Assembly (NCBI GenBank): GCA_963804125.1
Contig: CAWDPF010000011.1
Span: 1 to 64,000, forward strand
From: an uncultured Gemmatimonadales bacterium
GTDB taxonomy: Bacteria > Gemmatimonadota > Gemmatimonadetes > Gemmatimonadales > GWC2-71-9
Reading direction: 5' to 3'
DNA: 64,000 nucleotides
Below the pieces are notes generated by a model, which did not search any database, was not told the origin of the DNA, and was given only the letters and a program-made list of their open reading frames with translations. This document shows positions 1 to 64,000 of the stretch, one piece after another (within the stretch, counting starts at the first letter, position 1; every line of letters begins with the position of its first letter). The translations under genes were made by a program, and so were the position numbers.

Positions 1-1003
1 CGTCGGATGCCGGCAGGGTGGAGTCGGCGAGCGAACCGGCCGGCCCGCCGCCCTGCAGCGGCCACTTCGTCGAGCCGGATGGACGCTCGAGGCTGTCGGG
101 GAGACGCCACTCGTAGGTCCGCACCACGCCGGCCTCGCTCGGGACCCCCTCGGCGATGATGCGAGCCCTGCCGGCCTGGTGGAGCGCGAGCAGGCCTTCG
201 GGGATCGAGGACTTGTCGTTCACCAGGACGACGGCGCGGCGTCCCGCGGCGGTGCCGTCGCCCGCCGGTACTGTCGCCCCGTCCAGGCGTCGTGCCCGGA
301 GTAGTAGCCGCCGGAGGAGTTGCCTCCTCGGGCGCGTGACCCGAATGGAGGCGGCCGCGCTGATCGGGAGCGCGGATCGCGGTGGAAGCAAAAAGGCTGC
401 AGATGCCGGACCTCCGCCAGGGCCCAGTCCAGGGCCGTCGCCCTGCTCGACGCTTGCGCAGATCGAAGACCACGCGCCGCGCCACTCGGATCGTGTCGGC
501 GAGAGCGGTCTGGCTTCGGTGGCCCGGTTGAAATCCTCGAGATCGGTCGGGTTCCGGAGCGAGATGACGAGGACGCTGTCCGCCGTCCACCAGGACCTGG
601 ATCTCACTCGCCTGGCTGGCGGGCGACTGCGGCCCGCCCGCCGTCTCCACGCTCGTCGGCCGGGACCCGCGAGCGCCCCGAGCATGTCACCGACCGCCGC
701 CGCGTAGGCGGCGCGATCGGTCGCGGCGCTGACGCGAGGAACGGCGGCGACCAGCGCCGCGTCCCAGTCGATCGGCCGGTAGGCGAGCCAGGGATGGAAG
801 TACTGGATGGAGACCCAGAGGCGGTCCGAGCGAGGCGAGCCGCTCGATGCGGACGCTCTCGGTGACGGGTGTCTGCACCGAGCGGGGTGGCATGCTTGCG
901 GAGCAGAAGCGCGCGAGACCGAGCTCGGAGGCCGAGGAGCCATTTGCAGCAGGGGACCGCGGCAGGCGCGGGTGGAAGTTGTCCCGCGTCCCGCGAGGCG
1001 CAA
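1..1003 (-). CDS. S41-family peptidase-like protein, N-terminal part only (runs off window start), frame-disrupted
   Basis: Minus-strand frame open from ~1003 (ATG) to coordinate 1 with no in-window stop (absent from ORF track for that reason). N-terminal motif DRLWVSIQYFHPWLAYRPIDWDAALVAAVPRVSAATDRAAYAAAVGDMLGAL resembles the Peptidase_S41 N-domain (W..Y.F...IDWDA...Y...DML). Downstream AVVLVNDKSSIPEGLLALHQAG resembles the S41 Ser-loop. An Arg-rich middle stretch suggests indels. Confidence 0.3.
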   Translation of the reverse strand, partial: MRLAGRGTTSTRACRGPLLQMAPRPPSSVSRASAPQACHPARCRHPSPRASASSGSPRSDRLWVSIQYFHPWLAYRPIDWDAALVAAVPRVSAATDRAAYAAAVGDMLGALAGPGRRAWRRRAGRSRPPARRVRSRSWWTADSVLVISLRNPTDLEDFNRATEARPLSPTRSEWRGAWSSICASVEQGDGPGLGPGGGPASAAFLLPPRSALPISAAASIRVTRPRRQLLRRLLLRARRLDGATVPAGDGTAAGRRAVVLVNDKSSIPEGLLALHQAGRARIIAEGVPSEAGVVRTYEWRLPDSLERPSGSTKWPLQGGGPAGSLADSTLPASD

Positions 1004-1451
1004 GAGCCAGAGATGGGCCGTTCGGCCCATTTCCCGATCCTCGAGCCAATTCCATTCTAAGACATGCCGGCCCAGGACAAACGAACTGTGCTCGTCGTAG
1101 ATGACGAGCCGTCGGTGTTGCAGGATCCTGCCTCTATCACCCTGAGGCCGAGGGATTCGAGGTCCTCGCCGCGCCGAGCGGCCGCGAGGCCGTTGCGACA
1201 CTGTGCACGTCCACACACGTGGATCTCCTGCTAGCAGACCACCTGATCATGCCCAACCTGGACGGCGAGGCCCTGGCGGGGGCCATTGCCAAAAACTCTG
1301 CCCGACCCCCCGCGGGTGGTAGTGGTGTGGGATTCGGATCGTACGCACCAGCGCGAGCAGCTCCGGTGGCCGCTGATCGTGAAGCCGTTCGACCTCGACA
1401 GCCTCCTCGCGCAGATCACCCGACGCGCTTGCCGACCCGGCACCCGTCCTC

Positions 1452-2932
<1,481 letters not shown>

Positions 2933-3155
2933 GGTCTTACAGGTTAGCCCGCTGCTGGTGGGCGGCGCCAGCCCCGGGCTCCCCGGGGATTGGCCGCTGA
3001 ACCTTTCTGCATTTGGTTGCTTTCTGTTGGCCTCTCGTAGTTTCTCGGGGGTTTGTTTTTCGCGCGTCAGTAGTACCTCACCATCGTTGCTCCTCTCCGG
3101 CCGCCTGGGCGACCTCGGCGCCGTTCCGTTTCCTCGTTCCCCCAGAGGTTCACAT

Positions 3156-4224
3156 GCGGTTGTCGAATGTGTTGCAGTCGGGGGTCTCATTGCGCTCGCG
3201 GGCCTGGCGGCCTGCACCGACGAGCCGGCCACCGAGCCGTCGGACGCCGGCGCGCCGGCCATGGCCAAGGCCAACGCACCGGACAACGACGAGGTCGTCC
3301 GCGTCGGTCACCCGCTCCTGACCCGGATCAACACCGGTCTGGCGGCCAGCGGTCAACGTCCGCGTCGCCAAGGTCGAGCTGTACAAGGGGCAAGAGGGAC
3401 CCCGCGTCGCCGACGACGATCTTCACCAATGACCGGACGCATCTCACCGCCTACCAGTGGGTGGCCGGCGATCCGCGGCGGGACGGCCGGGTCGGCGTCA
3501 CCTACGCCGTGGACCCCGAGCTCCAGACCTTCCTGACCGGCCTCGCGTTCCCCGTGCCGGTGATCGAGAACGGCGCCGGCTTCCGGCTGTCGTCGCAGGC
3601 GGAGCTCGACGGGCTCATCGAGGAGTCGATGCAGGCCTGGCGGGACCGGCGTTGCTCGACGCGCCGATCGAGCGCGTGGCGGTGCCGGCCGGCACCGACC
3701 CCGATCTGCTCGACGACTTCTACCTGGGGCGTCCCGTCCCCAGCCCGACCTATGCCCAGGTCGCGGACATCATCCAGGCCGGGTGGCAGCCCGCGGAGTT
3801 CTTCGAGGCCTACGTCCCGGGCGGCTCCGACGCCATCCTCGGCGTCACCTTCACGTTCGTGTTCGTCGACGACCAGGGCACGGCCACTGAGGACGACGAC
3901 ATTCCCACGGACATCAACGGCGACGGCCTCCTCGATACCTCGCTGGCCGAGATCTACTACAACCCCTCGTTCATCTGGACTACGCGCGGGGCGCCGAACA
4001 CCATCGATTTCTACTCGATCATCACCCACGAGACCGGCCACGCGCTGAGCCTGGCGCATTTCGGCAAGTTGTTCATCACCAAGAAGGATGGGGCCGACGG
4101 CTTCGACATCGACGAGATCCACTACGCTCCGTATGCCCTGATGAACGCGGCGTACGTCACGGGGCGGAATGAAATTGCAGGGACCGACAACGGCTCCTTC
4201 TGCCACGTCTGGGCGCGCAGATAA
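3156..4224 (+). CDS. secreted lipoprotein with metzincin-like zinc-protease motif (HETGHALSLAH), ~2 frame disruptions
   Basis: MRLSNV start, then lipobox VAVGGLIALAGLAAC. Downstream in two other frames: DPELQTFLTGLAFPVPVIENGAGFRLSSQAELDGLIEE and IITHETGHALSLAHFGKLF (HExxHxxxxxH spacing as in matrixin/M10 metzincins). TAA stop at 4224. Confidence 0.5.
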
Positions 4225-4248
4225 GCGGTTGCCGAGTTGATGCAGGGT

Positions 4249-4280
4249 GAACGGGGGGAGCCGGGTGGCCCCCCCCGTTC
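4249..4280 (+). terminator. GC-rich hairpin (GAACGGGGGG-loop-CCCCCCCGTTC) downstream of metalloprotease gene
   Basis: Perfect 10-nt inverted repeat directly after the stop codon. Confidence 0.5.
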
Positions 4281-4504
4281 TGGTTGAGGGGGGTCGTCCG
4301 GACCCGTTTGCAGTTGCCGGACGAACGCGCCGTTTCCTGGGCGCGTCGGATCCCCCGAGGGTGCCTCGTGGAGACATTGGGTTTCGCGGCGCGGAACCTT
4401 TGGATCGCGGCGCAGCTCGTCGAGGTCGGTGCTCGGGTGCTGGAGGTCGCGCCGCTCGCACGCCATTACGCCGCTCGTCGGCGTAGGGAAGCCGCTTCGC
4501 GGCT

Positions 4505-5026
4505 CGAGGGAGCTCCGTCGCGGCTTTCAGGGAGCTCCGTCTCGGCCTCAGGGTGCTCCGTCTCGGCCTCAGGCTGCTCCGTCTCGGCCTCAGGCTGCTC
4601 CGTCTCGGCTTCAGGCTGCTCCGTCTTGGTTTCAGGAGACTGCGTGTCGGTTTCATGGAGCCGCTGTCCGACTCTAGGGAGCCGCTGTCCGACTCAAGGA
4701 GGCTGCTGTCCGACTCTAGGGAGCGATCGCTGTCCGACTCGGGGAGCTGCTGTCCGACTCTAGGGAGCCGCTGTCCAACTCTAGGGAGCTGCTGTCCGGC
4801 TCTAGGGAGCCGCTGTCCAACTCTAGGGAGCCGCTGCCCGACTCAGGGAGCTGCTGTCCGACTCTAGGGAGCTGCTGTCCGACTCTAGGGAGCCGCTGTC
4901 TGACTCTAGGATGCCGCTGTCCGACTTTAGGAAGCTGCGGCGCGCTCCAGGGAGCCGCGGTCCGACTCGAGGGAGCTGCGATGCGACTCAAGGGCGCCGC
5001 GTTTCGACTAGAGGGCGCCCCGTCGC
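4505..5026. repeat. tandem array of ~25 x 21-bp units (two sub-families: CAGGSTGCTCCGTCTCGGCCT and TAGGGAGCCGCTGTCCGACTC)
   Basis: Direct reading shows head-to-tail 21-nt units with point variants and no unique spacers. One frame carries a TAG in every second-family unit. Confidence 0.85.
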
Positions 5027-5271
5027 CACGAAAGTTTGTAACGATCGCACCGAAGGTCGACGCGATCGCCCCCCGGAAGCGTCGTTCCACCCCCAGGGCG
5101 TTGCGTTCGCGCCTGAGGGAGAAGAAATCGCCCCCGAGGCCCGGGCGGTCGCAGTCCAGGCGGTCGCTGTCGGGCCTCGGGAGCGCGCGGCTTGATATCG
5201 GCTTGAGAGCGGAGTGCGATATCTAGCCGGAACCACCGTTCTGCCGGCGTTCCTTCCCCCAGGAGCTCCAT

Positions 5272-6456
5272 ATGCCTCGATTCGCCGCCCTCGTCCCCGC
5301 GCTCCTTCTGGCCGTCCTGGCCTGCCGGGACGAGGCCCGTCCTCACCGACCCGGAGCCCGGGCCGGCCCTCGCCACGGCCGCGGCCGCGACGCTGGCGTT
5401 CGAGCAGATCAGCGGCGGCTACCACTTCACCTGCGGGCCCACGACGGACCATCGAGCCTACTGCTGGGACTTCAACGACATCGCGGCGCTCGGGGATGGC
5501 ACGACCATCCACCGGCACACGCCGACGGCGGTCGCCGGCGGGCTCAGCTTCCGCCAGATCAGCGCCGGCGCCATTTCCGCCTGCGGTGTGACCACGGACT
5601 TCAGGGCCTACTGCTGGGGCGCCAACGACAACGGCCTGCTCGGCGACGGGACGACGACGTATCGTACGACCCAGTGGCGGTCGCGGGCGGGCACCGCTTC
5701 CGCCAGGTGGAGACCAAGTGGAAGCACACCTGCGGCGTGAGCTACCCCGACGACCGGGTCTACTGCTGGGGCGAGAACCTCGACAGCAGCTCGGCGACGG
5801 CACGCGAACCCGTCGCCTGAAGCCGACGCTGGTCGCCAGTGACCTCCGCTTCCGCCGCGTGACTGCCGGGTGGAGCCACTGGTGCGGCGTGACCACCGAC
5901 GACCGCCTGTTCTGCTGGGCCTTCAACAGCCTCGGCCAGATCGGCGACAGCTCGACCGCCGCGCGGCGCCTGAAGCCCGCCCGGGTCGGCCGGACCCGCG
6001 ATTGGCACGACGTGGACGCGGGGGGCTTCCACCGCTGCCGCGGTCACCACCGCCGACCGCGCCTACTGCTGGGGCAATGGCACCAAGGGCGAGCTCGGCA
6101 CCGGCCAGCAGGCCGTGAGCTTCTGGCCGAGAGCGGTGGCCGGCGGGCTCCGGTTCCATCGGGTCAGCGCGGGCTACACCCATACCTGCGGCGAGTCCAC
6201 GGGCGACCGAAGCTACTGCTGGGGCGACGGGTCCCTCGGCCAGAGCGGTGCCGGCTTCATCGTCGACAACCCTTTGACGCCGATTGCGGTCGTGGGAGGG
6301 CACGCGTTCAAGCAGGTGAGCACCGGCAGCACCCATACGTGCGGCAGGACCATCGCCGGCGTGGCCTACTGCTGGGGATACAATGCCTACGGGCAGCTCG
6401 GCAACGGCACGATCATCGATCGCCTGGCCCCGGTGCCGGTCGCGGACCCGATGTAG
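5272..6456 (+). CDS. RCC1-repeat (beta-propeller) lipoprotein, at least 3 frame disruptions
   Basis: Signal peptide and lipobox (LLAVLAC). At least 7 repeats of YCWGxNxxGQLGDGTTxxRxxPVAVAGGxRFxQVSAGxxHTCG spread over three frames (e.g. ORF 6115..6456 MSFWPRAVAGGLRFHRVSAGYTHTCGESTGDRSYCWGDGSLGQSG...). Confidence 0.6.
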
Positions 6457-6508
6457 CGCGAAGCTGGAACAGGCTCGTCGCAAGCGGAGCGGGTGCGGAA
6501 GCGCCCGC

Positions 6509-7050
6509 TCAGGCCTTGTCCCAGGTGCCGGGTGGCACCTCGTCGATCCAGAGCAGCCCCCGGTCCCTCGTGCCGATCACCTCGTCGTCCGTGTCCACCC
6601 ACCCCGCCATGTCGATCCAGGTCGACCACGGCTCCTTCGCCTCTTCCCGGAGCCGTGCCGCGTTTCGCGCCGCGAGCACTCGGGTCATCGTCGTCCTGCA
6701 CGAAATGGCGCACCAGCTCGCCGCCGGTGATGTACACCAGTTCGCCGAAGCCGGCCGCGTGGTCGCCAGCCGGCGTAAACCAGGTCGCCCCCGTCGGCGA
6801 GCCGCAGCAGGAGTTCCGCGGCGCCGCGGCCGCCGAGCCCGCCCGAGAGCTCCTGGAAGACCGTCCACGCGCCCCAGGGAAAGATGAAGACGGCGAGCCC
6901 CTTCCAATCCTCACCCTCCAGGGCCAGGTCGATCGACTCCCGCTCGGGCACCTCGCGTGCAGGCTCGACCTCGGGAACGCCGATCCAGGCGTGGAACTGC
7001 TCGAGCGCGTCCTTCAGCGGCCGGCGCACCCGCAGGTAGCTCAGGTTCAT
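6509..7050 (-). CDS. hypothetical protein (~180 aa, 2 frame disruptions); weak resemblance to SMI1/KNR4 (SUKH)-type immunity-like proteins
   Basis: MNLSYLRVRRPLKDALEQFHAWIGVPEV...EDWKGLAVFIFPWGAWTVFQELSGG...ADGGDLV / GFGELVYITGGELVRHFVQDDDDP / EPWSTWIDMAGWVDTDDEVIGTRDRGLLWIDEVPPGTWDKA* pieced from ORFs 6685..7050, 6387..6914 and 6509..6907. Confidence 0.35.
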
Positions 7051-7090
7051 TCGACGCCTCCCCTCTCATCGCTCGCCGGGTTTCCTGGCC

Positions 7091-7466
7091 TCACGCGTCG
7101 CCGTACTCCCGTTTCAGCCGTTCGAAGTATGCGCGCTTGCGCTCCTCGTTCCACGCGGGATCGGTGCGTTCGCGCGTTCGGGCGGATCGACGCTGTCTGC
7201 CTCCACGACGGCCAGCGTGATCACCTGCCCGACTTGGAGGGCCTCGCGGAGCCACCGTATCTGGATCGCCGCGCCGTCGGGGTCGTGCGCCAGGCCGCCC
7301 ACCTCCAGCGCGAGCTCTTCATCGAACGCATCGCCGATAGGTTCCCCGGACGCGGGGTCGCGGGACAGCCGCGGACCCAGTCGCGATGACCGAGGCCACA
7401 TCCAGGTCGCCGGATTCCGGCGGTGCACTGCCGACGCCCGTCGATGGAGATTTCGAACGCTATCAT
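7091..7466 (-). CDS. hypothetical protein (~125 aa, frame-disrupted)
   Basis: MIAFEISIDGRRQCTAGI ... IGDAFDEELALEVGGLAHDPDGAAIQIRWLREALQVGQVITLAVVEADSVDPPER ... DPAWNEERKRAYFERLKREYGDA*. High GC3 codon usage. Tandem with the previous gene. Confidence 0.35.
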
Positions 7467-7629
7467 GCCCGGCCTCCCTTTGCCCCGTGCGTCCTCTTGC
7501 CGGTTCGCCGCCGTATCGGTAGTCGCCCGTCCCAGGGCAGGCATGTCACCAAGATGCAGTCCGGTGCTGCGGCGGATGAGGGAGCGCGCTCCCAACACCC
7601 CGGCTGGCGCCCGCCGCCGGTCCCCGCGC

Positions 7630-9303
7630 ATGTTTCTGGCCATGGCTCACGAGAACTTCACCGCGCTGCTGGCCCTGGTCGGCATCGTCATCGTCGTCTG
7701 CTCGTTGCTCTCCGGCGCGATCGAGCGGAGCGGCCTCCCCCAGGTCGCGATCTTCCTCCTTCTCGGCGCCGGCCTCGGCCCCGCCGGCCTCGGCCTGATC
7801 GAGCTGGGGCTCGACTCGCCCTCGCTGCAGGTCATCGCGACCCTCGGCCTCGTGCTGGTGCTGTTCAGCGACGCCATCGGCGTGGACATCGCGGAGGTCA
7901 GAGCAGCACCGCCTGGCCGCGCTGATCCTCGGGCCCGGCACCTTGCTCCCCGCGGCGATGATCGCCCTCGCCGCCTGGGTCCTGCTCGGCCTCCACCGGG
8001 CCGCCGCGGCCATCCTCGGCGCCGCGCTGGCCTCGACCGACCCGGTGCTGCTCGCGCTCGTTCCTCCGGAGCCCGGCGCTGCCGCCGACCGCCAAGCTCG
8101 CGCTCCGGCTCGAGAGCGGGATGAACGACGTCATCCTGCTGCCGATCGTCGTGCTCTGCATGCTGGCCCTCCGCGCGACCGGCCCGGCGCCGGCCTGGGA
8201 GTACGGCAGCCGCGCCGTCGGGCTGTTCGTCCTCGGGCCCTGCTCGGCGTGTTCGCCGGCTGGGTGGCCATCACCCTGCTCGAGCGGGTGCGCCGGCGGG
8301 TCGGCGTCCGGCGGGACTACGAGTCGCTCTACGCGCTCGGCATGGCCTTCACCGCTTCGCGGCGCGGAGGCGGTTGGCGGGAGCGGCTTCCTGGCGGCGT
8401 TCGCGGCGGGAATGATGATGGCGGCGCTCGACGTCGAGCTGTGCGACTGCTTCCTCGACTACGGCGAGGCGTGGGCGGAGATGTTCTTGCTGCTCACCTT
8501 CGTGGCGTTCGGGGCGGGGCTCATCTGGACCGGCGTGACGCTGGCGGGCGACTGGCGCGTGCTGGTCTTCGCCGCGGTGGCGCTCGGCATCCGGGGCGGG
8601 GTGCTGATCCCGGTGCTGGCGCGCTCGGGGATCGAGCCGGAGAGCTGCCGGCTGATCGCGCTGTTCGGCCCGCGCGGGCTGTCGTCGCTGCTGCTGGTGC
8701 TGCTGCCGGTGTTCGCCGGGATCCCGGGCGCGGAGCGGCTGTTCACCATCACCTGCCTGGTGGTGCTGCTCTCGGTGGTGATCCACGGCGGCGGGATCGC
8801 GATCTACCTCCGGCGCCACGGCGGCGCCGCGGCCGGCGCGCCGACGCCCGGCGCCGCGCCCGCCCCGAACCGCGCCGAGGTGGTGCCGAGTGCCGCCACC
8901 GCCGCCGCAGCCGCCGGCCGTGGCACCGTCGGCCCCGGGCGAAAGGCCGCCCGAGCGGCCGAGACCAACGTGCCCGAGAAGATCACCATCCCGGAGTTCC
9001 CGCGCTGCAGCAGGCCGGCGAGCCGGTCATCGTCGCCGACGTCCGCACCGAGCGGAGCTACCGCGACGACCCAACATGGGCGAGGGCGCGATCCGGCTCC
9101 CGCCCGACGACGCCGTCCGCCTGGCGCGCGAGCGACGATTGGAGCCGCACGCCACGCTCGTCCTGTACTGTGCGTGACAGGACGAAGCCACAAGCGCCCG
9201 GGTGGCGCGAGAGCTTCGTCGAGCGGGATGGAAGAAGGCGCGGGCGCTGGTCGGGGGGTGGGCGGCGTGGCAGGCGGAAGGACTGCCGGTGGTGCCGGAG
9301 TGA
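7630..9303 (+). CDS. nhaP: NhaP/CPA1-type cation/proton antiporter with C-terminal rhodanese-like domain, at least 4 frame disruptions
   Basis: MFLAMAHENFTALLALVGIVIVVCSLLSGAIERSGLPQVAIFLLLGAGLGPAGLGLIELGL; ALASTDPVLLALV; LESGMNDVILLPIVVLCMLAL; FAAGMMMAALDVE...GLSSLLLVLLPVFAGIPGAERLF in ORFs 7423.., 7943.., 8121... Then IRLPPDDAVRLARERRLEPHATLVLYCA ... ARVARELRRAGWKKARALVGGWAAWQAEGLPVVPE* (rhodanese fold). Confidence 0.6.
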
Positions 9304-9389
9304 GGCTCAGACGGTCGGAGCTGACCCAGCACCGGGGGCGCATCCGCTGCCGGGGAGGAGGACCAACGACCAGGGCCGACGCGGGACCG

Positions 9390-9778
9390 GGGGGGACCTG
9401 GTCCTCGTCCGACCAGCTCCTGGATCATCCGGGCCAGTTCCGGGAGGATGAGCGGCTTCCAGACCAGCGGGAGATCGCGATAGCCGGAGAGCAGGTCGCG
9501 CGTCTCGGCGTCGCCGGGCGCGGCCATGAGCACCACCACCAGGCTCGGATCGAGGTCGAGCGCGCGCTCGGCCAGTTCGCCGCCGTCCATCCCGGGCATC
9601 CCGAGATCGACCAGGAGCAGGCGAGCCTCCCCGGGGTGCGTATCGAGGAAGCCGAGGGCCGCCCGGCCGCCGAGGCAGTTCCGGGCGTGGTAGCCAAGAT
9701 CCTGGAGCATGCGGGTGACGGCGTGGTGCGAGGTGCGCCTCGTAGTCGACCACCAGGACGAGGGGACCGGGAGCCATG
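9390..9778 (-). CDS. stand-alone REC response regulator, 1 frame disruption; 3' end approximate
   Basis: MAPGPLVLVVDYEAHLA then MLQDLGYHARNCLGGRAALGFLDTHPGEARLLLVDLGMPGMDGGELAERALDLDPSLVVVLMAAPGDAETRDLLSGYRDLPLVWKPLILPELARMIQELV. Paralogous to the REC at 1064..1483. Confidence 0.6.
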
Positions 9779-10045
9779 GGAATGATGTCGGTGTCTTCGT
9801 GGGGCACGGAGCCTCCGGGCAGCCCGCCAGGCCGCCGTTCGGCCCTCTCCACGAAGAGGGCGGTCGGTAGTATACCTTCTAGAGAGACCTAGGGGGTCGC
9901 GGAAGCTGTGACCGCGACGCGACACCTGCGGAGACCCTGCAGCGGAGCGATGGGGTTACGCGTCACATCCGTCGCGGCCGGCGTCTGCCTACAGTACAGC
10001 CGGTCGCGCGTCAGGCCCAGTCGACCCCAACTCCGCGGAGGCTCC

Positions 10046-10318
10046 ATGGCGGCAGAAGAAACTCGAGAAGGGCGGTCGGAAATACGGCAAGGCGGCGAGC
10101 AAGAGCGTCAAGAGCGCCATGCGCCGCCGGAAGAAGGGCACGCTCACCCGCGGCAAAGCCGGGCGCGGCGGCAAGGTGAAGAGCCGCAAGCAGGCGGTCG
10201 CGATCGGCCTGTCGGAGGCCCGGAAGAAGGGCGCCAAGGTCCCGGCGAAGAAGCGGCAGGACGGAAGAAGCGCGCGGGCAAGCGGTCGAAGTCGGGCAGG
10301 CGTCGGCGCTCAGCCGTA
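10046..10318 (+). CDS. small basic Lys/Gly-rich protein (KGG/stress-protein-like), 1 frame disruption
   Basis: MAAEE.. then KKLEKGGRKYGKAASKSVKSAMRRRKKGTLTRGKAGRGGKVKSRKQAVAIGLSEARKKGAKVPAKKRQ. The IAIGLSEAR motif is typical of a widespread small basic protein family. Confidence 0.5.
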
Positions 10319-10323
10319 GCAAA

Positions 10324-10353
10324 AGACAGGGCGTGGATCTCTCCACGCCCTGT
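10324..10353. terminator. bidirectional hairpin GACAGGGCGTGGA-TCTC-TCCACGCCCTGTC between convergent genes
   Basis: Perfect 13-nt inverted repeat immediately after both stop codons. Confidence 0.6.
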
Positions 10354-10364
10354 CCGTGTCTGCC

Positions 10365-10793
10365 CTCATACGGTCCGGCCTAGCGCGCCGTCGACCTGTC
10401 CGTCGCTCGAGCTGTCCATGCCCGGGTCGTTCATCGCCGTGCTGTCCATCCCGTCGTGGCTCATCGTGGAGCTGTCGATGCCCGTCTTGTTCGTCGAGCG
10501 TGTCGGTCCCGGCGCCGGTCGAGCTGTCGATGGCCTCGTTGAGGGTGTCGCCCTTGGACGTCACGGGCTGACCCTGGTCGGGCCGGGTCTGGGTGACGTC
10601 CGGGCTGATGTTGGACTTGCCGGTCGTGTCGACGCCCGACTGGTCGGCGTTGGCGTTGGCGGAGTCCGAGACGCGCGGCGGCCGTCGTGTCGCGCGCGGC
10701 TCCGACGTTCTCGTTGGCGCTGTTCTTGGCGCAGGCCAGGCCCCCGACCAGCAGGCTGAGCGTGGCGATGCGCATCGGCGATGGAACTCGCAT
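10365..10793 (-). CDS. low-complexity secreted lipoprotein (Asp/Ser/Thr/Gly-rich), frame-disrupted
   Basis: MRVPSPMRIATLSLLVGGLACAKNSANENVGAARDTT (lipobox), then SANANADQSGVDTTGKSNISPDVTQTRPDQGQPVTSKGDTLNEAIDSSTGAGTDTLDEQDG and DSSTMSHDGMDSTAMNDPGMDSSSDGQVDGALGRTV* in other frames. Confidence 0.45.
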
Positions 10794-10943
10794 GGGACCT
10801 CCCCCATGGTTTGAGCGTGGCCGCTGAATCACCTCCAAGCGCCAGTACATAGCCACCGTCAGGCCCTCGGACCCGCAGCTACCCTGGCTCTGTCCGCTGC
10901 CTGCCCGCCAGCCCGCCTGCCGTGCGCCGCGTCGCCCGCCCGC

Positions 10944-11840
10944 CTACTTTCCCCCCGGCAGCTGAATCATCGGCATCGCGCCGCCCGTCACCTGCGGCAT
11001 CTGCCCGTTCCAGCGCTTGCTCATCTCGTACTGCACCAGCGTCGGCGTGATGCTCTCGCTCAGCAGCCGGTTCGCCTTGGCCTGCGCCTCCGCCTCGGCC
11101 AGGATCGCCTTGGCCCGGCCGGCCGCCTTGATCGAGTCGCCCTGGGCCTGGAACTGGTTCTTCTGCAGCTCGTTCTGCGCCGTGAGGCCCTGCTGCTGCA
11201 TCACGTTCTTCTGGTTGATGGCCTCGATCACCGACGGCGGCGCGCGCAGCTCGTTGATCGTGAACTGCTTCACCAGGATCCCGTAGGGCGAGAGCCGCTG
11301 CTCCAGCAGCTCGCTCACCCGCGACGTCGCCTCGGCCTTCTTGGGGCCGATGATCGCCGCGATCTCCTCGTTGCCCACCACCTCCTGCAGCGACTGCCGG
11401 ATCGCCTGCTTCACGTAGCTGTGCTGGATGGTCGCGATGTCGGTCCGGAACGTGGAGTACAGCGCCGGCACCTTGCTCGGGTTCAGCTCGAACGACATCG
11501 ACACGTCGAGCGAGAGCGGCTGGCCCTCGACGCTGTTGACGTTGATCTCGTCGTTCCCCGACGACCCTTCGCTCGGCCCGCGGGTCAGCACCAGCGTCTG
11601 CATGAACGTCGGGTACTCCTCGATCCCGGTCGTGAGCGGGTTCCGGGCGTGGAGGCCCGGACTGAGCGGCGTCGGATCCACGCCGCCGCCGACGCGGTGG
11701 ATGACGATCCCCACGTGCCCCGGGTTGATGTAGGTCATGGCGGTGGGCAGGAGCACCAGCAGCGCGATCAGCCCCAGGGCCACGCCGGCGAGCCGCACCA
11801 GGCGGCCGAGCCCCGAAACGCCGATACCGTCGCTACTCAT
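10944..11840 (-). CDS. SPFH/Band-7 (prohibitin/HflC-like) family protein
   Basis: MSSDGIGVSGLGRLVRLAGVALGLIALLVLLPTAMTYINPGHVGIVIHRVGGGVDPTPLSPGLHARNPLTTGIEEYPTFMQTLVLT...QAKANRLLSESITPTLVQYEMSKRWNG. AGGAGG RBS before the ATG. Clean frame. Confidence 0.8.
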   Translation of the reverse strand: MSSDGIGVSGLGRLVRLAGVALGLIALLVLLPTAMTYINPGHVGIVIHRVGGGVDPTPLSPGLHARNPLTTGIEEYPTFMQTLVLTRGPSEGSSGNDEINVNSVEGQPLSLDVSMSFELNPSKVPALYSTFRTDIATIQHSYVKQAIRQSLQEVVGNEEIAAIIGPKKAEATSRVSELLEQRLSPYGILVKQFTINELRAPPSVIEAINQKNVMQQQGLTAQNELQKNQFQAQGDSIKAAGRAKAILAEAEAQAKANRLLSESITPTLVQYEMSKRWNGQMPQVTGGAMPMIQLPGGK

Positions 11841-12086
11841 GTAATGCCTCCTTGTAACAGGTCGGACAGATGCGGCTGCCGGACGGCAGGCGCACCATTT
11901 CCTCCTCCCGCTGCGGCCCGTGGATCGGGCAGTCAGCTCGAGCGTCTGCTCGATCTTCCGCCGGTTGGCGTCCTGCCGGAGCCGGAGCCCCAGCGGCGTC
12001 CAGCGGACCAGCGCATAGAAAAGGAGGGTGGCCACCGTCGCCAGCAGCGCGACGAACAGCACACCCTCCAGAATGATCCCGCCCAT
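11834..12086 (-). CDS. small membrane-anchored zinc-ribbon protein, overlapping start of SPFH gene, 1 frame disruption
   Basis: MGGIILEGVLFVALLATVATLLFYALVRWTPLGLRLRQDANRRKIEQTLELT then DCPIHGPQREEEMVRLPSGSRICPTCYKEALHE* (C-x16-CPxC). Stop overlaps the SPFH ATG by 7 nt. Confidence 0.45.
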
Positions 12087-12342
12087 GTCCTCCACCGTTG
12101 GTGAAGTGTCCCTCGGACGGCCGGAAATATAGCGGACGGACGCGCTGCCCGCTGCCCCGCTCGGCTCCGCCTCGCCCGCCACGCCTGCCGCCGCCCGTCG
12201 GGCATGCCGGTTGCCAAGTTGCATCCGCACCGCCGGCCCGGGCCCCCGATTCGGGGCGCTGCAAGCTCTGGCATCGGCGGCAACTCACTGCCCATCAACG
12301 GCTTCAACAGTTCGTTTCGAACCCCTCGTGGAGGCGGATCTC

Positions 12343-13403
12343 ATGCGCGTCACGCATTACGCAAGGCGATCGTTGGCCGCGGCCGGGCTGGCCCTGGCGC
12401 TGGCCGGCTGCAAGAACGACGGCGCCTCCCCCAGCGAGTTCGACCCCCAGGGCACCGCCGCCGACGTGGCCGCCGCGCAGGACGCCTTCGCGTCCGGCCC
12501 CACCGCCAGCTTCGCGGCCGTCGGCCCGGACATCTCCCTGGCGCTGAGCGGCTCCCCGCTGGTGGCGAGCTCGGCGGCCCTCGCGCTCTCCCGCCCGTCG
12601 AAGGCGAGCGAGCGGTACGCGCGCCAGATCGCCGCGCTGGTCTCCGCCGGCGGCGCCGGCATCCAGGCCAGCGTCGTCGCGATCCCGGTCGGAAGTGGCC
12701 GGGAAGACCTTCGTCTGGGACGAGAGCACCGACACCTACGTCGTCTCGGACGTGAGCGGCGCGCCGTCGAACGGCGTCCGCTTCCTGCTCTACGCGGTGG
12801 ACCCGGTGACGTACCGCCCGGTCGAGCCGGTGGTGGAGACCGGCTACGTCGACGTGATCGACCAGAGCACGCTCGGCGCTCGCCAACGTGCGCATCAAGG
12901 TGGTCGAGGGCGACGTGACCTATCTCGACTACCAGGTGGTGGCCAGCGGCACCACGTCGAGCGGCATCGTGACGCTCAGCGGCTTCGCCTTCAACGGGAC
13001 GACCCGCGCGAACTTCACGCTCAAGAACACCGTGACCAGCAACGGCGGCGGGATCGTCATCGTGCTCGACTACTCGCTCGACGTCCCCTCGCGCGACCTG
13101 TCGGTCGACTGGACCGCCACCTTCGGCGACATCTCCGAGAGCCTGACTCTCGACCTGACGGTCAGCGGGCCGAACGGAGACGTGCGCCTCGTGGGTACCT
13201 CCAACGCCGATGGCGGGACGTTCACCGTCAAGGTGAACGGCAACACCTTCGCCACCATCACCGTCACCGCCAGCTCGCTGGTCGTCACCGGCGCGACCGG
13301 CGACCCGCTCACCTCGGACGAGGAGCAGGCGTTCGAGGCGGTGTTCGACTCCTTCGAGGGCTCGCTCGACGCGTTCAGCGCGCTGCTGATGCCGGTGAAC
13401 TGA
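12343..13403 (+). CDS. hypothetical lipoprotein (~350 aa), 2 frame disruptions
   Basis: MRVTHYARRSLAAAGLALALAGCKNDG (lipobox). Continues through ORFs 12695.. (KTFVWDESTDTYVVSDVSGAPSNGVRFLLYAVDPVTYRPVEPVVETGYVDVIDQSTL) and 12888..13403 (beta-rich TFTVKVNGNTFATITVTASSLVVTGATGD). Confidence 0.5.
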
Positions 13404-13435
13404 GCGGCCCAGCTCGAGTCCCGAGCCCGAGCGCC

Positions 13436-13504
13436 GAGTCACCCTGAACGCAGTGAAGGGGGCATGCCTCGAGGCATGCCCCCTTCGCTTTGCTCAGGGT
13501 GACT
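13436..13504. repeat. REP-1 palindromic element (GAGTCACCCTGAACGCAGTGAAGGGGGCATGCCTCGAGGCATGCCCCCTTCGCTTTGCTCAGGGTGACTG)
   Basis: A ~30-nt perfect arm pair around CTCGAG. Lies between convergent gene ends (lipoprotein and moxR). Family recurs at 38416, 47445 and 50266, with a half copy at 23911. Confidence 0.85.
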
Positions 13505-13520
13505 GCGGCCGCCTGCCGCC

Positions 13521-14544
<1,024 letters not shown>

Positions 14545-14782
14545 CGGATCTCTAAGGAAAGGACGAGACGAGGAATGTGGTGGAGATTACCCGGCTGCCT
14601 GATCGGACGCCATGGGACCGCGGATCGTTTCCGGCCGCCTGGCGCCCTATATTGGCGGTCCGGATCGCCCGCCGTTCCTGCCGCCGAAGGCAGTGCCGGA
14701 CGCGCTTGCGAAAAATTTCACAAGGGACTAGGTTCTCCGCGTGAAATCCCCAGATCCGGACGGCGGAAAGAGTCCGGGGCCG

Positions 14783-15029
14783 ATGCGCTACGCGGGGCTC
14801 GGGGTCCAGCTGGCGGTGAGCCTTCTGGTCTTCGTGCTGGCCGGACAGTGGGCCGATCGAGAAGCTCGGCACCAGCGGCATCCTCACGATGGTGGCGGCG
14901 TTCGTCGGGTTCGGGGGGACGATGTACTCGCTGATCCGCACACTCAACCGCCAGGACCACGACCGGGACGGCGGCGGCAAGGACGGCGGTCGCAAGGGTG
15001 GCGGCGACAAGGCCGGCGGCGGCGAGTGA
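14783..15029 (+). CDS. AtpZ/AtpR-like small F0-associated membrane protein, 1 frame disruption
   Basis: MRYAGLGVQLAVSLLVFVLAGQWADR then KLGTSGILTMVAAFVGFGGTMYSLIRTLNRQDHDRDGGGKDGG...E* after a 1-nt shift. First gene of the atp cluster. Confidence 0.5.
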
Positions 15030-15394
15030 GGCTGGGCCTCCGCTACCTGACCGGCGTGGCGATGGTAGCGGCCGGCGGGGCGGTCGTGGCAGCGGTGGTG
15101 CCGGCCGCGGACCGGGCGGTGGTGGGGTGGGGGATCGTCATCGGCCTGGTGCTGCAGACGCCGCTCGGCTGGTGGGCCATCCGGAGCATCGGCACCGACC
15201 GGTTCATGGCGGTGTGGGGCCTGGGGATGCTGGTGCGGCTCACGGTGGTCGCGGTGGTGGGGTTCGCGGTCCTGCCCGTGCTCGGGCGGCGCGCCGGATC
15301 CATGCTGGGGTCGATGGTGGGAGTCCTCGTGGCGCTCCTTCTGGTCGAGGGGGTCACGGCCCTTCGGGAACACTCGCGGGAAGATCAGCGATGA
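15022..15394 (+). CDS. atpI: ATP synthase protein I (AtpI)-like membrane protein
   Basis: VRLGLRYLTGVAMVAAGGAVVAAVVPAADRAVVGWGIVIGLVLQTPLGWWAIRSIGTDRFMAVWGLGMLVRLTVVAVVGFAVLPVLG. Four hydrophobic segments. Position immediately upstream of atpB. Confidence 0.5.
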
Positions 15395-16372
15395 CGCGTT
15401 TCGGTCGACGGTTGGCGGTGGTGGCGGCGCTGCTCGGGGCGGTCGTGTCCGGCGCGCCGGCGCTCGCGGCGCAGGAGCATGCCGCTCAGCAGGAGCAGGC
15501 CGCCAAGCAGGCCACGGGCCAGATCGACATCGTCCACCACCTCGCCAACTCGCACGAGGTCGAGCTCCCCTTCGGCGTTGTCTGGCACCTGCCGCGAGGG
15601 GTGGAAGATCCCGCTCGGCACCGCCGCCAACGGCCAGCCGCGGTTCCTCGACATCTCGCCGACCAAGCACCTCGTCTTCATGCTGTTCGCGGCGGTCCTC
15701 GTGGCGCTCATCTTCGTGCTCAGCGCGCGCAGGATCACCGGCCTGCAGGCCGCGGGCAAGCCGCCCAAGGGGTTCGCGGGGGCCATGGAGGCGACGGCGC
15801 TCTACATCCGGCAGGAGGTCATCCTGCCGAACGTGGGGCCGCACGGCGAAGGCTTCGCGCCCTACCTGCTCACGCTGTTCTTCTTCATCCTGGCGATGAA
15901 CCTGCTCGGCCTCCTGCCCTGGGGCGCCGCCGCGACGGGCAACATCGCGGTGACGGCGGCGCTCGCGGTCATGGCGTTCGTCGTGATCGAGGTGACCGGG
16001 ATGCGGACCCTGGGGTTCAAGGGGTACATGGGCACGATCTTCTATCTGCCCCACGGCCTCCCGGGCGGCATCGGCGGCACCTTCCTCAAGGTGCTGCTCC
16101 TCGCCGTCATGACCCCCATCGAGCTGATCGGCAAGCTGGCCAAGCCGTTCGCCCTGGCGGTCCGGCTGTTCGCCAACATGACGTCGGGTCACGTGCTGGT
16201 GCTGGCGCTGATCGGGCTGACGTTTCTGTTCCAGAGCTACACCGTGGGCGTCGCGGCCTCGGCGCTGGCCACCGGGGTCATGCTGCTGGAGCTGTTCGTG
16301 GCGTTCCTGCAGGCGTTCGTGTTCACGCTGCTCACGAGCGTGTTCATCGGGCTGATGCGGGCGGAGCACTAG
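15391..16372 (+). CDS. atpB: F0F1 ATP synthase subunit a, 1 frame disruption near codon ~70
   Basis: MTRFGRRLAVVAALLGA...HEVELPFGVVWHLP then WKIPLGTAANGQPRFLDISPTKHLVFMLFAAVLVAL...YLLTLFFFILAMNLLGLLPWG...LAVRLFANMTSGHVLVLALIGL (conserved R in LAVRLFANM). Confidence 0.9.
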
Positions 16373-16573
16373 GAGAGTTGAAACCCCAGCCGGCGCGCGC
16401 TCGCGCCGTGCTGGTGAGGTAGTCCGCCGAACGGCGGACGATGCCCGCTGTCCTTGGCCGACCTGGCGAAGGACGCCGGCGGGCCACCGTGACGAGGCCG
16501 CTCCTGGAGAGGCGGCCGCACGTGCGGCGGGCGCGGCCGATGTTCATCTCCGAACCTCACGAGGGAGTACGCC

Positions 16574-16852
16574 ATGCTGTCCATGATCGCCCTGTTGCAG
16601 GACGCCGCCGCCGCCGGCGCGGATAAGGGATTCGGCCTCATCGGCGCGGGTCTCGCCGCCGGCCTCGCGGTCGTCGGTGCCGGCATCGGGATCGGCCGGA
16701 TCGGCGGGTCCGCCACCGAAGGCATCGCCCGCCAGCCCGACGCCACCGCCCGGATCCAGACGGCGATGATCATCGCCGCCGCGCTGGTCGAAGGCGTCGC
16801 GCTGTTCGTCGCGGTGATCGCGTTCCTGATCCAGGGCAAGATCAATTTCTAG
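16574..16852 (+). CDS. atpE: F0F1 ATP synthase subunit c
   Basis: GLIGAGLAAGLAVVGAGIGIGRIGGSATEGIARQPDATARIQTAMIIAAALVEGVALFVAVIAFLI. Typical c-subunit hairpin with carboxylate E. Confidence 0.9.
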   Translation: MLSMIALLQDAAAAGADKGFGLIGAGLAAGLAVVGAGIGIGRIGGSATEGIARQPDATARIQTAMIIAAALVEGVALFVAVIAFLIQGKINF

Positions 16853-16867
16853 TCGAGGCGCTGCGTC

Positions 16868-17440
16868 ATGAAGAAGCCGGTGCTCGCCCTCGCCACGCTC
16901 TCGCTCCTCCTGGCCCCCGCGCTCGCGGCCCAGGAGGAGCACGCCTCCGGCCCGCTCACGGTCGAGGGCGGCCTGATGTTCTGGACCATCGTGGTCTTCC
17001 TGGTCCTCCTCGCGGTGCTCAAGAAGTTCGCCTGGCCGGCGATCCTCGGCGCGGTGGAAGCCCGGGAGAAGGCGCTCGAGGAGCAGCTCGCCGCCGCGGA
17101 GCGGGACCGCGCCGAGGCGGCGAAGTTGCTCGAGGAACACCGCAAGCTGGTCGCCGACGCCAAGGCCCAGTCGCACGGGATGGTCCTCGAGGCCCGGCAG
17201 CTCGCGGAGAAGGAGCGGGCGGTGGCGATGGAGAAGACCAAGCAGGAGCAGGAGGAGCTGCTGGCGCGCGCCCGGCGGGAGATCGCCGCGGAGCGTGACC
17301 GGGCGGTGGCGGATCTCCGCCGCGAGGCGGTGGACCTGTCGCTCGCGGCGGCGTCCAAGCTGGTCGGCCAGCGGCTCGACGGCGAGGCCGACCGGAAGAT
17401 CGTGCTCGACTACCTCGCGACCCTGGACGGCGGCCGGTGA
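16868..17440 (+). CDS. atpF: F0F1 ATP synthase subunit b
   Basis: N-terminal TM followed by a long charged coiled-coil (LEEQLAAAERDRAEAAKLLEEHRKLVADAKAQ...). Confidence 0.8.
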   Translation: MKKPVLALATLSLLLAPALAAQEEHASGPLTVEGGLMFWTIVVFLVLLAVLKKFAWPAILGAVEAREKALEEQLAAAERDRAEAAKLLEEHRKLVADAKAQSHGMVLEARQLAEKERAVAMEKTKQEQEELLARARREIAAERDRAVADLRREAVDLSLAAASKLVGQRLDGEADRKIVLDYLATLDGGR

Positions 17441-17973
17441 GATCGGAGACGATCGCCCGCAACTACGCCGAGGCGCTGTTCGACCTCGGTGAGCGGAGCG
17501 GGGGCACGGCGCGGTACGCGGACCTGATCGACGCGGTCGCCGCGGCGATCGAGACCACGCCGGCGGTGCAGGCCGTGCTCATGTCGCCCCGCGTCCCCAA
17601 GAGCGAGAAGTCCCGCCTGCTCGGCACGGCCATGAAGGAGGCCCCGAGGGAGTTCGTCCTCTTCCTGCAGGCGGTGGTCAAGCGCGGGCGGCAGCACCTG
17701 CTGCGCGAGATCGCGACCGAATACGCCACGCTGGTCGACGTCAAGCTCAACCGGGTGCGCGCGGGCGTCACGCTGGCCCGCCCGGCCAACGAGGCGCTGC
17801 AGAAGGGCATCGCCGAGGCGCTGAGCCGGCACCTGGGCAAGGAAGTGCTCCCCTCGTTCTCGGTCGACCCGGAGATCCTGGGCGGCGCGGTCGTCCGCGT
17901 GGGCGAGCGGATCCACGACGGCTCGCTCCGGCGGCGGCTGGTGAAGCTGCGGAGGCATTTGCTGGCGAGGTAG
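17437..17973 (+). CDS. atpH: F0F1 ATP synthase subunit delta (OSCP)
   Basis: ARNYAEALFDLGERSG...LMSPRVPKSEKSRLL...LGGAVVRVGERIHDGSLRRRL. 4-nt overlap with atpF. Confidence 0.8.
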   Translation: MRSETIARNYAEALFDLGERSGGTARYADLIDAVAAAIETTPAVQAVLMSPRVPKSEKSRLLGTAMKEAPREFVLFLQAVVKRGRQHLLREIATEYATLVDVKLNRVRAGVTLARPANEALQKGIAEALSRHLGKEVLPSFSVDPEILGGAVVRVGERIHDGSLRRRLVKLRRHLLAR

Positions 17974-18080
17974 GACGGAAAGACGGACAGACGGAAGGAC
18001 GGAAAGGGAGGGACTCCCCTTCCGTCACTGTTCCGTTTCGCACGCTTCCGTCCTTCCGTCTTTCCGTCCTTCCCTCCCCC
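17974..18080. repeat. GGACGGAA(A/G)G microsatellite arranged as a long imperfect hairpin (arms GGACGGAAAGACGGACAGACGGAAGGACGGAAAGG / CCGTCCTTCCGTCTTTCCGTCCTTCC)
   Basis: Directly after atpH stop. A second, longer locus lies at 23853..24040. Confidence 0.8.
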
Positions 18081-18460
18081 TCACGGCAACGGCAGCAGAT
18101 CCGGCTCCACCCACCCCGCCCGCGCCTCCGCCGACTTGAGCCGCGCCTCCGAGTAGTGCCGCAGCGGCAGCTCGCGGTGGCCGTACCGCGTCGATGAGAC
18201 GATTCGCGCGCTCCGCCCAGTCGCCCCCGCTGTTCCTCCTGCTCCACGAAGTGCCCCACCACACGCATATAGAACCGCGTGATGGTCTCGTGATACCCGC
18301 GCGTCGGCGTCGTGGGCACGCCGTGCGCGGCATTGAGGCGCAGGATGCCGGCGCGGACCAGGTCGAGCGCTTCGGCGGCCTCATGGTGGGTGGCGTACCA
18401 CAGCGCCACCGTCAGGTGCGCCCGGTGGGTCCACTCGGCGTGCGGCAGCGTGCCGTCCAT
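18081..18460 (-). CDS. hypothetical protein (~125 aa), 2 frame disruptions
   Basis: MDGTLPHAEWTHRAHLTVALWYATHHEAAEALDLVRAGILRLNAAHGVPTTPTRGYHETITRFYMRVVGHFVEQEEQRG ... DWAERANRLIDA ... ELPLRHYSEARLKSAEARAGWVEPDLLPLP*. Confidence 0.4.
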
Positions 18461-18539
18461 GAAGCCCGCTACCACGCGCTCGACCTCGGCCGCCGCCTCG
18501 TATGGGCGCTCGGAGGTCGCGGGCTGCGCTCGAGTGTCC

Positions 18540-19490
18540 GGTCATGCGTCCGCCGGGTACCGGCGCCGGAGCGCGCGAACGGGCTCGGCCGACCGGGCGC
18601 GCGCCGGCCGTGCCGCGAGCTGGATCCACACCACGGCGCCCAGGATGAGGGCCATCGCCGCCAGCATCCGGCCGGTGATCGGCTCGTGCAGCACCAGCCA
18701 GCCCGAGCACGACGGCCACGACGGGGTTCACGTACGCGTAGGTGCCGACCACCGTGGCCGAGCCGTGCTCGAGCGCGTAGCCGAAGGCGGTGTATCCCAC
18801 CAGCGATCCGAAGACGATGAGATAGGCCATCGCGGCGAGCCCGGTCCCCCGGAGGTGAAAGTCGGGCGCCTCGCCGAGGGCGAGCCCGACGACGCAGAGG
18901 ATCGCGCCCGCGATGGCCATCTGCACGGCGGCCGCCGAGTACGGGCTCACCTCGGTGGGATTCCGCTTCCAGTAGACGCTGCCCATCGCCCAGCAGGCGC
19001 TGCCGAACGTGAGCGCGATGGGCCCGCGCAGGTCGGCGGTGGCGAGCTCGTGCGGCGTGATCCCCGCGAGCAGCGCGCTCCCCAGGAAGCCGATGGCGAG
19101 CCCCACGCCGATCCGCCAGGTGAGCGGCGTCTTGCCCCCGGGCACGATCGCGTCGAAGAACGCCGACCAGAGCGGCATCGCGGCCACGAACACGCTCGCG
19201 ATGCCGGAGGCGACGAACTGCTCCGACCAGACCAGGATGGCGTTGGCGCCGCAGAGCAGGAACACCCCGGTGATGGCGAGCGTGCGCCAGTCTTTCGCGC
19301 GCGAGGGGAGCCGGATTCCCAGGGCCAGGACGATGGCGCCCAGCAGCAGCCCGGCCACCAGGAACCGCACGCCCGCGAACAGGAACGGCGGGAGGTGGGC
19401 CACGCCGATCCTGATGAACAGGTAGGTCGAGCCCCATATCGTGCAGACGAGGAGGTAGGCGACGAGCGCCTTGCCGCGGAGGCCCGCCAT
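18540..19490 (-). CDS. EamA/DMT-family transporter, 1 frame disruption near 3' end
   Basis: MAGLRGKALVAYLLVCTIWGSTYLFIRIGVAHLPPFLFAGVRFLVAGLLL...10 TMs...GYALEHGSATVVGTYAYVNPVVAVVLG, then WLVLHEPITGRMLAAMALILGAVVWIQLAARP in the adjacent frame. Confidence 0.8.
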
Positions 19491-19491
19491 G

Positions 19492-19962
19492 TCAGTCCGC
19501 CTCCATGGGCACGACACCCGCTTTCTCGAACACGCTCGAGAGCACGATGGTGGTCCGGGTGCTGGCGGAGAGGCCGGGGTCGCGGAGGGAGCGCAGGATG
19601 CGCTCGAGCGCCTCGAGCGACGGCGCTGCCACCTTGAGGATGTAGCAGTCCTCGCCCGCCACGTGGTGGCACTCCAGCACGCTCGGATTGGTCACCAGCG
19701 AGCGCACGGCCGACTCGCCGCCGTCGACTTCGGTGCCCGGGTAGCGCACGGCGACGAACGCCGTGATCGGGAAGCCGAGCTTGGCGCGGTCGAGCCGGGC
19801 GGTGTACCCGAGGATGTGGCCGCTCTCCTCCAGCCGCTTCACGCGCTCCATCACGGCCGGGCGCGAGAGCCCGACCTCGTCGGCGATGGCCTGGTAGCTG
19901 GCGCGGCCGTCGGCGAGGAGGAGCTGGAGGATGCGGCGGCTGATGGGATCGATGGCGGACAT
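19492..19962 (-). CDS. Lrp/AsnC-family transcriptional regulator
   Basis: MSAIDPISRRILQLLLADGRASYQAIADEVGLSRPAVMERVKRLEESGHILGYTARLD (HTH), followed by a RAM domain. Clean frame. Adjacent to a DMT exporter, the usual pairing. Confidence 0.9.
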   Translation of the reverse strand: MSAIDPISRRILQLLLADGRASYQAIADEVGLSRPAVMERVKRLEESGHILGYTARLDRAKLGFPITAFVAVRYPGTEVDGGESAVRSLVTNPSVLECHHVAGEDCYILKVAAPSLEALERILRSLRDPGLSASTRTTIVLSSVFEKAGVVPMEAD

Positions 19963-20137
19963 CGGGTCTCCGGAATGCGTGTCGCTGAAAGGTATTCCTG
20001 GACGGACGTTTCGTCAATACCGGAAGATATTGCCGACTATTAGACCGACTACTCACACTATCAAGAGCGAAGCGTCGGCTCGCCAGCGGCCCATGAGCCG
20101 GGGTTATCTTGCGATATCTCACGATATGGAGCGGACA

Positions 20138-20329
20138 ATGGCGGAAGAACGGGCCGACGTCGTGGCCATCATGGCGGCCATCATCTACGCGGGCCGGACC
20201 GGCGAATCGGGGCAGGTGCCCAACGAGAAGTCCTTCGGCATCGTCGCCAAGGCGGCATGGGACCTCCACAAGGCGGTGATGGGCGGCGAGGACGTGCACG
20301 TCGCCAAGACGGGATTCCAGCAGCCCTGA
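20138..20329 (+). CDS. small hypothetical protein (63 aa)
   Basis: MAEERADVVAIMAAIIYAGRTGESGQVPNEKSFGIVAKAAWDLHKAVMGGEDVHVAKTGFQQP*. Strong GC3 bias. GGAGCGG RBS 6 nt upstream. Sits in a locally AT-richer promoter region. Confidence 0.4.
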   Translation: MAEERADVVAIMAAIIYAGRTGESGQVPNEKSFGIVAKAAWDLHKAVMGGEDVHVAKTGFQQP

Positions 20330-20382
20330 CGTAGCCGGTTTGAGCTATGCCGGACGGGTCCGGGCGCCGTAGGTTGTTCCGA

Positions 20383-20766
20383 ATGCACGAGCCCCTCGCG
20401 CCGGTCGAGACCGATCGCCGGCCCGTCGTCCTCGTCGTGGACGACGAGCCGATGATGCGCTGGTTCATGACCACCGCGCTCCGGGACCACTTCCGGGTGC
20501 TGGTGGCGGCCGACGGGCAGGAAGCCCTCGACACGGTGCGCGAGGTTGGGGACGAGATCGCGGCACTCGTGACCGACATCCGGATGCCGCACCTCGACGG
20601 CCTGGAGCTGGCCGCCCGGCTCCAGGCGATGGACGACCCGCCGCCCCTGCTGTTCATCTCGGGGTTCATGGGCGGTGGTGAGCTGCCCGGCCCATTCCTC
20701 TCCAAGCCCTTCCGTCCCGAGGCGCTGCTCGCCGCCGTGCAACGGCTGATCGCCGCCGAAGCGTAG
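20383..20766 (+). CDS. stand-alone REC response regulator
   Basis: PVVLVVDDEPMMRWFMTTALRDHFRVLVAADGQEALDTVREVGDEIAALVTDIRMPHLDGLELAARLQAMDDPPPLLFISGF...SKPFRPEALLAAVQRL. Clean frame. Confidence 0.8.
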   Translation: MHEPLAPVETDRRPVVLVVDDEPMMRWFMTTALRDHFRVLVAADGQEALDTVREVGDEIAALVTDIRMPHLDGLELAARLQAMDDPPPLLFISGFMGGGELPGPFLSKPFRPEALLAAVQRLIAAEA

Positions 20767-20870
20767 CCGGTCCTCGCCGCCGCCGCCGGGACCGTTGGCC
20801 GGCGGCCCGAGCCGCGTATGTTTCCGCAGGTCCCGTCCCGCCGCGCTCACCCCCGACCGTCGAGCCGTTC

Positions 20871-23850
20871 GTGATCGCATTGGTGTTGCTCGCCCTGCAG
20901 CAGGCCGCCGCCGCGCCCGTGAATTCCTCCTGGCAGCAGGAGGTCGCCTACGAGATCAGCGCGCGGCTCGACGAGCCCACCGGCGTGCTGAGCGGCGGCG
21001 AGCGGATCCGCTACCGGAACGCGTCGCCCGACACGCTGACGACGTTCTCGCTTCATCTCTACCTCAACGCGTTCCGTCCGGGCTCCCGCTGGGCCGACGT
21101 CGACTCGGTCGAGGGCCGCCGGCGCTTCAACGACCTGCGCGACCCCGACTTCGCGTTCAATCACGTGCGCGACGTGCGGATCATGGGCCAGGCGGTCGAG
21201 GCGGTCTATCCGCTGGCGCCCGACAGCACCATCGTCCGCTTCGCGCTGCCGCGCCCGCTCCTGCCGGGCGACTCGATGACGGTCGAGATGGGCTGGGACG
21301 CGCGGCCCTCCACGGTGCCGCGCCGGCAGGGCCGCCAGGGGCGGCGCTTCGACTTCGCCCAGTGGTATCCCAAGGTGGTGGTCTACGACCGGCTCGGCTG
21401 GGAGGAGCACGCGCTCATGCCCGCGGGCGAGTTCTACGGCGAGTTCGGCACGCTTCACCGTGGACCTCGACCTCCCCGAGGACCAGGTCATGGGCGCCAC
21501 CGGCGTGCCGGTCTGCGGCGACCCGGGCTGGGAGCGCGCCAACCGCGCGCCCGGCCGCGCGGTCGAGTACCAGCGCGACTACTACGGCGCCTCGACGCCC
21601 TCGGCCGACGCCTGCGCCGGCGCCGAGCCCGGCCGCAAGCGGCTCCGGTGGTACGCGGAGCGGGTGCATCACTTCGCCATGTCGCTCAACCCGGCGTACC
21701 GGTACGAGGGCGGCCGGTTCGGCAACGTCGCGGTGCACGTCCTCTACCAGCCCGGCGACGACAGCACCTGGGGCGGCGGCGTGGCGGTCGAGCGCACCCA
21801 GACGGCGCTCGCCTGGCTGGACCAGCTCTACGGGCCGTTCGGCTGGCCGCAGCTCACCAACGTGCACCGGATCGAGGGCGGCGGCACCGAGTTCCCGATG
21901 ATGATCCACGACGGCTCGGCCGACCAGGGGCTCATCGTCCACGAGGCGGGCCACAACTACACCATGGGGCTCCTCGCCAACAACGAGTGGCGGGAAGGCT
22001 GGCTCGACGAGGGGTTCACCAGCTTCCAGACCAGCTGGTTCTGGGAGACGATGGGCCGGGAGAGCTACGGCGAGACCGAGGCGAGCGTGCTGGAGCTGGA
22101 CCTCGACGACTACTCCGAGCCGCCCAGCCTCGAGTCCCAGGCGTACCGCGACTTCACCTCGTACAACATCGCGATCTACACCCGGGGCGAGCTGTTCTTC
22201 CACCAGCTCCGCGCCATCGTGGGCGACGAGACGATGCACCGCATCCTCCGGACCTTCTACGAGCGGTGGAAGTACCGGCACGTCGACGAGGCCGCCTTCC
22301 GCGCGGTGGCCGAGGAGGTGTCGAAGCGGGACCTGTCGACCTTCTTCGCCCAGTGGCTGCACACGACCGAGCTGTACGACTATGCGGTCGGCCGGGTCCG
22401 GAGCCGCCGCGAGGGCGACGGATACCTGACCCGGGTCGAGGTGGTGCGGAAGGCGCCCGGCCGGTTCCCGCAGGATGTGGCCGTGCTCGCCCAGGGCGAC
22501 ACCGCGCTGGCGCGCACCGACGGGCTCGCCGAGCGCGAGTGGGTGGAGCTCCGGACGCGCACCCGGCCCAAACTCGTGGTGCTCGACCCGCTGGTCCGCT
22601 CGCACGACTGGAACATGCTCAACAACCGGCGCCGGCTCGGCTTCTCGCTGTCGCAACTGTTCGTGCCCTTGCCGGCGACCGACGTCTACCTCCACCGCTA
22701 CTTCAGCACCCGCGTCCGCCGCGACCGCCTGACGCTGGGGTTGCAGCCGGTGGCCTGGTACAACGACGGGGGCGGCCTGACGCTCGGCCTCCGGAGCCGC
22801 GGCGACTATCTGGGCCGGTTCGAGCAGAACGTCTCGATCGTGACCGCGAGCACCGGCGTGGGCGTGGACGATGACGCGCGGGACGTGGACTTCTGGTTCC
22901 GGCTCCGGAATCCGGTCTTCCTGCGCGCGCCGAACGTGTCGCAGACCCTGGACGTGTACAACGTCGAGGGCCGCTTCGGCGCCACCGCCGCCATCGAGCG
23001 CACACGGCGGGCGCATCTCAGCTTTGGACCCGCCTGGACCGAGGGGCTGGCGCTTCAGTGGGTCCAGCCCGACGACTTCCGCTACCTCGACCGCGGCTAT
23101 TACGACGACGTCGGTACGGTCGAGCTGCGGCTCTCGTCCGGGGTATCGACCCGCGCGGGGCGTTGGCAGCTCGAGCTCCGCAACACCGTCAGCGGCGGCC
23201 TCGCCTACCACCGGGACGGGCTCGCCGCGAGCGGCCGCGCCGATCTCGACCCGTTCTACGGGCGCGCAACGGTCGAAGGCACCGCCCGCCGCCCGCTCGG
23301 CGCGCGCTGGACGCTGGGCGGGCGGCTCTACGCGGGCCTCGCCGGCGGCGACGAGCTGCCGGCCAAGCAGCGTCAGATCTACCTGCAGGGCGCGGACCCG
23401 CTCGAGCGGCTCGCCAATCCGTTCCTCCGCTCGCGCGGCTCGCTGCTCGAGGGCGACGACATGCGCTATCAGCTCCCGGGCGGCGGCGGCGTGCGCGGCA
23501 TCGATCCGCGGGTGTCGACCAGGGCGCTCGTGGCGCTCAACGTCGAGCTCGAGCGCACGATGGTGTCCCGGCCCAAGGCGCGGCTGTTCTCGCGCGTGGC
23601 GCTGGCGGCGTTCACCGACCTGGCCCGCGGCTTCCAGGATGAGGCGGACGCGCCTTCCAGCGGCCGCATTCGCTTCCTGGGCGACGCGGGCATCGGGCTT
23701 CGCGCCGAGCATCGCATCGGGGACACGCGGTTCGTCACCCGGTTCGACCTGCCGCTGTGGGTGAGCCGGCCGGAGCTGGCGCAGGACCGGTCGGCGGGGG
23801 ACGACGAGGTGGCGTTCCGGTGGGTGTTCAGCTTCGAGCCGGGGATGTAG
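20871..23850 (+). CDS. M1-family (aminopeptidase N-like) zinc metallopeptidase with long C-terminal beta-rich extension, 1 frame disruption (~21455)
   Basis: Signal peptide. N-terminal beta-domain (ORF 20871..). LIVHEAGHNYTMGLLANNEWREGWLDEGFTSFQTSWF gives HExxH-x18-E (ORF 21460..23850). C-terminal ~400 aa show alternating hydrophobic pattern ending ...DEVAFRWVFSFEPGM*. Confidence 0.75.
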
Positions 23851-23852
23851 CG

Positions 23853-24040
23853 AGACGGAAGGACGGAAGGACGGAAGGACGGAAAGACGGAAGGACGGGA
23901 ACTACGGCGCGAGTCACCCTGAGCGCAGCGAAGGGTCGCGCGACGCATCACGGACCTGCGCCTCGCTCCGCTTCGCTCCGCTCGTCTTTCCGTCTTTCCG
24001 TCCTTCCGTCTTTCCGTCCTTCCGTCTCCCCCGTCCCGCG
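23853..24040. repeat. composite repeat: (GACGGAAGG)n arm + degenerate REP-1 half (GAGTCACCCTGAGCGCAGCGAAGGG) + inverted (CCTTCCGTC)n arm
   Basis: Read directly: cgagacggaaggacggaaggacggaaggacggaaagacggaaggacggg...gagtcaccctgagcgcagcgaagggtcgcg...cgtctttccgtctttccgtccttccgtctttccgtccttccgtctccc. Confidence 0.8.
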
Positions 24041-24122
24041 TAATCCCGCCATTCATCGCCGACCCTGCCGAGCCTATATTTCCCGCCGCACGCTCCACCG
24101 CACCGCGTCTCGGAGGATTCGA

Positions 24123-24473
24123 GTGCCCGATGTGCCGTACCGTGTCGACAAACCGTGGGGCTACGAGCTCGTCTGGGCGCGCACGGATCGCTACGTGGGC
24201 AAGATCCTCCACGTGAAGGCGGGTCACGTCCTGAGCCTGCAGTACCACAACCTGAAGGACGAGACGATGCACGTGCTCCGGGGCGAGCTCATTCTCCGCA
24301 CCCGCCCCGGCGCCGAGCTGGTCGCGCGCGCCTTCAAGGCCGGCGAGACGGTGCACATTCCGGCCCGGCTCGTCCACCAGATCGAGGCCGTCGTGGACAG
24401 CGACGTGCTCGAGGCATCCACGCCGGAGCTCGACGACCTGGTCCGGCTCCAGGACCGCTACGGCAGAGGCTGA
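24123..24473 (+). CDS. cupin-domain protein (mannose-6-phosphate isomerase type II C-terminal-like)
   Basis: VPDVPYRVDKPWGYELVWARTDRYVGKILHVKAGHVLSLQYHNLKDETMHVLRGELILRT...GETVHIPARLVHQIEAV. GTG start. Confidence 0.7.
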   Translation: MPDVPYRVDKPWGYELVWARTDRYVGKILHVKAGHVLSLQYHNLKDETMHVLRGELILRTRPGAELVARAFKAGETVHIPARLVHQIEAVVDSDVLEASTPELDDLVRLQDRYGRG

Positions 24474-24474
24474 C

Positions 24475-25461
24475 ATGCAAGTGATCATCCCGCTCGCCGG
24501 GAAGGGCACCCGTCTCCGGCCGCACACCCACCTCGTCCCCAAGCCGCTGCTCAAGGTGGCGGGGCGGCCGGTCATGGACTGGGTGATGGACCGCCTCGAC
24601 GGGCTGGACGTGAGCGAGCTGATCTTCATCACCGGCCACCTCAAGGAGCAGGTCGAGGCGTACGCGCGGGCGCGCTACACGATTCCCTCGCGCTTCATCG
24701 AGCAGAAGGTGCAGGACGGCACCGCCGGCGCCGTCAACCTCGCGCGGCCGTTCGTGCGCGAGCCGGTGCTCATCATCTTCGTCGACACGGTCTTCGAGGC
24801 CGATCTCACGCTGATCAACCGGACCGACGCGGACGGGATCATCTGGGCCAAGGAGGTCGAGGACTACCAGCGCTTCGGCGTGGTCGTCACCGACCCGCAG
24901 GGCTACATGACCCGGATCGTCGAGAAGCCGTCGACGCCCATCTCGAAGCTCGCCAACATCGGGCTCTACTACATCCGCGCGGTGGACAGCCTCTGGCAGG
25001 GCATCGACGAGGTGCTGGCGCGTCCCAAGAACAAGGGTGAATATTTCCTCACCGACGCCTTCCAATGGATGATCGAGCACGGCAAGCGTATCCTCACCGC
25101 CGAGGTCGGCGGCTGGTACGATTGCGGCAAGCTGGACTCGCTGCTCGAGACCAACGACATTCTGCTCCGCAAGGGCGCGGCGCGCCGCCGGGATTTCCCG
25201 GGTGTCACGATCCACGATCCCGTCTACATTGAGGATGGCGTCACGATCGAGCGCAGCGTGATCGGTCCCAACGTCTCCCTGGAGCAGGGCACGAAGGTGG
25301 CCGACAGCCGCCTCGCCAACACCATCGTGGGCCGCGATGCCACGCTCACGCGCGTCCAGCTCGACGGGGCGATGCTGGGGAATGGCGTCATCGCCGAGGG
25401 GCTGACGGGCAGCGCCTCGCTCGGCGATCACTCGGAGGTGGCCGCGAAGCCACCCGCGTGA
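24475..25461 (+). CDS. sugar-phosphate nucleotidyltransferase (NTP_transferase + C-terminal left-handed beta-helix)
   Basis: MQVIIPLAGKGTRLRPHTHLVPKPLLKVAGRPVMDWVMDRL (GxGTRL motif)...FGVVV...KPS...ANIGLYYI. C-terminal hexapeptide-like repeats. Clean. Confidence 0.8.
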   Translation: MQVIIPLAGKGTRLRPHTHLVPKPLLKVAGRPVMDWVMDRLDGLDVSELIFITGHLKEQVEAYARARYTIPSRFIEQKVQDGTAGAVNLARPFVREPVLIIFVDTVFEADLTLINRTDADGIIWAKEVEDYQRFGVVVTDPQGYMTRIVEKPSTPISKLANIGLYYIRAVDSLWQGIDEVLARPKNKGEYFLTDAFQWMIEHGKRILTAEVGGWYDCGKLDSLLETNDILLRKGAARRRDFPGVTIHDPVYIEDGVTIERSVIGPNVSLEQGTKVADSRLANTIVGRDATLTRVQLDGAMLGNGVIAEGLTGSASLGDHSEVAAKPPA

Positions 25462-25514
25462 CGCCGAGCCCAGGTCCGAGCCCGAGCCCCCCACTCCCTA
25501 TCCCGGGACGCCGG

Positions 25515-27131
25515 ATGCCGTCTGTCGACGAGCTCTGCCAGTCCTACCTGGACCTCAAGTACCACTTCGACCCGGCCGCCGCGAGCCAGGCCGGGCTGGT
25601 GACGCACGACGGCCGGCTGGGCCGCTTCGATGTGGCCACCGTCCGGGCGCACGTCGCGGCGCTCCGGTCGGTGGCGGGCGCGGTCGAGGAGCTCGACGTC
25701 GAGGACCTGCAGCAGGAGGTCGACCGCACCGCGCTGCTGGGCGAGCTCCGGAGCACGATCTTCCGGCTGGAGCACGAGCGGCCGCACGAGCGGAACCCGA
25801 TCTTCTGGGTCAACCATCTCTTCCAGGGGCTGTACGCGGTGCTGGCGCGGAACGCCACCGACGCCGGCGCGCGGGCGCCCTCGGCGCTCGAGCGGCTCCG
25901 CGCCGTCCCGGACTTCCTCGACGCCGCGCGCGAGACGCTGGACGAGCCGCCGTCCGTGTTCGTCGAGTCCGCGCTCGCGATGCTGGGTGGCGGCGGCCAG
26001 CTCATCGTGCAGCTGGCCGTGGCGATGAGCGCCGAGACGCCGGGGCTCGCCGACGAGCTGCGGACCGCCGGCGGCCTGGCGCTCGAGAGCCTCAAGCGCT
26101 TCGGCACCGCGCTCCGCGACGAGATCGAGCCGGCCGCCGATCCCCACGCCTTCGCGATCGGCGAGGAGCAGTTCGCCCGCCGGCTGCACTTCGAGCACGC
26201 CGTCGTATCGGGCGCGCCCGAGCTCTGGCGCTACGGCCTCCACCTGCAGGAGGAGACCACGGCCCAGCTCACGGCGCTCGCCGCGGGGCTCGGCTCCCGT
26301 CCCTGGCGCGAGCTGGTCGACGAGCTCCGGAACGACGCCCCCGACACCGGCGAGCTGCTCGACGTCTACCGGGCGGAGCTCGACCGCGCGCGCGACTTCG
26401 TGGCGGAGCGTGACCTCGTGGCGATTCCCGACACGCCGCTCGACGTGGTCGCGACGCCCCCGTTCCTCGCGTCGCTGGTGCCGTTCGCGGCGTACGAGCC
26501 CCCGGCCATCTATCTCGGCGCGCAGCGCGGCCGGTTCTACGTCACCGTGCCCGATCCGTCGCTGCCGGCCGAGGCGGCGGCGCAGCAGCGCCGGGGACAC
26601 GGCCGCCACGGCATTCCGGCGATGGTGGCGCACGAGGCGTATCCCGGCCACCACCTCCAGCTCGTGACCATGCAGGAGCTTCCGTCCGAGGTCCGGCGCC
26701 ATCTCTGGACGCCGATCATGGTCGAGGGATGGGCGCTCTACTGCGAGCAGCTCCTGGACGAGGCGGGCTACTACCGGACGCCCGAGCAGCGGCTCTTCCA
26801 GCTGGTGAACCTGCTCTGGCGCGCCATCCGGGTCGTGCTCGACATCGGCCTGCACACGCGGGGGATGACGCCGGCCGAGGCGGTGGACTACATGGTGGAG
26901 CATCTCCCGATCGAGCGGCGGAGCGCGGAAGCGGAGGTGCGCCGCTACTGCGCGTGGCCCACCTACCAGCTCTGCTACGCCGTGGGTCGCCGCGAGCTGC
27001 TGCAGCTGCGCGAGGACTGGCAGGAGGCCACCGGCCCGGACTTCGACCCGCGCCGGTTTCACGATACGCTGCTGAGCTACGGTGGCCTGCCCGTCTCGCT
27101 GGCCCGTTGGGGGATGGACATGGCCGGATAA
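25515..27131 (+). CDS. DUF885-family protein (putative metallopeptidase fold)
   Basis: MVAHEAYPGHHLQLVTMQELPSEVRRHLWTPIMVEGWALYCEQLLDEAGYY is the signature DUF885 motif. Clean ~538-aa frame. Confidence 0.8.
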   Translation: MPSVDELCQSYLDLKYHFDPAAASQAGLVTHDGRLGRFDVATVRAHVAALRSVAGAVEELDVEDLQQEVDRTALLGELRSTIFRLEHERPHERNPIFWVNHLFQGLYAVLARNATDAGARAPSALERLRAVPDFLDAARETLDEPPSVFVESALAMLGGGGQLIVQLAVAMSAETPGLADELRTAGGLALESLKRFGTALRDEIEPAADPHAFAIGEEQFARRLHFEHAVVSGAPELWRYGLHLQEETTAQLTALAAGLGSRPWRELVDELRNDAPDTGELLDVYRAELDRARDFVAERDLVAIPDTPLDVVATPPFLASLVPFAAYEPPAIYLGAQRGRFYVTVPDPSLPAEAAAQQRRGHGRHGIPAMVAHEAYPGHHLQLVTMQELPSEVRRHLWTPIMVEGWALYCEQLLDEAGYYRTPEQRLFQLVNLLWRAIRVVLDIGLHTRGMTPAEAVDYMVEHLPIERRSAEAEVRRYCAWPTYQLCYAVGRRELLQLREDWQEATGPDFDPRRFHDTLLSYGGLPVSLARWGMDMAG

Positions 27132-27147
27132 GCGCGAAGGAGCGCTC

Positions 27148-28137
27148 GTGAAGATCACCGTCCTGACGTATCTGGACAGCGAGAACGAGAACTCGAAGGA
27201 GTACGATCAGGTCGTCCCCCAGGTGGCCCGCACCCTCCGCCGCCTGGGTCACCGGGTCTCCGTGCTCGGCGTCCACGGCGACGTCAAGCGACTCATCGCG
27301 GGCCTCTCCCGGCGGAAGCCCGAGCTGGTCTTCAACCTGATGGAGATGTTCGGCGACAACGTCTTCGGCGACATCCCGGTCACCGGGCTGCTGGAGCTGC
27401 TCGGCGTCCGCTACACCGGCAGCGGCCCCGGCGAGCTCTACCTGAGCCAGGACAAGGGGCTCACCAAGAAGCTGCTCGCCTTCGAGGACATCCTGTATCC
27501 GCGCTACGCCGTGTTCTCCCGCCAGGCCGCGTTCGAGACCGGCGGCAACCTCCGCATGCCGCTCTTCGTGAAGCCGCTCCGCTCCGACGCCTCGCTCGGC
27601 ATCGGCGGCAAGTCGCTGGTGCACGACGCCGTGGCGCTGATGGAGCGGGTGGCCGCCATCCACAAGGAGCTCGAGGACTCGGCGCTGGCCGAGGAGTACA
27701 TCGACGGGCGGGAGTTCTACGTCGGCGTGCTCGGCAACTCGCAGCCCAAGGCGCTGCCGCCGGTCGAGGTGGACTTCACCGGCTTTCCCGAGGGCGTGCC
27801 CAAGGTGATGGACAGCAAGGCCAAGTGGGACGAGCGCAGCAAGGAGTACAAGGGGACCAAGTCCGTGATCGCCAACCTGCCCGACGAGCTCCGGGCCCGG
27901 CTGCAGAAGGTGGCGGTCGACGCCTACCGTGCGCTCCGGGTGAAGGACTACGGCCGCGTCGACCTCCGGCTCACCGAGACGGGCGAGATCTACGTGCTCG
28001 AGGTGAACGCGAGCTGCTATCTGGAGAAGTCGAGCGAGTTCGCCATGGCGGCCGCCGCGAGCGGGCTCGACTACCCGCGGCTGATCGAGCGGATCGTGAA
28101 CCTGGCGACGGAGCGGATGGAGAAGAGGAAGCGGTGA
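27148..28137 (+). CDS. ATP-grasp protein of the D-alanine--D-alanine ligase family
   Basis: VKITVLTYLDS...ELVFNLMEMFGDNVFGDIPVTGLLELLGVRYTGSG...KGLTKKLLAFEDILYPRY...MPLFVKPLRSDASLGIGGKS...EEYIDGREFYVGVLGN...GRVDLRLTETGEIYVLEVNASCYL. GTG start with GAAGGA RBS. Confidence 0.75.
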   Translation: MKITVLTYLDSENENSKEYDQVVPQVARTLRRLGHRVSVLGVHGDVKRLIAGLSRRKPELVFNLMEMFGDNVFGDIPVTGLLELLGVRYTGSGPGELYLSQDKGLTKKLLAFEDILYPRYAVFSRQAAFETGGNLRMPLFVKPLRSDASLGIGGKSLVHDAVALMERVAAIHKELEDSALAEEYIDGREFYVGVLGNSQPKALPPVEVDFTGFPEGVPKVMDSKAKWDERSKEYKGTKSVIANLPDELRARLQKVAVDAYRALRVKDYGRVDLRLTETGEIYVLEVNASCYLEKSSEFAMAAAASGLDYPRLIERIVNLATERMEKRKR

Positions 28138-28155
28138 ACATGGCCGATCTGAGGC

Positions 28156-29200
28156 TCAGGGCAGGTACGAGCCCCGCTGGACGTAGTTCATCGCGAGCCC
28201 GGTCACCAGCGTCGTGAGCCCCACGATCGCGGTCGTCTCCCGGGTGGTCTCGTATCCCTGCTGCAGCTGCGCCGCCCGCTCGGCCAGGTACCGGAGCAGC
28301 ACCCGGGTCCGCTCGGGGAAGTGGCCGGTCCAGCGGAACACGTTCGCCATCAGCTCCGGCTCGAGCCGCCGGATCAGCGCCGCCGCGGGCGCCAGCGGCT
28401 CCTCGAGCGACATCCCCTCGTCGCCGCCCAGGTCCTCGAAGATCGCGCGCAGCGCCCCGTCCAGTCCCGGCGGCAGGTCCGACGGCCGACGCGGCGGCGT
28501 CGCGGTAGTACTGATCGAGCGAGTACTCGATCTGGCCCACGTCCTCGTCCAGATCGGCGTCGGTCACGACCGGATCGCGCTCCCGGATCGCGGCCATGGT
28601 CCGCTCGCAGTACGCCAGCTTGGCCGAGGCCACCGGCCACCCGCCGTACTCCTTCCGCCAGTCGAGTCCCGGCGTCATCCACACCGCGAAGGTCTCCGAC
28701 CAGTCCTCGTCCGGGTGCTTCTGGGCGTACCAGCCCGGCAGGTGCCGCACGTAGCGCCGGCTGAACGGCTCCGGCCGGTACTCCTCGGCGTAGGGCTGGG
28801 TGATCGAGCCGAACTGCTTGACCCATTCCTCGTCGTCGTACAGCCGGTAGGCGTAGTTCACGACGTGCCCCATCTCGTGCCGCAGGTAGCGCAGCACGTC
28901 GGCCCGGTCGAACCCTTCGACGTGCCCCACCCGTTCCGCGTGGAGTGCCGTGAGGTCCGGCCGGGCGAGGTAGAACGGGATGGCGACGGCGACGGTCTCG
29001 AACGGGACGCCCCACTCCGTGGAGAGGTAGAACCGGGGCCGCACCCGGGTCAGGCCGACGCCCTGGAGCTCGGCCTCGAACTCGGCGAGGATCGGCTCCA
29101 GGCGGGTGCCTTCGATGGTCAGACCCAGGTCACGGATGGGCGTCGACCAGAGGTTGGATTCGTGAAAACCGACGGGGTCGGCGGCCATGCGGGGTAACAT
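28156..29200 (-). CDS. putative zinc-binding metallopeptidase (HEMGH; PF15887-like), 1 frame disruption near 3' end
   Basis: MAADPVGFHESNLWSTPIRDLGLTIEG...LRYLRHEMGHVVNYAYRLYDDEEWVKQFG...WSETFAVWMTPGLDWRKEYGGWPVASAKLAYCERTM. C-terminus continues in ORF 28156..28413 (LMANVFRWTGHFPERTRVLLRYLAERAAQLQQGYETTRE). Confidence 0.6.
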
Positions 29201-29203
29201 ACC

Positions 29204-30428
29204 ATGCTACCTTCCGGCGATGCCGTGCCCCGCATTACCGCGCCTGACCGCCGCCGCGACGTGAGCCGCGTCCCGCCGGCGGTCAAGGGATTGTCGCTCG
29301 TCTCGCTGTTCAACGACTTCGCGAGCGAGATGGTCTATCCGCTCCTCCCCGCCTTCGTCACCGGCACGCTCGGCGGCGGCGCCGCGCTGCTCGGGCTGCT
29401 CGACGGCGCGGCGGACCTGACCTCCGCGGTGCTCAAGGTGGTGAGCGGCCGGCTCGCCGACCGGCCCCGCTGGCGCGCGCCGCTCATCCTGGTCGGCTAC
29501 GCCACGGCCGTGCTGGTGCGTCCGCTGATCGCGGTGGCGGGCGCGGCGTGGCAGGTGGTGGGCTTCCGGGTGGTCGACCGGATCGGGAAGGGCCTCCGGA
29601 CGCCGCCGCGCGACGCCCTCATCGCCGGGATCACGCCGCCCGCGCTCCGGGGACGGGCGTTCGGGTTCCATCGCGGGGCGGACCACTTCGGCGCGGTCCT
29701 GGGGTCGCTGGCGGCCTGGTACCTGCTCTCGCGCGGGATCGAGGTCCGGCGGGTGATCGAGTGGAGCGTCGTGCCGGGCCTGGTGGCCTTCGTCGTTCTG
29801 GCGGCGGTGCTCCGGGGAGCGCGCGCCGTGCCCGGCGCCGCGCCGCCCTCCGCGGCGACCACGGATGCGGGAGGGCGGGTCTTCTGGTTGCCCGGTGATC
29901 GCGCTGACGGCGCTCACCTTCTTCCGGGTGCCCGAGGCGCTGCTGCTGCTCCGGCTCCAGGACGCGGGCGTGGCGGTGGCCGTGGTTCCGCTGGTGTGGG
30001 CGGGCCTCCACGTGGTCCGGAGCGCGAGCTCCTATCCGGGCGGATGGCTGTCGGACCACCTCGGTCCGCGCGCCACGGTGGCGGCCGGCGGGCTGGTGTT
30101 CGCGGCCGTCGTCGCGACACTGGGCGCGACGCTCCGGCCGTCCGCGGCGGTGGTCACCTTCCTCGCGCTCGGCCTCGTGGCCGGACTGACGGAGTCGGCC
30201 GAGCGGGCGCTGGTGGCCCGCCTGGCGCCCGTCCGGACCGGGCGGGGGTTCGGCCTGTATCATGCGCTGACCGGCGCGGCCGCCCTGCCGGCGGGACTGC
30301 TGTTCGGTGCGATCTACCAGATGGCGAGCGGCCCCGCGGCCCTGCTCGCGAGCGCGGCGGGAATGGCGCTCGCGGTGGCCGCATGGCTCGTCGCCTCACC
30401 ACGAACCCCGGAGAGAGCTGCCGCATGA
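29204..30428 (+). CDS. MFS transporter, 1 frame disruption (~29880)
   Basis: SLVSLFNDFASEMVYPLLPAFVTGTLGGGAALLGLLDGAADLTSAVLKVVSGRLADR (MFS motif A region G-R-L-x-D-R). 12 predicted TMs over ORFs 29204.. and 29865..30428. Confidence 0.75.
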
Positions 30429-31344
30429 AGATCCGCTTCGGAATCGGACTTCGGAGTCCTGCTCACGCTCGCCGCCGGCCCCGCGCGGGCCCAGGTGCAG
30501 CTGCGGCTTGGCGTGCCGGGGCGGGCCAACTACTCCGAGCTCCACGAGGCGCTCCGCCCGGGCACCCCGTCCGCCGACACGGTCCTCCGGATCCAGCGGA
30601 TCCGGAGCCCCGGCGCCGCTCTGGCGGATGGTCATGGCGGCTGTCCGCGGCTCCGGCGACTGGCAGAGCGGCCTCATCGCCGTCACCCGGCTCGCCGAGC
30701 TCCGGAGCAAGGCGTACGCGGACAGCGCGCGCCGCCTGGAAACCCTGATCGAGACCGCCGAGGAGAACCCGTTCCCGGAGAATCCGGGGCTCAAGCCCGA
30801 GGACGTGGTGCCGTCGCTCCAGGCGGTCATCCTCGAGCGGCGCCGAGCGGTCGAGGGCGACTCGGCGGTGCTGGCCGATATCCTCGGCCGGCTCCAGTCG
30901 AAGCGGTACGAACACGGCGACGCCTGGGTCCTCGGCCGGCTCGGCGCCGGCGCGGCCGACTCGCTGACCGCGCGCTTCCTGTCGGCCGACAGCGCGGAGT
31001 TCAAGGTGCGGTACCTGACGCTGCTCTCCTACTTCACCGACCCGTCGCTGGTGCCGCTGCTCGCGCGGGTCTACGCGGCGCCGGACAGCTTCGGCCTGCC
31101 CAAGCGCTACGCGATTCGGGCCTCGGATGGCCTGCTCTGGATCGGGACGCGGGAGAGCCTGCAGGCGTTGCTGGACGCGCGTGCCGCGGCCCGCGCGCGG
31201 GGGGTGTATGACGACCCGAAGCTGCGGCACGCGGATCTCGATTTTCTGGGGAGCGACAGCTCGTCGGTGATCAGCCGGACGGGGAAATGGCTGACGGAGT
31301 GGGTGGCGGAGCTGGATACGGTGGGGAGACGGGCAGGGCGCTGA
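30426..31344 (+). CDS. hypothetical secreted protein (~300 aa), about 2 frame disruptions
   Basis: MKIRFGIGL.. then VLLTLAAGPARAQVQLRLGVP.. then LWRMVMAAVRGSGDWQSGLIAVTRLAELRSKAYADSARRLETLIE...LLARVYAAPDSFGLPKRYAIRASDGLLWIGT. Confidence 0.4.
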
Positions 31345-31350
31345 TCGATT

Positions 31351-31471
31351 CCCGTCATCCCGAGCGCAGCGAGGGACCTTCTCAACCGTTCCGGAACGTT
31401 GCCACCGTCCGGGTCAGTGACGAGGGTCCCTCGCTACGCTCGGGATGACGGGGCTACGCTCGGGATGACGG
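31351..31471. repeat. REP-2 palindromic element (CCCGTCATCCCGAGCGCAGCGAGGGACC ... GGTCCCTCGCTACGCTCGGGATGACGGGG, right arm duplicated)
   Basis: Inverted arms of ~28 nt around a ~40-nt loop, with the right arm repeated in tandem. Family recurs at 34708/35048 and 51639. Confidence 0.8.
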
Positions 31472-31494
31472 GGCGGTGAATGGAGACGGCCCCG

Positions 31495-31677
31495 TCAGCA
31501 ACACCGCGTCGGCCCGTCGCCGTAGCGCGCCCGGACGTACTCCTCGTAGAACTCCCGCGCCGATGGCACGTCGCGCTCCGGATGACACCGCCGGAGATGC
31601 GCCACGTGTGCCGCATAGTCGGGCATTCCCGCGACCCGCCGCACCACCTCCAGCACCCGCTCGACCCTAGCCCACAT
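31495..31677 (-). CDS. YbdD/YjiX-family small protein (CstA partner)
   Basis: MWARVERVLEVVRRVAGMPDYAAHVAHLRRCHPERDVPSAREFYEEYVRARYGDGPTRCC* has the characteristic MPDY..YV.H...HP and C-terminal RCC. Immediately downstream of cstA with an 11-nt overlap. Confidence 0.8.
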   Translation of the reverse strand: MWARVERVLEVVRRVAGMPDYAAHVAHLRRCHPERDVPSAREFYEEYVRARYGDGPTRCC

Positions 31678-33713
31678 ACGCGGTCTCCACGAAGGGAGTC
31701 TCCGTCGCCGCCGCCGGCCGCCGCCGGAGAAGCACCAGAATCCACTCGCGCGCCGACGCGGCCACGACGAGCAGCGTGACTGCCATGAACGCGAGCGCCG
31801 TGACGGCGTCGAGCCGGTCGTTGAAGATGAGCCGCGCGCCCCGCGCCGCGTCGAGCGAGCCCGCCGTCACCTGCGCGGCCGTGACGGTCGCATGCGACAG
31901 GAAGCCCAGCCGTGGGTCGGCCGCGAACACCTTCTGCCAGCCCGCGGTGAGCGTCACCGTCAGCACCCAGGCGAGCGGCAGGAGGGTCACCCAGGCATAC
32001 CGCGCCCTGCCGCCCTTGATGAGCACGGTGGTGCCCACGCAGAGCGCCACCGCGGCGAGCAGCTGGTTGCTGATGCCGAAGAGCGGCCAGAGCGAATTGA
32101 TGCCGCCCAGCGGATCGGTGACTCCCTGCACGAGGAAGTACCCCCACGCGGCCACCGTGCCGGCGGAGGTGACGATGATGCTGGGATACCATGAGGTCCG
32201 GCCGAGCGGCGCCCAGACGTGGCCGGCCAGCTCCTGCAGCATGAACCGGCCGACGCGCGTGCCCGTGTCCAGGGTCGTGAGGATGAACAGCGCCTCGAAC
32301 ATGATGGCGAAATGGTACCAGAACGCCACCAGTCCCTGCCCGAACGCGCCGCTCAGGATGTGCGCCATGCCGACGGCGAGCGTTGTTGCGCCGCCCGCGC
32401 GGCCGATCAACGTCCCCTCACCGACGTCGGCGGCCAGCCGGGTGAGCTGGTCGGGCGTAACGGTGAAACCCCAGGTGCGGACCACCTCGGCCGCGGCCTG
32501 CCGGGGTGCCGCCGAGCGTGGCGAGCGGCGCGTTGATGGCGAAGTAGACGCCCGGGTCGAGCAGGGTCGCGGCGCAGAGCGCCATCACCGCCACGAACGA
32601 CTCCATCAGCATCCCGCCGTACCCGATCAGGCGCGCGTCGCTCTCGCGCATGATCATCTTGGGCGTGGTGCCGGAGGCGACGAGCGAATGGAATCCGCTG
32701 ATCGCGCCGCAGGCGATGGTGATGAAGGCGAACGGAAAGAGCTTCCCGGCGAAGATCGGCCCGGTGCCGTCGACGAACGAGGTGACGGCCGGCATGCGGA
32801 GCGGCGGCACCACGAGCAGGATGCCGAGCGCCAGGAGCAGGATCGTCCCGATCTTCATGAAGGTCGAGAGATAGTCGCGCGGACAGAGCAGCATCCAGAC
32901 GGGCAGCACGCTGGCCACGAATCCGTACGCGATGATCACGTAGGCGAGGGTGGTCCCGGACCAGGTGAACATCGGCGCCAGCGTGGGCGAGGTCGACACG
33001 TAGCGCCCGGCCACCAGCGCGAGCATCAGGAGCACCACACCCGCGGCGGAGGCCTGGAGGGTCGCGCCCGGCTGCCACACCTTCATCCAGTAGCCCATCA
33101 GCAGCGCGATCGGAATCGTGCAGGCGATGGTGAACACGCCCCACGGGCTGTCCTTGAGCGCGTTCACCACGACCAGCGCGAGCACGGCCGAGAGGATCAC
33201 CAGGATCGCGAGCACCGCGACCATCGCGAGGAGACCGGTGACCGGCCCGGTCTCCTCCTTGGCCATCTGGCCGAGCGATTTGCCGTCGCGGCGCATCGAG
33301 GCGAACAGGATCACGAAGTCCTGCACCGCGCCCGCGAGCACGACGCCGAGCACGATCCAGATCGTCCCCGGCAGGTAGCCGAACTGGGCCGCGAGCACCG
33401 GCCCGACCAGGGGCCCCGCGCCGGCGATGGCGGCGAAGTGGTGGCCGAAGAGCACCCAGCGCGAGGTCGGCACGTAGTCGCGGCCGTTGGCCAGCCGCTC
33501 GGCCGGGGTGGCCCGGCGGTCGTTCAGGCCGAAGACCCGGTCGGCGAGGAAACGGCTGTAGAATCGGAAGGCCAGCAGGTAGGTGCCGACCGCGGCCAGG
33601 ACGAGCCAGGCGGCGCTGATGGTCTCGCCGCGGTGGAGGGCCAGCATCCCCCAGCCGGCGGCGCCGGCGAGGCCGACGAGCAGCCATGCGATGGCGCGGA
33701 GCATATCGACCAA
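31667..33713 (-). CDS. cstA: carbon starvation protein A (CstA) family transporter, 1 frame disruption (~32450)
   Basis: N-terminal ~430 aa in ORF 32418..33713 (LAFRFYSRFLADRVFGLNDRRATPAERLANGRDYVPTSRWVLFGHHFAAIAGAGPLVGPVLAAQFGYLPG). C-terminal part in ORF 31667..32485. Confidence 0.85.
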
Positions 33714-33791
33714 TTAACAGCGGGCGGGGCGCGAGGTGAAGGGTCCCGCGCTCCTTGCCCTCGCCTCGGGCGCGCCGTACCTTCGAGGCCC

Positions 33792-34658
33792 ATGCCCTTG
33801 CCATCATTCGGGTTCGGTCACCGGCCCTCGTGGGAATTCCAGGCTCCGGAAGGGAGCGGTGCCGCCCTCGAGGAGCCGCAGCCGCAGCCCGCGCGCACCG
33901 GCTGGCGCGGCAAGGTGGCGATCGTCACCGGCGGCGCCACCGGCCTCGGCCGGCACATCGCGATCGAGTTCGGCAAGCTCGGCTGCCACGTCGCGTTCTG
34001 CTTCGTGAACATGCCCGGCCGGGACGTGAGCGAGCAGGCCGTGCTCACCGAAGCCGCGCTCACCGCCATGGGCGTCGGCGTCCTCGCCAAGCGGTGCGAC
34101 GTGCGCGACCGGGACGCCGTGGACCATTTCGTCCTCGAGACCAAGCAGCGGCTGGGCGGTGTGCACTTCCTGATCAACAACGCCGGCATCGCCAGCGACG
34201 GCGCGCTGTGGCGGTTGAGCGTGGAGGCATGGCAGGAGGTGCTCGACACCAACGTCACCGGCGCGTTCAACTGCATCCGCGCGGTGGCGCCCGTGTTCCG
34301 CGGACAGCACTACGGCAAGATCGTGAGCGTCAGCGCGCATCAGGCGGAGCGGCCGGGGTTCGGGGTGGCCAACTACGCCGCGAGCAAGGCGGCACTCCTC
34401 GGACTCACCCGCGCGGCGGCGGTGGAGCTCGGGCCCGCCAACGTCAACGTGAACGCCGTCGCCCCGGGCTTCATCCGCACCGAGCGCATGGCCATGCTGC
34501 CGTCGGAGGTCATCGAGCGGGCGCAGAAGAGCTCGGTCCTCGGCCGCGTGGCGGAGCCGGACGACGTGGCCCACGTGATCTCGTTCCTGTGCTCGGAATC
34601 GGCGCGGCACATCACGGGGCAGACGCTCGTGGTGGACGGGGGGTTGTCGCTGGAGTAG
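33792..34658 (+). CDS. SDR-family oxidoreductase (FabG-like)
   Basis: GKVAIVTGGATGLGRHIAIEF (TGxxxGxG)...NNAGI...YAASKAAL (YxxxK)...VNAVAPGFIRT. Clean. Confidence 0.85.
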   Translation: MPLPSFGFGHRPSWEFQAPEGSGAALEEPQPQPARTGWRGKVAIVTGGATGLGRHIAIEFGKLGCHVAFCFVNMPGRDVSEQAVLTEAALTAMGVGVLAKRCDVRDRDAVDHFVLETKQRLGGVHFLINNAGIASDGALWRLSVEAWQEVLDTNVTGAFNCIRAVAPVFRGQHYGKIVSVSAHQAERPGFGVANYAASKAALLGLTRAAAVELGPANVNVNAVAPGFIRTERMAMLPSEVIERAQKSSVLGRVAEPDDVAHVISFLCSESARHITGQTLVVDGGLSLE

Positions 34659-34707
34659 GTCGGGACCGACTGGTGACGCGCGGTGTCGCGCCTGGCGGCA
34701 TGATTCG

Positions 34708-34742
34708 GATCCCGTCATCCCGAGCGCAGCGAGGGACCTTGG
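34708..34742. repeat. REP-2 left arm (GGATCCCGTCATCCCGAGCGCAGCGAGGGACCTT)
   Basis: Identical over 33-34 nt to the reverse complement of 35050..35084. Confidence 0.85.
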
Positions 34743-34746
34743 TCGG

Positions 34747-35077
34747 ATGCGATCCGACCGCTGCCCGCTGTACGTCTACATCCTCAGCAGCCAGACCGCG
34801 TCTACACGGGTCCACGAATGATCTTCATCGCCGAATGTACCAGCACAAGACCGGGCTGTTTCCCGGGTTCACGCGCGAGTATCAGGTCACCCGCCTCGTT
34901 TACTTCGAATGCCACGCGAGCATCCGCGCCGGCGTCGAGCGCGAGAGGCAGATTAAGAGCTGGCGGCGCGCCAAGAAACTTGCCCTGATCGAATCCATCA
35001 ACGGCGGCTGGCTCGATCTCGCCGCCGACTGGTTTCCGGCTCTATCCCGGCAAGGTCCCTCGCTGCGCTCGGGATGA
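34747..35077 (+). CDS. GIY-YIG nuclease-family protein (COG2827/UPF0213-like, ~105 aa), 1 frame disruption, 3' end runs into REP-2 right arm
   Basis: MRSDRCPLYVYILSSQT then RLYTGSTNDLHRRMYQHKTGLFPGFTREYQVTRLVYFECHASIRAGVERERQIKSWRRAKKLALIESINGGWLDLAADWF. Has the YVYIL ... LYTG-T-DL-RR ... H ... Y and R-E---K---R-K pattern of GIY-YIG. Confidence 0.7.
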
Positions 35078-35084
35078 CGGGATC
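35050..35084. repeat. REP-2 right arm (AAGGTCCCTCGCTGCGCTCGGGATGACGGGATCC)
   Basis: Perfect inverse of the left arm at 34708..34742. Confidence 0.85.
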
Positions 35085-35134
35085 CGCCCGACGGCCGACT
35101 TTTTCCCACCCTCCGCCCCCATTACCTTCCCGCC

Positions 35135-35752
35135 GTGCCCCGCCATTCCGTCATGACGTTCGCATTCGCGCTCCTGCTGGCCACGCCGCTCGTGGCGCAG
35201 AAAGTGCCGGCCGTGCCGGTGCCTTCCCAGGGGTTGGCGGGACAGCAGGTGGCGCTCGTGCCGCTGACGCTCGTCGCTACCGATCCCGCCTTCCAGTCCG
35301 ACACCCTCTTCAACGCATACCGGGACCGCCGCGCCACCCTGACCTGGGCCGATTCCGTGATCGGCGACGCCTTCGTGAGCCGGTCGCCGGAAGTGAAGTG
35401 GGTGCTGCCGCCGGCGCTTCGGAAGATGGCGCGGCGCGCGCCGGGCATCGTCGGCGACCCCGACCAGATGGGCCAGGCCATGCTGCGCGCGCCCAAGCTC
35501 AAGGACGTGCCCGAGCCGCTCCGCGCCTCGCTCCGGAACCTGATGGCGCTCGTCGGCGGCCGCGTGGCGATGGTGCCGGCGGCGCTCAGCTTCAGCCCCG
35601 ATTCCACCGGCCACGTGCGCGCCTCGCTCTCGCTCGTGGCCGCCGACACGCGGGCGGGCAAGATCGTCTGGCGAAGCACGGCGCTCGGCACCGGCCCGAC
35701 ACCGGCCGCGGCCCTCACCGCGGCGCTCTACGGCATCCTCCCGCTCGAATGA
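35135..35752 (+). CDS. hypothetical secreted protein (205 aa)
   Basis: Signal peptide MPRHSVMTFAFALLLATPLVAQ. Clean frame. No recognisable motif. Confidence 0.45.
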   Translation: MPRHSVMTFAFALLLATPLVAQKVPAVPVPSQGLAGQQVALVPLTLVATDPAFQSDTLFNAYRDRRATLTWADSVIGDAFVSRSPEVKWVLPPALRKMARRAPGIVGDPDQMGQAMLRAPKLKDVPEPLRASLRNLMALVGGRVAMVPAALSFSPDSTGHVRASLSLVAADTRAGKIVWRSTALGTGPTPAAALTAALYGILPLE

Positions 35753-36766
35753 CCTACGACGTCACGCTCATCCCGGGTGACGGGATCGGCCCCGAGATCA
35801 CCGCGCAGACCGTGCGCGTGCTCGAGGCCACCGGGCTCCGGTTCAACTGGGACGAGGAGCTGGCGGGAATGGCGGCGGTCGAGGCCACGGGCACCCCGCT
35901 GCCCGACGCCACGGTCGAGAGCATCCGGAAGAACTCGCTGGCGCTCAAGGGCCCGCTCACGACGCCCGTCGGCACCGGGTTCCGCTCGGTCAACGTGGGG
36001 CTCCGGAAGGCATTCGAGCTCTACGCCAACGTGCGCCCGGCCCGGACCATCGTGCCCGGCGGCCGGTTCGATGAACGTGGACATCGTTCTCGTGCGCGAG
36101 AACCTCGAGGGGCTCTACATCGGCGTCGAGCACTTCGTCCAGGTCGGCGACGATCCGCGGGCCGTGGCCGAGTCGATGGCGATCGTCACCCGCGCGGGCT
36201 GCGAGCGCATCGTGCGCTACGCCTTCGAGTACGCCCTGCGCCACGGCCGGAAGAAGGTCACGATCGTCCACAAGGCGAACATCCTCAAGATGGTGAGCGG
36301 GCTCTTCCTGGAAGTGGGACGCAGCATCGCGCGGGAGTACGAGGGACGAGTGGAGGCGACCGACATGATCGTCGACAACACCGCCATGCAGCTCGTCATG
36401 CGCCCCGAGCAGTTCGACGTGATGGTGACCACCAACATGTTCGGCGACATCCTGAGCGACGAGGTCTCCGGCCTCGTCGGCGGGCTCGGCCTCGCGCCCG
36501 GCGCCAACATCGGCACCACGGCGGCCATCTTCGAGGCCGTGCACGGGAGCGCGCCCGACATCGCGGGGCAGGGCATCGCCAATCCCTCCGCCCAGATACT
36601 CGCCGCCGCCATGATGCTGGACCACATGGGCGAGCTCGACCGGGCCCAGCGCGTCCGCGACGCCGTCCGGGACACGATCGTGCGGGACAACATCCGCACG
36701 CGCGACCTCGGCGGCACCGCGTCGACGGAGGAGTTCGGGCGTGCGGTTGCCCGGCGGGTTGCCTGA
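35749..36766 (+). CDS. icd: NAD-dependent isocitrate dehydrogenase (IDH3-type) / isopropylmalate-DH-superfamily enzyme, 1 frame disruption (~36065)
   Basis: [18 protein letters not shown]...[35 protein letters not shown]...then [17 protein letters not shown]...[28 protein letters not shown]...[21 protein letters not shown]. Confidence 0.8.
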
Positions 36767-37034
36767 GGTTCCCTGCGCCAAATGTGAACGGCGGGTCGCG
36801 GGGCTCTCCTGGGGAGACCTCTGCCCCGAATGCCGCGCCGAGCGGCAGGGGCGTGCAACCCGGCTGGCCCACCGCATCTCCCTCGCGGCGACGGCACTGA
36901 TGGCGGTGTACGTCGCGTTCCGACTTCCAGGCGATCCCTCATCGAGGCTCTACGGAGCCGTCGCGGTGCTCGCCACCTACATCATCGTGCGGCGGGTCGC
37001 GAGCCGCGCCGCCATGGAGTTCCTCCCGAAATGA
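36741..37034 (+). CDS. small zinc-ribbon membrane protein
   Basis: [37 protein letters not shown] (CxxC...CxxC) then [17 protein letters not shown]...[11 protein letters not shown]. Overlaps the icd 3' end by 26 nt. Confidence 0.4.
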
Positions 37035-38402
37035 CCACGATCCGCGTGGCCGGCCTCCTCCTGCTGCTCGGCGCGGCCCCTGCCGCGCTCGGCGCGCAGA
37101 CATCGCTCACCATCTACAATGACGGCCGCGTTCTGGTGCGCCGGACGGTGCCGGTCACGGTGCCGAAGGGCACCAGCACCCAGCGCGTGACGCTGGGCGC
37201 GCTCGACCCTGCCTCGCTCTTCTCGCTGGACTCCACGGTGACGCTCGACGGCCTCGCCTACGACGGCGCGGTGGACGAGGGCAGCGTGCTGCGCCGGTCG
37301 GTGGGCCGACGGGTGGTCTTCCGCCTGCCCGAATCGAAGGACACCCTGAGCGCGCTGGTGCTTGGCGTCGACCCGCTCCGGCTCCAGCTTCCCGACGGAA
37401 GCGTGACCTTCAGCCCGCCCGGCGCGGCCATCTACCCGGGCGACGTGGTCGTGGCCGACCCCACCGCCGCGCTCCGGCTCACGAGTGCCAAGGCGCAGGA
37501 TCGCCTGCGTCTCGGCTACTTCACGACCGGCGCGGCGTGGCAGGCCGGCTATCAGGTGATGATCGGTACCAGCCGATGCGCGAGTGACCGGCAGCGCGGT
37601 GATCGAGAGCCAGACGCTCCGGGCCGAGGACGCGGAGCTGCAGCTGCTGGCGGGCGCGGTCGGGCGAGCGCAGCCGTCGGCGCCGCCGGTGCCATACGCC
37701 GGGCGCGCCGTCATGGCCGAGGCGATGGCGATGGACAAGGTGGCGGCGACCGAGCAGCGCGTCGGCGAGTTCCACCTGTACTCGCTTCCCGGCCGCACGT
37801 CGCTCCTGCCGGGCTTGACCAGCACCATCGCGCTCTTCGAGCCGGCTCAGGTCAAGTACGAGCGCAACTACGTCGTGCACGGCATGGTGCCGTGGTGGGG
37901 AGTGCTGCCGCAGCAGGGCGACGAGACCGAGGCGCCGGTCGAGGTGTCGTACACGCTCAAGCGGCCGCGGAAGACCGAGTTCGGCGATCGCCCGCTGCCG
38001 GGCGGAGTCGTGCGGCTGTTCCAGGCGGACAGCGGCGGCCGGCCGCAGCTCATCGGCGAGGCCGCGATGGACCACACGCCTGCCGGCGAGGACGTCCGGC
38101 TCTCGGCCGGCACCGCGTTCGATCTCACCGCCCGTCGCGTGCAGACCAGCTACACCACCCGCCGCGACAGCACCAAGGCCGGCTGGCGCACCCTCGCGAC
38201 GGCCGACTACAAGGTCACCGTCCGGAACGCCACCGACAGCGCCGTCACGGTCGACGTCCGCGAGGAGCGGAGTGGCGAGTGGAGCGTGCTCCAGAGCAGC
38301 GTGCCGGCGGAGAAGATTTCGTCGACGATCACGCGCTTCCGCGTGAAGGTGCCCGCCAAGGGCGAGGCGGCGGTGACGTACCGGCTGCGCGTGGTCTGGT
38401 AG
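37031..38402 (+). CDS. DUF4139-family secreted protein, 1 frame disruption (~37565)
   Basis: Signal peptide [23 protein letters not shown], then TSLTIYNDGRVLVRRTVPVTVPKG. Second half has GEFHLYSLPGRTSL...VRLFQADSGG...ATDSAVTVDVREE...ITRFRVKVPAKGEAAVTYRLRVVW. Confidence 0.55.
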
Positions 38403-38415
38403 CGCGCATTCCGCC

Positions 38416-38485
38416 GAGTCACCCTGAGCGAAGCGAAGGGGACATGCCTCCGGGCATGCCCCCTTCGCTTCGCTCAGGGTGACTC
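38416..38485. repeat. REP-1 palindromic element
   Basis: GAGTCACCCTGAGCGAAGCGAAGGGGACATGCCTCCGGGCATGCCCCCTTCGCTTCGCTCAGGGTGACTC. Confidence 0.85.
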
Positions 38486-38505
38486 TTACCTTGTACTCAA
38501 TGACC

Positions 38506-39372
38506 GCCCCATCCATCTCGATCGTCCACCTCTCCGACCTGCACTTCGGCGGCTACGCCGACCTCACGCAGATCGAGGCGCTCGAGGATTTTCTTCCCAC
38601 CCTTGGCGCCGCTGCCACCGTCGTCTCCGGCGATCTCACGCAGCGCGCCCGGCACGGCGAGTTCCAGGCCGCGCACGCGTTCCTCCGGCGGCTGCGGGCG
38701 CACGCGCCGCTGCTGGTGGTGCCGGGCAATCACGACCTCGAGTGGTGGAAGAGCCCGCTCGGAATCGCCGGCGGTGGAGTCAAGTACGCCAAGTACGCCC
38801 GCTACTTCGGCGAGCTCACCCCGGTGCTGACCATTCCCGGCGCCGTCATCGCCGGCGCGCTCAGCAGCTACGGTGTGGCCTTCGGCTCGCTCACGTTGAA
38901 CCTGAACGACGTGGCGGTGAAGGGCCATCTGCCCGCCCGCGAGACCACCCGGGTCACGAAGATTTTCGAGCAAGCGCCGGCCGACGCGGTCCGGATCCTG
39001 ACCTTCCACCACAACGTGCTGCGGGGCGGCATCTCGCGCCGGATGGGACTGGCCAACTGGCGGGCGGCGTACCGGCGGCTCCTCGCCACCGGGGCCGACG
39101 TCATCCTCTGCGGGCACGACCATCACGAGGGGGCGGGACAGATCGAGGGTGCGCTGGCCGTGAGCACCGCCGGTACCCACAGCTTCCGTACGCGCGGCGG
39201 CCGCCCGTCGGTCTTCAATCTCGTCAGGATCGACGACCGCGCGGTCCATATCCGGCACTACCGCTGGGAGGCCGCCGGCCGGCATTTTCTCACGTCCGAC
39301 ATGAGCTCCTTCGCGCGCCAGGGATCGCCGCGGGTCGCGGTCTCCGTCGCCGGAGGCTCGGGCCCGGTGTGA
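38506..39372 (+). CDS. metallophosphoesterase (calcineurin-like)
   Basis: ISIVHLSDLHFGG...VSGDLTQ...LLVVPGNHD...ILTFHHNV...ILCGHDHHE. Clean. Confidence 0.85.
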   Translation, partial: APSISIVHLSDLHFGGYADLTQIEALEDFLPTLGAAATVVSGDLTQRARHGEFQAAHAFLRRLRAHAPLLVVPGNHDLEWWKSPLGIAGGGVKYAKYARYFGELTPVLTIPGAVIAGALSSYGVAFGSLTLNLNDVAVKGHLPARETTRVTKIFEQAPADAVRILTFHHNVLRGGISRRMGLANWRAAYRRLLATGADVILCGHDHHEGAGQIEGALAVSTAGTHSFRTRGGRPSVFNLVRIDDRAVHIRHYRWEAAGRHFLTSDMSSFARQGSPRVAVSVAGGSGPV

Positions 39373-39373
39373 C

Positions 39374-40036
39374 GTGAACGAGCTGCTCCAGCATCGCCTC
39401 ACGCAGCTGGGCCTGCGGGACGTCGACCGGGTCCTCACGCACACCAATCGGACGGTCATGATCAGCCTCGCGCGACGCGTCCTCCGGGTGCACCGCGGGT
39501 ACGCCAGCGCGCCCGATCGCGTGCTGCGCGCCATCGTGCGATTTCTCGACTCGCGCCTGTCGCGGGCCGCACGCCGGGGCGCCGAGCGCGTCTTCCTGGA
39601 CTTTCCCGTCGAGCTGTACGCGCCCCCGCCATCGCGTGCCGTCCGGCGCGAGCGCCCGCGGCCCGGCGACCTCGTCTGGCTCGAGCGATTGGTCTCGCTC
39701 CACGAGCGGCTGAACGCGGCCCACTTCGGCCGCGCGCTCGGGACCATCCCGATCCGTCTCTCCGGCCGGATGCGCAGCCGGCTCGGCGAGCTGGCCGTCG
39801 ACCTCCACACCGGCCGGCCACTCGAGATCGCGATCAGCCGCCGCCACCTGCTGCGCCATCCGTGGCCCGAGGTGGAGCACACCATGCTGCACGAGATGGT
39901 GCACCAGTGGCAGGCCGAGACCGGGCTCGCTGTGAACCACCTCCGGTCGTTCCGCCAGAAGGCGGTGGAAGTGGGCATCGAGCCGCAGGCGCGCCGGATC
40001 GTCGCCCGCCGGGGCCAGGAGGCCGCCGAAGCGTAG
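39374..40036 (+). CDS. SprT-like zinc-metallopeptidase domain protein
   Basis: ...LHTGRPLEIAISRRHLLRHPWPEVEHTMLHEMVHQWQAETG (HExxH in SprT-like context). Clean. Confidence 0.65.
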   Translation: MNELLQHRLTQLGLRDVDRVLTHTNRTVMISLARRVLRVHRGYASAPDRVLRAIVRFLDSRLSRAARRGAERVFLDFPVELYAPPPSRAVRRERPRPGDLVWLERLVSLHERLNAAHFGRALGTIPIRLSGRMRSRLGELAVDLHTGRPLEIAISRRHLLRHPWPEVEHTMLHEMVHQWQAETGLAVNHLRSFRQKAVEVGIEPQARRIVARRGQEAAEA

Positions 40037-40104
40037 GGCGTGCCCCACCGCACAGCCGGGCCGGGTACGCGCGCTAATCTTTGGGGCTCACGCAAGGAGG
40101 CGTC

Positions 40105-40953
40105 ATGCGGTGGACACCAGGTGGGCGCAGCAGTGATCTGGAGGATCGCCGCGGCAGCAGCGGCGGCGGATTCGGCGGCGGCGGTATGCGGATCGGCCTG
40201 GGCGGCGCCGCCGTCCTGCTGGTCCTGAGCCTCGTCTTCAAGCAGAACTTCTTCGCCCTCCTGGGCGGTGGCGGCGGAGGCGGCGAGCCCGTGGCCGCCG
40301 GACCGGTCGCGAGCACCCCGGAAGAGGAGAAGAAGGTCGAGTTCGTGTCCTTCGTCCTCGACGACGCCCAGGCGACCTGGGCGCGGCTCTTCCAGGCCCG
40401 CGGCAAGACCTACGAGCACGCCAAGCTGGTACTGTTCCGCGACGCGATCCAGTCGGCCTGCGGCTTCGCCGAGGCCGCCACCGGACCGTTCTATTGCCCG
40501 GGCGACGCGAAGGTCTACATCGACCTGGGTTTCTACGACGAGCTGCAGCAGCGCTTCGGCGCGCCCGGCGATTTCGCGCAGGCCTACGTGCTGGCCCACG
40601 AGCTGGGGCACCACGTCCAACGCCTGCTCGGCACGGAGTCCCAGGTGCGCGAGCAGCAGCAGCAGCGGCCCGATCTCGCCAACCAGCTCTCCGTCCGGCT
40701 GGAGCTGCAGGCGGATTGCTATGCCGGCGTCTGGGGCCACGAGACCGCGCAACGGGACATTCTGGATCCCGGCGACGTGGACGAGGGCCTCGGTGCCGCC
40801 GCGGCCGTGGGCGACGACCGGATCCAGCGGATGCAGGGGCAGGGCGTGCATCCGGAAGGATTCACCCACGGCTCGTCGGAGCAGCGCACGAGCTGGTTCC
40901 GGCGCGGCTTCGAGTCGGGCCGACCCGAGGACTGCGACACCTTCAAGAGCTGA
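40105..40953 (+). CDS. YpfJ-family neutral zinc metallopeptidase
   Basis: TM/Gly-rich N-terminus, then [46 protein letters not shown]...[12 protein letters not shown]...[16 protein letters not shown]...DCDTF. Confidence 0.8.
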
Positions 40954-40955
40954 CC

Positions 40956-41400
40956 GTGACCGCCACGGCGCCCGGGCCGCATCCGGTTCTGCTCTACGAC
41001 GGCACCTGCGGCTTCTGCGCCGAGAGCGTCCAGCTCGTGCTGCGACACGACCGACGGCAGACACTGCGCTTCGCCGCGCTGCAGGGCGAGTTCGGGGCGG
41101 CGGTGCGTGCCAGGCATCCGGCGCTCGACTGGGTGGATTCGATCGTCTGGGTCGAGCCCGCTGGCGAGCGGGCCGGAGCGGGTGCTCGTCCGCTCGGATG
41201 CCGCGCTTCGGGTGGCGAGGTACCTCGGCGGATGGTTCACCCTCGCCCGGCTGGGCGCGCTCGTGCCTCGCGCGCTCAGGGACCGGGCGTACGACCTCGT
41301 TGCGCGGCACCGGCACCGGCTGCTCGCGACGGGACCCAGCTGTCTGGTGCCGTCGGCGGACGTACGGGCGCGCTTTCTGGATCCGGTGCCGCGGGCGTAG
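40956..41400 (+). CDS. thiol-disulfide oxidoreductase DCC-family (DUF393), 1 frame disruption
   Basis: [37 protein letters not shown]...[10 protein letters not shown] then [50 protein letters not shown]. Confidence 0.75.
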
Positions 41401-41719
41401 AGCTTCCGGAGCGCCTGGATAGCTGCGCCGAATCCGTGGCGCTGTTGCACGTCCGACACGCCCCGTTCCCTGTCGAAGCCTCAGGCGCTCCCGAGAGGCC
41501 GGGTCGGGTGGCGGCGGCCCGGATGGGTCAGGGTCCAGGGCAGAGTCGTTAAACCGCAGGCCTGTAAAGCTTTAGGCGCTTGCGATCGGGCCAGTATGCA
41601 CGCCCCTCCGCCGCGCGTCCCACCGCGAAGCACTCCAGGCCATACGCTGCCGCGCGTGCGGCTCCCGTGGTACCTTACTTGCCCCTCCATCGCCTCTCCC
41701 ATCGAAGCTCTGGAGTGTG

Positions 41720-42908
41720 CATGGCCCACGGCCGCCGGCCGTCAATCTGCCATATCGTTCCGGGATTGGATCTTGTTCCGGGGTCGGCGTCGACCCGCCA
41801 GACGCTGGCTTTGGCGCGCGCGCTCGCCGCGCACGCCGAGGTCACCGTGGCGTTCCGGCGGGTGACCGGTCCGGTGACCCCCGAGCCCTTCGAGATCGTC
41901 GCGCTCGAGCCGAACGGACACGAGCTGCCGAGCGACCTCCCAGCGTCGCGCCGCGCGCTCGGGCGCTTCATCGAGGAGCGGTGTCCGGCGGACGGCACCG
42001 TACTCGAAGGCACCTGGCCCATGCTGGGTAAGCTCACGGCGTGGTGCGCGCAACGTGGCATTCCGGCCGTTCCGATCGTGGAGCGACAGTCCCCCGCACG
42101 CTGGCTCGACCCGATCGACATGGGCCGGTCGTGGCTCGGGCTCGGTGCCTCGGGACGATACCTGCGCCGGGCGCCGGTCGTGATCACTGCCAGCAACGAT
42201 CTCAAGGCGACCATCATCCGGCGCTGGCGCGTGGAGGCCGAACGCATCACCGTGACCGGGACCGGCGTGGATCGGACCCGGTTCACCCTCCGCGACCAGG
42301 CCGATGCCCGGCGCCGTCTCGGGCTGTCGCCCGATCACCGCATCCTCCTGGCCGGCGGTGTCCTCGACCGTGCCCGCGACCTCGCACCCGTGATCGAGGC
42401 TGTTCAGCGGGTCGGGGATCCCGACCTCCGCCTGCACGTGCTCGGGCAGGGCGAGCGCCGCGCCGGCCTCGAGCGGCTTGCCGGGCTCGGGAGCGCGGTG
42501 ACCTTCCACGGCCGGGTCGGCGACGACCTGCTCCCCGTGTTCATTGCCGCCGCGGATCTTTGCGTCGCCATCGAGCATCCGGACGGGCCCGTCACCGACG
42601 CCGCGAGCGAAGCCGCCTTCACGGTGGCGGAGTGCCTGGTATCCGGCCGCCCGGTGGCGGTTGCCTCGGACGGCGAGCGCGACCACCCGCTGGTTCGGCA
42701 CCTGGTCTCCGGCTTCCTGATCGAGCACGATCTGCTGGCCTGGATCCGCTTCCTCCAGCGCGACTGCCCGTCGCGTAACACCTTGCGCATCATGGGCCAA
42801 GCCGCCACCGCCACGCCCATCGACGGGGTCGAGCGGGCGGCCTCGGCGTACCTCGAGGCGATCGACCGCGCGCAGCGCGCGGTGAAGGCCGGCGCAGCCG
42901 CTCGCTGA
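41720..42908 (+). CDS. glycosyltransferase family 4 (GT-B, group 1)
   Basis: MAHGRRPSICHIVPGLDLVPGSAS...C-terminal ...AAADLCVAIEHPDGP...ASEAAFTVAECLVSGRPVAV. Clean. Confidence 0.65.
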
Positions 42909-42974
42909 GGCTGCGTTGGGGCGGGGGGACGGCTATCTTACCGGCGTTTCCCAGACCCCGGACGAGGCGATTAC

Positions 42975-44177
42975 ATGGCCACCGCAGCCGCTGCATCCCA
43001 ATTCACCGGCGTTGATTTCCTGGCATTCGACAGCCTGCTGTCGGAGGAGGAGCGCGCCGTCCGGGACACCGTCCGGACCTGGGTGGACGAGAACCTCATC
43101 CCCGTCATCGGCGCCGCGTACATCGAAGGCAAGTTTCCCAAGCAGCTGATCCCCGGTATGGCGGAGCTGGGTCTGTTCGGCGCCAACCTGCCGGAGGAGT
43201 TCGGCTGCGCGGGGCTCAACAACGTGGCCTACGGCCTCATCATGCAGGAGCTCGAGCGGGGCGACTCCGGCATTCGCTCGTTCGCCTCGGTGCAGGGCGC
43301 GCTGGTGATGTATCCGATCTACGCCTTCGGCTCCGACGAGCAGAAGCGGCACTGGCTGCCGCTGCTCGCCTCCGGCCAGGAGATCGGCTGCTTCGGCCTC
43401 ACCGAGCCCGACTTCGGCTCGAACCCGGGCGGCATGATCACGACCGCGCGCGAGACCAAGGACGGGTGGGTGCTCAACGGCACCAAGATGTGGATCACGA
43501 ACGGCTCGCAGGCCACCGTCTCCATCATCTGGGCCAAGACCGGCGCGGTCGACGACTCCAAGTCGATCCGCGGGTTCATCGTGCCCACCGACACCAAGGG
43601 GTACACGGCCAAGGATCAGAAGGGGAAGCTCTCGCTCCGCGCCAGCGACACGAGCGAGATCCACCTCCAGGACGTCCACCTGCCCAAGGACGCCATCCTG
43701 CCGAAGTCGGGTGGACTCAAGAGCCCGCTCATGTGCCTCACGCAGGCGCGCTACGGCATCGCCTGGGGCGCCATCGGCGCGGCCATGGCGTGCTACGACG
43801 AGGCGCTGCGCTACGCGGGCAGCCGGGTGATGTTCGACAAGCCGATCGCGGGGACGCAGATCCAGCAGGTCCGCCTGGTGGATATGCTGACCGAGATCAC
43901 CAAGGCGCAGTTCATGACGCTCCAGCTCGGCCGCCTCAAGGACGCGGGAACGATGACGCCCGAGCAGGTCTCGCTCTGCAAGCGCAACAACGTGAGCATG
44001 GCCTGCGACACCGCCCGCGAGGCGCGGCGCCTGCTCGGCGCCAACGGCATCCTGGTCGAGTACCACTCGATGCGGCACATGGCCAACCTCGAGTCGGTCT
44101 ATACGTACGAGGGCACGCACGACATGCACTCGCTCATCGTCGGCCAGGCGATCACCGGGCTCCCCGCCTTCGGGTGA
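42975..44177 (+). CDS. gcdH: glutaryl-CoA dehydrogenase-type acyl-CoA dehydrogenase
   Basis: LSEEERAVRDTVRTWVDENLIP...GCFGLTEPDFGSNPGGMITTA...WITNGSQA...YEGTHDMHSLIVGQAITGLPAF. Clean. Confidence 0.85.
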   Translation: MATAAAASQFTGVDFLAFDSLLSEEERAVRDTVRTWVDENLIPVIGAAYIEGKFPKQLIPGMAELGLFGANLPEEFGCAGLNNVAYGLIMQELERGDSGIRSFASVQGALVMYPIYAFGSDEQKRHWLPLLASGQEIGCFGLTEPDFGSNPGGMITTARETKDGWVLNGTKMWITNGSQATVSIIWAKTGAVDDSKSIRGFIVPTDTKGYTAKDQKGKLSLRASDTSEIHLQDVHLPKDAILPKSGGLKSPLMCLTQARYGIAWGAIGAAMACYDEALRYAGSRVMFDKPIAGTQIQQVRLVDMLTEITKAQFMTLQLGRLKDAGTMTPEQVSLCKRNNVSMACDTAREARRLLGANGILVEYHSMRHMANLESVYTYEGTHDMHSLIVGQAITGLPAFG

Positions 44178-44250
44178 CCGTGCTCCGGCTCGCTGTTCAG
44201 GCGCCCCCCGGTGTGATGTTCGGGGGGCGCCGTCGTATATGGAGGGATTT

Positions 44251-46419
44251 GATGATCCGGACGCCTCCGCTCGCCGCGTTCGTGCTCTGGGCCGCGGTTA
44301 CCGCTCCCGTAGCGCTCCACGCGCAGGTGACCGATTCCACCCGGCGCGACAGCACCGCGGTGACGCTCAAGGAGATCGAGGTCGTCGGCTCGATCGCGCC
44401 GACGGCAGGTCCCGCAATCGGCTCGGGCATCCCGGCGCGGATTTCGACCGTCACCGGTGAGGCGATCGAGGCCTGGGAGCCCCGCCTCCTCGCCGACGCG
44501 CTCGCCACCCAGCCCGGCATCTCCCTCTACGACGATCTCGGCAGCGCGTACAAGCTCAACCTCAGCACGCGGGGGTTCAACGTGGGGCCCGTGGTGGGAC
44601 TGCCGCCCGGGGTATCGGTCTTCCTCGATGGGGTGCGGCAGAACGAGCCCGACGCGGCCGAAGTGAACTTCGATCTGCTGCCGATGGAGCACGTGCGTCG
44701 GGTCGAGCTGCTGAGCGGCTCCGGCTCGCTGCTTGGAGCCAATTCGCTCGGCGGCGCGATCAACCTGATCACCCGCCGCGGCACCGGCCCGCTGGAAGGC
44801 GAGCTCGAGCTGTCAGGCGGCTCCTACGGCGCGGCGTCGGCCGAAGGCTCGCTTTCCGGTCTGACGGCGGGCAAGACCGACTACTACGTGGCCGGCGGCT
44901 ACGAGCGGGAAGACGGCTGGCGCAAGGCCACCGGCGCGCACAACTACAACCTCTTCACCAACGTCGGGCGCCGCGGCGAGCACCGGGGAATCAGCGTGCA
45001 GGCCTTCGGCGCCAAGTCGCGGGCGCGAGACGGCAGGCTCGCTGCCCGAGAGCATCTTCGACGCCTCGCCCGGGACCAACTTCACCACCGGCGACTTCGA
45101 GGATATCGACCTGCTGCAGGGCACCGTCTCGGGGTACGCGCCCGTGGGGAAGGGACTCGGCACCTTCACGACCTACGTGCGCCGCTCCCACGCCGAGCGG
45201 TTCAACGTCAACCAGGCCCCGGACGACAACGTCCGCTCGCTCACCACCAACGGCACGGTCGGCGCCAACCTCGACTGGCGCTGGACCGTTCCGCTCGGAG
45301 GTGGCGAGTTCTCGCTCCGGACCGGGGCCGATGCGTCGGCCAACCGGGTGCACATCCAGCTCTTCACCGAGAGCCCCGTGGACGCCGCCGACCGCACGCT
45401 CACGACGGACGTGCGGAGCCCGAGCTGGGACGTGGCCGGCTACACGCTCGGTGACTACCGCGTGGGGCGGGTGACCCTGTCCGGCGGGTTCCGGTACGAC
45501 TACATCCGGATCCCGTTCGAGAACCAGCTCGACCCCGCGGCGGACACCAGTAACAGCTTTCACCGGCTGAGCCCCCGGGGCGGCGTGAGCGTCGAGCTCG
45601 GAACCGGCGCCAGCGCCTACGGTTCCATCGGCCGGAGCTTCCGCGCGCCCTGCGGTGCTCGAGCTCGCGTGCGCCGACGAGACGGCGGCCTGCCCGCTTC
45701 CCTTCGCCCTGGGCGACGACCCGCCGCTCGACCCCGTCATCTCGACGACGTACGAAGTCGGCGCGCAGCTGGTGCGCGGCCCGGCGATCCTGACGGCGTC
45801 CGTCTACCGCACCGACGTGCGCGACGACATCTCGTTCATCCAGTCCGAAGATGCGGTGTTCGAGGGCTTCTTCGACAACATCGGCGACACCCGGCGCGAG
45901 GGCGTCGAGCTCGGCGTCCAGGTGCTGCCGAGCGAGGCGGTGTCGCTCTACGCCAACTACGCCTTCACCAGGGCCACCTATCGCGACCCGGCCGAGATCT
46001 TCAGCCTGCGCGCAGAGGACGACTTCGCCGCGTCGCCACTCGCGGGGCCCAACGCAGTGGAGGTGGGGGACCGGCTCCCGCTCGTTCCCGGACACCAGGT
46101 GAAGGCCGGCGGCCTCGTCCAACTGCCCGCCGGCGTTGGCCTTGGCCTCGACCTTCGCTACACGGGCCGGCAGTGGCTCCGCGGCGACGAGGCCAACGAG
46201 ACCGAGCCGCTCGGCGGGTACTTCAGCGCCTCGGTGCGCGCCGGCCTCACCCGCGGCGACTGGGAGCTGTCCGCGGTGGTGACCAACGTCTTCGACTCGC
46301 ATGCCGCCGTGTTCGGCACCTTCAACGAGAACCGCCGGACCGGCGAGCTCGAGCGTTTCCTCACGCCGATGGGCGCCCGCGCGGTCAAAGTCGTCGTCCG
46401 GCGAGGCTTTGGCGGCTGA
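44251..46419 (+). CDS. TonB-dependent outer-membrane receptor, 2-3 frame disruptions
   Basis: Signal peptide. Plug domain (VTLKEIEVVG...VELLSGSGSLLGANSLGGAINLITRRG). Barrel strands across ORFs 45144.. and 45655..46419. Terminal ...AVKVVVRRGFGG*. Confidence 0.8.
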
Positions 46420-46521
46420 TAGCGCTCCGAAGCGATTTGCGTGACCCGGCTCACCGTCCAAAACGTGTCCCGCCGTACATTGTGAGGCTCCACTCTCTCG
46501 GACAACCGCGGAGGAGGGCAC

Positions 46522-47424
46522 ATGCAGGGCTCGTCTATCACGGTCCCGGTGCGCAACATGGGCGAGACGGTTCGGGCCTCGCTCGCGGGCGCCCTCAACA
46601 CCTTCCTCTCGGCCCTCCCTCGGCTGCTCGGCTTCATTGCCGTCCTCATTGTCGGGTGGGTGCTTTCGTCGCTGCTCGCGCGGGGCGTGGCCGCGCTGCT
46701 GCACGCGATCAAGTTCAACGAGCTGGCGCGGCGCTCCGGGTTCGCGGACTTCGTCCGCAACATGGGCGTGCGCCAGGACGCCTCGTGGTTCATCGCCGGG
46801 ATCGCGAAGTGGTTCATCCGCCTGATCACCCTGGTCGTGGCCTTCGACCTGCTCGGTCTCCCGGCGGTTTCCGCGGTGTTCGAGCAGCTCCTGCTCTGGC
46901 TGCCGAATCTCCTGGTTGCGCTCGTCGTGCTGGTGATCGGCGGGCTCGCCGCCAACGCGCTCTCCCGGCTCGTGCGAGGGACCACCGCCGAAGCCGGGTT
47001 CAGCAATCCGGACGTGCTCGCGGCCGTGACCAAGGCATCGGTCTGGGCGTTCAGCATCGTGGTGGCCGTGAACCAGGTCGGGATCGCGACGGAGCTGATC
47101 AACACGCTGCTGATCGGCGTCGTCGGCGCATTGGCCCTGGCCTCGGGTCTCGCGTTCGGGCTCGGCGGGCGCGATCGTGCGGCCGAGATCCTCGACCGTC
47201 TGGGCCGTCGAACGGACCTTCCCGGGCCATGGCTCGAGCGCGGCTCCGTTCCCGTGAAAGAGCCGGCGAGGGGCGCCGCGCGCGCGCCGGCTGGTGCGCC
47301 GCCCGGCCCCGCCACGGCCACTCGGCCGGTGCCGTTCGACGAGGACTGGATGCCACGATCGGGCCGCGACCGCCGCCGGGTGATGAGAGAGGGGATGGAC
47401 CGGCGGATGGTGGGCTCGCGCTGA
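46522..47424 (+). CDS. membrane protein with duplicated conserved-TM-helix repeat (CmpX/TM_helix-like)
   Basis: ALPRLLGFIAVLIVGWVLSSLLARGVAALL and WLPNLLVALVVLVIGGLAANALSRLVRGT are two copies of the same motif. Clean. Confidence 0.5.
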   Translation: MQGSSITVPVRNMGETVRASLAGALNTFLSALPRLLGFIAVLIVGWVLSSLLARGVAALLHAIKFNELARRSGFADFVRNMGVRQDASWFIAGIAKWFIRLITLVVAFDLLGLPAVSAVFEQLLLWLPNLLVALVVLVIGGLAANALSRLVRGTTAEAGFSNPDVLAAVTKASVWAFSIVVAVNQVGIATELINTLLIGVVGALALASGLAFGLGGRDRAAEILDRLGRRTDLPGPWLERGSVPVKEPARGAARAPAGAPPGPATATRPVPFDEDWMPRSGRDRRRVMREGMDRRMVGSR

Positions 47425-47444
47425 TTGCCGCGGCGCCCGGCGGC

Positions 47445-47514
47445 GAGTCACCCTGAGCGAAGCGAAGGGGGCATGATCCGAATCATGCCCCCTTCGCTTC
47501 GCTCAGGGTGACTC
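47445..47514. repeat. REP-1 palindromic element (loop variant CATGATCCGAATCATG)
   Basis: GAGTCACCCTGAGCGAAGCGAAGGGGGCATGATCCGAATCATGCCCCCTTCGCTTCGCTCAGGGTGACTC. Confidence 0.85.
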
Positions 47515-47620
47515 GCCTAATAGCGTCACTCCTTGTCACAAGCTGGCGGGTGTGGGACGGAGCGACTAGGTTTGCCGCCAGTTTTGAGGGGTCGTATCTG
47601 GGCTAATCAGGGAGCGCGCG

Positions 47621-48373
47621 TTGAACATCGCCGTCTGCATCAAGCGGGTGCCGGATATGGAGTTGCGGTTCTCCATCGCGGCCGACCGCAAATCGCTCGA
47701 CCAGGCTGGACTCAAGTACGATATGAGCGACTTCGACGGCTACGCGCTCGAGGTCGCGCTGCAGCTGGTCGAGCGGCAGGGGCCGGGCGAGGTGGTGCTC
47801 CTATGCCTCGGCCCCGATGGGGTGCAGGAGACCCTCAGGAAGGGGCTGTCGATGGGCGCCGCACGCGCGGTGCAGCTCAAGGCGGCCGATGTGCCGGTGG
47901 ACGGGATGGCCGTCGCCCGGGCGCTCGCGGCCGAGCTCGAGGGCGGTGGGTATGATCTCATCCTGTTCGGTCGGATGGCGACGGACACGGCGAGCGGCAC
48001 CGTGGGGCCGATGGTTGCGGAGTTGCTCGGCTTGCCCTGCGTCACGGCGATCTCGCATCTCGAGATCGCGGACGGGCAGGGAACCGCGCGGCGTGATCTC
48101 GAGGGTGCCTCGGAGACCGTGCGGTTCCCGCTCCCGGCGGTGCTGACCATCGACGAGGGGATCGCGCGCCCGCGGCTCGCGACGCTCAAGGGAATCATGG
48201 CGGCCAAGAAGAAGCCGCTCGAGACCAAGCCCGCCGCGCTCGGTGAAGCGCGCGTGACCGTCGAGGCGATGGCGCTTCCGCCCGAGCGCTCGGGCCCGCG
48301 GTTCGTGGGCGAGGGCTCCGAGGCAGTGCCCGAGCTGGTGCGGCGCCTCCGGACCGAAGCGAAGGTGCTGTGA
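47621..48373 (+). CDS. etfB: electron transfer flavoprotein beta subunit
   Basis: NIAVCIKRVPDMELRFSIAADRKSLDQAGLKYDMSDFDGYALEVALQLVE...LILFGRMATDTASGTVGPMVAELLGLPCVT. Probable TTG start. Confidence 0.85.
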   Translation: MNIAVCIKRVPDMELRFSIAADRKSLDQAGLKYDMSDFDGYALEVALQLVERQGPGEVVLLCLGPDGVQETLRKGLSMGAARAVQLKAADVPVDGMAVARALAAELEGGGYDLILFGRMATDTASGTVGPMVAELLGLPCVTAISHLEIADGQGTARRDLEGASETVRFPLPAVLTIDEGIARPRLATLKGIMAAKKKPLETKPAALGEARVTVEAMALPPERSGPRFVGEGSEAVPELVRRLRTEAKVL

Positions 48374-49362
48374 TGGCCGTGATGTTCGCGTTCGCGGAGA
48401 CGCGGGGTGGGGAGCTCCGCAAGGTGGCGTTCGAGGCGGTGACCGCGGCCCGGCACGCGGCTGACGCCACCGGCGGTGGTGAGGTGCACGCCCTGGTGCT
48501 CGGCGCGCCGGGCATCGCGTCCAAGGCCGAGGCGCTGGGCCGCTACGGCGCGGACGTCATCGTCGTCGTCGAGCATGCCGGACTCGAGCGCTACAATCCC
48601 GAAGTGGTGGCGGCCACCGCTGCCGAACGGCTCCGGGCGGGCCAGTATCGCGCCGCGTTCTTCTCCGCGTCCGCCGAGGGGCGCGATCTCGCGCCACGAG
48701 TCGCCGCGAAGCTCGGCGTCGGGCTGGCCTCGGACGTGACCGCCTTCGAGATCCAGGGTGACGCGCTCCTGGCCCAGCATCCGGCGTACACCGGCAAGGT
48801 CATCGTCACCCTCCGTCTATCGGGCACGCCGGCGATCGTCTCACTCCGCCCCGGCGCGACGCCGGCCGCCGAGCATCCGGGGGCGGCGCGGATCGAGCGC
48901 GCGGCGCCCGCCGCGGAGCCCGCGGCCTCGCGCGTCGTCGTCACGGAGCTCGCCCAGCAGACGGGGGCCAAGCTCGACCTGGGCGAAGCGCCGGTGATCG
49001 TGAGTGGCGGGCGTGGCCTCCGCGCCGCCGAGCACTTCGCCCTGATCGAGCAGCTCGCGGACGCGTTCGGCAACGCGGCGGTGGGCGCCACCCGCGCCGT
49101 CACCGACGATGGGTGGCGGCCCGCCACCGACCAGATCGGCCAGACCGGTCGCGTGGTGAGCCCCGAGCTGTACGTTGCGGTCGGCATCTCGGGGGCCATC
49201 CAGCATCTCGCCGGCATGCGCACGTCCAAGACGATCGTGGCGATCAACAAGGACAAGGACGCGCCGATTTTCAAAGTCGCCGACTACGGTCTCGTGGGCG
49301 ACCTGTTCGAGATCCTGCCGCGCCTCACCGAGGAAGTGCGGAAGGCCCGGGGGAACCAATAG
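48370..49362 (+). CDS. etfA: electron transfer flavoprotein alpha subunit
   Basis: ...VIVSGGRGLRAAEHFALIEQLADAFGNAAVGATRAVTDDGWRPATDQIGQTGRVVSPELYVAVGISGAIQHLAGM. 4-nt overlap with etfB. Confidence 0.85.
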   Translation: MMAVMFAFAETRGGELRKVAFEAVTAARHAADATGGGEVHALVLGAPGIASKAEALGRYGADVIVVVEHAGLERYNPEVVAATAAERLRAGQYRAAFFSASAEGRDLAPRVAAKLGVGLASDVTAFEIQGDALLAQHPAYTGKVIVTLRLSGTPAIVSLRPGATPAAEHPGAARIERAAPAAEPAASRVVVTELAQQTGAKLDLGEAPVIVSGGRGLRAAEHFALIEQLADAFGNAAVGATRAVTDDGWRPATDQIGQTGRVVSPELYVAVGISGAIQHLAGMRTSKTIVAINKDKDAPIFKVADYGLVGDLFEILPRLTEEVRKARGNQ

Positions 49363-49379
49363 CCGATCGTCCTGCAGGC

Positions 49380-50246
49380 GGCCGCCGCGAGGGCGAGGAG
49401 CTGGACGATCGCGCCCGCGCAGCCGCCCCCGGCCGATTCGCCCGACTCTTCGACGGTGCGACGCACTACGAGACGGCCGGCCCTCTTACGGGGCCGGCCG
49501 TCGTGCTGGTGCATGGGTTCTCCACGCCGCTCATCATCTGGGAGCGCACCGCGCCGGCGCTGGCCGCGGCAGGCTGCTGGACGGTGGCCTACGACCTGTA
49601 CGGTCGGGGGTATTCGGACCGCCTCAAGTGCGCCTACGGTCCCGAGCTGTACGAGCGGCAGCTGCACGAGCTGCTCGGGGCGCTCGCCGTCCGCTGGCCG
49701 GTCGACCTCGTGGGTTTCTCGATGGGGGCGCAGATCTGTGCCCAGTTCGCGGACCGGCACCCGGCGCGGGTACGGCGGCTGGTGCTGATCGACCCGGCCG
49801 GATTCGGCGCGTCCGCGATGCGGCCGAGCCGGCTGACCCTCCTGCCCGGCCTGGGCGAGCTGCTCCAGCGTCGCGCCGGGCCCAACATGGTGGCCGACCG
49901 GGCGGTGCGCATGTTCGCGGACCAGGCGACGGTGCCTCCGGACTTCCGGGACCGGGTGCTCGTCCAGGCCCGGTTTCGCGGGACGGGTCGGGCCCTGCTC
50001 TCGACCCGCAGATCGATGCCGGCGAAGATAGCGAAGCTCTATGCGCGCCTCGAGGCGATGCGGAAGCCGGTGCTCGTCGTCTGGGGCACGGAGGACCGCA
50101 TTACGCCCTACAAGCAGCACGTCCAGGCCCGCGCGGCGATCCCGTCCGCCGAGTTCCTGGCGGTCGAAGGCGCCGGCCACGCTTCGATGTGCGAACGGCC
50201 CAGCGTGGTGAACCCGGCGATCGTCGAGTTTCTGCGGCGGGTGTAG
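49380..50246 (+). CDS. alpha/beta-hydrolase fold protein; start codon uncertain
   Basis: VVLVHGFSTPLIIWERTAPALAAAGCWTVAYDLYGRGYSD...LVGFSMGAQICAQFA (GxSxG)...VLVVWGTEDRIT...GAGHASMCERP. Confidence 0.7.
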   Translation, partial: GRREGEELDDRARAAAPGRFARLFDGATHYETAGPLTGPAVVLVHGFSTPLIIWERTAPALAAAGCWTVAYDLYGRGYSDRLKCAYGPELYERQLHELLGALAVRWPVDLVGFSMGAQICAQFADRHPARVRRLVLIDPAGFGASAMRPSRLTLLPGLGELLQRRAGPNMVADRAVRMFADQATVPPDFRDRVLVQARFRGTGRALLSTRRSMPAKIAKLYARLEAMRKPVLVVWGTEDRITPYKQHVQARAAIPSAEFLAVEGAGHASMCERPSVVNPAIVEFLRRV

Positions 50247-50265
50247 GGGGGCCGTGCTTCAGCCC

Positions 50266-50335
50266 GAGTCACCCTGAGCAATAGCGAAGGGGGCATGACC
50301 TGAATCATGCCCCCTTCGCTGCGCTCAGGGTGACT
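50266..50335. repeat. REP-1 palindromic element (loop variant CATGACCTGAATCATG)
   Basis: GAGTCACCCTGAGCAATAGCGAAGGGGGCATGACCTGAATCATGCCCCCTTCGCTGCGCTCAGGGTGACTT. Confidence 0.85.
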
Positions 50336-50349
50336 TACGATGAGGATCG

Positions 50350-51609
50350 CTACACCCCCGCCTTCACCATCTCCTGAATCCGCCGCACTCCCTCCACCAC
50401 CGCCCGCTCCTCCGGCCCGAACGAGAACCGCACGTAGTTCCGGAAGCGGGACGGCCGCCCGCTCCTGCGCTTGCCCGGGTTCACGTCGAAGAACTCGCCC
50501 GGCACGCAGATCACCTGGTGCTCGAGCGCCTGCTGGAAGAAGGTCATCCCCGTGTTGAGCTTCGCGGGCAAGGTAGAGACGTCACCCCACCAGTAGAAGG
50601 TTCCCTCCGGCGCGAGATCGAAGCGTACGCCGGCCGCGCGCAGGCCCTCGCCCAGGAGCCTGCGCTTGCGGAGGAACGCTTCGCGAATGGCCGCGGTCTC
50701 CGCGCGCACCAGCGCCGGAGCGAGCAGGGGCACGGCGGAGCGCTGCAGCGGCTTGCTGCCGCCGCCGTCGAGAAAGGAGCCGCTGCTCGACACCGCCTCG
50801 ATCACCGCCTGCGGGCCGACGATCCAGGTCGTGCGCCAGCCGGGGTAGCGCCAGTTCTTGGTGAGCCCGTCGAACAGCACGACCGGGTCGGCATCCACAT
50901 CGTCGACGAACCGCGCCGCGGAGACCACGCCGTCGCCCTCGGCCGTGTCGGCCCAGATGTAGTGCGAGTAGAACTCGTCGATCAACAGCGTGCAGCCGAC
51001 CTCGCTCGCGAGCCCGACCCAGCCCGCGAGCTCGTCGCCTTGGATGACCCGCCCGGTGGGATTGCAGGGATTGGACAGCAGCAGCGCCGAGAGCCCGCGG
51101 CCCGTGATCTCGCGCTCGAGATCCTCGAGGCCGAAGTGGTAGCCGCTGGCGCCTTCGAGCAGGATGGGGATCGAGGTGAAGAGCTTGAAGATGTCCAGCA
51201 GCTCTTCGTACGCGGTGTAGTCGGGCAGGAAATGGCCGAGGTTCACCTCGCCCAGCGCGGCCACCGCGCGGGTGAGCGAGGCCCGGCCGCCGCCGCAGAT
51301 GCAGACGTTCCGCTCGGTGTAGCGCGAGCGCTTCCCCTTGCGGTAGAGCTCGTTGTACAGGTCCGCCACCGCGCGCCTCAGCTCCCAGATGCCAGGCACC
51401 GGCGCATACTCCTGGTCGTCGACGCCGATCTCGACCTGGTGTACGCGCGGCGGCGCGCCGGGGAGCGGCCCGGTCTCCGGCTGCCCCTGGCCGAGGTTGC
51501 ACCAGTCGGGATGGCCGTAGCGAAAACCGCGGCGCGCGGCCTCCGCCATGACGTAGATGACGCCGGTGAAGGGGACGGAGCGGAAGCCAGGAATGATCGG
51601 GGTGGTCAT
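50350..51609 (-). CDS. PLP-dependent aminotransferase (class I/II)
   Basis: ...LLSNPCNPTGRVIQGDELAGWVGLASEVGCTLLIDEFYSHYIW...VLFDGLTKNWRYPGWRTTWIVGP. Clean 419 aa. Confidence 0.8.
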   Translation of the reverse strand: MTTPIIPGFRSVPFTGVIYVMAEAARRGFRYGHPDWCNLGQGQPETGPLPGAPPRVHQVEIGVDDQEYAPVPGIWELRRAVADLYNELYRKGKRSRYTERNVCICGGGRASLTRAVAALGEVNLGHFLPDYTAYEELLDIFKLFTSIPILLEGASGYHFGLEDLEREITGRGLSALLLSNPCNPTGRVIQGDELAGWVGLASEVGCTLLIDEFYSHYIWADTAEGDGVVSAARFVDDVDADPVVLFDGLTKNWRYPGWRTTWIVGPQAVIEAVSSSGSFLDGGGSKPLQRSAVPLLAPALVRAETAAIREAFLRKRRLLGEGLRAAGVRFDLAPEGTFYWWGDVSTLPAKLNTGMTFFQQALEHQVICVPGEFFDVNPGKRRSGRPSRFRNYVRFSFGPEERAVVEGVRRIQEMVKAGV

Positions 51610-51638
51610 GGGGCTGTAAGGTAGCGGCGCTGATCCGC

Positions 51639-51729
51639 CCCCGTCATCCCGAGCGCAGCGAGGGACCTTGCCCGGGAATGGCTCGAGCCGATCCAGGCAA
51701 GGTCCCTCGCTGCGCTCGGGATGACGGGG
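51639..51729. repeat. REP-2 palindromic element
   Basis: CCCGTCATCCCGAGCGCAGCGAGGGACCTTGcccgggaatggctcgagccgatccaggCAAGGTCCCTCGCTGCGCTCGGGATGACGGGG. Confidence 0.85.
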
Positions 51730-51732
51730 CTC

Positions 51733-52236
51733 CTACAGCACCCGCCGACGAACGTGCACCGTGTACCGCTGATACTCCGGATACCGCGCCATCAGCCACC
51801 GCTCCTCCGCCCGCGCCTTCGCGTCGAAGTACTGCCGCGCAACGAGACCGACGACGAACGCCATCGTCCAGTTGCTCCAGGCGAGCGCGTACCCGGCGAG
51901 CAGCAGCACGAGCCCGGCGTAGATCGGATGCCTGAAATGGGCGTACGCTCCGGTCGTCACCAGCGGCGCGCCCGGAAGCGGCTCGGTGCCGGGCGTCAGG
52001 CTCGGACCGAGCGAGCGCACTCCCCAGGCTGCAATCGCCAGACCGACACCGGCCACCACGCCCCCCAGCGCGCGGATCCACGTGGAATCCACCCGATTGA
52101 GTGCGTAATCCGCGTTGCCCAGGCTCACATAGCGTGGCAGGAGCGGCGCGAGGACGGCGACAAGCCCGATCAGCGCCAACTGGCCCCAGACCCACGGGTC
52201 CCGGGACGCCTTTCGAAGGTCCATGCGCCGAAACAT
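51733..52236 (-). CDS. isoprenylcysteine carboxyl methyltransferase (ICMT/PEMT)-family membrane methyltransferase
   Basis: MFRRMDLRKASRDPWVWGQLALIGLVAVL...TTGAYAHFRHPIYAGLVLLLAGYALAWSNW...RAEERWLMARYPEYQRYTVHVRRRVL*. Confidence 0.7.
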   Translation of the reverse strand: MFRRMDLRKASRDPWVWGQLALIGLVAVLAPLLPRYVSLGNADYALNRVDSTWIRALGGVVAGVGLAIAAWGVRSLGPSLTPGTEPLPGAPLVTTGAYAHFRHPIYAGLVLLLAGYALAWSNWTMAFVVGLVARQYFDAKARAEERWLMARYPEYQRYTVHVRRRVL

Positions 52237-52302
52237 ACGGCCGCCCTGCCCGATGTATATTCTGCCGCAACCGTCCGCACTCATCGCGCGCCAGGAGCCG
52301 TC

Positions 52303-53958
52303 GTGCCCACGATCCTTCCCATCCGCCATCAGCCGCCACTGCCGCTCGACCGCCTCATCCGCCGCGATCCGCCGGGCGCGGAGGCCATCGAGATGGACGT
52401 GCTGATCGTGGGGGCGGGGCCGGCGGGCCTGGCCTGCGCCATCGAGCTCGCGCGGCTCGTCAAGCGCGAGCGGGAGGGTGGTGGCGACATGCCGGAGCTC
52501 AACATCGGCGTGCTCGAGAAAGCCGGCAGCCTCGGCGAGCACAATCTCTCCGGCTCCGTCGTCAATCCCCGCGCCTTCCGTGAGCTGTTCCCCGAGCTTC
52601 AACCCTCCGATCTCCCATTCCGCCAGCCCGTGCCCCGCGAGGCGGTCTACTTCCTGACCGAGGGCCGCGCCCAGCGGATGCCGACGCCGCCGACGATGCA
52701 CAACAGCGGCTATTACACCGCGTCGATCTGCGAAATGGTCCGCTGGCTCGGCGAGCGCGCCGAGGAGCTCGGCGTGAACATCTTCGCGGGCTTTCCGGCC
52801 GAGGCGCTGCTGGTCGACGGCGCCGCCGTTCGCGGAGTCCGCACGACGGCGTCAGGGCTCGACCGCACGGGGCAGCCGGGCCCGGATTACGTGGAGCCGA
52901 CGGATCTGACGGCGCGGATCACGGTCGTCGCCGAAGGAACCCGCGGTGCGCTCGGCCAGGCGTGGCGTGAGTGGCAGCAGGTGGGCTCCCCCAACCCGCA
53001 GCTCTTCGCGCTCGGCGTGAAGGAGATCTGGGAGGTGAAGCGGCCGCTCGACACGGTCATCCATACGCTGGGCTGGCCGCTCCCGACCGACGCCTTCGGC
53101 GGCAGCTTCTTCTATCCGCTCGGCCCTTCCCAGGTGGCGCTCGGGCTGGTCGTGGGGCTCGACTACCACGACGCGAGCCTCGACGTGCACGAGCTGGTGC
53201 AGCGCCTCAAGCTCCATCCGCTGTTCCGGCCGCACCTCGAGGGCGGCCAGCTGCTCGAGTGGGGCGCCAAGACGATTCCCGAGGGCGGCTACTACGCGCT
53301 GCCGACGCGCCGGAGCGGCGACGGCGTGCTGTTCGCGGGCGACACCGTGGGCTTCGTCGACGTCCCGTCGCTCAAGGGGATCCACTACGCGATGCAGTCG
53401 GGGATGTACGCGGCCCGGGCCGCGTTCGCGGCGCTCAAGCGCGGCGACGTGTCCGCGGCCGCGCTCTCGTCCTACGACCGGATGATCGACGAGAGCTACA
53501 TCGTGGCGGACATGCGCCGCACACGGAACATGCGGTTGGCGTTCAAGGACGGGCTGTACGTCGGCGGGGTGAAGGCGGGGCTCATGACCGTCACCGGTGG
53601 CCGCTTCCCCGGCGGACAGATCACGATGCCTGAGGACGCCAGGACACCGCGCACCACGTCCGCGCCGCGGCCCTTCACGCCCGACGGCACGCTCACGTTC
53701 AGCAAGCTGGACGCGGTATTCAAGTCCGGCAACGCGACGCGCGACACCATTCCGTCCCACCTGCTGGTGGGCCGCGACGTGACGGCGGAGGTCGCCGATT
53801 TCTACTCGCACGTCTGTCCCGCGGGCGTCTACGAGCGGGTGGGCGACGAGCTCCGGGTCAACGCTCCCAACTGTGTCGACTGCAAGGCCACCGACGTGCT
53901 CGGGCCGCGGTGGACGCCTCGCGAGGGCGGGAGCGGCCCGAAGTACCGTAACATGTAG
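52303..53958 (+). CDS. electron-transferring-flavoprotein dehydrogenase (ETF:ubiquinone oxidoreductase)
   Basis: MDVLIVGAGPAGLACAIELARL (FAD GxGxxG)...C-terminal 4Fe-4S ferredoxin-like VCPAGVYERVGDELRVNAPNCVDCKATDVLGP. Clean, GTG start. Confidence 0.85.
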   Translation: MPTILPIRHQPPLPLDRLIRRDPPGAEAIEMDVLIVGAGPAGLACAIELARLVKREREGGGDMPELNIGVLEKAGSLGEHNLSGSVVNPRAFRELFPELQPSDLPFRQPVPREAVYFLTEGRAQRMPTPPTMHNSGYYTASICEMVRWLGERAEELGVNIFAGFPAEALLVDGAAVRGVRTTASGLDRTGQPGPDYVEPTDLTARITVVAEGTRGALGQAWREWQQVGSPNPQLFALGVKEIWEVKRPLDTVIHTLGWPLPTDAFGGSFFYPLGPSQVALGLVVGLDYHDASLDVHELVQRLKLHPLFRPHLEGGQLLEWGAKTIPEGGYYALPTRRSGDGVLFAGDTVGFVDVPSLKGIHYAMQSGMYAARAAFAALKRGDVSAAALSSYDRMIDESYIVADMRRTRNMRLAFKDGLYVGGVKAGLMTVTGGRFPGGQITMPEDARTPRTTSAPRPFTPDGTLTFSKLDAVFKSGNATRDTIPSHLLVGRDVTAEVADFYSHVCPAGVYERVGDELRVNAPNCVDCKATDVLGPRWTPREGGSGPKYRNM

Positions 53959-53986
53959 GAATCCCCTCTCTTCACTGCAACTCTTT

Positions 53987-54010
53987 GCGCCAGCGAAACT
54001 CGCTGGCGCG
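53987..54010 (+). terminator. hairpin GCGCCAGCGAAACTCGCTGGCGC after ETF-QO gene
   Basis: Perfect 9-nt inverted repeat 30 nt after the stop, followed by a T-containing tract. Confidence 0.5.
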
Positions 54011-54150
54011 CTGTGTTTTCCATCCCGCTCTCGGCTTCGTTCCCAATCGACCGACAATGATTCGAACGCTGTTCTCTTCCTGCGGATTGCGGCGAGGTCG
54101 CCGGGTTCGCACACTGAGCGCAGCACCGTCCGCCAATGCCGGGAGGCTGC

Positions 54151-54558
54151 ATGTCCGCCCACAGGGTTTCGCTCGTCGTCGTCCTGCTGGCCGCGCTCGG
54201 CGCTGGTGCGCTCCGCGCGCAGACCAGCGCGGCAGCCACCTGGCAGGCCACGCCCGCGTCGGTGCTCAAGACCGCCCTGCGAAAGACGCTGGCCGCCCAG
54301 GAACGCTTCTACGCCGACAACGAGACCTACGCCCCGTCGGCCGAGGCCCTGGGCCTCCGTCCCGAGGCGGGCGTGCGCGTGGACATCCTGCTCGCGACTG
54401 CCAACGGCTGGCAGGGGCGGGCGACGCACCAGTCCCAGCCGGGCCGGAGCTGCGTGGTCTTCGTCGGCTCGCTCGACGGCGTCGAGGCGCCTCGCACCGA
54501 CGGCGACCATGAGATGGCGGGCGAAGAAGGCATCCCGCTCTGCGACCGGATGCGCTAG
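54151..54558 (+). CDS. small secreted protein (pilin-like C-terminal region)
   Basis: Signal peptide MSAHRVSLVVVLLAALGAGALRAQ, then LKTALRKTLAAQERFYADNETYAPSAEALG...SCVVFVGS. Strong GC3 bias. Confidence 0.45.
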   Translation: MSAHRVSLVVVLLAALGAGALRAQTSAAATWQATPASVLKTALRKTLAAQERFYADNETYAPSAEALGLRPEAGVRVDILLATANGWQGRATHQSQPGRSCVVFVGSLDGVEAPRTDGDHEMAGEEGIPLCDRMR

Positions 54559-54564
54559 CGCCGG

Positions 54565-56440
54565 ATGGCTTCCTCGAAGCGCGACGCGGCCGCGGCCGGA
54601 TCCGGCGCAACCTGGATGGTCCAGGCATGGAAGTGGGGGGCGGGCTCGCTGTCGGCGGGTGCCGCCCTCGTCTCCATCATCTCTTCGGTGCGCTCGCTGC
54701 CGGCCGACCATGTGCGTTGGATCGGCGTGCGGCCCATCGCCGATACGGCCTGGGCCATCGGCGACACCATCCAGCTCGCCATCACCATCACGGACGCGCA
54801 CGGCGGCGTCGTGCCCGGCGTCCGCGTCGGGTGGACCTCGACCGATAGCTCGGTCGCCTCGGTGGACAGCGCGGGCACCGTGGTGGCCCGCTCGCCAGGC
54901 GCTGCGACGGTCGTTGCCGCGGCCGGCGGGCGGATCGCGCAGTCGCGCATCCTGGTCCGCCCCCGCCCGGCCGCCATCTGGATCCAGGGGGACTCACTGC
55001 TTCGGCTGGGCGAAGGCGGCGTGTCCCGCCTCGTCGCGCGCGTGGTCGACGCCCGGCGGCATCCGGTGTCCGGACAGGCAGTAGCGTGGCGCTCGTCGGA
55101 CCCGTCGGTGGCCGTGGTGGACAGCGCCGGCCGGGTCACGGGCATCACCTCCGGCCGTGGGACGCTCGTGGCGTCGGCCGGCGATCTCGTGCTCGAGCTC
55201 CCCACCGAGGTCTATCCGATCCCCGCGACGATCACGCTCCTCGCCGGCGACGGGCAGCGGGCGCCGGCGGGACAGCGTCTGGCCGTTCCGCTCAAGGCGC
55301 AGATCGTGTCGCGCGGCGGCCGGCCGATGGCCGGCGTCCCGGTGCGCTTCACGACGGCGGAGCCGACCGGGCACATCGCGCCCGACGCCGACACCTCCGA
55401 CGCCGACGGCATCGTGCAGGCGGTCTGGACGCTGGGCGACCGGCCGGGCCGCCAGCGGAGCGCGCTCGCGGTCGACGGCGCGCCGCCGATCGCCACCTCG
55501 CTTGCCGCGGACGCCGAGCCGGTGGCCGACAACACGCGCATCGCCCCGGGCGAGCCTCCCGCGGGTCAGGCCGGCGTCGAGCTGGCCGAGCCGATCGTGG
55601 TCCGGGTCACCGATTCCACGGGTGCGCCGCTGGGTGACGTGCCGGTCTCGTGGGAGGCCGCGGGCGGCGGGACGATCGTGGCAGACGCCGCGCGGACCGA
55701 CTCGCTCGGGCAGGCTCGGGCCCGCTGGACTCTCGGCCCGCGCGCGGGCTCGCAGCGGGCCTACGTGCAGGTGGGCGCGTCGCGCGCGGTGCCCCGCGCC
55801 GCGCTCTCGGCGACCGCGGTGGCGGGGCCGGCAGTGTCGATCGCCCTCGTTCGTGGCGCGGTGCCTCGCGGCATCGCCGCGCGCCCGCTGGTGCCGGCCG
55901 TGCAGCTTCGCGTCACCGACCGCCATGGCAATCCCGTGGCGGGCGTGCGGGTCTCGCTCCGGCCGGGGCAGGGGACGGTCGTCGAGCGGACGGTGGTCAC
56001 CGATTCGACGGGGCGAGTCGAGGCGGCCTGGACGCTGGGCCCCGCAGCCGGCGTGCAGCACCTGACGGCGTCGGCGCAGGGCGTCGAGGCTCCAGCTCGA
56101 CGTGACGGCGCGAGCGATGGCGGGCACGCCGGCCAGGCTCGTGCTCGAAGGCGTGCCCGCCGCCGCGACGGTGAGCCGGCCGTTGCCGCAGCCGGTCCGG
56201 GTCCTCGTGACCGACGCCCATGGCAACGCGGCGGCCGGAGCCTCCGTCGTGTTCTCGACGCGATCAGGCGCGGTGACGCCGACGCGGGCGCGCACCGATA
56301 GCGCCGGGCGCGCACAGACGCGCTGGGTGCTGGGCACGCGTGCCGGCGATCAGGTGGTGGAGGTGATGGTGAAGGAAGGCGGGCTCCGCGCGAGCGGCAG
56401 CGTTCGGGCAACGGTGGCTCCCAAGCGCAAGGCGCGCTGA
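54565..56440 (+). CDS. surface protein with tandem Ig-like (Big_2-type) domains, 1 frame disruption (~56095)
   Basis: Repeated approx. 90-aa modules ending in ...DS.G.A...WTLG.R.G.Q (e.g. AVWTLGDRPGRQ, ARWTLGPRAGSQ, AAWTLGPAAGVQ, TRWVLGTRAGDQ). The last module lies in ORF 56102..56440. Confidence 0.55.
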
Positions 56441-56452
56441 GGAGCGTCCGGG

Positions 56453-58163
56453 CTAGGCGCGCCGCAAGATGGACGGAGCGACGGTGCCTCGTCGGGTCTC
56501 GAGGAAGTGGCGCGCCCAGCACTCCATCGACAGCACGGACCAGAGCCGGTGGGCCACCTCCCGGCTCTCCGGCGCGCGTGTGCGGTCGATCCGGAGCTGC
56601 TGGAGCTGTGCGCCGGTCAGCAGCCGATGCCGCTCGAGCGCGCTGTTCACCAGCCAGTCGCCGGCCAGATCCGAAAGCACCTCGCCCATCGCACCCTGCA
56701 CGTCGAGGCGCTGGATTGCCTTCTTCCGATGTCGGATGCTCGCCGGCAGCAGGTCCACCGCCGCTTCCCGCAGGACCCACTTCTGGCGCCGCCACCCTGA
56801 CTTGAGCCAGCCGGGCACCGTCAGGCTGGTCGCGATCATGTCGGGATCGAGGAACGGCGAATGGAAGGCCGCGCCGGTGAGCTCGTGGTTCGGTTCGAGG
56901 TAGTTGTGCGAATGCATGCGCTGGATCGTCGCGCGAATGAACTCGTTGACCTCGGGCCGCCAGAACACCCCTTTCTCGGACCCGGCCCCGGGCACACGAA
57001 GCGCCTGGGGCGGGGTGCTGCCGTACACCGCCGTCTGCAGCGCTCGGCCGAGCAGCGTGGAGGGGGACAGGCCGCACTGCGAGAGCTGAAACAGCTCCTG
57101 CAGCGGCGCGCTGAACATCGGCAGCCGCTCGGCGAGGCCGACGAGCCGGTGCCGGGGCATCCCGCCGAACAGCACGTCGGCCCCGTGGCCGCCGAATACG
57201 GCCTTCACGTGCGCGCCGGCGTGCCGCAGCACGTGCATCTGCAGCATCGCCTCTTCGCGCCCGCCGCAATCTTCGGTGAGCCAGACCAGCTGCGGCAGCT
57301 CAACGGGGATCGTCGACGGATCGAACATGAACTCGTGGTGCTCGGTCCCGAATTGTTCGGCCGTCTGCTGGGCGCCCACCACCTCCCAGTCGTCCGGCGC
57401 GGCGCCGATCGTGAATGACGAGACGCGCACGTCCGGCGCCACCCGTCGGATGGCGCCGAGCACGATAGCGGCATCGACGCCGCCACCGAGGGTGATGCCC
57501 ACCTGCTCGTAGGCGTGCACCTGGCGGTGCACCGTCTCGAGCAGCGCGTCACGCACAACGGTCACGTGCTCCTGGTCCGAGCGGCTGACGACATCGCTCC
57601 GGGGCTTCCAGTAGGTCGAGACGGCGATCCGCTTCCCCCGAAGCTCCAGCATGTTCCCGCCCTGCAGGTTGCGGGCGCGGGCCAGGAACGAGCGCCCGCT
57701 GAGCGGGTGCTTGGTGGCGAGATAGTGCTGGATGGCCGTGCGGTCGGGCTCGAGCGGAAGGTCGATGAGAGCGAGAAGCGACTTGTATTCGCTGGCGAAC
57801 GCGAACCGGTTCGCGGAGCACGGAATAGTAGAGGCTCTTGTAACCGATCTGGTCGACCGCGAGCGACACCTGTGCAGGGCCGCCACAGATGGCGACGGCG
57901 AAAGTACCCCGAAGCCTGGCCAGGGCCGCCGCTCCCTCCCGGGCGAAATGCTCCGGCAGGGCAGTCTCGTCGCTGACCGCGTGCCAGTCGGCCGTCATGG
58001 GGGAGCCGTCTACCTCGAAGGGCCGATGCTCCGCCCGGCCGAAGTAGACCCTGGGCGCCGGGCTCCAGATCTGCTGGAATTGGCCCCGGTGGCTCACCGC
58101 CTGACCCATCGCTCTGACTTCGGCCAGCGAGCCCTCGCCCACGATACCGAAGATGGCCCCCAT
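56453..58163 (-). CDS. asnB: asparagine synthase (glutamine-hydrolysing), 1 frame disruption (~57800)
   Basis: N-terminal MGAIFGIVGEG (Ntn Cys2 replaced by Gly in this read) ... C-terminal synthetase domain with ITLGGGVDAAIVLGAI (PP-loop SGGxDS-like) in ORF 56453..57886. Confidence 0.75.
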
Positions 58164-58312
58164 GAACGACTTCCCTCTTTTGCGGCAGGGGCCGCGGCGC
58201 AGGCATTTTCCCAAGCCGCTAGCCGCCCAGAGGTGGGGCGGTCAGGGTCAGGTCGTCGACATTAAGTTGGGAACTGACTTGGAGTTACAGCGCGCTTCGT
58301 AAAAGCGAAAGA

Positions 58313-58732
58313 TCACTCGCCGAGGATCTTGATGATCACTCGCTTCCGCCGCTGGCCGTCCCACTCACCATAGAAGACCCGTTGCCAGGGGCCGAGATCC
58401 AGCTTGCCGGCCGTGATCGGCACGATGACCTCATGGCCGACGGTCAGGCTACGCAAATGTGCGGCCGCGTTGTCCTCGCCGGTCTCGTTGTGGCGGTACC
58501 GCTCCGGGTCCCAGGGCGCGATGGTGCCCTCGAGCCACGCGAGGATGTCCTGCCAGAGTCCGGATTCGTGGTCGTTGACGAAGACCGAGGCGCTGATGTG
58601 CATGGCGGAGACGAGCGCGAATCCGTCACGGATCCCGCTGACGGTCACCTGCCGCTCGACCTCGTCGGTGATGTCGATGATCTCCTGGCGGCGCTTGGTG
58701 TCGAACCAGAGGTAGTGGGTATGGGCGGCCAT
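58313..58732 (-). CDS. YjbQ-family (UPF0047) protein
   Basis: MAAHTHYLWFDTKRRQEIIDITDEVERQV...LVSAMHISASVFVNDHESGLWQDILAWLE...NAAAHLRSLTVGHEVIVPITAGKLDLGPWQRVFYGEWDG. Clean. Confidence 0.8.
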   Translation of the reverse strand: MAAHTHYLWFDTKRRQEIIDITDEVERQVTVSGIRDGFALVSAMHISASVFVNDHESGLWQDILAWLEGTIAPWDPERYRHNETGEDNAAAHLRSLTVGHEVIVPITAGKLDLGPWQRVFYGEWDGQRRKRVIIKILGE

Positions 58733-58735
58733 GGG

Positions 58736-59593
58736 TCAGCGCAGCAGCTCCTCGAGGCGCACGGCCGTCTCGGTCTTCTCGTCGCGGTACTTCACGATCA
58801 CCGGCGTGTAAAGCCCGATTCCCGCCTCGCGGCCGGCGCCCGAGCGCACCGGGCGGGTGCCCGGAACCACCACCGCGCCGGCTGGGATCTCCAGCGGCCG
58901 CTCGCCGTCGCGACGGTAGACGCGGTCGTGGACCAGGTCGAACACCGCCGTGCCGCCGGTGAGGATCGTGCCCGGCGCGAGCACGGCGCGCTCGCGCACG
59001 ATCGTGCCCTCGTAGACCCCGCAGTTCCCGCCGACCAGCACCTCGTCCTCGATGATGACCGGCAGCGCGCCCGCGGGCTCGAGCACGCCGCCGATCTGCG
59101 CCGCGGCGGACAGGTGGACCCTGCGGCCGACCTGGGCGCACGAGCCGACCAGCGCATGCGAGTCCACCATGGTCCCCTCGCCGACGTACGCGCCGACGTT
59201 GATGTACATCGGTGGCATGCAGACGACGCCCGGGGCCACGTAGCAGCCGTCGCGGATGGCCGATCCGCCGGGGACGATGCGGACGCCGTCGTCGATGGTG
59301 GCGCGACGGAGCGGGTAGGTGTCCTTGTCGTAGAACGGGAACGGGCCGCCGGTGGCGGCCGGCGTGATGCGGCCGAGCCGGAAGCCGAGCAGGATGCCGG
59401 CCTTCACCCACGCGTTGGCGCGCCACTGTCCATCGGCGCCGCGCTCCGCCGCGCGCACCGCACCTGCGTTGAGCGCGGCCTTGAGCTCGACGAAGGCGGC
59501 CCGCGCAGGCCCTTCATCCTCTGGAGCGATGGGACCGCCGTAGCGGGCGAGCTCCGCCTCGAGCGCCTTCACGTCCTCAGGGGACATTGGCAC
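58736..59593 (-). CDS. dapD: 2,3,4,5-tetrahydropyridine-2,6-dicarboxylate N-succinyltransferase
   Basis: ...[71 protein letters not shown] (hexapeptide repeats typical of DapD). Confidence 0.8.
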
Positions 59594-60465
59594 CCGCCGC
59601 TACGAGCGCGGCGCGGAGCGCGTCCCGGGTGGCCCGGGCCACGGGCACCAGCGGCAGGCGGAGCACATCGGCGATCCTGCCCATCAGGGCCAGCCCCGCC
59701 TTGACCGGCGAGGGATTGGTCTCGAGAAAGTTGGCGTCCATGAGCGGCAGGAGGCGATACTGGCCCGCGCGGGCGGCGTCGAGGTCGCCGCGCCGGGCGT
59801 GACGCACGAGCGCCGTCATCTGCGCCGGGACCTCGTTCGACGTCACCGAGATCAGCCCATCGCCGCCCGCCGCGGCGACCGGGAACGCCAGCCAGTCGTC
59901 CCCCGAGAGCACGGCGAAGCCCGCGGGACGGTGGCGGATGATCTCCATGATCTGCCGCAGGTCGCCGCTCGCCTCCTTGATGCCGCGTACGTTTGGATGC
60001 TCGGCCAGGCGAAGCGCGGTGGCCGGCAGGAGATTGACGGCGGTGCGGCCGGGGACGTTGTAGAGGCAGACCGGGCGGATGGAAGCGTCGGCGACGGCCT
60101 GGAAGTGCCGGGCAAGGCCCTCCTGCGTGGGCTTGTTGTAGTAGGGCGTGGCCGAAAGAATGCCGTCGACACCGAGCGGCGCACATGCGCCGGGTCTCGT
60201 CGACGGCGCGGCGGGTGTCGTTGCTGGTCGCGCCGGCCACGACCGGGACGCGCCCGGCCGCGGTCTCGACGACGGCGGCCACGACTCGTTCGCGCTCGCC
60301 GTCGTCCAGGGTCTGGGCCTCGCCGGTGGAGCCGCAGGGCACCAGGAAGTCGATGCCTTCGGCGATCTGCCACTCGACCAGCGCCCCGAGGGCCAGGAAA
60401 TCGACGGCGCCGCTCTCGGTGAACGGCGTGACCAGCGCGGTGCCGCATCCCTCGAAGGCGGTCAT
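59577..60465 (-). CDS. dapA: 4-hydroxy-tetrahydrodipicolinate synthase, 1 frame disruption (~60190)
   Basis: [49 protein letters not shown]...[14 protein letters not shown] ... then (ORF 59577..59948) [38 protein letters not shown]. Confidence 0.8.
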
Positions 60466-61162
60466 CCACTCTCTCCGAAGAGCATGTCCTCGACCGTGTA
60501 GACCCCGCGGTGCCCGGGCAGCCACTCGGCCGCGGCCAGGGCACCGGCCGCGAAGCCCTCCCGGCTCCGCGCCTCGTGCACCAGTGTCACCCGCTCGTAT
60601 GGCCCGTCGTAGGCCACGAGGTGCGTACCCGGCGTGGCGCCGGCCCGCACGGAGGTGATCGGAAACGTCCGCGCCGCGATCCGCGGAGCTCGCGCGTGCC
60701 TGGAGCTCGCGCGCCGTGCCCGACGGCGCATCGAGCTTGGCGGCGTGATGCTCCTCCAGTATAAAGGCGTCGAACTCGGGGTGCCCGGCGAAGCGATGGG
60801 CCAGGTCCCGCGCGGCGCGCAGGAAGAGATGCACGCCGAGCGAGAAGTTGGCGGCGTGGAGCAGGGCGCCGCCCTGCCGCTCGACGTGCGCCGTGATCCG
60901 CGCGAGCTCGTCCCGCCAGCCCGTCGTCCCGGTGACGACGGGGACGCCGGCCTCGATGAGGCGCTCGAGATTGGCCACCGCCGCGTCGGGCCGGGTGAAC
61001 TCCACGGCGACGTCGGCGCCTGTCAGCCGCTCCGCCATGAGCGCGCGGCCGCCGGCGTTCTCGCTGCCACCGATCATCGCGTGGATCGTGTGGCCGCGAG
61101 CCTCCGCCAGGCTCGCCACGGCCCGGCCCATCTTGCCGTCGCCTACGATTACGATGCGCATG
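60462..61162 (-). CDS. dapB: 4-hydroxy-tetrahydrodipicolinate reductase, 1 frame disruption (~60690)
   Basis: [19 protein letters not shown]...[33 protein letters not shown]...FSLGVHLF...[16 protein letters not shown]-terminal [36 protein letters not shown] in ORF 60462..60731. Confidence 0.8.
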
Positions 61163-61238
61163 CGGCGCTCCCATTCACCACGGAGGCGCAGAGGGCACGG
61201 AGGGTCACGGTGGACCCACAAGAAATCGGTTCTCCGCG

Positions 61239-61271
<33 letters not shown>

Positions 61272-61308
61272 GTTTTTCTCAACCGATCCCCGAGCTCACC
61301 TCGGAGCC

Positions 61309-62661
61309 TCAGCATGTCCCGAAGAACTCCTGGTGCAGCCGCCGCACGACATCGGGCCCGTCCTCCTCCCGCACGACGAACGTCATGTTGATCGCCGAGG
61401 CCCCCTGAGAGATCACCTCGACGTTGGCCGGCTGGACGGCGCGGAAGAGCCGGGCGGCCAGGCCCGGGGTGGTGCGGATGCCGATGCCGACGACCGCGAT
61501 GATCGCCCGGTGATTCTCGACCCAGACCTCGCCCAGCTCGCCCAGATCGCGCACCACGGCGTCGAGGCGGGTCCGGTCCTCGACCGTGAGCGAGACGCTG
61601 ACCTCGCCGCTCGCCAGCACGTCGACCACCATCTCGTGCCGCTCGAAGACCTCGAACATCGCGCGCAGGAAGCCGTAGGCGCCGAGCATCCGCGGCGCGC
61701 GCACGTTCACCACCGTGATGCCGGGCTTCCAGCTGATCGACCGCACGGGCGAGTCCCCCATCCGCTCGAGCTCGGCCGACGGCTCGATGGTGGTGCCGGG
61801 ATCGTCGGCGCGGGTGGAGTTGAGGACCACGATGGGGATCCCCGAGCGCACCAGCGGCTGCGCGGTGGCGGGGTGGAGCACCTTGGCGCCGAAGGTGGCC
61901 AGCTCCGCGGCCTCCTCGTAGCTCGCCGCCCGGAGGGTGCGCGCGGACGGCACGATGCGCGGATCCGCCGTCATGAGCCCGTTCACGTCGGTCCAGATCT
62001 CGACCCGCTCGACGTCGAGCACGGCGCCGAGCAGCGCGGCGGTGAAGTCGGAGCCGCCACGGCCGAGCGTGGTCGGCGTGCCGTCGACGGTGGCGCCGAT
62101 GAAGCCCTGGGTCACCGGTATGCGGCCCGCGTCGACCAGCGGACGAAGGCACTCGCGCGCCCGGTCCGCCAGGGCCTGCATGTACGGCGTGGCCCTGCCG
62201 TGGCGATCGTCGGTCACCATGATCGGGCGGATGTCCACCCACGTCGCGGCGAGCCCGGCGGCCTCGAGCGCGGCCGCCACGAGCCGGCTGCTCCAGAGCT
62301 CGCCCCGGCCGGCGAGCGCGTCGAGTTCCGCGGGGCGCAGCATGCGGCCGAGCGCCGCGCCGAGCTCGTGGCGGAGCGCGGTGGCGTCCTCGGTGATCGC
62401 CGGCAGGGCCAGGGCAACGCCCGGGAGCTCCCGGGCGGCAGCCGCATGGCGGTCGACGAGCGCGGCGATGGCCGCGTCGAGTGAGGCACCGTCGGCCGCG
62501 TGCACCATCGGGGCGAGTCTCAGGAGACCATCGGTCACTCCGGCGAGCGCGCTGACCACTACTACCGGCCGATCGGCGGTCCGCGAGCGCACGATGCCGA
62601 TCAGCCGGCCGATGGCCGCCGCGTCGGCCACCGAGGTGCCGCCGAACTTGGCGACGATCAT
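61309..62661 (-). CDS. lysC: aspartate kinase
   Basis: MIVAKFGGTSVADAAAIGRL...VVVSALAGVTDGL...two C-terminal ACT domains (VNVRAPRMLGAYGFLRAMFEVFERHEMVVDVLASGEVSVSL...). Clean 450 aa. Confidence 0.9.
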   Translation of the reverse strand: MIVAKFGGTSVADAAAIGRLIGIVRSRTADRPVVVVSALAGVTDGLLRLAPMVHAADGASLDAAIAALVDRHAAAARELPGVALALPAITEDATALRHELGAALGRMLRPAELDALAGRGELWSSRLVAAALEAAGLAATWVDIRPIMVTDDRHGRATPYMQALADRARECLRPLVDAGRIPVTQGFIGATVDGTPTTLGRGGSDFTAALLGAVLDVERVEIWTDVNGLMTADPRIVPSARTLRAASYEEAAELATFGAKVLHPATAQPLVRSGIPIVVLNSTRADDPGTTIEPSAELERMGDSPVRSISWKPGITVVNVRAPRMLGAYGFLRAMFEVFERHEMVVDVLASGEVSVSLTVEDRTRLDAVVRDLGELGEVWVENHRAIIAVVGIGIRTTPGLAARLFRAVQPANVEVISQGASAINMTFVVREEDGPDVVRRLHQEFFGTC

Positions 62662-63719
62662 GCCGGCCGGTCCACCCGGCCTTCCGCCACCAGCAGCTCG
62701 GCGATCTGCACCGCCTGGCCCGCCGCGCCGCGAATGGTATTGTGGCCCAGCAGCACCAGCCGGAGGTCGAGGATGGGGCAGGCGCGCACCCGGCCCACCG
62801 TCACCGCCATCCCCCGGCCGCGCTCGAGATCGAGCCGCGGCTGCGGCCGGTCCTGGCGGCTATCCACCTCGACCGGCGGCGTGGGCGAGGACGGCAGGCA
62901 GGCGACCCGCGGGCTCGCGCGGAACTCGCGCAGCGCGGTCACGGCGGACTCGGGCGTGACCCGCGTCCGGAAGCCCGCCGACACCGTCATGAGGTGCCCG
63001 TCGATCGTGGCGACCCGGTTGGTGTGCGCGCTCATCGCGAAGTCCGCGGGCGTCACGCCGTCGGCGGCGAGCGTGCCGAGGATCTTCCGGCTCTCGCGCT
63101 CCATCTTCTCCTCCTCGCCGCCGATGTACGGCACCACGTTGCCGAGGATGTCGAGCGAGGCCACGCCGGGGTAGCCAGCCCCCGAGACGGCCTGCATCGT
63201 CGAGACGAAGAGCTTCTCCAGCCCGTATGCGCGGTGCAGCGGCGCGAGCGCCAGCACCAGCGCCGCCGTCGAGCAGTTCGGGTTCGCGAGAATGGCGCCC
63301 GGCCAGCCCCGGCCCTCGTGCTGGCGGTCGACCAGCGCCAGGTGGTCGAGATTGGCCTCCGGGATGAGCAGCGGCACGTCCGCGTCCATCCGGTGGGTGC
63401 GGGTGTTGGTCACCACGTATGCGCCGGCGGCCGCGAACGCCTGTTCGATCGGCCCCGCGACCTCGGCGTCGAGCGCGCTGAACACGATCGGACCCGGGAG
63501 CGGTGGCGCCGACGGCTGCACGATGAGCGCCGCGATCCGATCGGGCAGCGCGCTCTGCTCGCGCCAGCGGACGACGTCGCCATAGCGCTGGCCCGCGCTC
63601 GCGGACGACGCCGCCACGGCCGCGACCTCGAACCAGGGGTGGTCCGCCAGCAGGCGGACGAACTTCTGGCCGACCGTGCCGGTGGCACCGAGCACGCTGA
63701 CCGGGATCTTCGCTGTCAT
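62658..63719 (-). CDS. asd: aspartate-semialdehyde dehydrogenase
   Basis: PVSVLGATGTVGQKFVRLL...ILANPNCSTAALVLALAPL (active-site Cys)...SAHTNRVATIDGHLMTVS. Clean, 4-nt overlap with lysC. Confidence 0.9.
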   Translation of the reverse strand: MTAKIPVSVLGATGTVGQKFVRLLADHPWFEVAAVAASSASAGQRYGDVVRWREQSALPDRIAALIVQPSAPPLPGPIVFSALDAEVAGPIEQAFAAAGAYVVTNTRTHRMDADVPLLIPEANLDHLALVDRQHEGRGWPGAILANPNCSTAALVLALAPLHRAYGLEKLFVSTMQAVSGAGYPGVASLDILGNVVPYIGGEEEKMERESRKILGTLAADGVTPADFAMSAHTNRVATIDGHLMTVSAGFRTRVTPESAVTALREFRASPRVACLPSSPTPPVEVDSRQDRPQPRLDLERGRGMAVTVGRVRACPILDLRLVLLGHNTIRGAAGQAVQIAELLVAEGRVDRPA

Positions 63720-64000
63720 GGCGCCTCGCGGGCGAGGAGATCGGTGGCCAACCGCACGTAGAGCTCCACGCCGCGGAGGAGGTCGGCCTTGCGGATGTGC
63801 TCCTGGGCGGTGTGCGCGACCTTGATCGTGCCGGGGCCCAGCTGGTAGCCCTCGCCCCAGCTCGCGAGGAAGGGCAGATCGCTGGCGTAGCTCACGACGG
63901 TCGTGTCCCAGCCCGCCGGTGCGGCGCCGGCCTTGTGGCTCGGCAGCTCGACCGGGAACGCCACGGCGACCCCCGGCGCGGCCAGCGCCCGGATCGCGGC
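63716..64000 (-). CDS. M20-family peptidase C-terminal fragment (DapE/ArgE-like), continues beyond window end
   Basis: ...YASDLPFLASWGEGYQLGPGTIKVAHTAQEHIRKADLLRGVELYVRLATDLLAREAP* matches the C-terminus of M20 succinyl-diaminopimelate desuccinylase-type enzymes. Upstream of asd in the dap cluster. Confidence 0.5.
   Translation of the reverse strand, partial: AAIRALAAPGVAVAFPVELPSHKAGAAPAGWDTTVVSYASDLPFLASWGEGYQLGPGTIKVAHTAQEHIRKADLLRGVELYVRLATDLLAREAP

Follow-up and report, generated by a model that had tools for sequence, protein, structure and literature searches.

A 21-bp tandem array beside a metalloprotease gene in soil Gemmatimonadales: most likely a non-coding minisatellite, with units as putative phased binding sites

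Described repeat systems and the array

In the mycobacterial MIRU-VNTR loci, intergenic units of tens of bp are arranged head-to-tail, and the number of copies varies between close strains by whole units. Plasmid iterons (R6K, pPS10, RK2, F, and P1) are direct repeats of 17–22 bp with a spacing of approximately two helical turns, present as 3–10 units, and tandem repeats also make up a number of partition sites, including F sopC (12 × 43 bp), R1 parC (10 × 11 bp), and pSK41 parC (20-bp repeats). Amongst RNAs, the sponges of the CsrB/RsmZ type repeat a short, purine-rich motif many times on a single strand. The Borg elements, reportedly described by Schoelmerich and colleagues in PLoS Biol in 2023, are said to possess fast-evolving tandem repeats, both intergenic and genic, with unit lengths that are often divisible by three. 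Literature searches on 21-bp tandem repeats in bacteria or in the Gemmatimonadota found nothing specific, and one paper describes satellites as rare in most prokaryotes and many of them as coding amino-acid repeats (PMC6749651).

The array considered here occupies the spacer between a gene for a secreted metalloprotease and a gene for an RCC1-repeat lipoprotein, and is part of a window (the whole stretch of 64,000 nucleotides that was analysed) from a Gemmatimonadales genome with 71% GC. In kind, it is a bacterial intergenic minisatellite, or VNTR, with a head-to-tail period of 21, copy differences of whole units, and an intergenic, non-coding position, an assignment that carries the caveat of a depletion of stop codons on the + strand. 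The most likely description is that of a non-coding, strand-specific, hypervariable minisatellite that gains and loses whole units quickly and is kept at the same locus within a narrow sub-clade. The array resembles the MIRU-VNTR loci in its intergenic spacer, its whole-unit copy differences, and a unit length that is a multiple of three, but it is found at a single site in the 64-kb window and only once at each of the related loci, and is not a dispersed family; it does not, as MIRUs do, span the gap from the stop codon of one operon gene to the start codon of the next; and it is kept, along with the core of its unit and a unique central unit, amongst relatives with a protease identity of ~80%.

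The likeness to iterons consists of a 21-bp register that is maintained over ~40 units and a conserved core in each repeat, which suggests repeated binding by one protein. Unlike iterons, the array has ~40 units and is chromosomal (the orthologous contig is 1.05 Mb). Its surroundings lack a rep gene, DnaA boxes, and any AT-rich unwinding element; the genes nearby encode a Na/H exchanger, response regulators, the protease, and RCC1. Partition centromeres are likewise long tandem arrays of phased sites, which in partition systems are coated cooperatively by protein, whereas the flanks of this array are the protease gene and assorted lipoprotein genes. No Pfam family of the parA, parB, or parR type was present amongst the called genes within 10 kb in the nearest relative (L001), or amongst those of three further relatives (L007, L008, and L081). 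With the Borg repeats, the array shares fast evolution, an occurrence in environmental genomes, and a unit divisible by three; in contrast to the Borg repeats, which are said to be near-perfect, A-rich, and numerous per element, it is single, GC-rich, largely degenerate, and located on a bacterial chromosome. A CRISPR array was rejected, as the units abut directly and no spacers are present.

Extent of the array and its flanks

A preliminary description of this DNA had placed a 21-nt array of ~25 copies at 4505–5026, and the units in this interval do form a genuine direct-repeat array, arranged head-to-tail. TRF identified a first block at 4512–4626 (period 21, 5.4 copies, 93% match) and a second at 4657–5000 (period 21, 16.4 copies, 82% match), plus two higher-order periods (83 and 104 nt), which equal blocks of 4–5 units. 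At ≤3 mismatches, GGAGCCGCTGTCCGACTCTAG had 13 matches and CAGGCTGCTCCGTCTCGGCCT had 5 matches (chance expectation, 0.01), all of which were inside the array and on the + strand, with neither consensus unit found anywhere else in the 64-kb window at this threshold. The TRF blocks and the mismatch search bear out the array itself, but the extent of ~520 bp proved too small. Lag-21 identity is raised from ~4340 to ~5160, beyond the homogenised core, and a wrap-around profile alignment placed ~41 units in a single register (4338–5199). The interval 4505–5026, with ~22 clear copies, is the homogenised middle of this longer 21-nt-periodic tract, which takes up most of the spacer from the protease hairpin to the presumed RCC1 promoter region (Table 1).

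Table 1. Coordinates of the repeat tract, its component blocks, and its neighbours in the window.
Feature	Position	Strand	Basis or remark
Secreted M10/M43-like metalloprotease gene, upstream neighbour	3154..4224	+	Weak Pfam Peptidase_M10/M43 matches; frameshifted in window
G6...C8 hairpin, presumed terminator, left boundary of tract	4249..4280	+	MFE −29.6 kcal/mol
Left block, ~9 diverged units of the AGGTCGnnGC... type	4338..4528	+	Lag-21 identity 0.37–0.65
Family-1 units AGGCTGCTCCGTCTCGGCCTC, n = 6	4529..4654	+	2 more than L001
Family-2 units AGGGAGCCGCTGTCCGACTCT, n = 13	4655..4928	+	Holds the 24-nt unit 4718 and the window-only 20-nt units 4742 and 4825
Five diverged units, including the genuine 20-nt unit 4929	4929..5032	+	Unit alignment, L001 comparison
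Island unit AGTTTGTAACGATCGCACCGA, AT-richer, single-copy	5033..5053	+	Cross-lineage conservation far above neighbouring units
Right block, ~7 diverged units, up to presumed RCC1 promoter region	5054..5199	+	Lag-21 identity 0.46–0.52
RCC1-repeat lipoprotein gene, downstream neighbour	5272..6456	+	Pfam RCC1/RCC1_2; stop codon 6454–6456

Units are 21 nt in length with the exception of one 24-nt unit (4718) and four 20-nt units (4742, 4825, 4929, and 5075, the last of which sits in a C-run), and the earlier statement that the units differ by point variants only does not hold. At least one of the 20-nt units, that at 4929, is certainly real, as the only 20-nt unit common to the window and L001; the three that are specific to the window (4742, 4825, and 5075) may be deletion errors of the assembly.

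On the left, the hairpin lies directly 3′ of the protease stop codon and is conserved in L003, L001, L006, L007, L008, L076, and L081. It had been described as a strong terminator, for which the strength of the fold and the conservation speak; it has no U-tail, however, and was not called by a consensus terminator scan. On the right, the RCC1 gene start that had been assigned to 5272 is confirmed by a signal peptide and lipobox at this position and by an L001 orthologue called with the same start.

Variation and conservation among relatives

The nearest relative, L001 (uncultured Gemmatimonadales MAG MFD04935.bin.2.79; a 1.05-Mb contig with ~94% nucleotide identity to the window), shares this tract and its register with the window, but has four units of family 1 and only two of family 2. 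Within family 1, pairwise alignment of the window and L001 leaves a clean gap of 42 nt, equal to two units. Within family 2, the window has 11 more units than L001 (a gain in the window or a loss in L001), and the L001 units at 11480 and 11501 are the window units at 4887 and 4908, the last two of the family. The segment 4307–4390 is rearranged and not colinear with L001, which has three AGGTCGCG-type units there. Comparison of copy number between strains had been named beforehand as a check on the array, and the outcome was a set of whole-unit differences, with two additional family-1 units and 11 additional family-2 units in the window; between the window and L001, the tract changes by whole units or unit blocks. 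Such changes are expected from slipped-strand mispairing or unequal recombination, a pattern that the higher-order periods of 4–5 units match. Outside of the indels, the tract has diverged by 5.3–6.1% between the window and L001, compared to 5.6–6.1% at the third codon positions of the flanking genes (protease, 20/360; RCC1, 24/395), and because these two values are equal no constraint is detectable at this distance.

Gemmatimonadales metagenomes contain hundreds of homologues of the protease, and the contigs of the closest ones were compared. In L008 (protease 82% identical; GCA_040003495.1), a 21-nt-periodic tract is present at ~1105–1693, directly after the orthologous hairpin, with further 21-nt arrays in L007 (protease 80% identical; ~6404–6990) and L081 (protease 79% identical; ~2294–2900), and a short, degenerate array in L082 (protease 80% identical; ~1590–1800). 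A search of other genomes for the unit, suggested in the preliminary description, thus yielded homologous arrays in four relatives beyond L001 (protease identity, 79–82%), and in all five of these other assemblies (L001, L007, L008, L081, and L082) the array has the same position, the same register, and the + strand. The sizes of the left and right blocks differ widely between these assemblies, for instance amongst L007, L008, and L081. The genes 3′ of the array also differ by locus (RCC1; a cupin-like lipoprotein and a kinase; a 436-aa lipoprotein), and for this reason the array is considered to go with the protease side of the spacer.

The array was absent in six close relatives with 75–80% protease identity (L009, L076, L077, L079, L080, and L006), and none was present downstream of the protease gene in 66 more distant metagenome loci. 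In L003, the slot is occupied by a 141-aa minus-strand gene and there is no array. A genome scan with the protease returned only three loci, and the island pattern was not found in viral contigs. The array persists at one locus within a narrow sub-clade of soil Gemmatimonadales. A different 21-nt array (ATGGCGATGCACTTCGCTCGA and variants, ×10) occurs in L025 (one of the 66 metagenome loci; protease 49% identical), where it is upstream of the protease gene and on the same strand, with a score against the unit model of −2.2 bits per unit (shuffles, −13.5 ± 1.2), which hints that the element and the protease family may travel together.

Conservation is distributed unevenly along the unit. In the consensus derived from 106 distinct units (AGGnCGnCGCGnnnnnnCnnn), C occupies position 10 in 97% of units, and G occupies positions 3, 6, and 2 in 92%, 91%, and 84%, respectively; A is found at position 1 in 75%, and positions 4, 12, and 21 are close to random. 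The core AGGnCGnCGCG occurs in nearly every unit across loci and the remainder of the unit has diverged. Within L007 and L008, units are diverged from one another (lag-21 identity, ~0.5–0.65), and the per-position conservation profiles of these two loci are correlated (Spearman 0.76, p = 7e-5), with each of the two profiles also correlated to the diverged blocks of the window (0.44–0.66). A PWM was built from the L007 and L008 units only and applied to the other loci, for which the left block of the window scored +1.6 bits per unit (shuffles, about −13) and the right block scored +0.5 on the + strand and −10 on the − strand. The diverged blocks of both the window and L001 were matched by this PWM on the + strand only, and for L081 the unit model gave +190 bits on the + strand and −127 bits on the − strand.

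The core of the island, GAAAGTTTGTAACGAnCGCACCG, is unique in the window and identical in the window, L001, and L008, and the island unit is partly recognisable in L081 and L007. For the units beside it, a count by eye of the aligned unit rows of the window and L008 gave only 10–14/21 identical positions. The central island (AAGTTTGTAACGA...) persists across lineages while the sizes of the blocks change. This uneven and lineage-independent conservation would be consistent with either selection on the core and the island or strongly biased concerted evolution. Uniform neutral decay of a single ancestral unit would not produce such unevenness in independent lineages. Part of the conservation of the core could result from concerted evolution and not from function.

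Interpretation and alternative readings

The chances appear about even that the tract is a non-coding, 21-bp VNTR minisatellite in the spacer with units that act as phased binding sites, the binding sites being putative. From the pattern of conservation, the best guess for the units is that of phased recognition sites for a DNA-binding protein, since the core is kept while the rest of the unit drifts and 21 bp corresponds to two helical turns. Under the proposed mechanism, slipped-strand mispairing or unequal recombination between units would grow and shrink the array by units or blocks, the recognition sites would fall on one face of the DNA and be bound by a sequence-specific protein, and this putative protein could coat the spacer between the protease and lipoprotein genes and serve there as a scaffold, insulator, or roadblock. 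Amongst the called neighbours in L001, L007, L008, and L081, no candidate binding protein was consistently encoded beside the arrays.

Possible, though rather doubtful, is a further step in which the tract would be an undescribed chromosomal cis-element of this Gemmatimonadales clade, with 30–40 putative phased sites arranged around the island and beside the protease, functioning as a nucleoprotein scaffold, insulator, or roadblock, or as a sponge if transcribed. This tentative proposal would have AGGnCGnCGCG retained every 21 bp, in a strand-specific manner, while single units turn over. If the core and the island are functional, the array would represent an unusual, long, phased chromosomal binding array in bacteria that persists across species. 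Relative to known minisatellites, the unusual aspect is the cross-lineage conservation of the unit core and the central island.

The alternative that survives best, though it is judged unlikely, holds the tract to be a neutral relic or junk satellite without function, in which common descent and homogenisation through slippage or gene conversion keep the periodicity and the core, and the array persists only since nothing removes it. The match of window–L001 divergence to the synonymous-site rate is in accordance with neutrality, as are the wide variation in block sizes, the loss of the array in several close relatives, and the failure to detect any structure, promoter, terminator, or RNA family in the tract. 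Neutrality sits poorly with positions 2, 3, 6, and 10, which remain 84–97% conserved despite the diverged units of L007 and L008, in contrast to the almost random positions 4, 12, and 21, with the recurrence of the same conservation profile in independent lineages, and with an island that is identical between lineages for which the neighbouring units are only 50–65% identical. Behind this alternative follow, as progressively less likely, a heptad-repeat gene, a repeat RNA, and an assembly artefact.

As 21 nt equals seven codons, all frames were scrutinised (six-frame translations, five loci). It is improbable, but has several points in its favour, that the tract is or recently was a gene for a heptad-repeat protein (R-D-x-L-E-x-A/ESDSGSL on the minus strand, or E-G-V-A-C-x-L on the plus strand), with the frame breaks in the window due to sequencing errors or recent pseudogenisation. 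The window does have ~6 one-base deletions per kb in its flanking genes relative to L001, and a comparison of the genes themselves indicates ~3–4% substitutions and six or seven, mostly one-base, deletions per gene. For the protease, six deletions of 1–3 nt separate the window from L001, where the orthologue (P0001, 359 aa, 97% identical) is intact. The RCC1 gene, with an intact L001 orthologue of 395 aa, has at least four frameshifts in the window, with Pfam RCC1 matches in two frames and RCC1 repeats in three (three-frame translation), and in GC-phase profiles of the window the coding phase of both neighbouring genes jumps every few hundred bases. Reading frames in the window are unreliable because of the error-rich assembly and the indels in the flanking genes.

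On the + strand, frame C (xAG Gxx Gxx GCG...) encodes heptads of the E-G-V-A-C-x-L type and is open across the L007 and L008 arrays. In both the window and L001, it is closed by a TAG in every family-2 unit, as the preliminary description had observed for one frame of its second family. The end of frame C differs by lineage, which argues against a gene: the island TAA terminates it in L081, a stop 79 nt short of RCC1 does so in L001, and in L008 the frame continues uninterrupted into a lipoprotein gene that has its own signal peptide. The array as an in-frame, N-terminal extension of this 198-aa L008 gene was rejected on account of that lipoprotein signal peptide; the 436-aa gene of L007 also has its own lipoprotein signal peptide and is unrelated to the 198-aa gene. 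Frame A (AGG xxG xxG CGx; R-x-x-R heptads) shows no stop in L007 or in the left part of L001, and meets the island TAA in the window, L001, and L008. That a plus-strand frame is fully open in L001, L007, and L008 with stops depleted favours a gene, but although a count of stops per frame and locus shows a fully open frame in most loci, which unit frame is open changes from locus to locus. For frames A and C of L007, and marginally for L008, fewer stops occur on the + strand than column shuffles predict (p 0.006–0.06), and a T at unit position 21 is followed by AG in 0/7 cases (L007 and L008). This depletion could reflect some translation, or a general avoidance of CTAG/TA.

The antisense M frame encodes R-D-x-L-E-x-A heptads (ESDSGSL in family 2) and is the most gene-like in GC1/GC2/GC3, with the variable positions 21 and 12 at third codon positions, in codons of the CTN/GCN type. 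It nonetheless has no start and contains 1–5 stops per locus, as many as are predicted by column shuffles and hence at the neutral expectation, and in every locus it passes the protease terminator hairpin into the protease antisense without a stop. In L001, where the neighbouring genes are intact, stops occur in frames C and M and the 20-nt unit is genuine. Further, the unit model has a GC3 of 0.68–0.80 in any frame (calculated from base frequencies), far below that of the flanking genes (0.9–1.0).

Protein searches with the conceptual products were performed against databases of 5.8e9 and 1.8e9 proteins. The ORF called at the right end of the array (P0122, 81 aa, in the window assembly; P0121, 71 aa, in L001; with a frameshift between them) had no homologue amongst 5.8 billion proteins except for the two with each other, and no homologue of the L007 M-frame product was found in the protein database search. 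For the 124-aa minus-strand ORF of the window, an exhaustive HMMER search returned only unrelated, low-complexity heptads of the LPRVG type from assorted organisms. The 141-aa gene in the slot of L003 is a real minus-strand heptad gene, with weak tblastn similarity to the M frame of L008 (E = 4e-5, for a tiny database), but it fits the unit model poorly (−9.4 bits). Homology to its product was rejected as a similarity of periodic Arg only, given the misfit to the unit model, the lack of a Pfam match, and no copy elsewhere; the gene is treated as a positional coincidence, or at most a very remote relation. Coding on either strand was rejected as the main reading because no frame is consistent in translations, GC phase, stop counts, or start and stop context. 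The earlier preference for a non-coding minisatellite or slippage tract is upheld by the whole-unit variation, the independent assemblies, the lack of a consistent frame, and the lack of homologues.

A transcribed repeat RNA, as either the 3′ UTR of the protease or an independent ncRNA, with ~30–40 AGG...GCG motifs that would act as a sponge, titrating an RNA-binding protein, has a still smaller chance of being correct. At all six loci, and also in the distant L025, the motif is strictly confined to one strand, in the orientation of the protease. The tract begins 20–60 nt after a hairpin without a U-tract. Both observations favour this reading, but co-orientation follows from orthology anyway. 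Rfam matches in the tract were at noise level only, neither a sigma-70-type promoter nor a canonical intrinsic terminator was detected in 4100–5400, no base-pair covariation was found between unit positions, and the fold of the L008 array was no better than that of shuffles (z of −0.6 and 0.0 for the two strands). Based on the Rfam, covariation, and fold results, a structured RNA or known RNA family was rejected. The array does resemble the CsrB/RsmZ RNAs in repeating one short, purine-rich motif many times on the same strand, but it differs in having no conservation of GGA, no presentation in hairpins, no Rfam match, and no fold signal. Unit position 4 is A in only 19% of units, and with GGA not conserved a CsrB-like sponge is unlikely.

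An assembly artefact, in which the repeat was mis-assembled or artificially expanded in a noisy long-read assembly, is scarcely credible, for while the window is clearly rich in indel errors and its 11 extra family-2 units are known from the window assembly alone, the independent L001 assembly has the same tract, register, and flanks, and short-read contigs from JGI, NCBI, and Logan contain homologous arrays. The preliminary description had taken absence from all related genomes as the mark of such an artefact; the array is present in independent related assemblies, and the uncertainty that comes from assembly is confined to the exact copy number in the window.

If the array is a slippage-driven satellite only, it would have practical value as a marker for strain typing and would serve as a warning of spurious ORF calls. 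Gene callers placed ORFs on the arrays of the window assembly (81 aa), L001 (71 aa), L007 (292 aa), and L081 (278 aa).

Assembly errors and open reading frames called on the arrays

Relative to the intact orthologues of the closest relative locus (L001, ~94% nucleotide identity), the window carries ~6 one-base deletions per kb over 3154-4224 and 5272-6456, and its assembly is error-rich in these two stretches. Because of these deletions, the secreted protease gene and the RCC1-repeat lipoprotein gene on either side of the 21-nt array appear multiply frameshifted. Numerous further genes of the window look split, and the error-richness probably extends over its entire length.

Gene callers placed open reading frames (ORFs) on the array of the window, on that of L001 and on the homologous arrays of two further relatives (L007 and L081), in frames and on strands that differ between loci. 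Their predicted products, Arg-rich or heptad in character, belong to no family, and all four ORFs are almost certainly spurious database entries.

Positions of the features described in the window and in related loci
Feature	Locus	Position	Strand	Size or copies
ORF called on array	L007	6514-7392	-	292 aa
ORF called on array	L081	1862-2698	+	278 aa
ORF called on array	L001	11574-11789	+	71 aa
ORF called on array	window	4981-5226	+	81 aa
Heptad gene (R-x-x-x-E-x-A) in array slot	L003	11179-11604	-	141 aa
GGCTTGAnnTCnGCTTGAnnGGCG motif, upstream of downstream gene	window	5187-5225
GGCTTGAnnTCnGCTTGAnnGGCG motif, upstream of downstream gene	L003	11690-11730
Different 21-nt tandem array, at contig edge	L025	1-230		~10 units, 42-nt super-period
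Octamer array / inverted copy, locus 1	window	17974-18006 / 18045-18077
Octamer array / inverted copy, locus 2	window	23854-23898 / 23983-24027
Tandem repeat of 30-nt period	window	10403-10486		2.7-3.9 copies
Tandem repeat of 30-nt period	L001	17365-17482		2.7-3.9 copies

The array slot in other relatives

In L003, a relative whose protease is 79% identical, a real-looking heptad gene sits where the array would be. Its GC3 is ~0.9 (estimated by eye), it matches no Pfam family and no copy of it was present among the other loci retrieved. The motif GGCTTGAnnTCnGCTTGAnnGGCG is common to the window, L001 and L003 despite unlike downstream genes and may be a shared promoter-type element. The more distant metagenome locus L025 bears a 21-nt array built of ATGGCGATGCACTTCGCTCGA and ATCCGGCGGCACTCGGCTCGA units, to which the unit model (a per-position profile from L007 and L008) fits partially, on the same strand. 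A G/C hairpin comes after this array, which lies upstream of a protease homologue of 49% identity.

Other repeats in the window

Two loci of the window, each positioned immediately past a gene end, combine a tandem octamer array, (GACGGAAR)x4-6, with an inverted copy, (YTTCCGTC)x4-6, 40-85 nt further on. The two-unit octamer pattern was matched 15 times (0 expected), with no match among 82 related loci; each pair could fold into a long hairpin made of 8-nt repeats. The TCGCCGAGCTGTCCATGCCCGTCGTCGCTCA-like repeat of 30-nt period, kept in both the window and L001, probably lies within a gene.

What the first reader, a model, noticed from the sequence alone, without database searches (positions are those of the whole stretch)
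34708..35084. GIY-YIG nuclease ORF carried inside the loop of a REP-2 palindrome
Two perfect 33-34-nt inverted arms (GGATCCCGTCATCCCGAGCGCAGCGAGGGACCTT / reverse complement) lie 305 nt apart. The only thing between them is a ~105-aa GIY-YIG-family ORF (MRSDRCPLYVYILSSQT..LYTGSTNDLHRRMYQHKTG...) whose 3' end reads into the right arm. The same arm pair occurs twice more in the window (31351-31471, 51639-51729), each time as a simple hairpin with a 27-40-nt loop. This copy therefore looks like a REP-type hairpin whose loop was expanded by a nuclease gene. Candidate interpretations: a selfish or mobile GIY-YIG cassette that targets the palindrome, or a nuclease that acts on this REP family. I am not aware of a described REP-embedded GIY-YIG arrangement of this kind.
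Basis: partly seen in the sequence, partly recalled or inferred. Interest (0 to 1): 0.75.

Follow-up and report, generated by a model that had tools for sequence, protein, structure and literature searches.

The report
Ssn nuclease gene between hairpin repeats
This is a copy, apparently damaged, of a recently described bacterial system: a small GIY-YIG nuclease gene (Ssn) flanked by the DNA hairpin repeats that such nucleases cut in single-stranded DNA, so it is a new example, not a new kind.

Summary
The repeats are real. Perfect 34-nt inverted arms lie at 34707-34740 and 35052-35085, and the same arm recurs as two gene-less inverted pairs. Between the arms lies a GIY-YIG gene whose stop codon falls in the right arm.

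The arrangement is already described. Chenal et al. 2025 (PMC11893778) defined the Ssn family: roughly 100-aa single-domain GIY-YIG nucleases that cut single-stranded DNA beside a hairpin repeat (NTS/SRM) flanking their own gene.

- **Protein:** it is 47-48% identical to the NTS-flanked Neisseria gonorrhoeae SsnA ortholog.
- **Arms:** each arm is its own hairpin, with a GTCAT head like the NTS and compensatory changes at three stem pairs. The "palindrome" is therefore two inverted units, not one hairpin with an expanded loop.

Three details go beyond that paper:

- This repeat class has a tandem G.A interior and is missed by the published SRM search motif.
- The window copy has lost a net 5 nt at the YIG motif. 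Neighbouring genes also carry frameshifts, so assembly error is possible.
- Related Gemmatimonadales carry this site intact, frameshifted, truncated, reduced to a repeat stub, inverted or empty.

Verdict: a new member of a known kind, of modest interest.

The parts
34707..34740 (+). Left hairpin-repeat unit (SRM-like, family A). It has a GTCAT head at 34714 and a stem TCCC-GA-GC / GC-GA-GGGA around a GCA loop.
   Evidence: Exact match. Unit hairpin supported by covariation across 85 distinct units. Invariant among orthologs while the outer flank diverges.
34747..34797 (+). ssn 5' fragment, codons 1-17 (MRSDRCPLYVYILSSQT), which contains the GIY tyrosine.
   Evidence: tblastn with intact ortholog P0001, residues 1-17. 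Alignment A1.
34798..34811 (.). Lesion: a net loss of 5 nt relative to three intact orthologs. It shifts the frame and removes the YIG tyrosine (TRVLYTGST becomes TRL-HGST).
   Evidence: DNA alignment A2. Gap list against L081 and L083. May be real or an assembly error (see Noticed in passing).
34812..35077 (+). ssn 3' fragment in the other frame (..STNDLHRRMYQHKTG...QGPSLRSG*). The last ~8 codons and the TGA stop lie inside the right repeat unit.
   Evidence: ORF table. Pfam GIY-YIG. 48% identity to the N. gonorrhoeae SsnA ortholog.
35052..35085 (-). Right hairpin-repeat unit (family A), a perfect reverse complement of the left unit.
31347..31380 (+). Family A unit, left half of a gene-less inverted pair between convergent ORF ends.
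31423..31470 (-). Family A unit, right half of the pair, followed by a partial tandem duplication of its head (second GTCAT head at 31469).
51636..51669 (+). Family A unit, left half of a gene-less inverted pair. The palindrome extends about 10 nt beyond the 34-nt arm.
51699..51732 (-). Family A unit, right half of the pair.

Best explanation
The locus is an Ssn-type cassette: a small single-domain GIY-YIG nuclease gene (ssn) nested between two inverted copies of the hairpin repeat that this nuclease family recognises.

By homology with the characterised SsnA proteins, an intact product would bind the repeat when the DNA is single-stranded. The recognised strand is the one that reads GTCAT followed by the hairpin. 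The enzyme would cut a few bases 5' of that head and leave duplex DNA and the complementary strand alone. This is inferred and was not tested here.

The same repeat unit is scattered through the genome as inverted doublets, which would be the nuclease's other targets.

In this window the gene appears inactivated by a net 5-nt loss that removes the catalytic YIG tyrosine. In this Gemmatimonadales clade the cassette is a long-resident but dispensable occupant of one intergenic site, between a short-chain dehydrogenase gene and a 205-aa gene. It has repeatedly decayed, been deleted, or been flipped.
For: **Protein**
- Pfam GIY-YIG is the only domain.
- Close homologs are 111-aa single-domain proteins.
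- A tblastn search found the Neisseria gonorrhoeae gene, which sits among 11 canonical NTS repeats in 3.2 kb.
- BLASTP against that 94-codon SsnA ortholog gives 47% identity over 88 residues, E 5e-27, for the intact ortholog P0001. The reconstructed window protein gives 48%, E 2e-26.
- This passes the criterion used to define the family (E<1e-10, at least 75% cover).

**Repeat**
- Each arm has the GTCAT head of the NTS followed by a hairpin.
- Across 85 distinct units from many phyla, 95.3% of cells pair. Three stem pairs switch between C-G and U-A, or between G-C and A-U (44/39, 65/20, 60/19).
- None of 500 shuffles reaches the observed pairing or covariation score, and slid controls give 9-54% paired.

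**Association**
- Among 80 homolog loci from Gemmatimonadota, Acidobacteriota, Chloroflexota, Planctomycetota, Pseudomonadota and cyanobacteria, 64 have a GTCATYCYGA head within 200 nt in the expected orientation, and 35 have one on both sides.
- Exact flanking inverted repeats of at least 12 nt occur in 45/80 loci, against 12/400 control positions.

**Published function**
- Four Ssn homologs cut ssDNA next to their own repeat and do not cut dsDNA, RNA or the reverse strand. Tyrosine mutants bind but do not cut (PMC11893778).

**Locus history**
- The order SDR-ssn-p205-Iso_dh is shared with relatives. Ssn is 86-92% identical where SDR is 97-98%, and about 60% identical where SDR is 85-90%.
- At that same site other contigs show a frameshift (L089), a truncation (L098, L029), a left-arm stub (L090), a solo right arm (L093), an inversion (L099), or nothing (L084, L091, L092).
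Against: - No biochemistry was done for this protein or this repeat class.
- The published degenerate SRM search motif matches no site in the window and essentially none of the 80 homolog loci.
- The single-unit hairpin is not predicted to be stable by nearest-neighbour DNA parameters: -4 kcal/mol, no better than shuffles. The Neisseria NTS gives -8.9 kcal/mol with z -4.25. The model may give the conserved tandem G.A little credit (my assumption).
- The nearest repeats are head-out here (+ upstream, - downstream). In the Neisseria locus they are head-in.
- CDD family cd10448 could not be checked.
- The window gene is disrupted, so at best the locus is a relic. The disruption itself may be an assembly artefact.
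Confidence: 0.85

Rival explanations
1. The cassette is an autonomous mobile element, a GIY-YIG counterpart of REP-associated transposases and their REP doublets. In this reading Ssn cuts at the outer side of each head-out arm, moves or copies the cassette, and spreads the gene-less doublets.
For: - The architecture is IS-like: a gene between perfect inverted arms, with the predicted cut sites on the outside (cut position from PMC11893778).
- Gene-less inverted doublets of the same unit are dispersed in the window.
- The two arms of one locus are often identical over 26-39 nt even where the unit sequence differs greatly between loci.
- Presence/absence polymorphism exists at one site among close relatives.
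- The family is spread across many phyla with similar repeats.
- The authors of the Ssn paper raise this idea themselves.
Against: - All close copies found sit at the same SDR/p205 site.
- Ssn divergence tracks neighbour divergence, which suggests vertical descent.
- The filled/empty difference is larger than the arm-to-arm unit. About 50 nt on the left and 30 nt on the right of the arms are also absent from the empty alleles, and no target duplication is visible.
- Stub and solo-arm alleles look like ordinary deletions.
- GIY-YIG enzymes are hydrolytic nucleases with no known strand-transfer chemistry (established knowledge).
- Few viral copies were found.
Confidence: 0.12
2. A pre-existing REP hairpin was the target of a homing-type GIY-YIG endonuclease gene that inserted into its loop.
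For: - Gene-less pairs with short spacers exist in the same window.
- GIY-YIG homing endonucleases are a known class (established knowledge).
Against: - Empty alleles of this very site have no hairpin (L084, L091, L092).
- Each arm is a self-contained covarying hairpin.
- The protein has no DNA-binding extension. It scores only 16.3 bits against the group I intron endonuclease model, whose cutoff is 56.
- Characterised relatives do not cut duplex DNA.
Confidence: 0.04
3. A housekeeping small GIY-YIG protein (UPF0213/YhbQ-like) happens to lie next to unrelated repeats.
For: - Synteny is conserved within the clade.
- There is a weak match to UPF0213 BH0048 (1zg2, E 8.6e-4).
Against: - Repeat association recurs in 64/80 homolog loci across phyla.
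- The gene is missing or broken in many close relatives.
- Similarity to Neisseria SsnA is far stronger.
Confidence: 0.02

Closest known systems
Ssn nucleases with NTS/SRM repeats (NTS-ssnA-NTS), Chenal et al. 2025, Nat Commun 16:2388 (PMC11893778)
   Same: - Single-domain GIY-YIG protein of about 100 aa, 47-48% identical to the Neisseria SsnA ortholog.
- The gene is flanked on both sides by a hairpin repeat with a (C)GTCAT head and a TC tail.
- The same repeat is dispersed in the genome, often as inverted pairs.
   Different: - The repeat has a longer stem with an invariant tandem G.A interior, and the published SRM search motif does not match it.
- The gene sits inside one head-out pair here, and between pairs (head-in) in Neisseria.
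- The ORF runs about 8 codons into the right repeat.
- The host is a Gemmatimonadales soil lineage. 'Gemmatimonad' does not occur in the paper's main text.
- The window copy is disrupted.
REP-associated tyrosine transposases (RAYTs) with REP/BIME or REPIN doublets (Nunvar 2010 and Ton-Hoang 2012 as cited; Bertels & Rainey 2011 from my own knowledge)
   Same: - One gene is flanked by inverted copies of a hairpin repeat that is also dispersed as inverted doublets.
- The protein recognises the hairpin in single-stranded DNA.
- The gene is typically single-copy and vertically inherited.
   Different: The protein is a hydrolytic GIY-YIG nuclease, not an HUH/Y1 transposase. No transposition chemistry is known for it.
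GIY-YIG homing endonucleases (I-TevI, I-BmoI)
   Same: GIY-YIG catalytic core with the conserved Tyr, Arg, Glu and Asn positions.
   Different: - No DNA-binding domain and no intron or phage context.
- Below threshold for the TIGR01453 model.
- Characterised relatives cut only ssDNA.
UPF0213 small GIY-YIG proteins (BH0048, PDB 1zg2; E. coli YhbQ from my own knowledge)
   Same: A stand-alone GIY-YIG domain of about 100 aa.
   Different: Only marginal sequence similarity (E 8.6e-4). No repeat association is known for that group (my knowledge).
Neisserial dRS3/NIME repeat arrays
   Same: Alternating + / - hairpin units about 80 nt apart resemble the gene-less inverted pairs in the window.
   Different: The unit sequence and stem differ. 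Here the arrays are short (single pairs).

Membership tests
Ssn nuclease family | Single-domain GIY-YIG protein shorter than 150 aa | tested here: met
   Pfam finds only PF01541, residues 9-77. Intact orthologs are 111 aa.
Ssn nuclease family | BLAST similarity to Neisseria SsnA with E<1e-10 and at least 75% cover (the paper's criterion) | tested here: met
   Against the NTS-flanked N. gonorrhoeae ortholog (L131): 47% identity over 88/94 residues, E 5e-27. tblastn gave E 2e-16 in a 7.3-Gb database. The exact N. meningitidis sequence CAX49033.1 was not available.
Ssn nuclease family | Top CDD assignment cd10448 (GIY-YIG_unchar_3) | not testable with these tools
   No CDD/rpsblast tool was available. 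NCBIfam has no matching model.
Ssn nuclease family | Intact catalytic residues (GIY Tyr, YIG Tyr, Arg, Glu, Asn) | tested here: not met
   All are conserved in orthologs. The window copy has lost the YIG tyrosine and is frameshifted, so it is a relic or an assembly error, not an active member.
Ssn nuclease family | Gene flanked on both sides by repeats matching the published SRM search motif HGTCWYN(0-2)YYVSBRHN(0-5)WNVSBRGN(0-2)RNCYNB | tested here: not met
   The window has 0 matches. Only 1 of 80 homolog loci has a match within 500 nt. The paper reports that 42% of homologs meet this, so it is a search aid and not a requirement.
Ssn nuclease family | Gene flanked by an oriented hairpin repeat with a conserved 5' head (NTS-like) | tested here: met
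   GTCAT head plus covarying stem on both sides. The same holds in 64/80 homolog loci.
Ssn nuclease family | Cuts ssDNA only, 5' of the repeat, on one strand | not testable with these tools
   This needs purified protein and oligonucleotides.
RAYT / REP system | HUH Y1 transposase (IS200/IS605 TnpA-like) between the repeats | tested here: not met
   The only domain is GIY-YIG.
GIY-YIG homing endonuclease | Nuclease domain joined to a DNA-binding domain, in an intron or free-standing in a phage | tested here: not met
   Single domain. TIGR01453 scores 16.3 bits against a cutoff of 56. The context is chromosomal and intergenic.
UPF0213 | Clear sequence membership | tested here: inconclusive
   Only E 8.6e-4 to BH0048. 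No UPF0213-specific model was available to test.

The most novel reading that the evidence does not exclude
The repeat-ssn-repeat unit, or the inverted repeat doublets it serves, is mobile. One intergenic site in closely related Gemmatimonadales is found filled, inverted, reduced to a stub, and cleanly empty, with the same empty junction in two lineages. That pattern may record gain, loss and flipping driven by the nuclease and its hairpins rather than ordinary deletion. If so, Ssn would be a GIY-YIG analogue of the REP-associated transposases.
Probability: 0.12. Interest if true: 0.7.

Novelty: new member of a known kind. Interest (0 to 1): 0.3.

Why it matters
**Limits on novelty.** The Ssn family was described only in 2025, and its role outside Neisseria is open. 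This locus adds no new principle.

**What it does add**
- The family and its repeats are common in soil phyla (Gemmatimonadota, Acidobacteriota, Chloroflexota).
- These lineages use a repeat class that the published search motif misses, so the reported share of repeat-flanked genes (42-71%) may be an underestimate.
- One orthologous site shows many states (intact, broken, stub, inverted, empty). This is a natural series for asking whether the cassette is mobile or merely dispensable.
- The repeat variants with their cognate proteins could widen the set of ssDNA cutters of differing specificity that the original authors want as tools.

Tried and rejected
- **Literature.** 'GIY-YIG' with 'repetitive extragenic palindromic' gave nothing. 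'GIY-YIG' with 'RAYT' gave only fungal mitogenome papers. A broader search found the Ssn paper. Searches for follow-up work found no study of mobility or of this repeat class.\n- **Source contig.** Looking up the window's own 80-aa product failed, because it is not on record.\n- **Published SRM motif.** No hits in the window or in homolog flanks.\n- **Supplementary files** of the Ssn paper are not held. I took the Neisseria sequence from a gonococcal chromosome filed among plasmids.\n- **NCBIfam** has no family model. By sequence search, **PDB** shows no solved Ssn structure, only the marginal 1zg2 hit and spurious catalase hits.\n- **Rfam** finds no RNA family anywhere in the window, so a structured-RNA reading has no support.\n- **Phage carriage.** Only weak or few hits (35-40% identity in phage records; 15 viral contigs), so phages are not an evident vehicle.\n- **Gene-less pairs as internally deleted cassettes.** Similarity beyond the arms is limited to about 10 nt. 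I dropped the idea as unsupported.\n- **Fold of a single unit** is not better than shuffles. I relied on covariation instead.\n- **Not run:** structure prediction and the representative-protein search, because homology to SsnA was already clear.

Full report
**1. What is in the sequence**

The two arms are real. GGATCCCGTCATCCCGAGCGCAGCGAGGGACCTT lies at 34707-34740 on the top strand, and its perfect reverse complement lies at 35052-35085, 311 nt away.

The 23-nt core GTCATCCCGAGCGCAGCGAGGGA occurs six times in the 64 kb, always as an inverted pair: 31354/31427, 34714/35056 and 51643/51703. None is expected by chance. The 31.3-kb pair carries a partial tandem duplication of its right head.

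Between the arms at 34.7 kb lies a GIY-YIG domain (PF01541, E 4.6e-11). Its frame ends at TGA 35075-35077, inside the right arm.

The ORF is not intact. The first 17 codons from ATG 34747 are in one frame and the remainder is in another. Against three intact orthologs the window has lost a net 5 nt at 34798-34811, turning TRVLYTGST into TRL-HGST and removing the YIG tyrosine. The source annotation called only an 80-aa C-terminal piece (P0013).

**2. The arms are two hairpin units, not one big hairpin**

Each arm reads GTCA-TCCC-GA-GC-GCA-GC-GA-GGGA-(C/T)C. That is a head, a 4-bp outer stem, a tandem G.A, a 2-bp inner stem and a 3-nt loop.

I collected units beginning GTCATYCYGA from all fetched loci. 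204 of 313 have the GA...GA geometry, and 200 of those have all three variable outer pairs complementary.

On 85 distinct equal-length units, 95.3% of cells pair. Pair 7-23 is C-G in 44 units and U-A in 39. Pair 9-21 is C-G in 65 and U-A in 20. Pair 12-18 is G-C in 60 and A-U in 19. The G.A positions are invariant. No shuffle of 500 reaches the observed pairing or covariation score, and slid structures pair only 9-54%. Longer variants keep the outer stem and the G.A and replace the inner stem with other complementary sequences.

Nearest-neighbour folding of one unit is unimpressive: -4 kcal/mol, no better than shuffles. The Neisseria NTS gives -8.9 kcal/mol. The evidence for the unit hairpin is therefore the covariation.

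The gene-less pairs can also fold as long hairpins in single strands, at -44 to -56 kcal/mol.

**3. The association is a property of the protein family**

Close homologs are 111 aa, and all end in ...QGPSLRSG, which is the right arm translated. Two have N-terminal extensions reading VIPSAARDLGRM, which is the left arm translated.

A scan of one genome per species returned more than 566 relatives. The best 80 come from Gemmatimonadota, Acidobacteriota, Chloroflexota, Planctomycetota, Pseudomonadota, cyanobacteria and others.

| Measure across the 80 loci | Result |
|---|---|
| GTCATYCYGA head within 200 nt in the expected orientation | 64 loci |
| Head present on both sides | 35 loci |
| Exact flanking inverted repeat of at least 12 nt | 45/80, against 12/400 control positions |
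| Further heads more than 200 nt from the gene | 0.30 per kb |

The two arms of one locus are often identical over 26-39 nt although the unit differs between loci.

**4. It is the Ssn system**

A literature search led to Chenal et al. 2025 (PMC11893778). SsnA of Neisseria meningitidis is a 94-aa single-domain GIY-YIG protein in CDD family cd10448.

- It binds the NTS hairpin repeat CGTCATTCCCGCGMAVGCGGGAATCYRG only as single-stranded DNA and cuts just upstream of it.
- The reverse strand, duplex DNA and RNA are not cut.
- Tyrosine mutants bind but do not cut.
- Three further homologs cut beside their own repeats.
- In Neisseria the enzyme lowers transformation by NTS-flanked DNA.
- 71% of homolog genes have at least one Ssn-related motif (SRM) nearby, and 42% have one on both sides.
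- The authors note the IS-like NTS-ssnA-NTS layout and compare it with REP-associated transposases.

To test membership I needed a Neisseria sequence. A tblastn search of the plasmid collection hit two N. gonorrhoeae chromosomes filed there (E 2e-16). The region holds a 94-codon reading frame surrounded by 11 canonical NTS copies in 3.2 kb.

That protein is 47% identical to P0001 over 88 residues (E 5e-27) and 48% identical to the reconstructed window protein (E 2e-26). This passes the paper's homology criterion. I could not test the cd10448 assignment.

**5. Where this case differs from the published description**

- **Search motif.** The published SRM motif finds nothing in the window and only one site near the 80 homologs. 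It does not allow the two extra G.A positions on each side of the stem. The head (GTCAT), the stem ends (TYCC/GGRA) and the TC tail are shared with the NTS.
- **Orientation.** Here the heads point outward (+ upstream, - downstream), so the gene lies inside one doublet. In the gonococcal locus the nearest repeats are head-in and the gene lies between doublets. Among the 80 loci the nearest repeats are head-out in 30 and head-in in 9.
- **Overlap with the gene.** The right unit supplies the last codons and the stop. The 3' half of the left unit (GAGGGA) lies about 11 nt before the ATG, where a ribosome-binding site would be (direct reading). The regulatory meaning is speculation.

**6. History of the locus**

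The gene order SDR - ssn - 205-aa gene - Iso_dh is shared with the contigs that carry P0001 and P0002, with two more distant Gemmatimonadales MAGs (L001, L029), and with many soil metagenome contigs.

Ssn identity falls with neighbour identity: 86-92% where SDR is 97-98%, 66-69% where SDR is 94-95%, and about 60% where SDR is 85-93%. That fits long vertical residence with fast evolution of Ssn. The arms are invariant among the closest orthologs while the DNA just outside them has diverged beyond alignment in L083.

At the same site I found these states:

| State | Loci |
|---|---|
| Intact gene | L001, L081-83, L085-87, L097, L100-102, L106, L108-110, L123-124 |
| Frameshift | window, L089 |
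| Truncation | L029, L098 |
| Left-arm stub without gene | L090 |
| Solo right arm | L093 |
| Whole arm-to-arm segment inverted, ORF intact | L099 |
| Nothing, 30-nt spacer | L084, L091, L092 |

L084 is as close to the window as the filled L081 is (SDR 98%, 205-aa gene 96%).

The filled/empty difference spans more than the arms. About 50 nt to the left and 30 nt to the right of the arms are also absent from the empty alleles, and there is no visible target duplication. No contig has a gene-less doublet at this site.

These facts argue against insertion into a pre-existing hairpin and against precise arm-bounded excision. They fit a dispensable resident that decays, and one that flips by recombination between its inverted arms. 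L084 and L091/92 share a similar empty junction, which I cannot explain. It keeps a mobility reading alive at low probability.

**7. Caveat on the frameshift**

Relative to both L081 and L083 the window also has a 1-nt insertion at 36072 inside the Iso_dh gene. It splits that gene between two frames. A second 1-nt insertion lies at 37573 in the next conserved gene. Broken housekeeping genes suggest indel errors in the assembly, so the 5-nt loss in ssn may be an artefact. Against that, it is a cluster of four gaps within 14 nt while nearby homopolymers agree with the relatives. I leave this open.

**8. Other repeats**

A profile of the unit also detects a second family, AGTCACCCTGAGCGAAGCGAAGGGGGCATG. 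It has four inverted doublets and one singleton.

It has the same geometry, with the head T changed to C and the partner A changed to G. GTCAC-type units abut Ssn homologs in other loci.

The window therefore holds about 16 units of this class but only one ssn copy.

**9. Verdict**

It is an instance of the Ssn/SRM system published in 2025, not an undescribed arrangement. The mechanism rests on homology and was not tested here.

I file it as a new member of a known kind. It adds a repeat variant that extends the published motif, and a useful natural series of locus states.

Noticed in passing
window 36072 and 37573: There are single-base insertions relative to both relatives L081 and L083. One is inside the Iso_dh gene: its N- and C-terminal halves lie in different frames and an in-frame TGA is created. 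The other is inside the following 455-aa gene. This suggests indel errors in the assembly and bears on whether the ssn frameshift is real.
   Followed up: partly
window 13437-13504, 38417-38484, 47446-47513, 50267-50335 (pairs) and 23912-23937 (single): A second hairpin-repeat family, AGTCACCCTGAGCGAAGCGAAGGGGGCATG, has the same head-stem-G.A-stem geometry as the arms around ssn. It differs by a compensating T-to-C / A-to-G change next to the head. It occurs as near-perfect 68-nt palindromes. No nuclease gene is associated with it in the window.
   Followed up: partly
L099:1406-1690 (metagenome contig Ga0070696_100072121): At the orthologous SDR/p205 site the whole arm-to-arm segment is inverted, with an intact ssn ORF on the opposite strand. 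This is the product expected from recombination between the inverted arms.
   Followed up: partly
L084:193-224, L091:2076-2107, L092:2470-2501: Empty alleles of the site have similar 30-nt spacers in two lineages whose 205-aa genes differ greatly: 96% and 73% identity to the window, with SDR at 97-98% in both. The shared empty junction, and the sharp drop in identity just across the site, hint at recombination there. This is unexplained.
   Followed up: no
window 31450-31470: The head of the right-hand unit of the 31.3-kb pair is partly duplicated in tandem (GCTACGCTCGGGATGACGGG twice).
   Followed up: no
L131 (NZ_CP119142.1 1880219-1883479): Two N. gonorrhoeae chromosomes are filed as plasmids in the plasmid collection. 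In this strain the 94-codon ssnA frame has no ATG/GTG/TTG at its first codon (it begins ATT ATA TGC), so the gonococcal copy may use an unusual start or be inactive.
   Followed up: no
window 31776-34658 (+): The 960-aa ORF in the mechanical list is mostly a high-GC artefact. Only its last ~260 codons are the short-chain dehydrogenase. A CstA-like gene lies on the opposite strand (32418-33713), as in L083.
   Followed up: partly
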